From positions 917,169 to 981,168 of the forward strand of contig NW_003314331.1 in NCBI RefSeq assembly GCF_000143415.4: a stretch of 64,000 bases of DNA, read 5' to 3'. Shown here one piece after another: positions 1-64,000 of this stretch; within the stretch, counting starts at the first letter, position 1; each line of letters starts with the position of its first letter. The translations under genes were made by a program, and so were the position numbers. Below the pieces are notes generated by a model. The model ran no database searches. It saw only the letters and a list, made by a program, of their open reading frames with translations, and had not been told where the DNA came from. Source of the DNA: Selaginella moellendorffii. Its lineage: Eukaryota > Plantae > Lycopodiophyta.

Positions 1-100
1 GCTTAAGCGCTTGGATTTTGCCCGTGTCTCTCGGACGGAAAAATGGAATGGTTTCCAGTGCAGGGCTCTTGGCGGCTCGAGAAGAGAGAGAGAGTGAGCG

Positions 101-663
101 ATGGCAGCCGCGGCCGAGCAGCTCACACAGGAGCAATTGGCGGAGTTCAAGGAAGCCTTCAGCTTGTTCGACAAAGATGGTGATGGTAAGAAGATGAAAA
201 CTCTTTCTTCCTCGTGTTCTTCCTTCGTGTTCTTCCTAGTTCTTAGATCATTCCTCTAAATCCTCTGATACAATCGGGGAATCCGCCAGGCTGCATTACA
301 ACCAAGGAGCTGGGCACGGTGATGAGATCCCTGGGACAGAACCCAACCGAGGCGGAGCTGCAGGACATGATCAACGAGGTGGACGCCGACGGCAATGGAA
401 CCATCGATTTCGCCGAGTTCTTGAGCCTCATGGCGCGCAAGATGAAGGACACGGACTCGGAGGAGGAGCTCAAGGAGGCGTTCCGGGTGTTCGACAAGGA
501 CCAGAACGGATTCATCTCCGCGGTGGAGCTGCGGCACGTAATGACGAATCTGGGCGAGAAGCTCACGGACGAGGAGGTGGACGAGATGATCCGGGAGGCG
601 GACGTGGACGGCGACGGGCAGATCAACTACGAGGAGTTTGTCAAGATGATGATGGTCAAGTAG
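101..663 (+). CDS. CaM: Calmodulin (exons 101-185, 290-663)
   Basis: [69 protein letters not shown]...; four EF-hands; typical plant phase-1 intron in the Gly codon. Confidence 0.97.
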
Positions 664-1133
664 GACGGATCTCGAGGTTTCAAGACCTCTAGATCAAGCT
701 CGAGAGAAATCAAGAGTGAGAAAGAGAAAGTTTAACATTTATATATAGGTTTTTTTCGTTGATCATCGCCTCTTTCTTTGCTTTGTGATCATGGTCCGCA
801 TTATGCAGAAATATCTTTCTCTCCTCTCTCTCTCTTAGATCGATCGATTGACGTCCGCGAATATGCTTGATATAATCCGACCACGTATTTGACCGCATGT
901 TTGTACCCGCCACCTTTTGTCATGCGTGCAATTCGTATCGTTTTCCTTGCATCCCATCGTCTCTTGACTAGAATTCTTGATTTTTTCCCCCCTCAGTTTT
1001 CAATGCTGAGCGGATAATGCCCAGCTTGCGGGCAAGGAAAAACAAAATACATAAAAAAGCATCAATTCAACCACGTACCCTTATGAATCCTCGACACTTG
1101 GCTAGTCTGCATATTCCTTGACAAGAATATTTC

Positions 1134-2125
1134 TTGCATTCATACAAGCTTCGAAGGGGCAGAAAAATAGAAGTTCCGCAGATCCCGCTCTCCGCACCTG
1201 AACTCAACACCTGCAGCACCTGCACTCAGTCCGCACCGCACTCAGCACCTGCACTCAGTCCGCACTGCACTCAGCACCTGCACACACCCCAAGCTAGTAA
1301 GATCATGCAAAGCCTTGTCTCGTGTCAGCTCCTCCACTACCCCCACAGCGTTGGAGTCTTGGGCGGAGGATTCCACTCCGTCCCGACCCTGCAATTCCTC
1401 AAGCGGCTCCGAGAGGCCACAGCGGCCGAGGGCGACCTCCTCCGCATCCCTCTCGTGCTCTGCGGCGATCCAAACGCCTCCCACCACCTCGGCGCTCTCA
1501 TCCAGCAGCGAGAGTTTCTCGAGGACGCCGGCGCCAAATGCATTGCCCTGCCCTGCCCCTCGTCCCTCCGCTGGTTTACGTGCCTCGACTCGGGCTCCTC
1601 CGCCAAGCTGCTCAACGTCGTCGATTCCCTCGTCGAGGAGCTCCACCGCGCCGAGCTGCGGCCGCTCCAGGGCGCCGCCAGGCCCAGGATTGGGATCCTC
1701 ACTTGCCAGGGCCTCGAATTCTACCAGGAGAAGCTTGAGCAAGAGGTGATCTCCGCGAAGAGCTAGCAGCTTCTGATGACATAAGTTGGATCTTCCTTTT
1801 CTTTTTCCCACAGGGATTCGAGGTTGTGCTGCCAGACAAGGCCTCCAAGGATCGTCTCATCGTTCCAGCCATGGCGGCTCTCGAGAGGAGAGACTTCCAG
1901 GGACACCGGAGCCTCATTCGCGTCGCGATCCATATGCTGCTCGTGAATGCCGTCAACCGGGTCATGGGAGACGATCTCACGGCTGCGCTGTTTGCCGATG
2001 ATCCTTTGCTCCTCCAGTGCATCGATCCGGCAAACTCGCTGGCCAAAGCTACGGTGACTTGGGTCAAGCAGCAGATCCAAACTCACGATATCAAGTGTCG
2101 GGGACGACGAGCTTGCGATCTCTGA
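1134..2125 (+). CDS. Aspartate/glutamate racemase family protein (plant type); start uncertain (in-frame ATG at 1305); intron ~1746-1814
   Basis: VGVLGGG, FLEDAGAKCIALPC, RIGIL, FYQEKL..GFEVVLPDKA..LIRVAIHMLLVNAVN..DDPLLLQCIDP match the plant racemase-like family. Confidence 0.8.
1190..1285. repeat. Degenerate tandem repeat (cacctgcactcag / tccgcac units)
   Basis: Repeated gcacctgcactcag(t)ccgcac visible directly. Confidence 0.7.
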
Positions 2126-2229
2126 TATAAGAACTTAGCGAGCTCTGAGCTGGAAAATAACTTTATACACAAGTGTTAATATACACAAATAGATTCAATC
2201 GACAAACCCGGAGAGAGTTGCTCTGTGGA

Positions 2230-3551
2230 TCACAGCTTCATCACGCACATCGCTCCCCACGGTGGATTGTGCTGGTGATCCAGCGGAGGCTTGGTTACCA
2301 CGGCTCGCCATGTCCGCTTCACCGGATGGTAAATCTGGAATAGAATGTTACACCTTCTCGTGGTGCTCCGGGACCACGAACGAGGACTCCTCTCGTATCG
2401 CTGCTCGTTCACGCCGCCAGGAATCACGTAAACTTCCCCGTCCAGTCCTACCAATCGGCAGGAGCTCTCGGCGGCCAGCGGCGATGGAAGCTCGGACTCT
2501 GGATACCACCCGTTGGATCCAAAGTCATATCTAGAAAGCCAAGAACAATCGATGTTACGCGAGAAAACAAAGAAACCACTCAACCATACCTGAGAAGCTT
2601 CGAGTTCTCCAGCATGAAAACACTGGGAAGACCGTCAACATCTCCATACAACACGGCAATCCTCCCGAGACGAAGCCTCTCTCCATCCTCCCACATCGCC
2701 TCGAGCTTCCTCCAGCTCCCACTGCCAAAGCTGAAAACCTCTCCATCGTTGTAGTGCTCGTCAACCGGCAGGACCCCGGAAATGGTCCGAGCCTCGCCAT
2801 AGCCACCGAGCACCCAAAACTCGTCCCCTACAAAAAATCCCGAGCACCCGGCCCGGATGCTGTGGAGCCCCGGAAGACTCTCCCACGAATCTCTTGCCAG
2901 ATCGTACTTCTCCGCCTCGCAAATCCTGTCACCGCCAGCTCGAAACTGGGCGTGACGCGATCCACCGCCAGCCACGATCAAGCACCCCTGGAAGATCCCA
3001 CACGCAAAGCTCCCCCTGGGAGTTTTCATGTCCTGGCACTGCTCCCACTGTGATCTCACCGGATCATACTTGAAGACCGAGGAGGAAGCCACAGGACGAT
3101 CCATGGGAAAGTTCCTGGCGTCGAAGAGCGATCCGCCAAGCACGTAGAGCTGCTGCCCCGCGGCCACGCACTCGAAATTGCTCATGCTGTAGCGCGAGGG
3201 ATTGCACGGCATCGGCGAGAATGTGCTCCACAGCTGCGCGCGCGGATCAAACACCTCGCCGCGGCACAGCGACGGATCGTCGCGGAAGAGGTAGAGGAAC
3301 TCCTCGCCCTTGCCCAGCTTCCGGCGGAGCTGGATGATGAAATCGCCCGACAGCGCCGCGTTCCAGGATCGGCACACGGATCTCAAGCGGCCGTGCTGCC
3401 AAAGCGGCACGCACGCCAGGCACACGCAAGCCAGATCATTCGGGAGCCCTGGAATGAGATTGCGGATGCCAAGCGTCGAGAATTCCAGCCAGAGGCTGCT
3501 TGCAGAGGATCCACTGGCGCCATTGACGATCCTGCCCCTGCTCCTAACCAT
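2230..3551 (-). CDS. F-box/kelch-repeat protein, OR23-like (one short intron ~2533-2589)
   Basis: F-box LIPGLPNDLACVCLACVP; kelch repeats YVLGG, PRGSFAC, VAGGGSRH, RAGCSGF, FWVLGGYG, LPVDEHY. Confidence 0.9.
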
Positions 3552-4006
3552 CAAATCCTCTACCTGGACGACGCGAAGACCCCGCCCCAGGCCCCAAGAA
3601 CCCTAATCTGGCATTTCCCAACAAAAGGTGTGACCGGTCGGATGTGCGACAAGTGGCACGATCCTAACCGTTGGCATAATGCCTTTTAAATTAACGTAAA
3701 GTAGATATGTAGATAATACAAACCGGCAGCCTCTTTTCCAGTCGAGAGCGTCGTCTCGAAAATTTCCATCTCGACTTGGTCACTGTTGCTGGCCTCTAGA
3801 ACAATCACCGGGACGAAAAAACTTTGAGCCCCGGTGCTAAGTAAGTAGTTGTCACTTCTCCAATTCTCGAATCAATTTCACGGCTTTCCAATTCCCAGAT
3901 CATTCCACCACCTACACACCACGAACGCAATCCATTAGAACAAATCGAGAAGCGAGAGAGCTCTTCGAGTCATTACCCCTGCGAGCCCGAAAAATCTCTA
4001 AGTCGT

Positions 4007-6203
4007 TCAAGTCGAGCGATGGCTGTGGCCTTCATCGCTTGAGCTGTTCGAAGACCTTCTAGCCGTGGGTGGGAACGGTTCATACATCCTACTAGAAAGG
4101 AGAAACACAAAACCATTTCTCTCGTCAGTTCGCTACGCACGAAGAAAGAAGGCGAAAAACGAGAAACTAGCTTACCCCAAGTGCAGTGATGTCTGCAGCA
4201 TCTGTGGGTGGTGTTCCACAAACGCTGGCAATGGAGCTAACTGGCCATGAATCGAGAATGGCAAAGTTACAGACGGAGGTTCCCTTGTCTCCAGTGGAGT
4301 TGCTACCACGTTGAGGGTAGCCAACGGCTTTCCACCACTATCAATTACGCTGTGGATGCCATTGAGCTGCGCGAGGAAATAAAAAAGAAAATTTAGAAGA
4401 AACTTCTTAACAAAACACGAAAAGAAAAGAAAAAAACGTTACCTTCCGCCTCAGATGGTCATTTTCTCTCTGCAGATGAAGCTCCTGTAAAAAAAAGTGT
4501 TAGTTTCACCTTGCATACACGAGACAAAAGAGAAAATGAGAATTTACCTTCCTACGGAGCTCATCGAGCTGTTCGGCAATGAGCTGATCCTGTTAAAACG
4601 CACAACCCCATGGTTACGGATAGATTCAGACAAGCTTTTGAACTCACCTTTCTAGCGCGGATACGTTCAAGTCCACTCAGCAGTCGGTGCTCTAGCTGCT
4701 GTAGATCCTTGATGCCTAAGTGTATGAGATCCTCGCCAACCATGTGGCTGCAGACAATCGCAAACAAACTTTAGAGAGTTTTGCTTTTCTGATGCTGCAA
4801 GCAGAAGCATACCGGTGAGTCTGCTGCAGCTGTTCTATCTGTTGCTTGAGACGAATGAGCTCTCGACCCCAGCGCTACAAAAAAAGAAACAACAAAGCTT
4901 TCAGTACAGAGAAACTGCAGAAGAGACTTCATCTCAACTCACCTCATTATCGTGATCGACGATACTGGTGTTATGGTTTCCCTCGGGGTACCTCCCATAG
5001 CGATCCAGTATCTCCTTCATGCTTCATTTGGAAGCAAAAGAAACAAAGGTGAGTGAACGAGTTTCTAAGCTCTCTCAACGGCGAGAAAAAAAAGTACCAC
5101 CAAGTCAAGAAGAGAGAAAAAAAAAAAAACCGGCAAATAAACACGACGAAAATGACATGCAACACAAACAACTGGGAATTAACTTCCCTTCCGACCCGCA
5201 GTCTCAATCCCCACTTTATCTGACGCGTCAGATTACCCAGCAAGCCATGGCAAAATGTACTAGACCAATGCAGACAAACTAGATCCGGCCATTGGATCCA
5301 CACACCATCCGAATCCATCCACGGCCACAATTGGCTCCCTCACGTACCTTATCCAGATTTTCCCGCAGCAAAGACCATTCCTTTGGGAAAGAAGAAGAAG
5401 GAACTCACAAAAACAAACAAGACAAACCACCCGGGACTGAGAAGAGAGAGAGAGAGAGAGGCAAAAAAGAAATTGCTCCAACCATCGCACAGATTCTACG
5501 GCAAGCATCAATTTCAGGACAGATGCAACTTGCGTTTAGCCGCATTTACAGCCACCGATTGGCTCGCAGAATCTGCTCACGCGATGTCCAGCAAAAAGAA
5601 AGGCAAGAAAAACATCGTACCGCAAGTAGTTAACAGACGTAAACACGCCATCAAGCTCAGTTTCAATCAGGAAACCACAATGAGAAAACGATGTTTAACG
5701 CAGCCAACCAAAAACCGGCAAATCGAAGCCACAGAGGGAAAGGAAAAACAGGAGGAAGCACGAATCAGCAAGCTTTTTCTGAAAAGGGTAATGCAGAAAC
5801 CACACCAACAAGCCAAAACAAACAATATGCTGCCTCTCCTTTCGATGGCTTTTAACTCCTTCTCTCCAGGACTGACTGCCAAGAACACGATACGGCGCCC
5901 AAACAACCATGCAATCGATCCGTCCGAGAGAGCCCAGGCAATGCCAGCTCGCAAATTCCAAAGGAAAGCAAACCAGCCAGCTACCGCTCGATGGATTCTC
6001 GCGGAGAACACGTACCTGGTGCTGCTGGAGGAGTACTCAAAGAGCTTGCCGGTGCTGGAGAAGATGATGAGCGCAATCTGTGCATCGCACAGCACCGACA
6101 GCTCGTGCGCCTTCTTGAGCAGGCCACCGCGGCGCTTGGAGAAGGTAACCTGCCGATTCGTGGCATTCTCTATCCGCTTGATCTCGATTTTCCCGCGGCC
6201 CAT
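4007..6203 (-). CDS. MIKC-type MADS-box transcription factor (~8 exons, ~1 kb first intron)
   Basis: [41 protein letters not shown]; K-box exons [33 protein letters not shown]; C-terminal LQTSLHLG. Confidence 0.95.
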
Positions 6204-6808
6204 TGGAAAGAAGAAATCTCGGCGCCGCGGGTGGGAAAGAGAGATAGGGAGGGAGATCCTTGGCGTGGCAATGCTTACTGCGTCGCGGCTCCCACTTCCG
6301 GGCTTCCACTTCCGGCTTCCACTTCGAGCTTCTAGCGCTTTTTAGAGCTCGTCCACCCCTGCTTTTAAGCCCCCTTTCCTATTCCGGCGCCGCCGCCCTA
6401 TACATGCACACACACAGCACGACGAAGGCGGAGAAGAAGAAATCTTCCGCCATAGCCAGCGCGCCCCGCCCAGCGCCGCGCGCTCGCCTCAAACAAACCT
6501 AAAATATTATCGCGCCCAAGAGCGCGAGCTAGAGGAAGAAGAAGAAGAAGAAGAAGAGAAGCTCCTTCGTCATTCCTATGGAGTTTTATCCCCACTTCTC
6601 ATTTGAAAAATTGCCCCCATTGCTCGTTGAAGGGCGTGCACGTAAAATCTAATCCCCTGTACTGCATTTTTACTTTTCGGGCCTATGCTATGCCCGTCAA
6701 CGCCCGTCGGCGCCCGTCACGGGCATACGGTGGCTATTCCGAGGCTGGGCACCGTATCTCGTATGCCCCGTTTAGCTTAGGGCTTTCTATAATTAGCGTT
6801 GGCCTTTG

Positions 6809-6818
6809 CCAATTTTGG
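6809..6818. promoter_or_regulatory. CArG box CC(A/T)6GG upstream of the MADS gene
   Basis: ccaattttgg, ~600 bp upstream of the ATG. Confidence 0.35.
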
Positions 6819-7699
6819 AAGCCTTCGCCGCCGGGTCCGCGAGGAGGTAATTATTGCAAATGTGGCCCGTACAGGCCCGCGGTAAATGGGAGAATTGGGC
6901 ATCGCATTGGGGGGACTTAACCTTGCGGCGTGGGGTGAAAAAAGTTAATATTTGGCTATACGAGCCGCGGTAAATGCTGGCTAAATGGGACGGGTAACAT
7001 CTGGCGCGGCACCTTCTATTACCTTCGATGGGCGCGCCAGCCAATGGGCGCGTTTTCACCCCACTCCCGAGTGTTTTTTACGGCCGCGGTAAGAAGGCAC
7101 CGCGGGAACGGGAAAAGAAGGAAAAGGACGGACGCCAGAGGCGTGTTCGATTCCCCTCCAGATTTTTTTTCTTTCCAGATTTTTCTTTTACCCCACTTTT
7201 TGCTATTTCCTGTTATTTTTAGCGGGAATCATTGCCTAGCCTACGAGGAATATGCCACCGATTCCAATTCGAATTTGAAAAGCTAGGGTTCTTGCGACTT
7301 CTTTTGGAAAGGCTATGTGGAGCCACCATAGCTCTTTCCTTCCCAGATGGAAGAATTGCCTTTCATTATTGTACTTGGTGATTAGTGTCGTTGTCACCAA
7401 AAACAATGCCTTTCTTTTTCTTCCACTGTGGAGGGCGGGGACTCGTCGGTCCCTCCTCGGGGCCCCCATTCCTCTTTTCTCCTCTGATTCCACGCACGCA
7501 AGGCGGAAAAGGAGAGAGTTTTCTAGCGCGTATGGGAAATGGTGTAGAAGAGAGAGAGAGGGAAAGTGAAAGTGAGAGGAGCGAGCTCCAAGTACCTTTG
7601 GAGCAGCAGCCCAGGGCCATCAGATCAGACATCCCTGCGTTCCTGCCGACCCTGTCGCTCGTTTGATTTGATTTCTCGTCGCCAAGTTGCTCTCAATCC

Positions 7700-8900
7700 A
7701 TTTCAATCCCCAGGGAGTAACTTAAGGCGCTGAGAAAATCCTGGAATCACCCCGGCCAACAAGCATCTCTCAGACTTTAATGCGAAATGGAAGGGACGCC
7801 AGCGTCAAAAGAGAAAGGCTGCCTGTCGGTTACTTGCCTGAGGTAGCGGAAAACTCTGGGCTTTTGGCGCACTTCTTTCGTATCTTCGACCATTTCCAGC
7901 AAAGCCTTGCCTGCAGCGGAAGGAAAACACGCAAACAAGAGTGAGAAAACAATTCAATGACGTCGGCCAACTGTGACAAGTTGGGCATTTTCTTGTGTCA
8001 CGTACCTTTGTACCTCCGGATACCTCTGTGGCTTCTCTCCGTCCACATAAGAGATCTCTGCGTGCTGCAGCGCTCTAAAATGCGAGAAGATCACTGCTTA
8101 GATCCTGCTTGACCGTCCACCACATTCTTGTGTCAGGGACCAACAAGCGGGATCTTCCCAATATAAGGAAATCTCTCCAAAAGTTTGCTTGCAGAGCACC
8201 CCCTGGAAAAAGGCTACTGTAAGCATAGCGGGAAACAAATTATTGTGGAAATGGAAAGTAGAAGCTGAGGTGACTACATTAACTACGGGTGGAGCACATA
8301 AACTAGAGTAAAATGTGCAAGGACATGATACCTCTTGAGCATCGTAACAGCATTCCTTCTTCCGTCGTCCTTTTTCGACTTATCTTGGTGTTGTGGCTTG
8401 CACAGAGCTGGACTCCACGCTCACTCGGTACAATGCTTTCTTGAGAGTTTGGAGCCGCTATTGTCCTTGACTGTGGTTGTTTCCTTTGTGTCCTGTACAT
8501 GACAACGCCAGAACAAAGTTAGAGATCGTAAATCTGACAGATTACCTCCTTATAGATACAGACCACCAAAGTGCACATTTGATCTGGTTGCAGCGTCCGG
8601 CCCTTCGAAAGGCAAGCCGAGAGAAAAACAAGCACTATACAACAAAACAGATACTTTATCGATTGCTTTTCGGGCGACCTGCAAGCGCAAATTAAACTCG
8701 ACCGCGTTACCCTTCAGGATATTAGTTTAATCGCTTGCAGTTCCGGCTAAAAAATGCTTTCCTAAAAGACAACCAACGCGCAAGTCCCTGCAAGCACACA
8801 ATTTCAGTAGTTTCCGCGAGCAAGTTGAGCACCGACACCGTACCTTCGAGTTACTAAAAGACGACAACGATGATCGGATTCTTCATGACAACGGCAACAT
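7700..8900 (-). other. Probable spliced transcription unit of unknown product (several exon-like blocks with GT/AG flanks)
   Basis: Open exon-like blocks ~8331-8495, ~8005-8205, ~7840-7912 bounded by splice consensus; no recognisable domain. Confidence 0.3.
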
Positions 8901-9064
8901 TCACCCTACTTGTGCACAACAGGGAGCAAAAGAAAGAGAAAATAAAGCCGCAATTGAGGTCATTCCTAAAGCAGAGCAGGCATTAGAAATGATACCTCTC
9001 ACTCTTCTTTCGCTCTCTTTTTGCGCTGTTGTTTGTGTTTTCCTTGCCTTGAATATAGTCGTGT

Positions 9065-10452
9065 TCACTTTCCTTGTAACACTGGAAGTAATTCCTCTTG
9101 CGAGGCTGCCTGTACTGGTTTGAGTTTGTGTTTGTTGTACATTACAACGCCAAAGATAGCTGACATAGGAAGTTAAGTCATAACGGTTGTATGAGAAAAG
9201 AAAGATTGGTTCCTTACCGATGACATAGCCAATGATGTTGATGGGAGTAAGTGTCGTGTCAAGGAATACTAGTCCAGAGACCAGCACAACTATCCAATCT
9301 CTCACAACGCCAGCCACACGGATAGTGAGCGCGCTCGTAGACGATATCACCAGAAACACGGAGATGTTGAGCGCAAAGGTGCACAGGGCGTTGAGAGACA
9401 CAACAACGGCATCAAAGTTCCAGTGCGTTGAGCTGTCCATCTTCGGCTTCTCTAGCAACAACCAGGGTATGAAGAGGCAAAACGCGCTGAAACAAGAACA
9501 GAAACAAAAATGGTCATTCTTGGCAGAACGGAAGTAGAGGCGTACCTGCAAGGACTCACGTAGTACATCATCGTGAGAGGATCTAGCTTCAATCCCTTCC
9601 TCTTCAGCATGATCTCGATCAGTATGAGCCGCATTGACTCCCCGACAACCCCGCCAAGCTGATAAATCACTCCAATCCAGTTGAAGTTGATCTCGCCGTA
9701 AGATGCAACCAGCACACCGAAGCTTATTACCGACATGATGAACATCATGCGAAGAGTAAGACTTTCAAGACCAAATGCGGCTCCAAGGAGAAAAACGGAA
9801 ACGGGCACTGCAAATACAGCATCAGCACCTTTCGACTACAAAAAATCTATAAGCTTCTTACTTATGGCTTTCAGCATCTGAGCAAAAGCAACGGAGATAT
9901 AAAGGTAGGCCGAGTTCCCGAGCCACAAAGTCATCGCAAACATTGCTCCGATGGGAAAAACCGAGGTAGCGTATCTGCGGTTTTGAGAGTTACAACACAA
10001 AGATCGAAATTCCAAAAACTTTCTTACATTTCCAAAGTCATTCCTTGAGGCAGGGGCACTAGCTGTGCATTCTCATTCTTAGAATTCGAAGAACTAACTC
10101 AAAAAAATTAAAAAAACTCTTACCTTAAAGACATGGATCACAACGAAGCAAAGCACCGATGAGAACACCATGTGTATGAGCGTGAGAGACACCGGGAATG
10201 GGAAATTGAAATGGTTGGAAGACAGCAGCCACTGCAAATGGAAGAACGAGAGAAAAAAAAATACCAGTCACGGATCGAAGGGAAATTGCGCTACCCTGCA
10301 TTGGAAATTTTCTAAGCTGATCAAACCTTGTTGAAGAAGATCTGGCCGCTGGAAATCACAATGTAGAGAAGAATGTACATGTAGCTCGCGAATGCGATCC
10401 TCTTCCGCTGCATCGCCGGCGCCTCGTGAGGCGCCAAAGCAACCTTCTCCAT
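9065..10452 (-). CDS. Sugar-phosphate/nucleotide-sugar translocator (TPT/DMT family), multi-exon
   Basis: [68 protein letters not shown]. Confidence 0.92.
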
Positions 10453-10548
10453 CCCAAACAAAAACTATTAGGGTTCTTCCCCACGAGATCTTTGCCGTTG
10501 GTTTCCTTAATCAACGGTTGAGACTTTTTTTTGTTTTCTAAACAGAAA

Positions 10549-11789
10549 ATGCGGGGTTCTAACGGGGTTAGGGCTTTGCTCGCAAGATGGCATTCTTTGC
10601 GTTTCATGGCGATGGCGGGAGCTGGCGGCAATGGAGCCGATGTCGCAGCGCTCAATCCCAAGCATGCGATCTGCCAGGAGAAGCGCCAGATGCGGACCGC
10701 TGTCCGGCGCAAGTTGAGGGAATTCGCGGCAGCGCAGCGGCAGATCGAAGGTGAGAAATATTTCTTTACAGGGAAATCCAAGCTGGGCCTGCTCTCTAGT
10801 CTCACAAATCTGGAAATCTTCTCGATCTTGCAGATGCGGCTATCCAGCACCACGTCCTCGACGCTCCCTGGTTTAAGGACAGTAAAAGACTGTGCGCCTA
10901 TGTGAGCTGTGCCGCACTGAGAGAGGTGGACACCACAAAAATCGTCGCTCACATTTTTAATCCCGATGATCCAGGTACGCTCTCTTCTTTTTCTTTTGTT
11001 TTCTCTCTTCGATCTAAGTCCTCTCATCGTGGTCAGTGCAAGCCAAGAAGCTTTATCTCCCCCGTGTACAAGACAAGCAAAGCCATATGCAAATGCTTCA
11101 CGTGAAGAGCTACGATGATCTGGTACCGAATTCCATGACGATCCTCGAGCCGGAGCCAGTCGATAAATCTGGAAGCCCAAGAGAAGATGGTGAGTTCTAT
11201 TTATTTTTCTTGTTCTTTCTATCAAAACTTTTGTTGTGTGTTTGCAGTTCTAGACACGGATGAGCCTTTAGATCTTCTCCTTTTGCCCGGTATGCTTGAA
11301 ACATCACTATACTTCTTTATTGTTTTGATTCTCTCTTTTTCCTCGGTGTGATGAATTCTCTGTCACTGCAGGCTTGGCTTTCGATTTATCCGGGCGACGT
11401 CTTGGTCGTGGTGGAGGGTAAGAAAGTAATCGTTCGCTCCGTGCTCACACCGTGCTAACACCGAGCTGTATCGTGTGATCAGGTACTACGACTGTTTGCT
11501 TTCGAAAATACTCGAGTCGAACGGATCAAAAGGCTGGAAACGTCCGTTGCTAGGTACTGAAACCTCTTACGATTGACACTTTTCTTTTCTTTCAATGATC
11601 TCACAAACTTTTTTGCTCGTTTCTCTGCGCCTCGCAGTGGCTCTGGCGTACTCTCCTCAAATCGTCGATGGCTCTGTACCCGTGGACGAGACCGATGTTC
11701 CCGTGGATGCTCTCGTACGAGCCTCTGGCGTGACGGCGATATCGCCATACGCCCGGCAACAAATTCTCACGGACGAAGCAAAGTTTTAG
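10549..11789 (+). CDS. 5FCL: 5-formyltetrahydrofolate cyclo-ligase with putative mitochondrial presequence
   Basis: EKRQMRTAVRRKL, CAYVSCAALREVDT, KKLYLPRV, ILEP, LLLPGLAFDLSGRRLGRGGGYYD, VPVDETDVPVD. Confidence 0.93.
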
Positions 11790-12010
11790 GCTCTGGTGGT
11801 ACGTTTTTCTTTGAGGCAAACTCTTCGTTGTTTGTTGAGTTTAAATGCATAGGAAATCCCGAATCGACAAAGCAAACTCTGGAGCATCGCGATTTTAAAG
11901 CATCGATTATCAACCATCTTGTTGGTAGAACGCTTGCTTGAAATTTCATGAGTTAATAGATTTGCCCTATGGTATTTTACTATTGAGTTTTTTAGGGTTT
12001 TGGAAATGCC

Positions 12011-12513
12011 ATGGCTGCTGGTGGCGCATTTGGAGGGAGCAGGGGAGTGAAGCCCGTGCCGCCAGAGAAGGGAGTATTTCCACTGGATCACTTCCACGAG
12101 TGCAAGCCGGTAATTGATCGATCGATCGCCATGCCCAATTTCGAGCAAACTTTCTTTCTTCTCTTCTCTTCCAGGCAATGCAAGAGTATATGCAGTGCTT
12201 GAAAAACAACCAAATGCTGGCCGATCGCTGCAAGCATCTATCGAAGAAATACCTGGAATGCCGCATGGAGAGGTAAGAGATTTCTCTCGTTTTCTCGTGA
12301 ATGGTGGCCGAGAGAAGGAAGAATTCTAGGAACTTGATGTGCAAACAGGACCTCAAGGAGCTGGGATTTAGCGAGAACGATGAGATTTACGCCAGGCGAG
12401 ACGACGATCCCGTCGGTGGCGATGGTGGGCTATTTGCTTTCATGAATCAGCCACGAAAAGAAGAAGCCCACATCGCTGGGATTCGAAGAAAACGCGGCGA
12501 GAATCCCCCCTAG
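12011..12513 (+). CDS. COX19: Cytochrome c oxidase assembly protein COX19 (3 exons)
   Basis: PPEKGVFPLDHFHEC...YMQCL...CKHLSKKYLECRMERNLM...LGF twin Cx9C. Confidence 0.93.
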
Positions 12514-13269
12514 ATCTTTTATTTCGATCTTTTGCCGAGCAAAGAGGCAAGAACACCAGGAACTCTAGACAATGCACAGCGAATTTCTTTCTCTATACAG
12601 CATCGTCGGCGTTAAGTCTTTAGTAGATCATCAAAAGCTTTTCTCTTTTTTTGTGGATTTTCTCTCTTTTTTTTTCTTACGGTATGGTGGTGGAGATGAT
12701 CAGCTTGATCCTCCCCTTCTAGCTCTTTAGATGTGGAAAACAAGCGTGAAGATCGACCTTGGGATGCTTCGCTTCGGCGTGCTCTTTGCATTTCACCTCA
12801 CTCGTCGTGCACATAAACGTTTGCATACAAATCTTGCACTGCCAAGAGGAAAGATTGGCACGAAAATCCATCAAGCGCATCGAGCAGTCGAGAAGGAAGA
12901 GTTCTCATACCTGGATGTTCATAGCTTTCTTATTGGAATCGAGTTGGCTACCTGCCAGAAACGAGATGGAAATCAAGCAAAATTCTTTTCCGAGAAGAAA
13001 TTGCGCACCTTTGCCGCTCGCCTTGGCCTTCTCCAAGTTCCGATCGCGGGCCATCTTCGATTTCTGCGCATTGCCTCCGCCCATAGCTGCCGCCGCTCGA
13101 TCGACCGCTCGCTCCGTCCGCCAATCAAAACCCTAGAACAATGGAGCGTCCGCCTTGCCAGGATTTGAGCCTTGGACGTCCTGGACCGATCTCGTCCTTC
13201 ATCCAACGCCCATGATGCCTCGTTGGCGTGGACGGCCATGATCCAACGCCACTGCGCGGTTGGATATAA

Positions 13270-14121
13270 AGGCCAGGCATGGACGTCCATGAGCAAGATG
13301 AGATTGCAGTTTCGCAATGGTTTCAAGAAGCATGAGTCGCAGGTCTTCGAGATCATAACCTTTCCAAAGTTCGGCATTGGACAGCGTGCGTTTCTCATCC
13401 AGACTCAAGGTATGTATGTTTGGAGCTATGGCCGTTGTGCATTTTTTATGGTTTTTATGTTTTTGATAGAGGGAAACATACTATCTCATTTCTAGACGAT
13501 GCCACAGTGGAGATAATCAAGTCACTAGGTGGATTGAGAGCGATTGCCATCTCTCACCCGCATTACTACAGCACAAACTCTCAATGGAGCGAGGCTTTTG
13601 GAGGTGTCCCGGTTTATATCCACCAATGGTATTGTCTACCTTTGTTTCTCTCTTTTATTTCGATCTCTCTGTATCAATACTTTGGCAGGGATATGAAATG
13701 GGTTGTTTACGAGCACGAAAACGTGAAGTTCTGGGAGGGCAAAACATTCCAGCTAAGTCATGCTTTTACATTCAGGTGGGCATTTTGCTGGTGCTCAAAT
13801 CCTCCACTGGTCTCATGGAGCTCAACGGAGGGGTGTTTTATTCACTGGAGATATCTTACAGGTATAAACTTATCTCGTTTACAAACTTTGTTTTCGTTTT
13901 TTTTTCCTCGCTCCCCATGTTTGATTTGTAAGTGTACCCAACTATCTACCACTCTCGTCGAGCCATGCTAAAAGGATAAACCAGTTAACCAAGCCATGGG
14001 ATTTTGAGAGGCTTTATGGTGTGTTTCAGGACAGAGAGATTGAAGAGAACGCAAAGAGCTGCGTCGTATTCTCTCTTCAAAGGTATATTGATTGGCTATC
14101 TTTGGATGACGCTGCTGCTTA
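13270..14121 (+). pseudogene. 5'-truncated, frameshifted copy of the MBL-fold hydrolase at 22810-23886
   Basis: Near-identical to reverse complement of 22810-23720; lacks exon 1; deletions at WDCI and in the last exon. Confidence 0.85.
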
Positions 14122-14237
14122 ATGTCAATTGGCTCTCAAGTAATTAATCAGACTGAAACTCTACATGCTTTTCTGATTATGATTTGCCAAAACATTGTTC
14201 AGTGGATACATGAGTTTCTTTTTACAAGATCTTTTGT

Positions 14238-14882
14238 CTAACCTTTAAGCTTCTCCAATGCTTGTCTTACATCTTCAACTCTTGCAATTTCTTTAAGCAG
14301 ATTGCTTATCTTCTTCAATTCATCATATTTATGCCCTTTCCTGTTTTTAAATGCACGAATTACAAGTCCATTGCTAGGTTGCAAGCAAAAGGACTCTGGC
14401 TTGTCGTCCACGATCACCGTGTGTCTGAGGTCCCGCCCTAATCTCGAAAGATCTTTCACAACCTTTTTCCCTCTGACTTCCTTGGGCGAGCATGAATCTC
14501 TATAAAGGTGATGGGTGAAGAGATTCCCAGTTGGGTCGAGCCTATCCAATATCCTGTCCGCATAAGGCTTCACCGCTCGAGTAAAAACCACAATCTCATA
14601 TATCTTACTCATTTCATCTAGAAATGTATCCACGCCCGGCCGCTTTGCAACAAGGTAGCGCTGCAGTGGAAGAGTCTTCCCACTAAAGAGCTTGAGGGAC
14701 GCTGTGGCCTTGTGGGCATGGATTAGTGTCTCATCTATGTCTAACACAAGTGTGGGTTTCTCCTCCAAAGCTGGTGGTAGTAATGGAGAATTGTGTGTCA
14801 CTTTTACCTTCTTGTTCTTGTCTTTGGTGGCAATGTCGAGCGTTGCAAAACTCCAATCCCCATATTCTTTCGCCCTCTTCAT
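14238..14882 (-). CDS. SCP1/FCP1-like small CTD phosphatase (NIF/HAD), intronless
   Basis: KPTLVLDIDETLIH (DxDxT), KRPGVDTFL, YEIVVFT, YADRILDRLD, KDLSRLGRDL, IVDD. Confidence 0.88.
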   Translation of the reverse strand: MKRAKEYGDWSFATLDIATKDKNKKVKVTHNSPLLPPALEEKPTLVLDIDETLIHAHKATASLKLFSGKTLPLQRYLVAKRPGVDTFLDEMSKIYEIVVFTRAVKPYADRILDRLDPTGNLFTHHLYRDSCSPKEVRGKKVVKDLSRLGRDLRHTVIVDDKPESFCLQPSNGLVIRAFKNRKGHKYDELKKISNLLKEIARVEDVRQALEKLKG

Positions 14883-14989
14883 GGCTCTGAAAAAAGAAAA
14901 GGAAAGAATGCAAGCCCTAAGTTAAAGAATCTTTGTTAATACACTTTAGTATCATTCTCCTAGAAATTCGACCCGTGAGTCGACTTGAT

Positions 14990-16255
14990 CTCATGGACCA
15001 GTGCCAGCACGCCGCAAGCACGCTCATAAAGACGACATCGCGCTCTCCAGGATGATCCTATGGAAGGTTTCCAAGGCTTCGGTTACATGCCACCAAGTCT
15101 CGCTCTGGCATTTTCTCGAACCAAACTCGAAGGAGTCCCCTGTGAGCGAGGCCTGCCACCATTGCCATCCAGGCGATCACATCGCGCTCCTCCATCTCCT
15201 GGAAGAGGCTCATCGCTTCTTGGAGGTAGAGATGAGCGCTGTGCTTGCTCGTAAGGCATTCGATAGAAAATAAACTTTGAAGTTTAAAAATGGTTTCTAG
15301 AGGCGAGCATATGAATCATTGTCGCCCAAGAGATCTCGTTGTGGTGAGCCATCCTTTGGAATGAATCTAGTGCCTCGTCAAATGCCAATTTGCACAAAGC
15401 AGGGGGCCACCACGTCTTTGTCTGGCAGCCTCTCAAACAAAGCTTAAGCCTCTTCCACGCAGCCATGAGATGCGTAGGCGTCGATCATAGCCGTAAATGC
15501 CACCTCATTAAGATCCGGAGCATCTTCAAAGAGACGCTCCATATGCCGTCCCTGGGCATATGCTGTGATCATGGTCGCCCATGTTACTACATTCCCTGTG
15601 GGCATTCTATTGAAGAGATCTCTCACTTAATCCAGCCGCTGGTTCTGGCAGTAGCCTTGGATCATGGTCGTCTACGCCACCACGTCCTTTCGGGGCATGG
15701 AATCGAACACCTCGTGCAAGCGTGAAAGATGCCCGTTATAGGCATATGCCACGATCGTGGCCGTGCTACAAACGATGGTTTGCTCCGGCATGGAGTGGAA
15801 TACCGCCTCCGCCTCGCCGAGATTGCCACTCGGCGAGTACATCTCGATCATCGCGTTCCAGGTGATGGAATTCTTTGCAGGGATGCGATCGAAGAGCTGC
15901 TTGGCGCGCTGCACGTCCCCGGCCGCGGCGTATGCCGAGATAATGGCGTTGCTGGACACAATCTCCTACCGCGGCATGCTTTCCAGGACCGATCGCGCCT
16001 GCTCCAGGTCGTGGTTGCGAATGTAGGCCTGGAGGGTGAGATTCCAAGAGAAGAGATTCGGATCCGAGCTAGAATCAAAGACCGATCCCGCTTCCTCCAG
16101 ACATTTTGACGAGGAGATTTCGCAGGAAGACGCCGTTCTTGTGGTTGCTCTGGGCGTGGATCCGGCGGCCATCGCTGGGATTGTCGCAAGATGCGACGAG
16201 GGCGGCAAGCTCTTGGACGCCAGGAACGCGCATCGCATCATGGCCGTTGGATGAT
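14990..16255 (-). pseudogene. PLS-class PPR pseudogene
   Basis: PPR motifs (NLFSWN, LFDRIPAKNSITWNAMI, VFDSMPRKDVVA) interrupted by stops/frameshifts. Confidence 0.8.
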
Positions 16256-18206
16256 GGACGGGGTGGGACGTCCGAGGTTCAAGTCCTGGCTTCGATGCTC
16301 CAGCCAAGAATCGAATGAGGATGTTTTCGTGTCATATATGAACATCTTGCAAGACTCACATTGTCAAATTCACACTAAGCTGTGCCTCTTCATCTTTTGA
16401 TTGAGTATACATCTCGAGCAGAATCCCTCCCATTGCATTGCCATCAAATTCCAGTGTTTGAAGTTTTAGTCGCATTAATATCATACATTAACTTTGATAC
16501 CAACCGATAATTGTGATACTTGAGCAGCAAAAGAGAGCCAATCGCTATATCTTTGGCGACGCAGCTCTTTGCGTTATCCCTGTCTTGATTGAAACGCTAG
16601 AGCCTCCCAAAATCCCATGGCTCGATTAACTGTAGCAGGGCTTGCCGGGAAAGAGGTATCGACGTTGAAGGGAAGAACGTGGTGGCCTGGAACTCTATGC
16701 TGTGCGCATATGCACATATCCCGCGAATGGTGTCTTTGAAATGATGGCTCACCGCGACCAGATCTTTTGGACGATACCAGAAACCATTTTGAAAATCCAA
16801 AGTTTCTCTTGGGTAGGATTAAGAGGCTCCTCTGCCACCTCCAATCCTTGCGATCGGCTGGACGGCAGTGGTGGCAGGCTTAAGGTTGGTTCGAGAGAAT
16901 TCCAGTGCGAGACTTACAAAGAAAAAACACTTTTTTACTCAAACAGTAGATGCCAAACCTTACAATCTAGATTAAAATATGAACACTCCTTACTGCCATT
17001 TTACTATGGATTTTTCAGTTCACTATAGCTCACTACTTTTGTATGTTCCTTAGAAGTTGTAACAAATCAAGAGAATATGTGCATCCTGCTTGTATATCCC
17101 TTAATCCTGGCTCTTAGTTGCATGAGAACTCTTACCTTCTAGCTAGCTGCTAGCTTCTTTGAGGTCCTCTCTCGACATAGCCATGCAGCAAAGTAATCCA
17201 TGAGATTGAGTTCCTCAATGTCAAAGGTGTTATTTTCGGAGGTGATGTTGAGATTTGTCTTGGTAATCAAGTAGATTTGAGACATAAATTCCGTCAAAGC
17301 ATTAACCAAGAAACCACTGCTCTTCACTTTAATTCCCGTAGAAAACAATAAGATTATTAAAATCTTAAATTAGTGGAAACTAGACAAATTTGAAGTTGTT
17401 TAGCCACTTTATTATACACCTCCTCTTTTCGTGCATGTAACTCCCTTATCTTTGGAGTGCCTCCAATATGTACTCATCTCAGGCTGTTCAAGTGAAGAAT
17501 TGTGCTAATCAGTTTGTTTAGAAAATAGCAAGTGCTCCTCAATTGTGAGTTAACTATATTTTAATTATCTTACCTGTTGAATCACGAGAGCTTAGTGGTT
17601 TGTCTTCTTCCACTTCAAGTCTCTTCAGTTTTCTACAACTAGACCTCAACCTCAACTTTTACATAGGTAGTCTTCAATATCTTGATCATAGTTTCAAGAG
17701 CTGCTTCATTACTAACCTTAAATGATCAACATCCTCATTGTCTGCATAATTTTTGAGCCAATGCAGCCTTTGTCTTGACGTACAGTACGTCACTGGTCAA
17801 ACATCCAGCTGAGACATCTTGTTCTGATTGCAATGAGGATAATCATGTCATAATTTGTTGAAGTTTATAACAACAAATTAATAAGTTGTTAAGAGAAAAA
17901 AAAAACATTTTGATTAAGATTTTTAAACCATAGTTTTTAATAAAATAAATCACGACCATCAAAAATTAAAAAAACCTAAAATCTAAACCAAACAAAAAAA
18001 ATATACTTCTTATGAAAAAGAATAAGCACAATTCACTAATCAGAATTAGTGATCCTGAAAGTTACCTGATTGCATAGCATTTTTCAGTACATATAAGCTC
18101 CTAATCAAAGCCGTTTTGTGTGGGCGAAATCTTTGATCGAGCCTTGGCACCAAAAGACTTTTCTTCCCAGCTATCTTTTTTACATAAAACTCTACCTATT
18201 TAGTGG

Positions 18207-19490
18207 TCAGTCGTCATATTCGTCTTCCTCGTCTTCATCAGGATCGTCTTCTTGTTTCCTGGATTTGGTGCTCAAAACCTCCTTGCCTCCTTTCGACTCT
18301 TCAATGTCCTTGCGGAGCCGATCCATGTCTGCTTGACGGCGCTTCTCTTCAAGCCTCGCTTTCTCGGCTTTCTTCTTCTCGAGCTCCACCCTACTCAAGC
18401 ATGCTCGTTTGATAAACCCGAAGAGAAAAAAATTTAAAAACAAACACCAAGAAAGACTTACAAGTAGCCTGTCCTGTACTCCTCGGCACTCTCCTTCACC
18501 GCCTTGAAAAACTCCACCATTCCGGATCCAGTGATGGCTGAAACCCCCACCGATCGAAGGTTGTTGTAAAACTCGTCCAAGACCAAGCACAGGCTCTTGC
18601 TGAGAGACGCAGCATACGAAGTGTCCGACTCGACTGCTAACTGAAAAGCCTCGAAGTCTTTCATCCACTGCACCGAGAAAAATTCTTTGAAACACGCGTC
18701 TCAACCTGGCAAGCAGAAAGGTACCTCGAGAGCGAACTGGTGCTTCACCACGTCCGTCTTGTTAAACGTGACAATGAACGGCAGCTGCGTCTTGTAGAGA
18801 ATGCTGCAGGCGTAGAGCATGTTGCTCATGAACGTAACTGGGCTGACGGAGCGAGAGGTGTCCACAACGTAGATCACGGACGTCGGAAAGGTGCACGCAA
18901 AGGCCTCCGTGACGATCGCGCCCGACGCCGACCAAGTGAAAATCTCGATCTGTCCGGGTGTGTCGATGAGCACGTAGTCCACTTCGTTGGCTCTCTTCTC
19001 CACAAGGCTCACGATCTAAGAACAAAACCAGCAAGTATGATCCGCGAACTCCTTTCGTTTTCAACGCAAGAAAAAGCACTAGCTCACCTCATCGATCTTC
19101 GTCGCGAAGAGATTGAGCGATGTGAGAATCGCTCCATTCGGTCCGAGGCGGTACTCTTTCATCACATTCTTGTAGTTGACAGTGTCACGGATGTCGATGT
19201 TACAGCCGTAAGGTACCGACGGCACCGCGGGATCGAGATTAAGAACGTAGGGCCGCTGCTTCATGGCGTGGATCTCCCCGACAAGGCGCTGCATCAGCGT
19301 CGTCTTCCCACTGCCTACGCAAGGGAGGAGGAGAAAGAGGGAATTTCTCGGCCTGGTGGGGTGGGAGAGCAATGCACTCACCGGCCATTCCGATGACGAT
19401 CAGCACCACTGGCCTCTTGTCCGACACCTCCATTCTTTCCATCTTGTCGCGCACATCCTCCTCCTCCTCGTCCATTCGCTCCACCTCCAT
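18207..19490 (-). CDS. GPN1: GPN-loop GTPase 1 (XAB1/QQT2-like), multi-exon
   Basis: [64 protein letters not shown]. Confidence 0.95.
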
Positions 19491-19573
19491 CGCTAAAACC
19501 CTAGACCTAAAAACCCAAATGACCTAAATCACAAGCTCTATAAATCCAGCAAAGTTTCCTTTTAAAAACAGCC

Positions 19574-19984
19574 ATGGCTCAGGTCAAGATGTTAATGGTG
19601 GTGGTGGTGATGGTGGCGCTACTGTTGCTCGCAGAGGGAATTGAAGGAAGGAGAGATCCTCTTAGCAGGGGAAGTGGAGGATCCAAAGGAGGCGGTGGAG
19701 GATCGAAAGGAAGTGGTGGAGGATCCCAAGGAGGCGGTGGATCAAAAGGAAGTGGTGGAGGATCGAAAGGAGGCGGTGGATCAAAAGGAAGCGGTGGAGG
19801 ATCCAAAGGAAGTGGTGGAGGATCGAAAGGAGGCGGTGGATCAAAAGGAAGTGGTGGAGGGATCTTCCCAAACTGCCCAGTCTGTTCACAAATCATATTT
19901 GACGACAGTGGTTCTTCTCGGTGCTCCGCCACCTCCACCGCCACTGCCATCGCTGCCGCCGCCGCAGCTTTGGCTGTCCTGTAA
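19574..19984 (+). CDS. Glycine-rich secreted protein (GGGSKGSG repeats), possible GPI anchor
   Basis: Hydrophobic N-terminal signal, ~9 G/S/K repeats, CPVC, Ala-rich hydrophobic C-terminus; TATA-like tataaat at ~19538. Confidence 0.7.
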   Translation: MAQVKMLMVVVVMVALLLLAEGIEGRRDPLSRGSGGSKGGGGGSKGSGGGSQGGGGSKGSGGGSKGGGGSKGSGGGSKGSGGGSKGGGGSKGSGGGIFPNCPVCSQIIFDDSGSSRCSATSTATAIAAAAAALAVL

Positions 19985-20699
19985 GGTTTGACATCTACTG
20001 TTTGAGTAAAGAAGTGTTGTTTTTTATTTTGGTAAGTCTCGCACTCTCGAACCAACCTCGTCCAGGCGATCGCATCACGCCCTGGAAGAGGCTTGGAGGA
20101 GCCTCTTAATCCTATCCAAGAGAAACTTTGGATTTTCAAGATGGTTTCTAGTGTCGTCCAAAAGATCTCGTCGCGGTGAGACATCTTTTTGAAGAGATCA
20201 TTCGCGCCATATCCGCACAGCATAGAGTTCCAGGCCACCAGGCCACCACGTCTTTCTTTGGGAGCGTCTCAAAGCCTCTAAAACGTCGATACCTCTTTTT
20301 GGCAAGTCATGCTACAGTTAATCGAGCCATGGGATTTTGGGAGGCTCTAGCGTTTCAATCAAGACAGGGATAACGCAAAGAGCTGCGTCGTCAAAGATAT
20401 AGCGATTTGCTCCCTTTGGAAGACTCTGCTGCTCAAGTATCACAATTCTTGATTGGTATCAAAGTTAATGAATGATATTAATGCGACTAAAACGTCAAAC
20501 ACTGGAATATGGATGGCAATGCAATGCCTCGGGATTGTGCTCAAGACGTATAAAGATGGTATCTGGGAGTTGAAGAGGCACAACTTGGTGTGTTACGTGA
20601 ATTTGACAATGTGAGTCTTTTATATATGCACAAAAACACCCTCGTTCCCGGACCATGGTGCTTGACATGGAAGCCAGGACTTGAACCTCGGACGTCCAC

Positions 20700-21936
20700 C
20701 CCGTCCATCATCCAACGGCCATGATGCGATGCGCGTTCCTGGTATCCAAGAGCTTGCCGCCCTTCGGGGCCGGGGACGTGCAGCAGCTCTTCGACCTCAT
20801 CCCTGCCAAGAATTCCATCACCTGGAACGCGATGACCGCGATGTGCTCGCAGAGTGGCAATCTCCGCGAGGAGGAGGCGGTATAGCAAACCCTCGTTTTT
20901 AGCACCGCCATGATCGTGGCATATGCCCATAACCGGCATCACTCACATGCGCGTGAGGTGTTCGATTCCCTGGCCCAAAAGGACGTGGTGGCGTGGAGGG
21001 CTATGATCTAAGGCCACTTCCAGAACCAGCGGCTAGATGAAGCTAAAGATCTCTTGGATAGAATGCCCACAAAGAATGTAGTAACATGGACGACCAGGAT
21101 CACAGCATGTGCCCAGGAAGGGCATATGGAGCAAGAAAAGAGTCTCTTTGAAAATGCCCCGGAACTTAATGAGGTGGAAATTACGGCTATGATCGACGGC
21201 TACGCATCTAATGGCTGCGTAGAAGAGGCTAAATATGTTTTTGAGAGGCTGCCAAAAAAAGATGTGGTGGCTTAGAATTCCATGCTTTGTGCATATGCCG
21301 AGAATGGGCATTTTGAAGAGGCACTAAAAGATGGCTCACCGCGATTGGGCGACAATGATCCATCTGCTTGTCTCTAGAAACCATCTCAAAAATGCAAAAT
21401 TTATTTTCAATCGAGTGCCTTACGATAGCAAGACGGCAAGCACAGCACTCCTCTCAGCCTATCTCTGGAACAGCCACCTCCAAGAAGCAATGAGGCTCTT
21501 CCAGAGGGCGGGCGTCGCAAGGGACTCCTCTTGGAGGATTGAGTTTGGTTCGAGAGAATGCCAAAGCAAGACTTGGTCTCACAGACTGCAGTGGGGTGGC
21601 CATGTATGCTTCCACCGGGCATGTGACAGAAGCCTTGGAAACCTTCCATAGGATCATTCTGGAGAGCGTGATGTTGTCTTTACGAGCGTGCTTGCAGCAT
21701 GCTGCCACTCAGGCATCATGAAAATCTCTTGGGACTACTTTCAGTCAATGATCCAGGACTATGGAGTCAAGCCCATGGGAGAACACTATTGCAGGCTTGT
21801 GGAAGTGTTTGCAAGGGCCGAGGCCGAAAAGCAGCATGAGTGTTGCTTGGGTCTTGCTGCTTGCCAGAAGATCCATAAGGATCTTGAATATGGAGCTCCA
21901 GCTGCCGAGAGGCTCTTGGTGCGGGTTATTTACTAA
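20700..21936 (+). pseudogene. PLS/E-class PPR pseudogene (inverted paralog of 14990-16255)
   Basis: Broken PPR motifs ending LAACCHSG..DYGVKP..EHYC. Confidence 0.8.
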
Positions 21937-22003
21937 AGTGTATTAACCTGATTTATAAAAATCATTTACAATTAAGCTAGGGCTCGCATTCTTTCTATAT
22001 GCA

Positions 22004-22640
22004 ATGAAGAGGACGTGGGAGTATGAGGAATGGAGTATTGCAACACTCAGACATCACTACCAAAACAAAGAACAAAAAGGTAAAGGTGAAGAGGTGACAC
22101 ACAATTCTTTGCTACTACTACCAGCTTTGGAGGAGAAACCATGCTTGTGTTAGAAATGGACAAGAAATTAATCCATGCCCACAAGGCCACAGTGTCCCTC
22201 AAGCTCTTCAGTTGGAAAACTCTTTCACTGGAAGTGCTATCTTGTGGCAAAAAGGTTGGGCATGGATACATTTCTAGACGAGATGAGTAAGATATGTGAG
22301 ATTGTGGTCTTTACTCCGAGTGGTGAAACCATATGTAAACAAGAACTTGAATAAGCTCAACCCAGCTAGGAATCTCTTTGCCCATCACCTCTACAAGGAT
22401 TCATGCTCCACCAAGAAGTCGAAGGGAGAAAGGTTGTGAAAGATTTTTTGAGATTAGGGTGGGATGGTGATTGTGGACGACAAGCCAAAGTCCTTTTGCT
22501 TGCAGCCTAACAATGGAATTATTATCCGTGCATTCAAAAATAAGAAAGGGCATAAGTATGATGAATTGAAGACAATAAGCAAAGAAAATTTCAAATGTTG
22601 AAGATGTAAGACAAGCATTGGAGAAGCTAAAAAGTTAAAC
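22004..22640 (+). pseudogene. Frameshifted SCP1-like phosphatase copy
   Basis: Reverse-complement paralog of 14238-14882 with indels; DIDET changed to EMDKK. Confidence 0.85.
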
Positions 22641-22809
22641 AAAAGATCTCGTAAAAAAGAAACTCATGTATCCACTGTGTATGCTGTAACACTGTTCACT
22701 CTAATTGATTGTGGCATAGTTTCCCTCACGAAAACAAATGTCCAATTTAAACTTTGGAAACAATGTCATGGCAAATCATAATCAGAAAAGCATTCAGTCT
22801 GATTAATAC

Positions 22810-23886
22810 TTAAGCAGCAGCATCATCCAAAGAGAGCCAATCGATATACCTTTGCAGAGAGAATACGACGCAGCTCTTTGCGTTCTCTTCAATCTCTCTG
22901 TCCTGAAATGCACCGTAGAGCCTCTCAAAATCCCATGGCTCGATTACCTGGCCTATCCTTTTAGCGTGGCTCGACGAGAGTGGTATATAGTTTGGATACG
23001 ATCTCATTATGCTCACTGTTTTGTTGTCCATCCCCACCTACAAATCAAACATGGAGTGAGGAAAACAAAACGAAAACAAAGTTTGTAAACGAGAGAAGTT
23101 TATACCTGTAAGATATCTCCAGTGAATAAAACACCCCTCCCCTGAGCTCCATGAGACCAGTGGAGGATTTGAGCACCAGCAAAATGGCCACCTAAATGTA
23201 AAAGCGTGAGTCCCTCCCATAGCTGGAATGTTTTGCCCTCCCAGAACTTTACGTTTTCGTGCTGGTAAACCACCCATTTCTTATCCCTGCCATAGTATCG
23301 ATACAGAGAAATCGAAATGAAAGAGAGAAACAAAGGTAGACAATACCATTCGTGGATATAAACCGGGACGCCTCCAAAAGCCTCGCTCCATCGAGAGTTT
23401 GTGCTGTAGTAATGCGGGTGAGAGATGGCAATCGCTCTCAATCCACCTAGCGACTTGATTATCTCCACTGTGGCATCGTCTAGAAATGAGATGCAGTCCC
23501 ACAGTATGTTTCCCTCTATCAAAAACATAAAAACCATTAAAAAAAATGCACAACGGCCATAGCTCCAAACATACATACCTTGAGTCTGGATGAGAAACGC
23601 ACGCTGTCCAATGCCAAACTTTGGAAAGGTTATGATCTCGAAGACCTGCGGCTCATGCTTCTTGAAACCATTGCGAAACTGCAATCTCATCTTGCTCATG
23701 GACGTCCATACCTGGCCTTCCCTAAAACTAAATGTCAGGAAAACTCGAGGGCAAAAATCTTAGATGGGCATACCTTGGAACGAACTGGCGATCATCGGAG
23801 CAAATAATACACGACGAAGGCGGGCCTTGGGAGGATGTTGGAGGGAACTCCACCCCACAAGTCTTACAAATATGACCATCCGCCAT
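22810..23886 (-). CDS. Metallo-beta-lactamase-fold hydrolase (YmaE-like) with N-terminal CxxC..CxxC; 4 short introns
   Basis: ICKTCG..CIICSDDRQFV; FGIGQRAFLIQT; NILWDC; AIAISHPHYY; GGHFAG; LFTGDI; SYPNYIPL; FERLYGAF. Confidence 0.85.
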
Positions 23887-24055
23887 AAAATGCCTGCCCC
23901 AATTTTGGTACAAATTACAATACCGCTAAATACCTCCACGTATGGAGCTCCATAAGTTTGAAATCCGAGAGTGTTAACAAGGATTCTCGTGGTGTCTTTG
24001 TAAAGCAATAACGCCGTCCATTGCTTAGAAACCTTAAGAGATAACCATAGAAGGA

Positions 24056-24628
24056 CAAAAGGACAACACTATCCATACTTATGGAAACATCGTCTACATG
24101 AAATGCACATCTACTATACGATTCGGACGACTGTCCTAAGACCATCACAAGAAAAGTGATTTATATTTTGGAGAGAACTAAACGAGTGAAAAATCGGTGG
24201 CCATAGAGACTGGATCCCTCCAAATACTCTGCATTCTAGGAGAAAGATGGACAGACCTTGAGATCCTCTGACGGTATCGGCTTCTGGATGATGTGGAGGT
24301 GGAGGTCAGACTTGCTTACTATCACTTGCATGTCCAAGCCTCCTGTTTGAGCGGTGTTGGACGCTCCATTGAAGCAAGTGCATATAACACGGTTAAAGAC
24401 GTTTCTTACTGGAAAGCCATCGTTATAGAGCAGCTGATTGGGGACGACTATCAGCTAGAATGCAGCGTATTTGGAGGGATCCAGTCTCCATGGCCACCTC
24501 ATTTAGTCCTGTCCAAATTATCATTGACTTTTACTGTGATGGTCTTAGGACAATCGTCCGAATCGTATAGTAGATATGCATTTCATGTAGACGATGTTTC
24601 CATAAGTATGGATAGTGTTGTCCTTTTG
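24056..24628. repeat. 94 bp inverted repeat (24056-24149 / 24535-24628), ~385 bp spacer
   Basis: caaaaggacaacactatcc...agaccatcaca vs tgtgatggtct...gtgttgtccttttg. Confidence 0.9.
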
Positions 24629-25212
24629 GAGAGTGCTGGTTTGTCCGATCATCACAACCGTGTCAACATAACCGAAAACTCTTTTGGCTGTGAAACAACT
24701 GGAAAAGAAAAAACAAGAAGAGAACAAACGGAAAAAGCGCTTACCGGATAGGATGGATCTTACACTGCCGCTGAGACGCTCAACCCAAAAGTAAGCTGCG
24801 CAAACATTAGGAGATGATATCCGTTTGATCCATCGCCAGGAAAAGGAGCCTGCTCTCTTACAGTCTCCCGTCCAGGAAGACGAGTTTGGCTCCATCGTGC
24901 ATAACAGTGGACTACATAAAGACAAGATGATAAAGCTGTCAATTCATGAGCTCGCTGAAACATACCGAGTTCCAAACCAATGAAAACACAGAAAGAAGAA
25001 GAAGAAGAAGAAGTACCCACACTACTGATGGAGTAGAATTTTTGTTTTTTGAAGTTTGAATTTTTGTTCTTTGTAGCATCTTTGCCAGAACGCGAGCTGT
25101 TTTCTAGCTCTGTATAGGTTGCTCGCTGGAGACAAGTGGCTAGAGACTGCTCCGGAAACCACGCATTAAGATTAAGATTAGTTGCAGCGCAACCACTTCA
25201 AAAGTTGATGAA

Positions 25213-25237
25213 TGCGGTGAGCGTGGATCGAACACGC

Positions 25238-25280
<43 letters not shown>

Positions 25281-25285
25281 CCCGC
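25213..25285 (-). tRNA. trnF: tRNA-Phe(GAA)
   Basis: GCGGGGATAGCTCAGTTGGGAGAGCGTCAGACTGAAGATCTGAAGGTCGCGTGTTCGATCCACGCTCACCGCA; full cloverleaf. Confidence 0.97.
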
Positions 25286-26378
25286 TTGAGCTTAATAAAA
25301 TTAGTCCAATTCACAGCAATTCTTCTTTGTGACGCCAGATGTTGTACAGCGGCTACTCTAACGAGTTCCTCTTCAATCTCCTCCTAGTATCTGTGAGATC
25401 TTCTAATGACAAGGACGAAGGTGGCAATAACGTTTTCAGATGAGATTTCCTGGGGCAGCTCCAAGCAGTAGGCCGGCGATGCGCGCGGCGTCTTCTCCGT
25501 GATCGCCCCAATCTATTGTGATCGAAGCCAAAACGGGCATCTGGATCAAGCTCAGTATGAGAATCAAATGATCATTGCCTACGCGTGCTTGGCGAGTGAA
25601 AGAGGCTAAAAGTTTGTTTGGCTGAATTCTGGAAAGTAGTGAATCAGATGATAAACAGCATTTACCTCGAACCGCCATCTGGACGAACTTGGAAATCTGT
25701 TCCGCTTTGCGCTTCAAAGGCTTACTATAAGAACAGGAGCTTTTTCTGTTCTGTTGTTTTTCTTTTCTTTTTTTTATTCAATTCACTTTCAGATTGAATC
25801 AGATAAAAGTTCCAAGGATTGTGGAATTGAGTCAGTTTTTACTTCTTACCTTTTTATATTTTCTTTCTTTCCAGTCAGTACTGTTATGAGACGTTCCCAG
25901 CACCGAGCTCGCGTCGCGGGGCCATTCGGTGTGCACGTACTCGCATCCGGCGACATGCAAAGACTTGAAGCTCCTCACCCTGCAACGTTCTCGCGAAGCC
26001 CGTAACAAGTTCTCCCGATGATTTTTCTGTGTCGATGTTCGTCACTTGCAACTCATCGCTATCCTCTGATTTAAAGGGTGTTACGGCAGCCCAGTGCGGC
26101 TTTCAAACCGGCTGCAGCCTTGGTCTTAATTGCTAGGGCCTCCATGCGTCAAGATTTTGAGGCAGTCACGAGTATTATTTGATGCTTTGTTGCTTTTGCT
26201 CCTAAGAGCAGATCAAAGCGAAAAATCTTCGGATCTGCAGGTGGCGCTTTATTCTCCACAGAAGGAACCCACCTGGAGAGCTCAGCCCTCGACGCATGGA
26301 TGCCTCAGGAACCGGCGCTTGTCAAGGCATGCAATGGGAGGCATCTAAATAGCAGAGGCTCTACATTGGTTGTCTAGA

Positions 26379-28577
26379 ATGGCGCACTGTCTGCACTGCG
26401 TAGCGATTCCAAGTTCAACGTTTAGGAAGCTTGGCATCAGTGACATCCCCACGAAGAAAATCCCGCTCGGGAGATGGAGTAAAAATACCGCAAGGTGTAC
26501 GCTACAAACTGAGAAGCAGGTAAGGGTCGATTTGTGGTTTTCCTGGGTTCATGTGGCTCAATTGTTCAGTGGATTGTATTAGGGATCTACGCCTTCCACA
26601 GGCAAGGGTGCAGTACCAGGTGTTCGAGATACAGTATGGGACCAAAAGCAGCTTGCTGTGCCAAGCAACCCGAAGCTTCAGCAGAACACGCATGCAGATG
26701 TCATTGTGGTTGGAGGAGGAATCGCTGGTATAAGCGTAGCCTACAATCTTGCCAAAGCTGGCAAACAGGTTGTAGTCTTGGAGGCTCGTGCGATAGGTGA
26801 GTTTCGTTTGTCCTATTGTTCACTTATAGCAACAGAAAACTTTAGGAAGCGGCCAAACGGGCAAGACAACTGCACATCTTATGCCATGGTTTGATGACTA
26901 CTACTTCGAAGCAGAGAGCACCCTTGGGAGTGATAAATTGAACCTCATTGCTGATGCACAATATGGCGCGATTGATTGGATAGAGAATGTCGTCAAGGAA
27001 GAGGGTATTGAATGCAATTTTAGAAGACTTCCAGGGTACCTTGTGCCAGTTGAAGACGACCAACAGAATGCCGAAAAAATCCGTAAAGTAGAGACCAAGC
27101 ATGTTTGGTGGACCTGATTTTCTGATCAGCCGGGTTGATTCCAGGAGTACGAAGCATGCAAACGAGCGGGTTTAAATGACGTGCGGCTCGAGGATTTGAA
27201 ACACGATCCCAAAAACGGAAATTTTGGCATGGCCCTTGTCTTTCCAAACGCGGGGGAGTTCCAGCCGATATTGTAAGCCCGTTTCTTCCCCTTTCATTGC
27301 TTTGCACGAGCTGAAACACACCTTCTGGAAAGGTATGTTAAGGGGCTGGCAGAGGCAGCCAAGAAGCATGGAGCTCAAATCTTCGAGCAGACATCAGTCG
27401 TTCAACATGAAGGGACTAAAGTCGTAACGGACGCAGGTCACACCGTCACAGCCAAGGCTCTCGTCTTAGCTACAAACTCCCCCATCAACAAAAACTTGGC
27501 AATTCATGCTCGACAGTACGCACGACGAAGCTACGTGGTTGGCCTCAAAGTTCCCAAGGGAGCTATCGAGTAAGAAATTGCTTTTTCTTTGAATACTATA
27601 GAGGTGTGTTTTTTCCTACAGCCGCGCCTCATGGTGGGATACAGCCTCTCCTTACCATTACGTAAGGCTTGAGGACAAGGACGACTATGAAGTCTTGGTC
27701 GTTGGTGGAGAGGATCACAAAGTTGGAATTGAGCCGAATCAATACTTGGACCGGCATGGCAGTCTAGAGGCATGGGCTCGTTCTCACTGGCCTGCAGCTC
27801 AGGAGCTACTGTACAAGTGGTCTGGCCAGGTTGGTCTGAGATTGGTGAACAAGTCTAACTTGTTTCATTTTACTAGGTCTATATGCCATCAGATTTCCTC
27901 CATCTACACGGTCATGATCCATTGAACACCGAGAATGTTTATGTTGCGACCGGTGAGTGTTGCCCGTTCTTAAACAAATTGTGTTTACGGATTCGAGTAT
28001 GTTTGATTCAGGTGACAGCGGCCAGGGAATGACTGGTGGCACTATAGCTGGTGTAGTGATTTCGAATTCGATTCTCGGACACAAACACAGATGGGGCGAC
28101 CTCTTTGATCCTTCTCGGTTCCCTCCGGCTTCACTGACCTCGGCCCAAATGCTTGCCCAAGAAGTCGGGGAGAATATTGAGGTAAGCTTCTGTTTTCACT
28201 CGGATTAAGTTCAAGCCACTTCATTACAGGGTTTTAAAAACGTCCTCCCGGGACAAGGACTGACGAAGCTCACCGTGGACAGCATCCTACTTGACGAGGG
28301 AGCTATCATCCAAGAAGGATTGAACAAAGAAGCAGTATATAGAGACTCTTCAGGGAACGTGCAGAGATATTCCGGTATGGAAGAAACGCTCCTTTCATGT
28401 TCTAAAAGTTTACAATTTCTCTGCACAGCTATATGTCCACACTTAGGCTGCGCCGTCAAGTGGAACCCGAGCGATAAGACGTTCGACTGCCCTTGCCATG
28501 GATCGCAGTTTGATGTACAGGGTGTGGTCGTAAACGGACCTTCTCCAACAAACTTGACTCCAATGTCCTACAACTGA
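26379..28577 (+). CDS. FAD-dependent oxidoreductase (DAO family) fused to a C-terminal Rieske [2Fe-2S] domain, YhfW-like; ~9 introns; putative transit peptide
   Basis: [28 protein letters not shown]; [14 protein letters not shown]; [16 protein letters not shown]. Confidence 0.88.
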
Positions 28578-29339
28578 GGAACACACAACGATTTTGTAAC
28601 CCGGCGGCAATGAAACTCCTGTTCATATAAATAATGAAAGATGGAGCAGGAATCATTTTCAAACCTGCCAGCGATGTCCTCATGGAAATCCATTCTCGTC
28701 GCACCACTTACCCTTAGCCTGGTGTTGTCACAAAAGTTGAAACTGAACCAAGAACAGCAAGGAACTTACGACTGGAATCAGACTAAACCCGTGGCTGTTG
28801 TACTGAACTGCTTTGGAATTTGCTCTGGAGCGAAGATCTTTTAGTGGGGACGATGTTGCTTCGTGGACATGGTTGCTGTCCGATCATATGGTATGGTTTC
28901 CACGCTGAGACCAGCCTGGTCCATTCTTCGAGAGAGTGCATCAGTCCACAAATCAACTTGGACTACGAGCGGCAGTTTTGCATGTCAAGGCTCGATACAT
29001 CCTTCACCGCGTCTTCGACACAGCCACCAAACCAGTCTACCCGATAGATTGGCACGCTCAAGCCGATTTCTCCGCAACCTTTCTTACAGATGGGATAAGG
29101 TAAGGAGTCCGTGGTGATATACGAAAAACAATCTTTTTTGTAGATCCTGCTGCAAATGCCGATATAGTAGCGTCGTTGATTGGTGACAATCAGTTTTCCG
29201 TCTCAGAAAATGTCAGCGTATGGCAGCGAAACATCAGGAAACAGAACACTTGGAAGCTTGTCACCTGCATTTCTTTTTTAAAGTTAACAGCTTTGAAGCA
29301 CAACCTGGATGCACGTAGTATCCTCCTGGCATCCACATG

Positions 29340-30600
29340 AGCAGCGACTGCACCTTGAGCAAGCTTCCAGATCCAGCCAAGCTCGAAAACATTCGTCGCA
29401 GATGAATCACAGGTTGCCAAAACTAGTTTCTTACCATCCGCCCAGGAACGCGCAACATCGGCCAAACGACTAGTGATGATAACATGAGGCCGACATTGCT
29501 GTAGCACCTGGACGATTGCAGCTAGAACCCTGTTGTCAACTAGTGACATCGGGTAAAAATCAAGTCATACCAATCACTTACGTCAGAAGGAAGAACTCCT
29601 TTCTTCACTGCTGCAGGAAGAAGAGGTCATCGCAAATTCTTCTGAGCTGCTAGAAGATGAGCTGAGCCTGGGCGAGACATTTTAGAACTACGTAAGCTTG
29701 GCACTGGAGCAGCTCCAATGCCGCATTGGGACTCACATCCAATCCGCACGAAATCTCTCCGCCGCAAAAAAGATAAAATATCGAACCAAAACACGATTCG
29801 AGCTGCCTGCTACTCACCAGGAGCAGCGCGCGTGAAACACTTCTTCGAGTTGCCCGTTTCGGGCAAATGCTGTTATCGTTTCAGTCCGTACCTTTCGGGC
29901 GTCAATGAAAAACCTTTTCGCCTATTCCCTCTACTCAAGCGCAAAAGTAGTTACTGACTGGTCTTGATGAAAATCCAATTGTTGGTTGAGCTTTCTCAGC
30001 TCCAGTAGACCAAGCACAGAACAAATGCAAGGAGCAGCTTGAATCCGTGAGTCGCTGTCCCCTAATGGTCGCACCTTGCTGGATGGATCGTGGAAAAAAC
30101 TAGATCCAGAGCAATCGTTGCCACATATGTCACCAGGCTGCCCGGCCCAGGAACATAAAACCATGGTTTCTCATCGTTTTGAGTTGTGGACTGGCAGATG
30201 TGAGCTTGGTGGCTGCAAAGGACGACCTCGGCAATATTTTCTCTCATGTTTTATGTTTCTTCGTTTTCTTTTTTCTTCAGGCTCGAAAGATTCCTCCACA
30301 CCAGCTACCAACGAATCAAAGATAATGCGGTGAGCGTGGATCGAACACGCGGCCTTCAGATCCAGTCTGGCGCTCTCCCAAACTGAGCTTGGATGGTTTT
30401 AGACAATAACTTCAATATGATTAAGTTAAAATGTAAAAGCATACCTCTACAATGAGAGTTTGGGGGCTGCAGCGATCTCGATCAAACCACTACAGCGGCT
30501 ACTCTATAAATTACTCTTTAATCTCCTCATCCCAGTCGCGTACAATAAGCTTATTACTGTCTATCAAATACCGAAAATGAGTAAAATCACTTGGACCGGA
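29340..30600. repeat. Direct duplication of 62710-64000
   Basis: Identical ORF MPHWDSHPIRTKSLRRKK at 29718 and 63094; same truncated tRNA and PPR fragment. Confidence 0.92.
30326..30389 (-). pseudogene. Truncated tRNA-Phe pseudogene
   Basis: Matches 25213-25285 with an anticodon-loop deletion and missing 5' acceptor strand. Confidence 0.85.
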
Positions 30601-31110
30601 CTGATTGCAGCATTTTCCCAAAACGGGCATCTAGGAGAAACCAGGCAGTGTTTGACGCGTTGTGTGAAGAGAAGTCCATAGCATCATGGACGGCGATCAG
30701 GCCTCAATGTCCCCGGATGTTGTATATGGTACGGTGTCCTGGACAGTGATCGATCCAAAACTCCTGAATCGATCAGGCCCTCAATTTCTTCCAGAAGTTC
30801 CCACAATGTATGGGCACGAGCCGGGACGGAAACCCTGTTCTTATCTCTGCGTGCTATCCTGGACCAGGCAGCAGCTCTTCGATTCGATGCCCGAGATGGA
30901 TCTCATCAGCTCCACGGCGGCGTTCCAGGCATTGCGTGTTTGATTCCATGCCCGAGCACAACGCCATGTTGTTGGGGATCACTAGAGGTGACGCGCTAGG
31001 CTGAGGCGAGATGGGCGATCGCAAGGCAAGGGTGAGCGGGCTGATCCTCTAGGAGATTCCCTTCAACCATCGTGAACGTTCTTGAGAGGGGAGATTTGCG
31101 GAGCTTGTTC
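30470..31110 (+). pseudogene. Deleted remnant of PPR gene 41780-43531
   Basis: ITWTGLIAAFSQNGHL, LFDSMPEMDLISSTAA. Confidence 0.75.
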
Positions 31111-31196
31111 CGATTTACGTAATCAAAAAGGCGAATATGGGTTAAATTAGAAGAGCGAGTTTGTGTGAATTACATGAACTTGGTTACTCCTTTGTT

Positions 31197-32384
31197 TCAA
31201 AGAGGACTTTCTGGTACGGTGACGATCTTGCAACCCATTTCCAGCTTCACCTTTGGTGTGATGTACTCTCCAGCCATGATATATTCGGACATGATCTCGT
31301 AAAAGTGCTCTGTGTAGTGAATGCCATCAAAAGTGAAATACTTGCTGGGATCCTTACACACCGTGTAAACAGCATTGGTCTGGTTCAGTGGAGCACACCC
31401 GCAAAGACCCTCACCATCACAGTTAAATTTGCCACCTCCACCGCAGCATGACTGGAGTGAGTTCGTGAAACCAAACTCCTTCATATTCTCCAAAACATAG
31501 GTGTTTGCTGCAAACCAATCGAAATAATAGACAGTGAGACCTTGGTATTTTTGCGTCAGCTCCTCCGTCAGCCTCTGGATGTTGGTGTTGAAGTAGGAGA
31601 TAATCTGGGCAATCTCAACAATGCAACCATCCTTGTCATAGTGGAATGTACCAGCGGGGTACTGTTGGAAAGATTGGAGATAGTTTGGAGAGCAATCGGC
31701 ACGGGGCATGTTGTAGAGCACAACATGACGAGCTCCGTGAGCATATAGCTTCTGAATTCCATCGGCCAGGCCTTGGATCACGGCCGGGATGGTGACATTG
31801 ATCACGTGGCCGCCTCCCAGTGGCAAACCAAAGTTGATATCGTCCCCTCCAATCTCGACCGAGTAGAGTGCATTCTCGTACCATGGTTTGCTCGCCTGGC
31901 GACCATATCGACCCTCGACAAACTCCTGGTGGCGCACGAAGTCGTCAACCTGGGCGGACAAGACATGTGGGCTCGAGTATGGCTGGTTCTCGACCTTGAT
32001 CACCGTGGCTCCGGCGTATCCAAAGTTGAGGCTCTCGAACTCGGTGCCATTGTACTTGAGGCTGGGAGTTCCAAGGTTGTCGAGGCGGAGCTTCTGGAGC
32101 AGGAGGTCGGGGATGACGAGCCCGTCGCAGTAGCGTCCAGTGGGCTTCCCGTAGGTGATCCCGTATGGGTACCTGCCCGATAAAGTCTTGCCGCCACCGG
32201 CTTCAATGTCGCGGTTGCCGCCATCGCTGAGAGAATCTGCAAAGGTGAAGACTGCGGTTGGACAGATCGACGAGCTCGACTTTGGCGTTGCTGGCGTTGC
32301 TGGCGTTGCTCGTGCCTGAGAAAGCAGCACAATGTTAAGCAAAAGAGCAAAGATTGCAAGAACAGTTCCAGAACAAGAAGCCAT
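31197..32384 (-). CDS. GDSL/SGNH esterase-lipase, secreted, intronless
   Basis: Signal peptide; FADSLSDGGN, PYG..PTGRYCDG, NFGYAGA, EIGGDD, FDGIHYTE. Confidence 0.92.
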   Translation of the reverse strand: MASCSGTVLAIFALLLNIVLLSQARATPATPATPKSSSSICPTAVFTFADSLSDGGNRDIEAGGGKTLSGRYPYGITYGKPTGRYCDGLVIPDLLLQKLRLDNLGTPSLKYNGTEFESLNFGYAGATVIKVENQPYSSPHVLSAQVDDFVRHQEFVEGRYGRQASKPWYENALYSVEIGGDDINFGLPLGGGHVINVTIPAVIQGLADGIQKLYAHGARHVVLYNMPRADCSPNYLQSFQQYPAGTFHYDKDGCIVEIAQIISYFNTNIQRLTEELTQKYQGLTVYYFDWFAANTYVLENMKEFGFTNSLQSCCGGGGKFNCDGEGLCGCAPLNQTNAVYTVCKDPSKYFTFDGIHYTEHFYEIMSEYIMAGEYITPKVKLEMGCKIVTVPESPL

Positions 32385-32639
32385 CACAGCTGATGGATCT
32401 GTAGAAGTGTTGGAGGCCAAAGTTTATATAATGGATCCCAATCTCTTGAACAAGAGCTGTCACAGCTAAAACTAGTTCCATATCCATTTCGAGTTACCAA
32501 GGAGATTGAAATATCTTCAGAGAGTTTGGTAAAAGGTTAATAAGCCAGTCAGCCCTAAAACAGATGTCAGAATTGGCAAACTATGGCAGCGCCAACGACG
32601 CTCGAGTGGAACATCTTCTCTAGGGCTTTAATTCTCTTG

Positions 32640-33110
32640 GTGATCTTAGCCTAGTGAGGTCTTACTTGAGGCTGGAACCTTGCTTGATCGATCCTGACCT
32701 TTGCAGATTGCTACAGACCTTCTGAGAATGTATGGATCGCTCCAGGAGGCTTGATTGGCTGGCGAGAGTCTTAAGAAGTTGGGGCAGAGAGATCTGGTGG
32801 CTTGGAATGCGATGAACGACGCTTATGCCCAGTGCGGGCTATGCAAAGAAAGGCATTTGCGATTCACGAGAGGATGCTTACAAATTCACGTACACGACGC
32901 TTCTCTCCTGCTATGACAATCTGGGCGACGTAGAAAAGATCCATGCGCACCACTGCATTTGCAATGTGGAATCCAGATAAGGTGTTTGAATAGTGGGACG
33001 TGGGGCTGTGGACTGCAATCCTCCAGGACCTAAGGATTATGGAAGCCATCCAAGTGATAGAACAACAAGGTTTCGAGCGAGCAGCTTTATGCTGCCTGCT
33101 CTCCTCCAGA
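32640..33110 (+). pseudogene. PPR remnant (paralog of 50190-52170)
   Basis: LQIATDLLRMYGSLQEA..QRDLVAWNAM..DVGLWTAIL. Confidence 0.7.
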
Positions 33111-36100
33111 TTGTGGAAGGTAATAGTTGTTGATCTGCTCAGGTCTCCAGGAATCACGCACCTGTATACAGAGTGTGATTGACATGTGAATTGCAACTCA
33201 TTTTCTCTTCACAGATCTTTTCTGTTGTATGCCTAGTATGTGCCTCAGCCGCTCGTTGGGTACCCTGGATGGTGGCCAATACATGTACACATGTAGGCCG
33301 GGAGAGTTCTTTCATCGTCTCGTGGACTGCCATGATCACGAATTACCAAGTACGGCCGGAGCGATGGAAAATGAGATGGCCTCCAAGATTGCTTGGTATA
33401 AAAAATCTTGGGTTTAAGCATTTCTATTCAAATTCTTCCGCTTCTATCGGCCTGCTCTTCTTGTGAGCTGGAAAATCTGTTAATCCAGCCCCTGGATATT
33501 TCTGATCTCCCTTCCTGTGCCCTTTATCTATCGGTAGCTACTGCAAGATAGATCCGATGCAGGCTAGATGCTCAATACCTCGAATGCCATATGGCCATGT
33601 GCCTTGCGATCTAGCGTCCTTGCGATCAATCTATTCTGTTCATTGCCATCGATCCTTTCTGATCAAGCCTTTTTCTTTCTGCATGCGTTTTCCCTCGCTT
33701 TGAGTGGCGAGATTTTCATTCGAAACTTCGCGCAGCTTGATCGAATCATCAAAGACACAAGGCCAAGTTTGGACTCCAGAGATCCTCTTCAATGTGTACT
33801 TGCGATGATCGGGGAGAGAGGTTTTGTGGAGAACATATTTCTGAACGAGGAGACTCGAGAAAGAAAATGGCAAAGATCAGGTTCTACAGGGAAAAAAAGT
33901 GATCAGTGCTCGATAGATTCACATACCCTGGTAAGACAGTCAGAGTTGTTTTAAATTCACAATCTTCCACCATGAACTTGAAATCTTTAACCTGTGAATT
34001 ATTATCCACAGTAATATCACAAGGTACATTTGTGTCATATATCTTCCTTCTGGTTTTTTAACTTGGGTAGGTGGTGCAACAAACAAATTTGTGGGGAGGA
34101 ACTTATATTCTTCGATAGGACCAAGCCAGGGGCTTTTGGAAGAAAGGTGGGAAACATTTTCGCAAATGTTCTTCCATCCATCCCAGCTCTTGAGGTATCC
34201 TTCCACTATGCAAGCATATCAAGGTCTGAAACTACAGGCTCCAGTCGGCCATGATCATCATGGCCTCATATCTTTGTTTGAGGATAAGATCACTGACATG
34301 TTTGTGTGTGAGAAAGGATTCATAACTGCACCTTTTGCAATGGAGCAAGAAATTTCTAATGTTTGTTTATTTTGCTAGATGTCGTGAAACAAGCGAGGCA
34401 AAGGAGGACGAGCAAGCGGTGATTGCCGGGCTGGAGGAGGAGCATAGAATCAGTTAGAACGCTCAAATTTCGTGGGTATGACCATAACCGGAGAAAGCAT
34501 ATCAGCTGTTTTGTGGTACGCTTGTTTCTTCCAGTTGTATAAGAATTCAATCCAAGGGCCCCGTAGGAAGTGCCAACTTTGCTATGGCCTCGTCCAGCTT
34601 TATCGCAAAGTCTTAAGGACATCCAGAGCAAGCGAGCGTAAGACGTTTCCCGTGAGTGGCGATCCACCGAGCACCCTCTGAGAGAGCTTCGAGCCTGTCA
34701 GCCGGCACCATCTTCTGGCACCATCCGTCGACTGACTTGGAGCTTGGGAGAAGTTGACAGCGTCTTGTTTAAGGTACATTTTACTAACACGATCTCCCTT
34801 CCAGGAAGAAAGGAAGCGTCTCTTTCCCCGTCTAGAACCCGAGAATTCCTTACCTTGGAAAAACCGGCAGATATCAAGAGCAGGATCATCACAGTTCCCG
34901 ACCCATCGTTTCTTCATCATAAATTTGATTTTATCATTTGGATATGTTTGCGTCTAGAGTTTCGCCAGAGGAGGAAAAATTGGGCTCAACTTATGAGTTG
35001 GATCCTCCGGGTTTGATCGTGGAGTCGAAAAGCTCTATGCGTCCATAGTGTTCCCGTTTGAGATCTCTCACTTTTCCCACTGAACTAAATGGTGAAACCA
35101 TTGTGCTCACCGCTGCTTTGGGTGCTCGGTCTTTTGTTGCTTAAAGCTGCTCTATGCATCAATGCCGCTTGCGCTTCTTTCTCTTAGACCTCGTGATGCA
35201 AGGCGTCTCTGTGCGAGGCCGGACCGAGATCACGAGCTCGAAAAGTCAATGCAGGGTCAATTATAGTCAATGCAAGGTCTTCAAAGACTATGTCTTCATT
35301 TGCTCAAGCTCGATCGCCCCAAGGTCTTCTCGAAAAACCGCCGACCCAGGAATGTATGGTATAAGATTTATTTCTTTGGACCGGAATGTAAACAGCATGT
35401 ACCCCACCCCGACTCGAGAAGAAGACTATATCTGGCGATGCTGCACGGGTACAAAACACTCGGCTCGATCCAGGCTGTAAACCCTAAACCATATCAGGGA
35501 GGAAACTCTCAATAAGAAGGTAAATTCTAATCCGCTCACTCTACATGCTCATTTGGTTATCTTGTTAGTTATGCGCCGTTCTACAGGGCAAAGGGTGGCC
35601 CCTGCCGAGGATCTGGCTAAGCAGTATGGTACCAGGACTTGGCTCATGGTTTCTGAACTCGGGTTTCATAACCGGTGCCCAAGAACGGATGAGCTTGTTC
35701 AGCTGGAAAAGGTCTTGTTCGATGGCTATGGCCCGCGGGAACCTTGGTTTGGAGTAGGTGAGTTTTATGCCATGGCCGTTGGCAAACGCTATATCTGTCC
35801 CGTTTCTCCTTTAATAATCCAAAACGAAGCACTGGAAAACAGGGAACTTTTTGATCAAAGACACCGATCATTCACTTAAGGAGTTTATGGAAACTTGGAT
35901 ACCGGAGCAGTATCACTGGAAAGTTGGCAATGTACAATCCAACCCTCGGTTCCACCAAGTTTGTCAAGCCTTTCAAACGGGATTTTTGCCTTATCTACAG
36001 GGCCGAGTTTATGTGCTTTATGCCAGCGAAATTCATCCAAAGGCTGTTCATCGAATATAAGTTAAAATTTGGTAAAGGTTGTGCTAATAAAACAGCCCCA

Positions 36101-36168
36101 ATAAAGGCCAAAATCATTGATAATTGTTCCCATTAAAAAAAACATTTGATACCCTAAACCTTCACTTC

Positions 36169-36205
36169 TGAGCGTGGATCGAACACGTGCCTTCAGATCT
36201 TCAGT
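36169..36205 (-). pseudogene. tRNA-Phe 3' half fragment
   Basis: tgagcgtggatcgaacacgtgccttcagatcttcagt. Confidence 0.7.
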
Positions 36206-36415
36206 GATCCCTGCTTATCTTCACACATATCACAAGCGTATTAAGTTTTGGCAGCGTTCTAGAGGAGTGAGATCGCTTTACATTGTTAGAAAATGTCTAG
36301 CTGATATAATCTGGCTCAATCAAAACTCACAAGATCACAACATTTTTCCAGCGATTGGCTTTTTCTCTGAAACATGCAAATATATGGCAATGGAAATGGA
36401 TGCCCCTTGATCACT

Positions 36416-36863
36416 CTATTCTCTAGTCAGCTCAACATCAAACAACAGCAAACAACAAACTTGATACTCTCCAAGGGGAGGGGGCGCGCCATAGTGTGGG
36501 TTCCTGTTTGCCTTTGGGCCGTCATAGTCGCTGGTGTGGACCTCTCCAAGGAGCTTCCTGCCGTTGAGAGCCTGGAAGAAAAAAGAGTGATAGAGAGAGA
36601 GAGAGAGAAGAAGAAGAAGAACTTATAGTTAACAACAGAAAATGTGAAACGTAGGAGAAGATTATCAACCTGGCCCTGTTCAGCCAGCAAGCTCGCATCT
36701 GCAAACCAATTAAAAACAGTAGGAAACTAGATTGTGGAGGAAAATAACAAAGAAATGAAATCTATATGTGCCCTCTACCTTTGTCTCCACTAGTAGCAAA
36801 AGCGGCAGTGATGAGCAGGCATGAGAGCAGGGCTGCGAGCACAAGCTTGCGAGAAGGAGCCAT
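36416..36863 (-). CDS. Small secreted PSY-like sulfopeptide precursor, copy 1 (exons 36863-36779, 36698-36670, 36571-36416; 89 aa)
   Basis: Spliced: MAPSRKLVLAALLSCLLITAAFATSGDKDASLLAEQGQALNGRKLLGEVHTSDYDGPKANRNPHYGAPPPLGEYQVCCLLLFDVELTRE; GT/AG sites keep frame. Confidence 0.75.
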
Positions 36864-37429
36864 TTCTATACTAAGAGAGCCTATAGATCCAAACCAGGAA
36901 AGAAAGAATGAGAAATACAAAGGCCACGCTCCCGTAGATAAAGGCCGAGGAGCACAGACTCACACAAAAGCTGGCACAGTCTTCGAAGAAATGCAATTGT
37001 TGTCCACTGAGTGGCCAAAAGCTAACGTGGATAACCATGGTAGCACCACCGTTACCAACACTGGATAAAACTTCGCTTTATATGTTAATAATGTGGAATC
37101 AAGGAGAGTGAAGAAAGATGGGAGAGATATTGACTAGTAGACTTTATCAGGAGAATAGTTGTTGCAATGTGGGCTTGCAGCAATCCTCAGTCTGGAGTTG
37201 GATGAAAGGCTGTTACGGGCTCTCCAAACCTTACAGATCAAAAGGAGATGTATAGCGATGTAGAGCAGACGCGGGATGGAGCTCCTCGAGAACTTTTTAT
37301 GTAGTGCTCTTGCTAGGAACGATGACAAGCTTATAAAAACTTCCACGAAGTATGAGGAACACCCAAGTATTGCCAGAGAAACCGCAAATTGCCCGTTTTG
37401 GGCATTTGCCGCGAGCATTACATTCCACG

Positions 37430-37960
37430 GCTCCAGTCAAACCCAGAGGATCCACTCCCGGATAGTGGACAGCGGCTACTCCTCCACAATTTCCTTATCC
37501 AGTCTTATGGCAAACGTGGCAGTGTCGGCGATGTGTCTCTGCGATCGATCGCCCCAATCTCTCCATCATGATTCAAGCATATGCCCGAAGTGGGCATCTG
37601 GATGAAGAGTGTAACGTTTTTGATCAATCTCATTCTCCCAATCCAGTCACGTAAAATGAGATAATAACTGTCTATGTGCAGCCTTGCTAGAAAAACGTTT
37701 GTTTGATCAAATGCCAGAAAGGAGTGAATCATGGTAACAACAGTTGCCCAAAACGGGCATCTGGACGAAGACAGGGCGGTGTTTGACGCAATGCCGATCG
37801 ATAAGAAGACCATGGCATCGTGGACGGCGATGCTCCAGGGCTACACCCAAAACTCCCGGATTGGTCAGGCCCTCCAGATGTTCCCGGGCCACAATACAGT
37901 CGCCGAGACGCTGTTCTTATCAGGATGTCTCTCAGAGACCATCATCGCTTGGACCCGCTC
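37430..37960 (+). pseudogene. Remnant of PPR gene 41780-43531
   Basis: RIHSRIVDSGYS, VFDAMPIDKKTMASWTAMLQGYTQNSRI. Confidence 0.8.
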
Positions 37961-38039
37961 GACGCCGCCGCTGAGCAATCGAATCTCTTCTCTCTGCCTG
38001 AACTTGCTCTCATATCCAGGCGCTGAGTGCATCGATCGC

Positions 38040-38292
38040 GTGCGCCATTAAACTTGAGGCAGAGTTCCAATGAGCCGGAGCTTCTGGAGCAGGAGGTCGG
38101 GGATGCCAAGCCCATCGCAGTAGCATCCCGTGGGCGTCCTATAGCATATGGATATATGGCTTCAATGTCGCGGTTGCCGCCGAATGCAAAAGTGAAGACT
38201 GTGGTCGACTTTGGCGTTGCTCGTGCATGAGAAAGAAGCACAATGCTAGAAGAGCAAATATTGGAAGAACAGTTCTAGAACAGAAAACCATA
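38040..38292 (-). pseudogene. GDSL lipase 5' remnant
   Basis: GGNRDIEA, YPYA..GRP; paralog of 31197-32384. Confidence 0.75.
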
Positions 38293-38499
38293 TCTGCTAG
38301 CGCCAAATCTATCTCACTTGGTTGACGGTAAGCTAGTCAACCCCGCAGCTGCGATTCCATGGCCGCCACTCGCTGCTCACCAGAAATCGTGCGCCAGGCG
38401 GAACGTCTCCTTGATCGCGAGCGGGGAGGGATTCAATGTAGATGTGCTTTGCATTTGCATTTGCATTGGTTTCGTGGTGGTCTTTGCCAGCCCAGGAAA

Positions 38500-39210
38500 T
38501 CTTTGGGTGAGGTCTTGTTTGATGCTGGGGCAGGGCAACCTTGCTCGATCGTTCCTCCAGGAGTTTGGCTTTGCAGATTACTACAGAGCTTTTGAGAATT
38601 TATGGATCGCTTCAGGAGGCTCGATTGAGTTACAAGAAGTTTGGGCAGAGAGATCTGGTGGCTTGGACCGCGATGAACGCCGCTTATGCCCAGTGCGGGC
38701 TATGCAAAGAGGCATTTTTGACTTACTAGAGGATGCCTTGACAGATTTACGTACACTGCTGAGTATTCATGCTTGTCTCGTGAGGGATGGAATCAAATGG
38801 GACGTCGTCATTGGTCGCTGCGGAAATCCCAGGCAGCGTCATGTCTGGCATAAGCACAGGCATGATCAACACAATCAGCATGGAGTTTCTGTGCTCTCAG
38901 GGACGATCTTGTCAATTAGTTGTTCTTTGGAAGTCAAGGGAGAATGAGGAGGTGTTTGCTCTATAGCTTCGACTTGGTGTTTTGGAACGCCATGGGTTGG
39001 GCTTGCCGAGACGGCCATGCCGTTCTAACTGCGTGTGCTACCAGTTGCCAGCATGCGCTGCTTCAAACGAACGAACTCCATGATCGAGCGGCCAGTTTGG
39101 ATCCAGTTGTGGTACTCCAAGCCTCAGAGGCTCGGCCTTGGATGGACAAACGAGATGCAGTGGTGCACAGCTCCATTCGGGCCACATCTCCAAGATGGAT
39201 CATTTCCTAA
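38500..39210 (+). pseudogene. PPR remnant (paralog of 50190-52170)
   Basis: LQITTELLRIYGSLQEA, IHACLVRDGIKWDV, FDLVFWNAM. Confidence 0.75.
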
Positions 39211-40706
39211 ACGTTAGTTTCTATCCTTGTGCCCCTCGTAACGGGCAAAAATCCAGGACTTGGCGATGGATCTGTCTAGTATCCTTGCGATCAATTCGAT
39301 GTTTCCTGAGTGTTTTTCTGTCTGCAGAGATGCTGAATTTTACAAGGAAATAGGAAAAAAAAAAATTTGAAACTTGTGCAGCTTGATCGAATCATCAAAG
39401 ACACAAGGCCATGCTTGGATTCTAGAGATCCTCTTCAAGATGTACTTGCGATGATCGGGGAGAGAGGCTTTGTGGAGAATATATTTCTGGATGAGGCTCG
39501 AGAAAGAAATTGCCAAGGATAAGGTTCTACAGGAAAAAAAGCTGATCAATGCTCACATTTGTGTCATATCTCTTCTTTTTTTTTTTTTTTATTTGTGCGT
39601 TTCAGTATGAATCCTTCTCACACACAAACATCTCAGTGTGATATTATCCTCAAAGAAAGATATGAGGCCGTGATAATCATGGGCAGATCGGCCGACTGCC
39701 TCATGAGAACACAACACGCTTGCGTTTTTCCTGGAGGGGAGATCGTGTTAGTAAACATCACAGAGCGAGGACCTAGCTCAACCCGAACAGAAACGTTAAC
39801 TGTGGAAAACCGGCAGGAACCTTGTCGACCTTCATATCAAAATTGTCCAAGTGGCATAGGGCGTCTTCCAAATATCCAGAATACGGCAAATGCGTCATTG
39901 AAACACACGCATTTCTTCTCTGGTGCCAAATCCGGATATGGCCTCTTTCACAACACCAGCATCGGCAAAAACACCAAGCACGCAACAAGTGCGGAAATGT
40001 CCTATTGCTCAGAGAAAGAAAAGGCATGAGCCCGGAACTGGAGGAATTGGGCGACAATGCTTGGTGTGTTTGCCAACAGCCACGATAAAACTCAGTTCCT
40101 ACACATTCCCGCAGGCATGTCAATGTTAGCAGCAGAATGGGTTTCTAACGCGGAAGGAAGTGGATCCCTCTCGCGTAAAGCACATAAAGTCGGCGGTGGA
40201 AGCGAGGGTTTAGGTTGGATTGTAAGTTGTTGTCCATTAAAATTAACAAAAGGCTGTACTGCGACCTCGCCAATATATTTTATTTAACACATCTCGTTTA
40301 GTTTTGTTTGAATGTATGTTGTGGCGCGCTGTTTCCTACGCGTTAGAAGCCCCATCCTCACCAAGACAGTGGCTTTCCATGGATGATGGATGCCATTTTC
40401 ACGGATGGTCAAGCTCCACCTCTCGAGCTAAGACTTATCAAAATTCTTCATAAACCGATTAAACAAAACTTTAAGTTAACAAATTCCTTTAGGTAGCCGG
40501 CTAACAGGTTATGGGAGATTAGGTCACGAACGCTCAACCATTCTCTCGTGAGCAGCTCAACCATCAAAACGGAAGGTTGACCCTGGGCTTTTCGCATTGG
40601 GAGCTTTTCGAGCCCACAAGTATGCTGGCTGCATTGTAGATATGGTATGAAGTTCAATTTCTGAAGTTCAATTTCTGAAAACCATTGAACTTTCACAAAC
40701 TTCTAA

Positions 40707-40779
40707 TGCGGTGAGCGTGGATGGAACACGCGGCCTTAAGATCTTCAGTCTGACGCTCTCCCAACTGGGCTATGCCCGC
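40707..40779 (-). pseudogene. Full-length tRNA-Phe(GAA) copy with 5 substitutions (TTCGA to TTCCA), probably non-functional
   Basis: Compared base-by-base with 25213-25285. Confidence 0.8.
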
Positions 40780-41071
40780 TTGATAATAATTATCAACTAT
40801 ATTATCTGGCACATACATATCACATTACAAGTGTCATGAAATTATTGAGCGCTCTAGAGGAGTGAGATCGTAGAAATGCCACTATAGCTTATATGCTAGC
40901 TCAAAACTCAAAAGGATCACAGCAAGATTCTTCCAGGGATCGGCTTTTTTGCTGAAACATGGATGTCTAGAGGTGACTCAACAGCAAACAACAGAAAACA
41001 ACAAACGTGGTAGCCGTGTAGAGGGTATAGCTCCTACACGAAAACATGGAAGAACACACAGAAACAAAGAT

Positions 41072-41501
41072 CTATCCCATCAGCGGCGGGGGCGCGTAGT
41101 GTAGGTTCATGTTCGCGCCTGGACCGCCATAGTCGCTGATCTCTCCAAGGGGCGGGGGCGCGCCGTAGTGTGGGTTCCTGTTTGCCCCTGGAGCGTCATA
41201 GTCGCTGGTATGGACCTCTCCAAGGAGCTTCCTGCCTTTGAGAGCCTGGAAGAAAGAGAGAGAACTTCTTATAACAGGAAAGGAAAAGGAAACGTAGAAG
41301 AAGATTTCTCAACCTGGCCCTGCAAGCTTGCATCTGCAAATCCAATTCAAAACAGTGAGAAACGAGATTGTGGAGGAAGGTAACAGAGAAATGAGATCTA
41401 TATGTGCTCCCTCTACCTTTGTTTCCGCTAGTAGCAAAAGCGGCAGTGATGAGCAGGCATGAGAGCAGGGCTGCGAGCACAAGCTTGCGAGAAGGAGCCA
41501 T
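41072..41501 (-). CDS. Small secreted PSY-like sulfopeptide precursor, copy 2, two tandem peptide domains (exons 41501-41417, 41333-41314, 41245-41072; 92 aa)
   Basis: Spliced: MAPSRKLVLAALLSCLLITAAFATSGNKDASLQGQALKGRKLLGEVHTSDYDAPGANRNPHYGAPPPLGEISDYGGPGANMNLHYAPPPLMG*. Confidence 0.82.
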
Positions 41502-41779
41502 TTCTATACTAAGAGAGCCTATAGATCCAAACCAGGAGAGAAAGAATGAGAAAAACAAAGGCCAAGCTCCCGTAGATAAAGGCCGAGGAGCACAGACTCA
41601 CACAAAAGCTGGCACAGACGTCGAAGGAATGCAAGTGTTGTCCACTCAGTGGCCAAGAGTTAACGTCGATAACCATGGTTCCGTTGGTGCGTTGGATAAA
41701 ACGAGCTTTTCTATGTTAATGGGAATTAATATATTTTATCAGGAGAGAGAGATCTCGACTAATATATAGCGATCATTAG

Positions 41780-43531
41780 ATGTTGGAAGCATCGAGCAAC
41801 ATCGTGGGATCGCAGCAATCCTTCTTTGCGACGCTCCTGAGCCAGTCTGGAGGCTCTGGCGATCTCGATCAAACCCGGAAGATCCACTCCCGGATAGTGG
41901 ACAGCGGCTACTCCAAAGACAAGTTTCTCCTCAATCTCATCATTAATGCTTACGGAAAATGCGGCAGTGTCGGAGATGCGCGCCGTGTCTTCTCCGCGAT
42001 CGATCACCCCAATCTCTTCTCATGGAACATTATGATCCAAGCATATGCCCGAAACGGGCATCTAGATGAAGCGCGTAACCTCTTTGATCGATCTCATTCC
42101 CCCGATCCAGTCGCATGGAATGAAATGATCACTGCCTATGCGCATCTTGGGGAGATGGAGGAAGCCAAACTATTGTTTGATCGAGTGCCAGAAAAGAGTG
42201 AAATCACCTGGACCGGAATGATAACAGCATATGCCAGAAACGGGCATCTGAACGAAGCTAGGACGGTGTTTGACGCAATGCCGATTGAGAAGAAAACCAT
42301 AGCTTCGTGGACGGCAATGCTCCAGGGCTACACCCAAAACTCCCGGATCGATCAGGCCCTCGATTTCTTTCAGACGTTCCCGGCCCACAACGTGGTGTCC
42401 ATCACCGCCATGGTGTCGGCGCTCGCGAGCCACGGCCGTGGCGACGAGGCCGAGATGCTGTTCTTATCCATGCCCGCGAGGAATTTGCTCTCCTGGACTG
42501 TGATGATCCAGGCCTACTCCAAGCAGCAGCGCATCGATCGCGTCCGCGAGCTCTTCGAGTCGATGCCCGAGAGGGATCTCATCAGCTCCACGGCGGCGCT
42601 CCAGGCATTCTCCCGCGGTGGCGATCTCGACTCGGCCAAGTGCGTGTTTGATTCCATGCCCGAGCACAACACCATGTCGTGGGGATCAATGGTGGTGGCG
42701 CTTGCGGAGCGGCGGCGGCTCGAGGAGGCGGCGCTGCTCCTGGAAGCTATGCCTGGCGAGAAGAGCGTGGTGGGGGCAACAGCGCTATTCCAGGCGTATG
42801 CCCGGGATGGGTATCTAGACGAGGCTGAGATGATCTTCCGCGAGATGGGTGATCGCGATACCATTGCCCATAATGCGATGCTCCAGGTCTACGCGCAGCA
42901 TGGCCAGATGGGCGACGCCATTGCGGAGTTTCAATCCATGGCGTGGCGAAGCTCCTCATCATGGAACGCGATGCTCTCGGCGTATGCCCAGCACGGGCAT
43001 GTGGATCACGCGGCGGGTTTCTTCGCGGCTATGCCAATCAGGAGCTCTCCCGTTGCGTGGAACGCCATGATCGCAGCGTATAGACGCAACGGCAAGGACG
43101 AGCGGGCGATTTCCTCCTTCTGGGCGATGATCCTCGAGGGGATCCCGTGCGATGCGTCGACCATCGCGAGCGTTCTTGGAAGCTGCAGTCACGCGGGGAG
43201 ATTTGCCGAGGCGTGGACCTTGTTCCTGGCAATGAAGAAGGACTTTGGCGTGGATCCATCACACGAGCACTACTCGTGTGTGGCGGACGTTCTCGGCAGA
43301 TCTGGACTGGTGAGAGACGCCGAGGAGCTCATCAAGACAATGCCATTCGTTCCAGATGAGCGTGGCTGCGGTGGACTGCTCAATGCTTGTAGAGTTCATA
43401 GGGATTTGGAGAGAGGAGCAAAGGTGGCGATGAATGAGTTTAAAAGTGAGAGGAGCGAGCCTGTAAGCTACATGCTTCTTGCAAACTTGGTTACCGCTAA
43501 GATACCAAGTTTGGCTTCTGATTCAAAATAG
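41780..43531 (+). CDS. PLS-class PPR protein with E-type C-terminus (no DYW), 583 aa, intronless
   Basis: Tandem ~31 aa motifs (LFDRxP..WNxMI..YA..G); LGSCSHAG..EHYSCVADVLGRSG..MPF. Confidence 0.92.
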   Translation: MLEASSNIVGSQQSFFATLLSQSGGSGDLDQTRKIHSRIVDSGYSKDKFLLNLIINAYGKCGSVGDARRVFSAIDHPNLFSWNIMIQAYARNGHLDEARNLFDRSHSPDPVAWNEMITAYAHLGEMEEAKLLFDRVPEKSEITWTGMITAYARNGHLNEARTVFDAMPIEKKTIASWTAMLQGYTQNSRIDQALDFFQTFPAHNVVSITAMVSALASHGRGDEAEMLFLSMPARNLLSWTVMIQAYSKQQRIDRVRELFESMPERDLISSTAALQAFSRGGDLDSAKCVFDSMPEHNTMSWGSMVVALAERRRLEEAALLLEAMPGEKSVVGATALFQAYARDGYLDEAEMIFREMGDRDTIAHNAMLQVYAQHGQMGDAIAEFQSMAWRSSSSWNAMLSAYAQHGHVDHAAGFFAAMPIRSSPVAWNAMIAAYRRNGKDERAISSFWAMILEGIPCDASTIASVLGSCSHAGRFAEAWTLFLAMKKDFGVDPSHEHYSCVADVLGRSGLVRDAEELIKTMPFVPDERGCGGLLNACRVHRDLERGAKVAMNEFKSERSEPVSYMLLANLVTAKIPSLASDSK

Positions 43532-43559
43532 CTCTTTGTTTCATTTAGCTTTTGCAAAA

Positions 43560-44500
43560 GACTATCCAGCGATTGCCATCAGCAGTTTGTCTTGTAATTC
43601 GACTTCCTAGGTAGAGGCAGACAAAGAAACTCACTTGTATCATCAATCTGATCACTGGAAAGCTTTCCAAAACAAGTATAAAGAATACGATGACTACGAC
43701 TCGCTTTAGTACATTTCCTACTGCAAAGGTGCTATTCGTTCCAGAGTGTTGTCGCCAACCTGAGATAAAAGAATCCCCGAACCTGATCATACAGATGATA
43801 GAAAACTCTGACCACAACTAGATCTGCTACTTTTGAATGCAACTGGGGAAGCAAGCCAGAAGGCTTGGACCTTCTATCCGTAGATAAAAAGTATCGATCC
43901 ACTAAAAGCTTGTGGATTAAATGACTGCTACTTATCAGTAATGCTGGTGGTATGCACAAAACGTAAAAGATTAGTGTTGTGTTTCCTGGACAGAAAAAAA
44001 AAAAAAACAAAAAAACAAAGAGCTTCAATATGTTAAAAAATACCATAGCCTCCTTGGAAAAGTGCATTAGATCATGGCACGTGAGAATTGAAACCACTGT
44101 ATGCGGTGCAATGCTAGAGCAACACCTGAAAGACCAAGCTTGAGAACGCAAGAGATTTACAACTTTTTGTAGATGGCTCCAGCGCTGCGAAAAACATGAA
44201 AATCCTATCAATCTTCACGAACTAAAAGCAAAACCACAAACTTTTGACCGTACGTCAAGGAAACGGCGACAGTGGAAGAGGAAATGGTCATGATGTGTTC
44301 CAGGGCGTAACAAAACGAAAGTGGCAGAAGCAATGTCATCAGTTCCTTGATCAATGGCTGGAACCAATCAAATCAGGAACAATGTATCGATAGTCTACGT
44401 TTTGGCATTTCAAATGCCCAGCAGCCTCAGTATGTAACTATAGGAAGAGTGACCCAGTTGTCAGCACTGGGTATTTGCTCGACACACCACTGGAGGACTC
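43560..44500 (-). pseudogene. Triose-phosphate/phosphate translocator pseudogene
   Basis: FYHLYDQV, AVGNVLKRVVVIVFFILV, LCIPPALLI fragments in broken frames. Confidence 0.65.
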
Positions 44501-46199
44501 AAGATCTCTTAAAGAATTTGCTTCCACATCCACATTACCTGTTGTGATCTTGTTAATCTAGGGCCTAAGAGCACCGATGAGGGAGAATTCTTTGATCGGG
44601 AACCATATGAGATGTTATCCATATGAGAAATTTGAATAGAAATGTTTTAGATGCTGCAACTCCTTGTGACAAAAGGTTGAGAGCAAGTATACTCAAATAA
44701 ATATTATTATTTGCTGAGTTGTGCAGTAATGTATTTTAATGTAATTATATTCCTCATTATTGCAATCAATATTGAAGTCTCCTGTTGGAATATTCTAAAT
44801 TATATTTGGTGTAATTGATTTTTAAATTAATTTGTTTTTTTGTGTATATTTGAAATTTATATATATTCTTCTCTAATAAAGTTAATGTTGATGTGTTTGT
44901 ATTTTTTGGATTGGTGTGTATTATTTATAATATTATTTGCAATATACAGTGGCTGATTATGAATTGTAAAATATAATTGGTAGTGTTGTAAAAGCTTCCT
45001 ATATGCATATTATATGTGATAATCTATCAAGACAAAAACCTTCAATAATCATATCCATTTAAGCACTAGACTAAGACATAACTATATTCTCTAATGACAT
45101 GACTTGGTGATGGGTGGTGGCATTGGCATTTTCTATTCATTTTAACAATATATTCTTGCCACAAATAGGGATCATTGGCACCAATATGGTGAAATTCTCA
45201 CAGCTGCCCCAAACAGATTTCAACAAAGTATGGAATGATTTTGGTCAAGAATTCTATCTGTTCTTCTTGATTCTAAGTGGCAAGCCTTTCTTGAATTCAA
45301 GAAATTTCTTGCTATGATGCAAGTGTAGAGAATTTTAAGTCTTATGTCATTGTAGATGTGCTGTTGTGTTGTCTTAAGTTTTTATTTGGTTATCTACCAG
45401 CCTCTACTGGGGGCAGATCATGTCCACAAGCCTGGGGAAATGAGATTCCCAATGGAGAGTGTGATAGGATGAGAGAGACCAACACTTCCCACAATTATTG
45501 CAAGATTTGAGGAAGAGAGGGTTACAAGAAAATTTTAATTGTTTGATTTAGATATTTTAGGTGTATTCTTATACACTCTTACAAGGTGTTTTAAAGAAAA
45601 AATATCAAAAAAAAGGAAAAGAGACTTATAAAACTAAGTGTCTACAATTTATAAATCTAATTGATTAAATGGAAATTTATAATTATAAATATGTGCAATG
45701 TAAGATTAATCTAAATAAATAACAACCATTAAGTGGTAGAATATCCTAGAATATCCAAGATATTCTAAGTATATCTTAGTTCCCTTATAAATTTGCTTAA
45801 GCAAACCAAAAATACACAGTCATAGTAGAGACATCACCAATTGAATATAGGATAATTTAGATCACTTAAAAGGGTAAGGGCTTTTGGCTTCTCTCTTTAT
45901 ATCACTTATGCAGGGGTATATCATTTTTTATAAGTTGAGTGACACTCAAAGCAATAAAGGTGGCTAACTCCATTAGTCATTTCCTTATCAATAACAATTG
46001 GAAGGTGTTTGGGTGCTAATGCATTAGCATTAGACAAAGAAGTTACCCTGTAACTCATTAATTTGATGCATTTATCATAAAACATGAATATTATGAATTT
46101 TTTCTAGAATTATTTCTTTGGTAATGGTTTAGATTAGAGTATGCATCGACGAGGATGTTCATATGTCTTAAAAGGGCCTTAAGGCAGAGAGGGATAGGA

Positions 46200-46395
46200 A
46201 GTTTCGAGATGCAATTTGATAAAGAGTCTAAGATGGAGTCTAAAATGGAGTCCCATATAGAGTTTAAGGCGGAGTCCGAGATGGAGTTTGAAGTGGAGTT
46301 CGAGATGGAGTTCAAGACTAGGTCCAAGACCAAGACTAAGATTGAGACCGAGACTGATCAAGACTAAAATTGAGATCAAGACTGAGACTGATATG
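46200..46395. repeat. Degenerate 6/12 bp minisatellite (gagtcyragatg / aagact)
   Basis: Seen directly. Confidence 0.65.
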
Positions 46396-46515
46396 TAAGC
46401 AACCAAAAGGAACAATTTGAAAGATGATCCATAGGGGTTCAAATATAAAGGGAAAGGGCCCATGAACAAGAGTGCACCCCTTTTTCCAATTGGTCAAGGG
46501 TGTTGGGATAGTTAG

Positions 46516-46571
46516 AGTTAAGCGTCATTGGGGTTGAATAGTACTAGGCTGGGTGACCTCCCGGGGAGTCC
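46516..46571 (+). other. 5S rRNA internal control region fragment (box A-IE-box C)
   Basis: agttaagcgtcattggggttgaatagtactaggctgggtgacctcccggggagtcc; about 47/56 identical by hand to a recalled plant 5S consensus. Confidence 0.75.
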
Positions 46572-46574
46572 AAA

Positions 46575-47502
46575 CTCAGGAGATTACATGATATTGAGTT
46601 TGAGTTTAAGTCCAAGTTCGAACACTAATACAAGTTATGGGGTGAAAGCCCAAAGTGATCGTCCCCTAAGGGGGCGGGGGTCCAAAAGTATAATAAGGAG
46701 AGTGTGGGGGTTGAACCCTAATAGAACTATTTTGGCTAGGAAAGATTAATGTGCCTAAGAAGGCTACACCCATGTGGTGGGTGATGATATAACCACTAAA
46801 GAGTTTAAGGCTAAAGTGAACACAAATTAATAAGTAAAGTAATTTGGTGAAATGTTCAAAAGTTGACTTTAACTCCTCTAAGAAATCGAATGGTTGATAC
46901 TCCTACTTGGATACCTAGTGTGGTTTTAATCTAAAGAGTTTAAGGCTAAAGTGAACACTCCTACCTACTTGGATACCTAGTGTGGTTTTAATCTAAAGAG
47001 TTTAAGGCTAAAGTGAACACAAATTAATAAGTAAAGTAATTTGGTGAAATGTTCAAAAGTTGACTTTAACTCCTCTAAGAAATCAAATGGTCGATACTCC
47101 TACCTACTTGGATACCTAGTGTGGCTCATTAAAACCTCAGGAGCTTACATGATATTGAGTTTGAGTTTGAGTTCAAGTTCGAACACTAATACAAGTTATG
47201 GGGTGAAAGCCCAAAGCGATCGTCCCCTAAGGGGGCGGGGGTCCAAAAGTATAATAAGGAGAGTGTGGGGGTTGAACCCTAATAAAACTATTTTGGCTAG
47301 GAAAGATTAATGTGCCCAAGAAGGCTACACCCATGTAGTGGGTGATGATATAACCACTAAAGAGTTTAAGGCTAAAGTGAACACAAATTAATAAGTAAAG
47401 TAATTTGGTGAAATGTTTAAAAGTTGACTTTAGCTCCTCTAGGAAATCAAATGGTCGATACTCCTACCTACTTGGATACCTAGTGTGGCTCATTAAAACC
47501 TC
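46575..47502. repeat. Tandem ~350 bp repeats with partial internal copies
   Basis: ctcaggag(a/c)ttacatgatattgag at 46575 and 47137; aaagagtttaaggctaaagtgaacac x4. Confidence 0.9.
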
Positions 47503-50189
47503 ACTTTAGCCATATGGCTAACATATCCAAAGGCAAAAGGTTGGGGGAGTACTCACAAAGGTTATATAGGGCAATAATGTTTTGAAATATCATCTCAAAG
47601 TACTAGATTGTGGAAAGGAAGAAAAGTAATCCTTTTAGGTAGTAACTAAGGATATAGTCATGTGGTGAAAAAGTCCCAAATGTTAGTGGGACTTAATAGT
47701 CAAGCCTTCAAATCTTAATTTAGTGGTAGTGTTGGTGAGCACAGAAAAGGACTTGATAGGGACCGAAGAAGAAATATTAGAGAAGAGTGTTCTTTATATC
47801 TCTAAACATTTTAAGAAAATAAGATGTGGTTATAGGATGACCACTTATGGATGGATGTCTTAGTCTTTAGGAGATAAGATTGTGGTACAAGTGGTCTTGG
47901 ATGACTAATGAGATAAAAGTGAATGAATATGGCATTAGTGTAACAAGTTGATATATTAATGGTACTTTTAGGTGTGTATTGTGGGATTGGACATATGCAG
48001 CACTTAGGCTAAGTGCAAAGGAAAAGTGTTACCATTCATAGAGGTAACAAGTTTATAAATCAGGAATAATACTTATAGAGGTTATAAGTGACACTCCTCC
48101 AAGTGGTCAAAGGTGTGATTAAGTGATTAAAGTAGAATGGAAAAATTAGTCATTTATAACTTGGTATTGGAACTATTCTTTAATTTGACTTTAATTAACA
48201 ATCAAATATATCACTATTTGATATTGACATTTAAAAGTTCCAGAAGTGAAGCTATACTAGAGGAGTTGCATGTCAGGAGGAGTGGCTCTCCACTTTAGTT
48301 TATGCATAAACTGGTAGCAATATGGTGGATAGAAAAGGGGCAATAAGGGAATGACTTTGGGATCTTAGGAACAATGGAAAGTTTTTCTTGAAGAGTTAAG
48401 AATATAATTCATATAAGCATTTAACTTAGTAAATTAACTAATATGGTTGTGGTAAACAATTATAGTTAGATCATAAGAAGGATAAAAACTCCAAGATAAT
48501 AAAAGAGTCATAAAATTATCCTTATATAGTTAAAGATGGTGCACATGAATTTAAGAATAAAGTTAATAATTGTGGAAAGTCAAATACGAATGAGGACATA
48601 TATCCTTGAAATGGTAGTTAGGCTACCTTTAATAAATGCCCGAACAACCCAAGGAGTTTGGGGGTATACTCAAAAGATGAGTCGGTGCTTTCATTATATA
48701 AAAGGATAATTCTATAACTTATGTGAAACAAAGAATAATTGTGTCAGAATAACACTTGTAAAAACAGCTTGTATGAATAAAACATAAATATAAGAAGTTG
48801 TATTTGAGTATGGTGGCATCTCAAAAATAGCCAATGAGACTAGGACCTTATAGATTGTTAGATTAATAAAGTCCAAAAGTTGAATGACTTAAAAGAGTTA
48901 AGGAACAATCTTAAAAGATTAGTGAAAACATATTTGGATAAAAATATGTGGTATCTAGTGAAGGATTGGGAAAATCATGAGATCCAAATATAAAAACAGT
49001 GGGTATCTCATTAATGGCAGAAAATGCTATACTAAAGTCATGGAAAAGTGTTTATGTAAAAAAATAACTTTAGCAAGGAGTTATGTGTGATCACTGTAGT
49101 GCAATACTAATTAATAGTTGGCATAAAAAATGACTATGGTGGTTTTCGCAAGATAGATACAAGTGGGAAATGTTGTGAAGGTAAGCTCATAAAGTTGATG
49201 GTGTAGAAACATCAAATGTCTCAAGAGATGATACCTTAAGATCAAATTATGAGAACCCTTTGCCAAAGGAATTCTAATGAAAATAGGGTTGGCATATCTT
49301 GGATATTGTTGGATTTGTATGTTTGTATCGAATATTGATGAAGGTGTGGAAGCATTAGCAATGAATTGAAGGACATAATAACTATGAGGCAAGTAAATAA
49401 AATTTAACATGCTCAATACATATTAAGCAATAAAACAATGCAAAAGTAGCATAAAAGCAAAGGGCCAAAAGGAAGCACAAGAGCAAAGCTATGTTGTGAG
49501 GGAGAGTAAGCAAGGCTGAGTTGAGAGGGAGAGATGGGAAAGGTTCCTACTAGTAGGAGCAAGGCCATAGCAAAGGAGATTGCTCAAGGTAAGCAAGCAT
49601 AACTTGCATTTTCCAAAATTCAAGAGGATGAAAGTGAGATGGAGGAAGAAGCACAAGAGGGAAGTTGAAGAGAAGATGATTCATAGGAAGAAATCAACTT
49701 GCCCTCTTTAGTTTCAATCATTGAACTTGGTAAATTTTATGTGGGGATAATTGATGAAGTGGCACTAGTTAAGGAGTGGGGCCTTTGAAGAATGGAAAAG
49801 CAAGGTTTTCATTGATGTGTGAGTTATGATTTATAAGCATGGTAGTTGGACAAGTAAGTATCTAAATTTGCTAAAGCTAGCAACAATTGAGATAACACAG
49901 CTTTATGTGAGTGTGGGTGAAGATTAAGTTTCGAAATCAAACAAGGACAACTACAGTGGATGCGTTGATGAGGATTTCTATTGAGGGTCCACCTATAGAC
50001 ACTTTCAACTTTAACACTGTAATTTAAGCATGGAAAGATGGAATAATGCATAAACATATTTACACTAGTTGGTGTTTTAAACTTCCTTTTATATTCGTTA
50101 ATTTAAGGATATTTTCATAACTAAATTCTCAAACAACTTGGGATTTTAAGGATTTTTTTTCTTGTACAGTAAAAGAGGTTTGTTATACA

Positions 50190-52170
50190 ATGTATCTCCT
50201 CCAACACCCATGCTTCTTCAGGAGGGGCATTGCCATCAACGCAGAGGAGTTTGTGTGTCGAGATGTGGCAGATCCAATGCCCTGGAAGCAGGCAAGCGCT
50301 TGCACGCTCTGATCGCGCAGCTGCGATTACATGGCCAACATTGGCCCACCAGAATCGGTAATCTTCTTGTGGAGATGTATGGCAAATGTGGCAGTGCGCA
50401 CAACGGGCGCACAGCATTGATGCCATTGCCGACAAGAACGTTTTCTCTTGGGGCTTCTTGATCGCCGCTTATGCTAGCAGGGATGAGAGATTTAAGGTTC
50501 TTGGGTTGGAGGGAGTAAAACCGGACAAGGTGGCGTTCCTTAGCCTGGTGAGGTCTTGCTTGCATGGCAACCTTGTTCGATTGCTCCTCGAGGAGTGTGG
50601 CCGTAGCAGGATTTGCAGATTGCCACAGAGCTTCTGAGGATGTATGGATCACTGCAGGAAGGCCGAATGGCTCGAACGTTTTTGGAGAGTCTTGGACAGA
50701 AAGATCTGGTGGCCTGGAATGCGATGATCGACGCTCATGGCCGGTGCGGGCAATGCAAAGAGGCATTTCCAATTTACGAGCAAGCGGACAAAGTCACCTA
50801 CACGACGCTTCTTTCATGCTGTGACGATCTGGGCGATGGAGAAGAGATCCATGCTTGTGTAGTGAGGGATGGGATCGAATGGGACGTTGCCATGTCCACT
50901 GCATTGGTGCGCTGCTACGGTCGCTGCGGAAATCCAGAGAAAGCAGTGGCTGTGTTTGAGAATTTCTCAGGGAATAAGGACGTAGGGCTGTGGACTGCGA
51001 TGATCCTCTGCTTCGATCAGAACCAAAAGATCACGGAAGCCATTCCGGGGGATGGAGCAGCATGGTTTTCGAGCAAGCAGCTTTACATTGGTTGCTCTTC
51101 TCCAGGGATTGTCGAGCTCTTCAAAGTCTGGGTTTAGCACAGGCATGATAAACACGATCAGCTCGAGAGCCATGGAGTTTCTGTGTTCTACTGGAGGAGA
51201 TGTCTCAACCAGGGACGATCTAGTTGTTGCTACAGCACTGGTGAAATGCTTTGGAAGTCACAGGAGAATCAATGAAGCTGAGGAGGTGTTTGAGAGATTT
51301 CGACTCTGTAGATTCGACTTGGTGCTCTGGAACGCCATGGTATGGGCTTATGCCGACACCAGCCATCCCGAAGAAGTTCTGTTCGTGCTGAAAAAGATGG
51401 ATCTGGAAGGTGGTAAGGCTGATACGTTCACGTTTGCGACGGATTTAACTGCGTGTGCTGCCAGTTGCGAGCATGCATTGCTATAAACGAGCTTTCTTCA
51501 CGATCGAGCGACCAGTTTGGGGCTTGGATCTGGTAGCAGCAGTTATCAACTCGTACTCCAAGTCCCCCAGAGGCTCGGGCTTGCGAGGAGCGCTTTCGAA
51601 GGACTAGCGACGGACAAACGAGATACAGTTGTGTGGAGCTCCATGAACATGGGATACGCACGATCAGGCCACATCCAAGACGCTCTGGAGATCTTCTCGA
51701 AGATGGATCATCCGGACAAGATCACAATCGCGCAGGTGCTGGATGCCTACGCGGATCTGGCATGCCTCAGCCAGTGCAAGGCCGCTCATCGGGATTTCGT
51801 GTCGCCAAACCAAGAGCTCGAGTCGGAGACAATGGTGGCCAACGCTCTTGTACACATGTACGCGAAGTGTGGGAGCCTGGACGAGGCCAGGAGAGTTTTC
51901 GACAGAATGAGCTTGCAGTCCAGGTACATCGTCTTGTGGACTGCCATGATCTCGGCTTACGCCCAGCACGGCCGGAGCTCCGAGTCGATGGAGCTGTTCC
52001 AGACGATGCAGCAGCAAGGAGTGGAGCCGAATCAAGTGACTTTCATCAGTATCTTGAGCTCTTGCAGCCACTCGGGCTTGATCGATCAAGCAGCATACTG
52101 TTTCTACAGCATGGAGCAAGATCATAGCTTGGTGGCGTCCCAGATTGAATTGCTTTTGAAACTGAATTGA
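50190..52170 (+). pseudogene. Frameshifted PLS-class PPR gene
   Basis: Successive ORFs in different frames; stop at ~51484; NALVHMYAKCGSLDEARRVF..SCSHSG. Confidence 0.8.
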
Positions 52171-52259
52171 ATCAAAGCCGCTTTCTAAGGAGCAAGTCTT
52201 ATGGTTTATATTCATACCATAGGTGATTCATTTATTTCGTCGTTTATTTTTCCACCCAG

Positions 52260-54948
52260 TCAAGCACGAATGAAATCGTTTACCTGGACACTAATGGGGC
52301 TCTGTACATAATGGACGCCATCTGACCAAGTGATGGAGCCAAAAGCATAGTGTCCCACGGAACGAACTATTTTAGCAGCCTCAAACGTGATCTCATACGA
52401 CAGTTTTGTCCCAGAGCTGTTGAAATGGAGAATGTCTGGTTTGACTGTAACTTTGACGCTATGCGGCTCTTCCACAATTGCCCTGTAACTTGAGTATGGT
52501 GTTCCTACGTTTGTCACAACTCTTTTCACTGTTTTGGCTCCCACCAGGTTGGAGATTGTTATCGAGGGATAGTTCAGCTCAGTGGCTGCTAGAGTCTGAG
52601 ACGAGCATTTGGAGTGTTCAATCTTGCAAATGCTGCCCAGACTGCAGCAGAAGAGAGCATAGTCTTGAGGAGTGGTAACGTAAACAAGGCCTGGATCTGC
52701 TGCTTTGGTTGGATTGATGTGTCCTGCACCATATCCGAAGGGGTTGGAATAACTTAGTGTGAAACTATCAGTTATTATATCCCTTGTGTTGTCCATGTTC
52801 CAAGCTGCAAGCGTGATACTTCAGGACAGAACTTGCAAAACCCACAATACCTGTTGTCATAATTGCAGACTTGATTGCGGAGGGGCTCCAATCTGGATGC
52901 AAGGATTTAAGCAAAGCCGCGACACCGGAAACGTGAGGACAGGACATGGACGTGCCACTCATCGCTCCAAAACTCTTTGCTGAGCTGCTTGAATGGCTTT
53001 TTGGAGGAATAGCAGCGATTATGTCAACGCCAGGAGCAATGATATCAGGCTGCAATGCCGGTGATATATCAGATGTTTGAATTTGAAAACCAAAGGACTC
53101 ACAAACCTTCAGAATATCAGGAGAAATTGGGTTTGGTCCCCTGGATGAGAAGGTTGCAACAGTAGGGGCTGGTCCAATCCCGGTCACAGTTTCAGGTGGA
53201 TGGATATAGATCGTTGACGATCTGCAATTGGAGGTAGCCAAGTTCAAATGATGAAGATAAACAAGATCGATCTGGCTTACTTCTCATGTGATCTGTGACC
53301 TAAGAGCTGCACACCGCATGCACTGGGAACTACAAATATAGGGAGCGACAAGTTTCCTGTTATCGATATCAATCCGAATGTATCGGTGATTATAATTCCG
53401 GTGGCTCCAGCCTTTTCGATAGCATCTAGGTCCACGGGAAGCTCCGCGCTGGAAGCAAGGCAAAGGACATACTTCCCTCTCAGGGTGGTACCATTTAATC
53501 TCGCTTCTGTGCAATAGCTGCACAGAATTCACCTCATCAGAGAGACACTAGTGTCCGAATGTATGCATACCCATCCTCCCCAGAGGCAATTCCATGCAAT
53601 CCAACTTCAGAACCGGTCCGGTGCTGTGATGGCGTTGCCTGTCCAAAAACTTCAAAAATGAAGGTTCATACAGCCATTTTGCAAACCTGGCAAGAGGTAG
53701 CATTGTCGGGAAGAACGATCTTTGCATAGAAACCCCGGTCAATAGTGCTTGCTCCCACACTCAGAATCCAGGGAGCAGTGTTCGTGATTGTGGACGGATA
53801 TGGTCCCGAATTGCCACCACTTGCCACAACCAAAATCCCATTCTGGACTGCATGAAATGCGCCAATTGCAATGCCATCCGTGTTGTAGTCGTACGTATTG
53901 TCCACGCCTGCAGAAATGGAGAGGATGTCGACTCCGTCATGAATTGCGTAGTCGATTGCAGAAATAATGTCTGCTTCGAAGCTGCTACTCTCTTCATAGA
54001 GTTTGTACATTGCAAGCCTAGCCATTGGTGCTCCACCACGAGCTATTCCACTGCCAAATTCATCATCGCTGGCTCCATATACAAGCCTGCCTACAGCGGT
54101 CGACGATGTATGCGTGCCGTGAGAGTTTTTGTCCCTGGGTGATCTGTAGTCTTCCACGCTAGGATCCACACTTTGGTCGAAATATCGAGCTCCTATAAGT
54201 TTCCTGCATTCAACCGTTAAAACACATTAAACGACTATACTTCCAAGTCACTCGGAGGTCCCAACAACGAACCTATTACAGTTTGAAGCCGTGAAATTCT
54301 CGCCTATTTGACATATTCCCTTCCATCTTGTGGGAACTGGTGGCATTGATTTGTCATTGAAACTCTCAGCTTCAGGCCATACACCTGCAGAAAAGTTCCG
54401 AGATTTTGGTATCTGCTGCACACTAGAATCTGAAACTTAACAAACACCTGAATCCACAACCCCAACAATTACGTCCACTCCGAAGCCAGATTCTTGCAAA
54501 ATGCCTTTGGGCTTCATGACATCCAATCCAAGGAAGTCCCAGCTGTGAGTTGTATGCAGCTTCATCTTTTTGCTGCGGAACACAGACACAACTCCAGGCA
54601 TCTCTGTTACAGAAGTATTAGCCTGAAAACTGAGAGCACAGCCACTTACTGGACAAAGCTTTTGCATGCCCTGGATTCATATCTGCTGCGAAACCGCTGA
54701 ATCCATGCCGGTAGCTGTACAAAATAGCACGTTTTGCCAAATCTTCACTTCCCAACACACTGGCCAGCGTGTCGTGATGGGATTTCGTTACCAGTTCGTG
54801 GTCTTCAACGGTTTTCTTCCCCATGTAGACTATATAAACCTACGATGGCACCAGTTACCGACCGCTGTAGACTCAATAAAATACTTACCTCTCCCATCAA
54901 GCACTGGATTTGAGCCAGAAGAATAAGAAAAGCGATTAGTCGTGCCAT
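52260..54948 (-). CDS. Subtilisin-like serine protease (S8) with signal peptide, I9 prodomain, PA and Fn-III domains; multi-exon
   Basis: [61 protein letters not shown]. Confidence 0.93.
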
Positions 54949-56094
54949 TCTTCAGGAGTGCAATGCAATGGAAAATCCCTAGCTGCTTTCCGAGCATACC
55001 CGGGGGTTGATATAGAGGCCACCCCAGTCAGCATTCTGACCAGATGTACTGTGTGGGCCTTCAGGCACTCGAATTTTCTTTAGTTGCGATGTTGATCCGG
55101 CTGGCCCATCCGACCACTAGTAGTGGAGCCGCAAACAGCCAATGGGGTTGTCTGTAGTGCTGCCACTTCCCCCACCAATTCATTGCAGCAGAACTTTGAT
55201 TGCAGGATCGAACAGAAACAATGCACAGTACTCATTGCAGGTGAAAAACAAATTCGAGAAGCACATTAGGCTTCGTCCATTGATGATCCTGCATGTAAAC
55301 ACATTCTCTCTACAAAGAAAGTCGATGAACAAGCCGTTCCTGTTCAAAGCTGCGTAAGCTCCTAGTGCGGATAGGAGAATCTGTGTCAATGCAACCACCC
55401 TGGAGCCTTTACTTTTGAGATACTTGCGGTGATTACATCCAAATGTATGCAAGCCTGAAGTGGTGAATCTGCTGTCGATGAGGTGGTATGTGGCACTGGC
55501 TTTAAACTTAATGTGGTACTGGTATGCTGATGCGAGAGTGACGCCTAGAAATTCAACCAAACCCAAAACAAACAGACCTCTACAATTCAATTTGCAAGGT
55601 TCTAAAAAAGACAGCTCTAAGACAAATAATGCTGCTGCCAAGCAGGCCAGGATTTCAAGTTGTTAAAGTTGCATCTTCACATCAAATGCCCGTTTAACTA
55701 TCACTTAGTCAGATATCGTCGTCGGGAGCACGCTGTCAAAATGCAGCCACATAGCTCTTTTGAGATTTTAGGTGAAGTATTAAAAAAAATTCAAAAAAAC
55801 TATTACTTGCAGATGACGTTTAATCAAAGACCACGATGAAGTTGGCCACGCCCAGGGCCAGCGGCCCATTTGGAGGAGCACAATTAACTCGCGCCCGAAT
55901 TTCACCTCTTTATACTGCTCCAGCATGTGGGCTCAATCCACCTGAAAACTAACCTGAAACAAAATGAAAGCAACAAACACGCGTTGACTGAAGAGGATTC
56001 TTTGTATCATGGAGATTTGTTTGACCAGTCACACATTTTAAGAGCGGCGTGTGACGGAGGAAAACGGGTTAGCGATAATATAGTTGGCTTTCAC

Positions 56095-56921
56095 TCACGC
56101 TGCTCGAACTTTCTTCACAACCAAGTTGCTACTAAAACCGGGAGCACTCCTCTTCACTCCACAGCGCCTCCTCCTGTGAATCGTCTTCTTGATCTTACTG
56201 CTGCAATACTCCACGATCCAGGGATGATCCAGCACACCATCCAGCATCAACCTCTCGCTCGGCTCCACAGCCAGCATCCCGCAGATGAGATCCTCCACCT
56301 CGTCTGAGAGAGGACAACCATCCGGGAATTCCCCGGCTCGCAACAACTCGATCTCCCTGGATTGCTTGTAGCCTCTCAGCAACTCCCACATGTCGATGTC
56401 TGTAGTGTAAAAGCTCTGCAACCTTGAGTCACCATGACCACTCTTACAGCTCGTCATCTCCGGGGCCATATACTTCCCGGTTCCACAGTACTGCGACATC
56501 TCCTTGGGGTCGTCCGTGGCCACTCCAAAGTCTCCATCGTGCACGGCAAGAGCGTCCAGCTTGACGAAGATGTTCTTCGGCTTGAGATTCCGGTGGACGA
56601 TGCCACTGGTATGTATCACCTTGAGCGCCTCCGCCAGAAGCTGGATGGTCTTGGCGGCCTCCTTCTCGCCCAGCGGCCCTCCCTTGATCAATCGATGCCA
56701 CAGACTAGGGCCGCACAGCTCCATCATCATGGTCCCGTAGCAAGCCCCGCCGCTCCTCTCCCTCACGAAGCCCGCCAAGGAGACCACTCCATCCCGGCAT
56801 AGCTCGTGGCACCCTTGAGCACGAAAACCTGGCCCTGGCGCCCCAGCCTCTGGCCCCTCGTGTAGATCTTGAGGAGCTCGGCACAATCGTCGTCCTCGAA
56901 CTCACCGTCTTCGCGCACCAT
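56095..56921 (-). pseudogene. Degenerate CAMK/PPCK-like Ser/Thr kinase
   Basis: MELCGPSL, VHRNLKPKN (catalytic D changed to N), DFG, GTGKYMAPE; N-lobe frameshift and deletions. Confidence 0.7.
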
Positions 56922-57619
56922 CGTCCTCTCGCGCAATGATATGAGTAGAAACCCTAGCTTCACATAACGACTATATGTCGACGGCTGGGATGGCGTTTTG
57001 CCGACGGCTGAGATGTGATCGGCGATCAACGGTGCCGATGTGCCTAACCGTGAATATTTTTCGTCACCTTCTTGGACAGGCAAGACAGCGTAGTTGTAAG
57101 TTGAGCTCACTTCCAAACTTTTCTATATAAGCCTCCACAATCTTTTGATCTCGCATTTGTCAAGAAGATTTGGAAGCACAGGACCCAGAACCGGAGGCTT
57201 GTCGAGCTGGGCAAGCTACAAAGTTTTCTTCCTCTACAAAGCTCTCATGTTCTTCGCAAGGATTCACCTTGCGAGCTTTGTTCCAGGATTAAAAATGCGG
57301 ATAAACAACTTGCAATCAACCTGTGACAGGAAACTGGAGGAGCTCAAATTCCTTCTCAAGTTTCTCACACAAAGGCACGTTTTCAAGCCTTCACTCCTCG
57401 ATCTAACACGTGCAAAGGGGATGATCCACTAGGAAGAACTTTGACGTGTTTGCCGGGGAGGTCGGGGAACTTGCAAAAAGTTGGTCCGGCGGCTGAACAC
57501 GCAAAAAGCTCAGAATATAACTAGCCTCGGGAAAGAATCACCCAAGTCAAGCAAATGGCAATCCAGCCTCAACAGCTTGGCGGAAGAAAGGATTCTGTCC
57601 TCGTACTAGGCTTTTGAAA

Positions 57620-58125
57620 ATTTCTAAGCAGGGGCATTGCGATCGACGGGCTCTTGTGTGGAGAAGTGGCAGATCCAGTGCCCTCGAAGCAGGCAAACTC
57701 CATGGCCGCAGGGTCTACAATCTTTTGGTGGAGCGCGCAAGAACGTCTTCTCTTGATCACGGCCTATGCTAGCAGAAAAGAGGGGTGGAGGGAGTGAGCG
57801 AAGCAAGGACACTTAAGGTGGCGTTCCTCAGGCTGGCGAGGTCTTGCTGCAGGGCAACCCTGTTCAGGCGCTCCTTGAGGAGTGTGGCCTGAGCAGAGAT
57901 CTGCAGATTGCCACAGAGATTCTAAGGAATCGAAGCTCTGCTGGCTGGAGAAGTTTTTAAGAAACAGAAAAATCTGGTGACGACAGTGCGGGCAATCCAA
58001 AGATACACGAGCACCTACACGACGCTTTGCTGTGACGATCTGGGCGATGGAGAAGAGATCCACGCTTGTGTTGTGAGGGCTGGGATCGAATGGAACGTTG
58101 CCATGTCCACTTCATTGGGGCGCTT
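57620..58125 (+). pseudogene. PPR remnant (paralog of 50190 region)
   Basis: CCDDLGDGEEIHACVVRAGIEWNVAMST. Confidence 0.7.
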
Positions 58126-58186
58126 TCTGCTCAGTGGACTCGTGCACCTTAAAACTCCCAAGCTTTCAAATCTTAGCTACGGCATA

Positions 58187-58710
58187 TGTTAGGATCCTAT
58201 CCCTTACACCCTAAGCCAACTGGCTAAAGGGGTGATCACTTGATTGCAGGGCCCTTTCCTTATCCTATTATCCTAACCTGGTGCCTAATAATCCTCCCCC
58301 TCGTCAGGGAATGATCGTCCGTGATCATACTTAGGCCATCCTCCGGTCACCATGGTCCTTCTTTTAGGGTCTACCAAACCTTGGTTCTCCCTCTAGATCC
58401 ACCATGTTAAATATTCCTTTAGAATATTCTTGCCCCACTCGTCAGCCACGAGAATCGAACTGGGCAAGAATATTCTAAAGGAATATTTAACATGGTGGAT
58501 CTAGAGGGAGAACCAAGGTTTGGTAGACCTTAAAAGAAGGACCATGGTGACCGGAGGATGGCATAAGTATGATCACAGATGATCATTCCTTGACGAGGGG
58601 GAGGATTGTTAGGCACCAGGTCAGGATAATAGGATAAGGAAAGGGCCCTGCAATCAAGTGATCACCCCTTTAGCCAGTTGGCTTAGGGTGTAAAGGATAG
58701 GATCCTAACA
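58187..58710. repeat. ~250 bp inverted repeat (58187-58435 / 58462-58710), ~26 bp loop
   Basis: tgttaggatcctatcc...ttcttgccc vs gggcaagaa...ggataggatcctaaca. Confidence 0.93.
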
Positions 58711-58927
58711 TTGGTATCGGAGCTATGGTTGGATGGCCTATGGTGGGCATGGACTGGCAGGTAGGGATGTGTGGTGTGTTCAGCTTAGGGGGGAGTGTTG
58801 GAACTAAGCTGAACATGCACACAACCAGGGCAGGTAGCTCAGTGGTAGAGCACCTGGCACTGGTGTAGGAGGTTTTGGGTTCAATCCCCGGCCTGTCCAG
58901 ATCCATTTTCCAACATGGTATCGGAGT
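58595..58927 (+). mobile_element. Stack of TRIM-like units: PPT, LTR-A (58607-58710), PBS, ~65 bp, PPT, LTR-B (58796-58915), PBS
   Basis: TGTTAGG..CCTAACA and TGTTGGAA..TTCCAACA termini; PBS tggtatcggagc/t (iMet type); purine tracts gagggggagga and aggggggag. Confidence 0.8.
58828..58899 (+). ncRNA. tRNA-like cloverleaf within LTR-B (intact A/B boxes, degenerate anticodon arm)
   Basis: GGGCAGG TA GCTC AGTGGTA GAGC A CCTGG CACTGGT GTAGG AGGTT TTGGG TTCAATC CCCGG CCTGTCC A. Confidence 0.75.
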
Positions 58928-61782
58928 AACAATTTACCGGCGTCCATTTCGATTAAGTTATGCGGAGGAGCAAGAAGTTCAACGACAAGTCAAGGAGTTA
59001 CTTGAGTTTGGATTCATTCAGCCAAGTAAGTCTCCATTTGGTGCTCTGGTCTTGCTTGTGAAGAAGAAGGACGGTTCAATGCGAATGTGTATTGACTACC
59101 GCGCTTTGAACAAGAAGACAGTGAAGGATAAGATGCCGATGCCACGTGTAGATGATATCCTAGACAAGCTTGGTGAAGCACGAGTGTTTACCAAGATTGA
59201 TCTGAGGAGTGGATATCATCAGATTGCAATGGATGATGCATCTATCTCTAAGACGGCATTCAACACAAGCTTTGGACATTTTGAGTTTACAGTTATGCCG
59301 TTTGGTTTGACGAATGTACCGGCCACATTTACTCGATTGATGACGGAGGTCTTTGGGCATTATCTTCATGAGTTTGTGGAGATTTTCTTGGACGATATTC
59401 TTGTTTTTAGCAAAAATATGGAGGAGCATAGGGTGCATTTGCGCAAGGTTCTTTTGTTACTCCGAGACAGCAAACTTTATGCGAAGAAGAGCAAATGTGA
59501 ATTTGCAAAGTCAAAGGTGGAATATCTAGGCCATATTGTGACATATAAGGGTGTCAAGACGGATCCAAGGAAGGTGGCTATGGTGGAAAACTGGCCTACA
59601 CCGACTACAGTGGCTGAGTTGCGCAGTTTTCTTGGTATGGCTAGTTACTACCGATGTTTCCAGCATAAGTTTGCAGAGGTGGCTATTCCTTTGACGCGGT
59701 TGTTACGTAAGAATGTGCCATTCGAGTGGAAGACGCCACAAGAGGAGAGTTTTGTGGCGCTGAAACGATTGTTGAGCGAGGCTCCAGTGCTTCGCATTGC
59801 TGATCCATCGAAACCTTACGAGGTGACATGCGATGCGAGTGGTTATGCACTGGGAGGAGTTCTCATGCAAGAGGGACAGCCTATTGCATATGAGAGTCGA
59901 ACTTTGAATTCTGCTGATATTCCACATATGAGCAAGAGTTACTCTCTATTGTTCATGCTTTGCGGACATGGCGACACTATCTTTATGGTGCAGTGTTCGT
60001 GGTGTTGACAGATCACAAACCACTTGTGTATCTTTTCACACAGAAGGAGTTGAACACTAGGCAAGCTCGTTGGATGGTCAAACTCATGGAGTTTGGGGAG
60101 TTTCCTATTGAGCATCGTCCGGGAAAATCAAATGTGGTGGCGGATGCTTTATCTCGTGTTCGTCATGTGACGACGTTACAAACACGATTTTGTCATCATT
60201 TGAGTAAGGTGGTCAGCGAGTTTGGGTAATTGGTTGAGCATGCTCAGGCTCAGGATGCTGAGGTGGCCTCTTTGCGAGACCAAATGGAAGCTCCTTTCTC
60301 ATTGGTGGATGGGATTCTCTACTACAATGGCCGTGTCTATTTGCCACGGGTGGATGCGTTAATTACTCAAGTTTTATTCCACTATCATGATCGTCCAGAG
60401 GCCGGTCATTTTGGGGGGAAGAAGACGTATGAGTTGATTAAGCGCAACTTTTATTGGAGGAATATGAAGGCTGATATCCTCAAGTATTGTAAATCATGCG
60501 AGCTTTGGACTTTTGCAACCTTTACCTATTCCTCAGAGCCGTTGGTGTAGTATTTCTATGGACTTCATCACTTGTTTGCCACGAACACAGAGGCAAAAGG
60601 AGCAAGTATGGGTCATAGTGGATCGGTTGACGAAGTATGTGCGGTTGTTGGCTCTTCGGAAGACTGTCACTGCCTCAGACTTGGCTGCGGTTTACTTGGA
60701 GAAGGTTTTTCCTGATTTTGGTTTGCCAGAGGACATCATTAGTGATCGAGATTCAAAGTTCACTAGTGGATTTTGGAAAAGCTTTGCAAAAGCTATGCAA
60801 GTGACTTTGAAACTCTCGAGTGGAGATCATCCTCAGACGGATGGGCAAACTGAGCGTGTGAATCAGGTGGTGGAGGATATGCTACGTTGTAGCATTGGTC
60901 AAAGGTAAGGACAGTGGGATTTATATCTTCCGTTGGTGCAATTTGCTTACAATAATAGCCAACACAGTGGAACAAAGCTAAGTCCTTACTTTGCCATGTT
61001 TGGAAGGCATCCTCGAACAGCGGTGGAGTTGGGATTGCATTTGAGTAAGGACGTTCAAGATAAGCTTGATTCCGAGGCAACTGATCTGGCCACAGAACTT
61101 GATGAGATTTTGGTGGTGTGCAAACGGAATTTGCAAGCAGCTCAGGATAGAGCGGAGAAGTTTGCCAATGAGCATCGCCAATTCCGGGAATATAAGGTGG
61201 GTGATCTCGTCTTTGTGCGAGTGATCTTTCCGTCAAGTGAGCGGCGGAACACCTTGGTGCCTTTACGGACAGGGAAGAGTGATAAACTCTCCCATTGATA
61301 TGCTGGTCCATATGAAGTGCTGGAGCGCATTGGTAAAGCGGCTTATCGGGTGCGGCTGCCAGCTGGGGTGAAAATTCATCCGGTATTTTATGTCAGCCAG
61401 TTGAAAGGTGTACTATCTCGGAGTGACGGGCCCAATGCCTCCTTGATGTATACGGCTGTGGAAGATGGACCAGGAGCTTGAGCCCCCAGAAAGGGTGATC
61501 ACCAGTACAACTCATCCTTGGGACAAGGACTTTGTTGGGGGGGAAGAATTGTTAGGTGCCAGCTTTGACTACGTGGTCAACGTCGGTCAAAGGGAGGCTC
61601 AAGGGTATATTAAGGCATGTTAGGGTAAGGGACTTAACCTACCCTAGGGCTCACAGTGGAGCGGCAGCGCAGTGGAGCTTTTGAGGTAGCTCGGGGGTGG
61701 TTGGGTGGTGAGGAACCTCAAGAGGTGGCGTAGCATAGTCTAGGGCAACTAGAGCTTTGTCTTTTTGTGCCGGATCATAACA
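58928..61782 (+). mobile_element. Defective Ty3/gypsy retrotransposon: RT-RNaseH-integrase with stops/frameshifts, PPT ~61537-61549, 3' LTR ~61550-61782
   Basis: RMCIDYRALN, DLRSGYHQI, MPFGLTN, FLDDIL, CDASG, TDHKPL, ISMDFI, IISDRD, QTDGQTERVN, GPYEV. Confidence 0.93.
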
Positions 61783-62709
61783 ACGTAGCTCTTCAATGCT
61801 ACAGCATTGTATGTGTACAGATCTTTTATATGTTCGAATGTCTTAGAAGCAATACTTTCGTCTTGCAACTGTGGATGGAATGTCGTTCTTGTTGGCAGTC
61901 ATGGAAGGATGTCTCAAGGAAACCTGTTCTATGTTGATTCCAACACAACTGTTAAACAAACTTAAAAAGAAAGTGTTAGGAATGAGCTCCTCACCGTGGC
62001 AGTGTTGTGCACAGGCATGCAATCAAGGTTTCTGCACTGTTTCATGCCTTACAGATTTGATTAAAGCCAGCATTTTATTTGGGTTTGTTCCTGACTGGTA
62101 AGACTGTGCAAACAAGAGTGGCATACCAATTACATACCAGAAGAAGCTAATGGAGCAGCCGACACCAAATGTAATTGGATCCACATTCTCCTCCTACCAC
62201 CCCACCTGATGGCTGTCATTAGGATCGACAGTTTGCTGGAAGCATGGCTTACTCAATGGACAAAGTGTACATAATGAACGTCCTTAAGAGGTCCATTTAG
62301 AAGCCTATTCACCACCATGCCATAACTTGCCACCTGGAGTGGTCATTTGTCACCAAGCGGGAAGATGGGACACATGGAGTGTTAATGTCATGCAAAGAAG
62401 GCTGCCACCCAGAGCTTACTCAGAGCAATTTGTTGTTGATGATGGCTCTTCACCCATCACTAGTGTCTGCTTTAAAGGTGTTATGGCTGGATAGTGGTGG
62501 TTTGTTTCATATGACTCCTTTAAGATTTATGTTTCACATCTACAATAGGTTATGTTGGCGACAAATGACCACTCCAGGTGGAAGGCCATGGCATGGTGGT
62601 GATCAGGCTTCCAAATGCAACTGCCCAACACTCGCATCCCCCACTATCCTTCCAGTGCTCACAGCCTACCATGCCCCAAGGAGACAAGCACTTCACCCCA
62701 AGGAGTCAA

Positions 62710-64000
62710 AGCAGCGACTGCACCTTGAGCAAGCTTCCAGATCCAGCTAAGCTCGAAAACATTCGTCACAGATGGGTTGCCAAAACTAGTTTCTTACCAT
62801 CCGCCCAGGAAAGCACAACATCGGCCAAACGACTAGTGATGATAACATGAGGCCAACATTGCTGTAGCACCTGGACGATTGCAGCTAGAACCCTGTTGTC
62901 AACTAGTGACATCGGGTAAAAGTCAAGTCATATCAATCACTTACGTCAGAAGGAAGAACTCCTTTCTTCACTCCTGCAGGAAGAAGAGGTCATCCATTCC
63001 GAGACTAGCAAATTCTTCTGAGCTGCTGGAAGATGAGCTGAGCCTGGGCGAGACATTTTAGAACCAAGTAAGCTTGGCACTGGAGCAGCTCCAATGCCGC
63101 ATTGGGACTCACATCCGATCCGCACGAAATCTCTCCGCCGCAAAAAAGATAAAATATCGAACCAAAACACGATTCGAGCTGCTTGCTACTCACCAGGAGC
63201 AGCGCGCGTGAAACACTTCTTCGAGTTGCCCGTTTCGGGCAAATGTTGTTATCGTTTCAGTCCGTACCTTTCGGGCGTCAATGAAAAACCTTTTCGCCTA
63301 TTCCCTCTACTCAAGCGCAAAAGTAGTTACTGACTGGTCTTGATGAAAATCCAATTGTTGCTTGAGCTTTCTCAGCTCCAGTAGACCAAGCACGGAACAA
63401 ATGCAAGGAGCAGCTTGAATCCGTGAGTCGCTGTCCCCTAATGGTTGCACCTTGCTGGATGGATCGTGGAAAACTAGATCCAGAGCAATCTTTGCCACAT
63501 ATGTCACCAGGCTGCCTGCGGGCCGTTATGGCCCAGGAACATAAAACCATGGTTTCTCATCGTTTTGAGTTGTGGACTTGCAGATGTGAGCTTGGTGGCT
63601 GCAAAGGACGACCTCGGCTAGACAAAATATTTTCTCTCATTTTTTATGTTTCTTCGTTTTCTTTTTTCTTCAGGCTCGAAAGATCAGGAAGCTCCTCCAC
63701 ACCAGCTACCAACGAATCAAAGATAATGCGGTGAGCGTGGATCGAACACGCGGCCTTCAGATCCAGTCTGACGCTCTCCCAAACTGAGCTTGGATGGTTT
63801 TAGACAATAATTTCAATATGATTTAGTTAAAATGTAAAAGCTTACCTCTACAATGAGAGTTTGGGGGCTCCGGCGATTTCGATCAAACCACTACAGCGGC
63901 TACTCTATAAATTCCTCTTCAATATCCTCATCCCAGTCGCGTAGAATAAGTTTATTACTGTCTATCAAATGCCGGAAATGAGTAAAATCACTTGGACCGG
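62710..64000. repeat. Direct duplication of 29340-30600, continuing past the window end
   Basis: Near-identical sequence. Confidence 0.92.
63727..63790 (-). pseudogene. Truncated tRNA-Phe pseudogene
   Basis: Same lesions as 30326-30389. Confidence 0.85.

What the first reader, a model, noticed from the sequence alone, without database searches (positions are those of the whole stretch)
41072..41501. Hidden three-exon gene encoding a two-domain DY-sulfopeptide precursor (PSY-like)
Seen: splicing at canonical GT/AG sites, including a 20 nt micro-exon, gives a 92 aa protein that the ORF track misses. It has a signal peptide, a GRKLL basic motif and two tandem motifs, DYDAPGANRNPHYGAPPP and DYGGPGANMNLHYAPPP. 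Established: Arabidopsis PSY1 is DY(SO3)GDPSANPKHDPGVPPS preceded by RSLL, and Asp-Tyr is the TPST sulfation motif. Inference: one precursor releases two sulfated, possibly Hyp-arabinosylated peptide hormones. The PSY precursors I know carry a single domain.
Basis: partly seen in the sequence, partly recalled or inferred. Interest (0 to 1): 0.88.

Follow-up and report, generated by a model that had tools for sequence, protein, structure and literature searches.

The report
Spikemoss two-copy PSY-like peptide gene
A small gene that the public annotation missed in the spikemoss Selaginella moellendorffii most likely makes a secreted precursor with two copies of a divergent, PSY-like sulfated growth-signal peptide; it is a lycophyte variant of a known hormone type, and multi-copy PSY precursors were already known from rice.

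Summary
The window is Selaginella moellendorffii scaffold GL377635.1. The gene has no called model there, but JGI modelled its tandem paralogue (36863-36416) with the same two introns. One RNA read of a near-identical copy with a 29-nt micro-exon fits both junctions (inferred from depth bins); other RNA-type contigs are unspliced and expression is very low. A profile of angiosperm PSY precursors scores it 28.6 bits (shuffles at most 14.7), matching signal peptide, RxLL, DYxxPxAN and a phase-1 intron. The defining NxxHxP is not met (His shifted by one, Pro replaced by Tyr), so it is PSY-like, not a canonical PSY; RGF features fail too. The second domain comes from an internal ~66-69-nt duplication older than the gene duplications; at least six copies exist, three intact. 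The claimed novelty fails: rice OsPSY1/OsPSY7 carries four PSY repeats. Sulfation, processing and receptor are untested. The scan also noted a similar two-core gene and other divergent PSY-like genes elsewhere in this genome. Modest interest: candidate ligand for the lycophyte PSY receptor.

The parts
41417..41501 (-). Exon 1 (85 nt): ATG, predicted signal peptide (residues 1-23, 41501-41433), ends in a phase-1 intron
   Evidence: same exon in JGI model of paralogue; phase-1 intron at the same place in five angiosperm PSY genes
41334..41416 (-). Intron 1, 83 nt, GTAGAG...TTGCAG
41314..41333 (-). Micro-exon 2, 20 nt here and 29 nt in the other five copies (in-frame 9-nt difference)
   Evidence: one X17 read leaves exactly 29 nt between its exon-1 and exon-3 pieces
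41246..41313 (-). Intron 2, 68 nt, GTTGAG...TTCCAG, phase 0
41072..41245 (-). Exon 3 (174 nt): pro-region, both peptide domains and stop codon
   Evidence: both domains covered by X1 contigs and X17 reads
41222..41233 (-). RKLL, putative SBT6.1/S1P-type processing site, 10 residues before the first Asp
   Evidence: RxxL/RxLx recognition described in PMC7913133; R lies 8-9 (PSY1 itself 9) residues before DY in the PSY set
41150..41203 (-). Peptide domain 1, DYDAPGANRNPHYGAPPP (8/18 identical to PSY1 without gaps; not NxxHxP)
41084..41134 (-). Peptide domain 2, DYGGPGANMNLHYAPPP, internal duplicate of domain 1 (about 78% nucleotide identity)
36416..36863 (-). Tandem paralogue B (SELMODRAFT_424964): same three exons, one DY domain; a 129-nt deletion removed domain 2 and the original stop
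41780..43531 (+). Divergently transcribed PPR gene 278 bp upstream (context only)

Best explanation
A real, weakly expressed Selaginella moellendorffii gene for a secreted prepropeptide descended from, and working like, the PSY sulfopeptide precursors, with a lineage-specific change in the second half of the peptide and an internal duplication of the peptide unit. Proposed route: the three exons are spliced (shown only by one inferred read and by conservation); the signal peptide is removed in the ER (inferred); an SBT6.1-type subtilase cuts at RKLL and an Asp-specific subtilase frees each DY start (inferred from Arabidopsis, PMC7913133); TPST, which Selaginella has, sulfates the Tyr of each DY (inferred); prolines of the PPP tail may be hydroxylated as in PSY1 (inferred from register only). 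One 18-mer and one 17-mer are secreted and bind an LRR-RLK XI receptor, most likely the single Selaginella PSYR-clade kinase, to promote growth over stress responses (inferred). The second domain mainly raises the dose, as with the four-repeat rice precursor.
For: Gene model and conservation; spliced read and transcribed two-domain exon; PSY profile built without Selaginella sequences scores 28.6 bits, 0 of 5000 shuffles of the mature part reach it, max 14.7; ESM Atlas neighbour 'PSY3-like' at 0.92 for the single-domain paralogue; phase-1 intron after the signal peptide in all five PSY genes checked; D1 Y2 P5 A7 N8 G14 P16 P17 identical to PSY1; TPST and one PSYR-clade gene in S. moellendorffii, with no Selaginella PSY named in the text (PMC8462819; receptor clade names in PMC13618415); domain 2 kept in frame with DY and PGAN in five of six copies.
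Against: NxxHxP, present in 40 of 40 PSY-family hits and in moss PpPSY1, is absent. No homologue outside this species was found. Only 4 reads in about 2,760 million letters, and X1/X6 contigs keep the introns. No RxLL before domain 2, whose position 11 is L, R or P in the three intact copies. dN/dS signal in exon 3 is weak (p=0.06). The PSY comparison set is mostly Brassicaceae PSY1/2-type and was gathered with a PSY1 seed. Phase-1 introns after signal peptides are common in secreted proteins generally (own knowledge).
Confidence: 0.58

Rival explanations
1. Same gene and pathway, but only domain 1 yields an active peptide; domain 2 is a duplicate that is drifting or is trimmed away.
For: No RxLL before domain 2; three different residues at one codon of domain 2 among three intact copies; paralogue B in the window has lost domain 2.
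Against: The repeats are about 78% identical while exon 3 of copies A and B is 94% identical, so domain 2 is older than the gene duplication and still keeps DY, PGAN, N, HY and PPP with several synonymous changes.
Confidence: 0.18
2. A separate lycophyte sulfopeptide family (DYxxPGANxNxHY) that has left the PSY-PSYR pair and is read by another LRR-RLK XI receptor, for example an RGI, possibly with the second Tyr as a new determinant.
For: Fails the PSY motif; His at position 12 and DY..PG resemble RGF1; a Marchantia peptide of uncertain family shares DYxGP..NxNP; precedent of moss PSYL peptides with displaced His/Pro (10.1101/2024.05.13.593875).
Against: Precursor length, RxLL spacing, A7-N8 and the tail after position 13 match PSY, not RGF; RGF domains in the table read end in N or H and nearly all have Pro in positions 8-11, mostly 9-10 (by inspection); S. 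moellendorffii already has five typical RGFs.
Confidence: 0.16
3. The cluster is decaying or barely used: the copies are mostly unspliced or silent and make no peptide of consequence.
For: Very few reads; intron-containing contigs in X1 and X6; all three B copies are damaged; the unspliced A copies carry an unrelated 101-104 aa ORF without DY.
Against: Three A copies are intact, splice sites are invariant in all six copies where present, the micro-exon indel keeps frame, exons are more conserved than introns, and one read fits both junctions. Peptide-hormone genes are often expressed in few cells (own knowledge).
Confidence: 0.08

Closest known systems
[quoted passage not shown]
   Same: Short secreted precursor, phase-1 intron after the signal peptide, RxLL site shortly before DY, DYxxPxAN core, Pro-rich tail in register with PSY1 (G14, P16, P17).
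   Different: NxxHxP replaced by NxNxHY: His one place later, no Pro at 13, a second Tyr; an extra micro-exon and phase-0 intron compared with the five PSY1/2-type genes checked.
Rice OsPSY1 (Os05g40850; OsPSY7 in Tost et al. 2021), four PSY repeats in one precursor
   Same: Several DY peptide units in tandem in one precursor, from internal duplication.
   Different: Two units instead of four; non-canonical motif; presumably independent origin in a lycophyte (inference).
Moss PSY-like (PSYL1/2) peptides, Lyapina et al.
   Same: DY peptide of a non-seed plant with His and Pro displaced from the PSY positions.
   Different: PSYL motifs are shorter (DYDNHxP / DYDxNHP); no sequence match to them was tested or found.
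RGF/GLV/CLEL family
   Same: DY start; His at position 12; P5-G6 as in RGF1.
   Different: Position 13 is Tyr, no Pro at 9-10, PSY-type A7-N8 and tail; RGF precursors were reported as single-domain (PMC8708909).

Membership tests
PSY | N-terminal secretion signal | tested here: met
   Basic n-region, hydropathy peak 2.55, AFA/T site; by inspection, SignalP not available
PSY | Precursor of 60-200 aa with the domain in the C-terminal half | tested here: met
   92 aa, domains start at residues 50 and 73; criterion from PMC11641228
PSY | DY followed by xxxx[AP]N | tested here: met
   Both domains
PSY | NxxHxP completing the 13-residue motif DYxxxx[AP]NxxHxP | tested here: not met
   Both domains read NxNxHY; 40/40 PSY hits are canonical; motif from PMC7913133
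PSY | Basic RxxL/RxLx site shortly before DY | tested here: met
   RKLL 10 residues before domain 1; absent before domain 2
PSY | Similarity to a PSY precursor profile | tested here: met
   28.6 bits versus shuffled maximum 14.7; match ends at N8
PSY | Tyr sulfation by TPST and release as a mature peptide | not testable with these tools
   TPST present in the species per PMC8462819; no peptidomics available
PSY | Perception by PSYR and growth promotion of tpst plants | not testable with these tools
   One PSYR-clade gene in S. moellendorffii (Table 3)
RGF/GLV/CLEL | 13-mer ending in [HN][NH] | tested here: not met
   Ends HY; compared by inspection with the published domain table
RGF/GLV/CLEL | Pro at position 9 and/or 10 | tested here: not met
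   R/M at 9 and N at 10
RGF/GLV/CLEL | Score against an RGF profile | not tested
   No full-length RGF set was fetched
CIF/TWS1 and PSK | DYxxxxPxPPLxxPxPF (CIF) or YIYTQ (PSK) | tested here: not met
   Neither pattern is in the protein (patterns from PMC8462819); Pfam has no hit

The most novel reading that the evidence does not exclude
The DYxxPGANxNxHY peptides are the founding members of a lycophyte sulfopeptide family with changed receptor specificity (a co-evolved PSYR or a different LRR-RLK XI), with two differently acting, possibly doubly sulfated peptides released from one precursor.
Probability: 0.15. Interest if true: 0.62.

Novelty: new variant of a known kind. Interest (0 to 1): 0.36.

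Why it matters
The papers read here report PSY peptides in moss, liverwort, conifer and angiosperms and a PSY receptor orthologue in Selaginella, but name no Selaginella PSY ligand. This gene supplies a testable candidate, and its shifted His and missing Pro are a natural experiment on how strict the NxxHxP motif is for PSYR binding. It also shows that motif-based family surveys and the JGI annotation miss such genes. The two-domain layout itself is not new.

Tried and rejected
Pfam: no hit. Homologue searches with the 92-aa protein, exon 3 and a seeded alignment found only the S. moellendorffii copies and, when PSY1 was in the seed, Brassicaceae PSY1; three bacterial-type repeat proteins are chance hits. 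Metagenome contigs: nothing. Full-text search for the peptide strings and SELMODRAFT_424023: nothing; supplements of several PSY papers were not held or empty, and figure alignments cannot be read, so an earlier mention of these peptides is not excluded. Atlas search with exon 3 alone gave only weak scores (0.80 for PSY3-like). Rejected: a single-intron model 41417/41235 (its acceptor AG is absent in the B copies and the X17 read covers 41236-41245); the unspliced 101-aa ORF as the real product (stops at 33 aa in copy B); filing as RGF, CIF or PSK; multi-domain layout as novel. Structure prediction was not run because a 17-18 residue peptide gives no useful fold.

Full report
Observation. The N-terminus has a basic n-region, a hydrophobic stretch (Kyte-Doolittle peak 2.55) and an AFA/T site after residue 23; SignalP was not available. 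RKLL lies at 41233-41222, domain 1 at 41203-41150 and domain 2 at 41134-41084.

Source. The only homologues found are Selaginella moellendorffii proteins. Locus L003 matches the window exactly, which places the window at GL377635.1:917169-981168 of the JGI assembly. No gene is called at the focal position in that record or at the matching positions in L001 and L002, and the 92-aa sequence is not in the protein collection. The gene lies head to head with a PPR gene.

Copies. A tandem paralogue B lies at 36863-36416. The whole unit (TPT, PPR, copy A, copy B, GDSL lipase) is repeated about 31-33 kb further along the scaffold (L001) and occurs on scaffold GL377629.1 (L002). That gives six copies. 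The three A copies are intact (92, 95, 95 aa). All three B copies are damaged: the one in the window lost domain 2 and its stop by a 129-nt deletion, and the two others lost exon 1. JGI annotated only the B copies, as hypothetical proteins with a foreign C-terminus (SELMODRAFT_424964) or N-terminus (424969, 424023). So the single-domain copy is derived and the two-domain form is ancestral in this cluster. The two domains are about 78% identical in DNA while exon 3 of A and B is 94% identical, so the internal duplication came first.

Is the gene model real? Many GT-AG joins could put the DY motif in frame, so the model needs outside support. JGI's model of paralogue B uses the same two introns and a 29-nt micro-exon. 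The micro-exon is 29 nt in five copies and 20 nt here, a difference that keeps frame, and all four splice sites are unchanged wherever present. Exons of A and B differ at 11 of 210 sites and introns at 28 of 147 (p=5e-5); in exon 3, 5 changes fall on 41 synonymous and 5 on 130 non-synonymous sites (p=0.06). Exon 1 is no more conserved than the 130 nt upstream, so part of the similarity may be gene conversion.

RNA evidence is thin. Two 2026 RNA runs gave 3 and 1 reads in about 1,380 million letters each. The tool listed no joint. In X17, however, three reads give four pieces, so one read lies in two parts, 41186-41249 and 41417-41477. The second part ends exactly at the exon-1 donor; four bases of the first part are shared between intron end and micro-exon end; 60 + 61 nt leave 29 nt of a 150-nt read, the size of the long micro-exon. 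The variants in these reads match the A copy of L002, which has the 29-nt exon. This supports both junctions, but it is one read, inferred from bin depths, and not of the window's own 20-nt allele. Contigs of X1 and X6 (RNA only by guess) keep the introns; X1 does cover both domains and about 230 nt beyond the stop.

What it resembles. A profile built from 35 angiosperm PSY precursors, without any Selaginella sequence, scores the protein at 28.6 bits; none of 5000 shuffles of the mature part reached that (max 14.7). The match runs from the signal peptide through RxLL to DYxxPxAN and stops there. The ESM Atlas puts the single-domain paralogue next to a 'PSY3-like' plant cluster (0.92). Five PSY genes checked all have one phase-1 intron just after the signal peptide, like intron 1 here; this is common in secreted proteins, so it is modest support. 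Without gaps, domain 1 shares 8 of 18 residues with PSY1, including G14, P16 and P17 of the hydroxyproline tail.

Membership. The published PSY motif is DYxxxx[AP]NxxHxP (PMC7913133; PMC11641228). It holds in all 40 hits of my PSY set and in moss PpPSY1 (PMC13618415), so it is old. Both domains here read NxNxHY instead: His one place later, no Pro at 13, and a second Tyr. I therefore do not file the gene as a PSY, only as PSY-like. It also fails RGF features (terminal HN, Pro at 9-10), and Selaginella has its own typical RGFs. Displaced His/Pro is known in moss PSYL peptides, which are active when sulfated, and a nematode mimic tolerates a two-residue insertion (PMC10629525), so a shifted motif does not exclude PSY-type activity.

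Mechanism. Shown: the reading frame, the cluster, weak transcription and probable splicing. Inferred from Arabidopsis (PMC7913133): signal peptide removal, SBT6.1-type cut at RKLL, Asp-directed cut at each DY, TPST sulfation and possible Pro hydroxylation. Selaginella has TPST and one gene in the At1g17230/At2g33170/At5g63930 clade (PMC8462819), which are the PSY receptors. The likeliest function is growth-promoting signalling through that receptor, with the second domain adding dose (0.58). Rivals: only domain 1 matters (0.18; no RxLL before domain 2, position 11 is L, R or P); a separate family with another receptor (0.16); a decaying cluster (0.08).

Novelty. What remains new, as far as this library shows, is a lycophyte PSY-like sequence variant: no paper held contains these peptides, and the survey of non-flowering plants names PSY candidates in moss, liverwort and spruce but not Selaginella; figure alignments and most subscription papers could not be checked. 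No orthologue outside the species was reachable. Earlier scan notes list a similar two-core gene and other divergent PSY-like genes in this genome; I did not test those. Verdict: real gene with fair confidence, new variant of a known kind, interest 0.36.

Noticed in passing
window 41601-41519, minus strand: Possible 83-nt intron in the 5' UTR (GTGAGT ... CTATAG, 43% T), which would make the gene four-exon; the X1 contig across it is unspliced.
   Followed up: partly
window 41501-41196, minus strand: Unspliced A copies keep an open frame of 101-104 aa through both introns that lacks the DY domains; copy B stops after 33 aa.
   Followed up: partly
window 41103: One nucleotide in domain 2 gives Leu, Arg or Pro in the three intact A copies; it is the only exon-3 difference between the window copy and the L001 copy.
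   Followed up: partly
window 29340-30599 and 62710-64000; L001, L002: Segmental duplication of about 31-33 kb on scaffold GL377635.1 carrying TPT, PPR, the two peptide genes and a GDSL lipase.
   Followed up: partly
window 40707-40779 and 25213-25285; partial copies near 30323, 36169, 63724: tRNA-Phe(GAA) genes and tRNA-derived fragments; one lies about 290 bp downstream of the peptide gene.
   Followed up: no
window 58186-60008; L001 19663-20624: Ty3/gypsy-type reverse transcriptase ORF (58875-60008) with a tRNA-Gln-like element at 58828-58899 and a 528-nt palindrome at 58186-58711; JGI calls a subtilase-like model over the same stretch on the other strand.
   Followed up: no
window 13269-16964 versus 19980-23719: Inverted duplication of about 3.7 kb at 72-87% identity, including a NIF-type phosphatase ORF at 14238-14882.
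   Followed up: no
PMC8708909 supplement: Marchantia Mapoly0112s0043, filed there as an RGF that clusters with no group, shares DYxGP..NxNP with the B copies; two tomato entries in the same table look like PSY-type peptides.
   Followed up: no

Follow-up and report, generated by a model that had tools for sequence, protein, structure and literature searches.

What is a 120-bp unit that ends like an LTR, consists for the most part of a tRNA-like sequence and lies among pieces of other retrotransposons, and how did such an arrangement come about? We considered these questions for a block of retroelement sequence (58186 to about 62013) in a 64,000-nucleotide stretch of Selaginella moellendorffii DNA, the whole of which is referred to here as the window. 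Comparison with published families points to Helenus-1_SMo: the piece at 58712-58926 is in all probability a truncated and slightly decayed copy of this family, immobile, and joined at its primer-binding sites (PBSs) to pieces of two other LTR elements (Table 1). The initial annotation of the locus had proposed a miniature LTR with a tRNA-derived putative RNA polymerase III (Pol III) promoter, i.e., a tRNA analog of Cassandra, and this proposal is supported by the match of both the LTR (116 of 120 positions) and the internal portion to Helenus-1_SMo.

The components first read from the sequence, namely a 120-bp TG...CA unit with a purine tract before it and an initiator-Met-type PBS after it, are all present at 58796-58926. 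The unit ends in 8-bp inverted termini, the purine tract (PPT) lies right before it and a PBS right after it, and the non-coding internal portion is short (84 bp), an organization in which the piece agrees with Helenus, as it does in the sequence of its LTR and internal portion. Its layout is internal portion, one LTR, and the first 11 nt of a further PBS, at which point the Helenus sequence stops: base 58927 is a T, where the corresponding base of Helenus-I is a C. Cassandra uses the canonical plant initiator-Met PBS, quoted as TGGTATCAGAGC (PMC7215508); the PBS at the start of the internal portion agrees with this sequence at 11 of 12 positions, and the copy following the LTR at 10 of the first 11. 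The label "iMet-type" stands here for the 11/12 match to the canonical plant PBS.

Table 1. Features of the retroelement block, in order along the window (positions are those of the window)
Feature	Position	Strand	Remarks
Inverted repeat, 526 bp	58186-58711	.	Arms 58186-58435 and 58462-58711, 26-nt spacer
LTR of element X, 104 bp	58607-58710		TGTTAGG...CCTAACA; followed by one T, then the Helenus PBS
PBS	58712-58723	+	TGGTATCGGAGC; start of the Helenus internal portion
Helenus-1_SMo internal portion, 84 bp	58712-58795	+	Matched to the published 85-bp consensus
Hairpin	58764-58828	+	End of the internal portion and start of the LTR; PPT/LTR junction in a 15-nt loop
PPT	58787-58795	+	AGGGGGGAG; purine tract directly before the LTR
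Helenus-1_SMo LTR, 120 bp	58796-58915	+	Termini TGTTGGAA and TTCCAACA; 116/120 vs. consensus
tRNA-like module, 72 nt	58828-58899	+	Rfam tRNA 49.5 bits; ARAGORN
A box	58835-58845	+	TAGCTCAGTGG; TAGCT..TGG
Second TTTT run	58873-58876	+	Inside the tRNA-like body; two C-to-T changes from consensus TCCT
B box	58878-58888	+	GGTTCAATCCC; GGTTC at 58878-58882
TTTT run, candidate Pol III terminator and putative R/U5 border	58906-58909	+	6 nt past the tRNA-like module; in consensus
Second PBS copy, 11 nt	58916-58926	+	TGGTATCGGAG; directly after the LTR, Helenus sequence stops here
Ty3/gypsy pol remnant (Y)	58928-61549	+	RT, RNase H, integrase; no gag or protease
3' LTR of Y	61550-62013	+	Start TGTTAGGTGCC; candidate ends 61782, 61945, 62013

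The published Helenus-1_SMo, from S. moellendorffii assembly GCA_000143415.2, has a 120-bp LTR, an 85-bp internal portion, a full length of 325 bp, and a 5-bp TSD (PMC10886601). We probed the window with short blocks of both consensus sequences from DataS1, the supplementary FASTA of that paper. The LTR was 96.7% identical to its consensus, with one, three, and no mismatches in the successive 40-nt blocks, all four of them transitions. The internal portion differed by three substitutions and a 1-nt deletion, the deletion being a missing G and the substitutions being split between the first 44 nt (two) and the last 39 nt (one). All seven substitutions of the copy are transitions, several of them at CG or CNG sites, and hence of the kind produced by the usual decay expected for a methylated repeat. 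S. moellendorffii is the only plant with a characterized Helenus family (Kojima 2024, Biology 13:119, PMC10886601), and the copy is not new as a discovery, the family having already been published in 2024 from the same species and assembly. The paper devotes three sentences to this plant family (section 3.4), with nothing on primer tRNA, terminator, hairpin, or autonomous partner (PMC10886601). To these the present locus adds a 3'-end initiator-Met-type PBS, a tRNA-gene-like TTTT run straight after the module, and a very stable hairpin, also in the consensus, which shows the PPT/LTR junction in its loop.

The piece is a fragment of a Helenus family member and not a complete element. It shares with Helenus-1_SMo the host species, an internal portion bearing PBS and PPT, A and B boxes in a tRNA-like module, and a TTTT run. 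Unlike Helenus-1_SMo, it carries seven transitions, one deletion, and PBS fusions, as well as the features that leave it inert and unable to move, i.e., a single LTR, the lack of a TSD, and a new TTTT run inside the tRNA-like body. Where a 325-bp element would have its 5' LTR there is a different, 104-bp LTR, and where 5-bp TSDs would be expected, other retroelement sequence adjoins the Helenus piece on both sides. No second Helenus LTR was detected in the 64-kb window, either with a 22-nt A-box probe (3 mismatches) or with 40-nt consensus probes, and BLAST of 58101-62100 against the window returned no further Helenus copies. Exact-pattern scans of metagenome contigs, one for each half (5' and 3') of the tRNA-like part, found none, and a scan for bacterial-type promoters and terminators, which is not relevant to a plant, found nothing. 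The hairpin across the junction of internal portion and LTR folds at -31.2 kcal/mol with ~24 pairs (z = -5.85, none of 200 shuffles folding as well). It takes in the first 30 nt of the LTR, with the purine tract and the LTR terminus in its loop, and both of its arms were found by eye in the published Helenus consensus.

The tRNA-like module had been described as a 72-nt cloverleaf with paired acceptor, D, and T arms and an aberrant anticodon arm, a description that Rfam, ARAGORN, and direct pairing bear out in every particular. The Rfam tRNA model scored well above its gathering score of 29 at this position (E = 1.4e-7 for the whole window), and ARAGORN called the module as tRNA-Gln(CTG). Direct pairing accounted for 7/7 pairs in the acceptor stem, G3.U70 among them, for 4/4 in the D stem, and for 5/5 in the T stem, two of these being U.G. 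The anticodon arm has a G.G mismatch at 31:39 and an A at position 33, where U is universal in tRNAs. In free-energy folding of the tRNA-like part, the minimum-energy fold was not the cloverleaf (z = -1.3), so the tRNA likeness rests on the covariance-model score and direct pairing. The anticodon triplet is CTG in the window copy vs. CCG in the Helenus-1_SMo consensus, which has the same A33 and mismatched anticodon stem. By its A33, its G31.G39 mismatch, its inconstant anticodon, and its non-cloverleaf fold, the module falls short of a functional tRNA gene. It does carry the TRGCY, YGG, and GGTTC motifs, all of which are conserved in Helenus according to Kojima; with one copy examined here, box conservation across copies rests on the published consensus.

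Helenus has been presented as the tRNA counterpart of Cassandra, both being grouped as class "TRIMp3" (PMC10886601). Like Cassandra, it is a miniature non-coding LTR element (TRIM), each of whose LTRs contains a T-run and a module derived from a Pol III gene, and it has a 3'-end initiator-Met-type PBS (TGGTATCAGAGC in Cassandra, TGGTATCGGAGC in the Helenus copy). In Cassandra, a TRIM group of vascular plants, the captured gene is a 5S rRNA gene, which supplies a Pol III promoter and terminator in the LTR, whereas the captured gene in Helenus is a tRNA gene, and the copy does not qualify as Cassandra, Rfam having returned no 5S rRNA match here at gathering or E ≤ 10 thresholds. Pol III transcription has been demonstrated for Cassandra, whereas for Helenus it has only been proposed and is unproven by the paper's own statement (PMC10886601); we found no later literature, after Kojima 2024, on Pol III use by Helenus.

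If Helenus works as this likeness suggests, the A and B boxes of the module would recruit Pol III, with transcription starting in the 5' LTR, at the tRNA-like part or just ahead of it, and stopping at the TTTT run of the 3' LTR, which would yield a terminally redundant RNA of ~290 nt. The LTR would be divided into a U3 of ~32 nt, an R of ~82 nt (from the tRNA-like part through to the TTTT run, 58906-58909), and a U5 of ~6 nt. For packaging and copying, the RNA would rely in trans on an autonomous LTR retrotransposon, with minus-strand priming at the 12-nt initiator-Met-type PBS and plus-strand priming at the purine tract, and the product would integrate through its TG...CA ends with 5-bp target duplications. 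In the consensus, a TTTT run separates the PBS from the putative start in the 5' LTR, so that a transposition template transcribed by Pol III would require read-through. Only transcripts reading through this run would contain the PBS and the internal portion, and an efficient stop there would give only an ~80-nt RNA, which could not be reverse-transcribed. The need for read-through is a point not discussed in PMC10886601.

Both the origin and the role of the tRNA-like part admit other explanations. With tRNA calls from both ARAGORN and Rfam, it could be taken for a true tRNA gene or pseudogene, or for a tRNA-derived SINE whose insertion happened to hit the short LTR of this copy. A later SINE insertion had been named at the outset as an outcome that would overturn the proposal, and the tRNA-like part instead proves to belong to the family consensus, where it occupies the identical position. 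The A33 and the G.G mismatch stand in that consensus too, the anticodon triplet varies between copy and consensus, and the 72 nt have neither an A-rich or LINE-like tail nor a duplication around them. SINE2 elements do resemble the module, since their head derives from a tRNA and its A and B boxes serve as the internal promoter for Pol III. SINEs depend, however, on LINE machinery for their copying, terminate in a tail that is A-rich or LINE-like, and lack LTR, PBS, and PPT alike, whereas the Helenus module is framed by TG...CA, PPT, and PBS, and just 16 nt separate it from the TG...CA terminus and the PBS. A chance tRNA or SINE insertion in this one copy is thus refuted for practical purposes by the family consensus, and we consider it exceedingly improbable; for the family as a whole, the insertion of a tRNA-derived SINE into a TRIM LTR has been proposed as the origin (PMC10886601). 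The other alternative grants that the module belongs to Helenus but denies that it is the promoter of the transposition template: Helenus RNA would come from Pol II or from flanking-gene read-through, and the tRNA-like part would survive as a relic of a captured SINE or tRNA, or would aid packaging or RT/nucleocapsid binding by tRNA mimicry. The main argument for this alternative is the TTTT run that sits 6 nt past the module in every Helenus LTR, between the putative start and the PBS, and the alternative would fit the cloverleaf that is defective even in the consensus (A33, mismatched anticodon stem). It would also fit the very stable PPT/LTR hairpin, which shows selection on RNA or cDNA structure too, and Pol III transcripts have been demonstrated for Helenus by nobody. 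Against it, what is conserved across Helenus families of fungi, animals, and Selaginella is the A and B boxes, not tRNA function; Cassandra, with the same layout, is transcribed from its own Pol III promoter; and the 325-bp element is within the size range that Kojima ascribes to Pol III processivity. On these grounds we judge a non-promoter role rather unlikely, and we keep to a putative internal Pol III promoter as the reading of the module. A practical consequence of the tRNA likeness is that Helenus-type LTRs get called as tRNA genes by tRNA finders, so that masking is advisable.

The setting of the Helenus piece is stranger than the piece itself. On its left, the piece is preceded by a long inverted repeat. 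The two arms are 250 nt each and 97% complementary (8 mismatches), and their pairing ends exactly at 58186/58711, the latter being the base before the Helenus PBS. The right arm consists of the non-coding 3' end of an LTR element, here called X, followed by a purine tract, the 104-bp LTR, and one T. The Helenus PBS follows without a gap, and the X-to-Helenus joint falls within the shared 12-nt PBS. The inverted repeat, if transcribed, would make a long double-stranded hairpin. Matches to miRNA families at 58362-58527 were far under gathering scores and were discarded, as they reflect only this long hairpin.

On its right, the Helenus piece is followed by a pol remnant, Y. Pfam identified RVT_1, RT_RNaseH_2, Integrase_H2C2, and rve in Y, and the order RT, RNase H, integrase is that of Ty3/gypsy. 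The pol frame is broken into at least five ORFs, and RT homology begins at 58938, corresponding to residue 242 of a protease-RT protein. The best homologs were plant Ty3/gypsy RT proteins at 50-60% identity. A protein word search over a limited length range returned no Selaginella relatives of the Y RT; its matches, 39-62% identical, came almost all from other plants and green algae. The longest ORF of Y (58875-60008, 377 aa) opens with a TTG start inside the Helenus LTR and runs via the PBS into the RT. Residues 1 to 18 and part of residue 19 come from Helenus/PBS sequence, and this N-terminus is a fusion artefact, not real. A purine tract lies immediately before position 61550, where the 3' LTR of Y starts, and no second copy of this LTR was found in the 64-kb window. 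The three LTRs (X, Helenus, and Y) and their adjoining sequences show no detectable kinship past the first few terminal bases. Neither the Helenus LTR nor its internal portion aligned locally with the neighboring LTRs or pre-LTR regions any better than shuffles did, and a common origin was rejected. A hidden tRNA-like part in the Y 3' LTR, for which a GGTAGCTC word had been considered, was likewise set aside, with no Rfam match at E ≤ 10 and no significant alignment.

Several paralogous copies or pseudogenes of a PPR gene lie at 32700-33362, 38506-39176, 50220-52170, and 57627-58124; the copy at 50.2-52.2 kb is frameshifted, and the one at 57.6-58.1 kb is only partial, stopping 60 bp short of the retroelement block. 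All homologs found for the adjoining kinase ORF, paralogs included, were from S. moellendorffii, an independent confirmation of the species. Two tRNA-Phe(GAA) genes are present on the minus strand, at 25213-25285 and 40707-40779, the one scoring 66 bits being clean and the other, at 45 bits, having mismatches in its stems. A Phe-like fragment at 63724-63790, also on the minus strand, is 94% identical to the first tRNA-Phe over 68 nt and receives no ARAGORN call. These tRNA-Phe copies fall within a tandemly duplicated region, in which 62710-64000 matches 29340-30599 at 93.5%. Between 44200 and 50200, ~6 kb are devoid of ORFs of at least 120 aa, with GC content down to 33-38% and a strong excess of G over C (skew up to +0.34). 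This stretch includes, at 46219-46392, short tandem repeats rich in purines, whose periods are 12, 24, and 36. Just right of the block, 68-nt inverted repeats at 62289-62356 and 62555-62622 are 85% complementary and 198 nt apart, and this pair may be a small foldback or MITE-like element.

The three joints of the block all lie at PBSs or LTR-PBS borders. A pentamer, GGCAT, is found at 58181-58185 and again, past a CA, at 62014-62018 (chance expectation ~0.13), the right end used being one among the three candidates for the end of the Y LTR. Comparison of the flanks with the paralogous PPR pseudogene at 50.2-52.2 kb showed homology ending at 58125, 60 bp before the block, and resuming nowhere past 62013. 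Alignment of the outer LTRs of the block showed them to be unrelated. Self-primed "snap-back" minus-strand DNA is known from retroviruses. Complex insertions attributed to template switching have been defined by outer LTRs that are almost identical and by an evident TSD (Sabot and Schulman 2007, PMC1950507). The block resembles them in uniting several retroelement modules, in having its joints at replication landmarks, and in a possible 5-bp duplication. It differs from them in its dissimilar outer LTRs, in a TSD that is only weakly indicated (P about 0.13), and in an inverted arm that is absent from the published cases.

Whether the block was assembled before or after integration can be weighed on these observations. 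A single aberrant reverse-transcription product would have arisen if one plus strand had been drawn over three minus-strand cDNAs in one particle, in the order snapped-back incomplete X cDNA, complete Helenus cDNA, and incomplete gypsy cDNA. The right arm of the inverted repeat would then be a snap-back copy of the X minus strand that went on to copy the primer, giving the PBS, and each hand-over would have occurred where the tRNA primer had been copied, i.e., at a PBS. This account would explain why the left arm begins, on its outer side, with the complement of the single base between LTR X and the PBS, with pairing stopping there, that base being the first one that a tRNA-primed minus strand would add. 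It would also explain why the X-Helenus joint lies inside a shared 12-nt PBS, and why the succession PBS, internal portion, PPT, LTR, PBS is what would be expected if a complete Helenus minus strand, its primer still attached, had been copied into a plus strand. The GGCAT pentamer on both sides of the block agrees with it as well, and the building of complex insertions by template switching is documented in grasses (PMC1950507). Several observations speak against it: the pentamer would match by chance in ~13% of cases, the true end of the gypsy LTR is ambiguous among its candidates, and at the left end an extra A is left over that integrase processing would normally remove. Further, the unrelated outer LTRs do not conform to the definition of Sabot and Schulman, the third joint (PBS to RT, 58926-58928) shows no evident homology, and three different templates in one particle is much to ask. 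We regard formation in a single reverse-transcription event as possible and on balance somewhat doubtful. Assembly after integration would instead start from nested or neighboring elements, possibly a Helenus tandem array, trimmed by microhomology deletions at the shared PBS and combined with an inverted duplication, or else the inverted repeat would be an assembly artefact joining two haplotypes. Cassandra often occurs in tandem LTR-internal arrays (PMC7215508) and tandem arrays are documented in one Helenus family; such arrays would explain the order internal portion, LTR, PBS. Most complex LTR insertions are indeed products of post-integration recombination, and then lack TSDs (PMC1950507), the arms differ at 8/250 sites, near haplotype-level divergence, and the heavily broken gypsy pol indicates a region old enough for rearrangement. 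This history, however, would need three independent breakpoints all at LTR/PBS borders, and a genomic fold-back has no reason to end exactly at the last base before a PBS; its chances seem to us to fall just short of even.

Whichever of these histories applies, the most probable identity of the piece at 58712-58926 is that of a truncated Helenus-1_SMo copy, and the block that holds it may be a fossil of faulty reverse transcription, which one locus cannot prove. If the block did form as a single reverse-transcription product, this would place Helenus RNA inside a gypsy-type particle, and it would be a first physical hint to the autonomous elements that copy plant Helenus, a point left open by PMC10886601. 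Here Helenus is welded at PBSs to gypsy-type sequences, and such fusions, if they recur genome-wide, could reveal the autonomous elements that mobilize the family.
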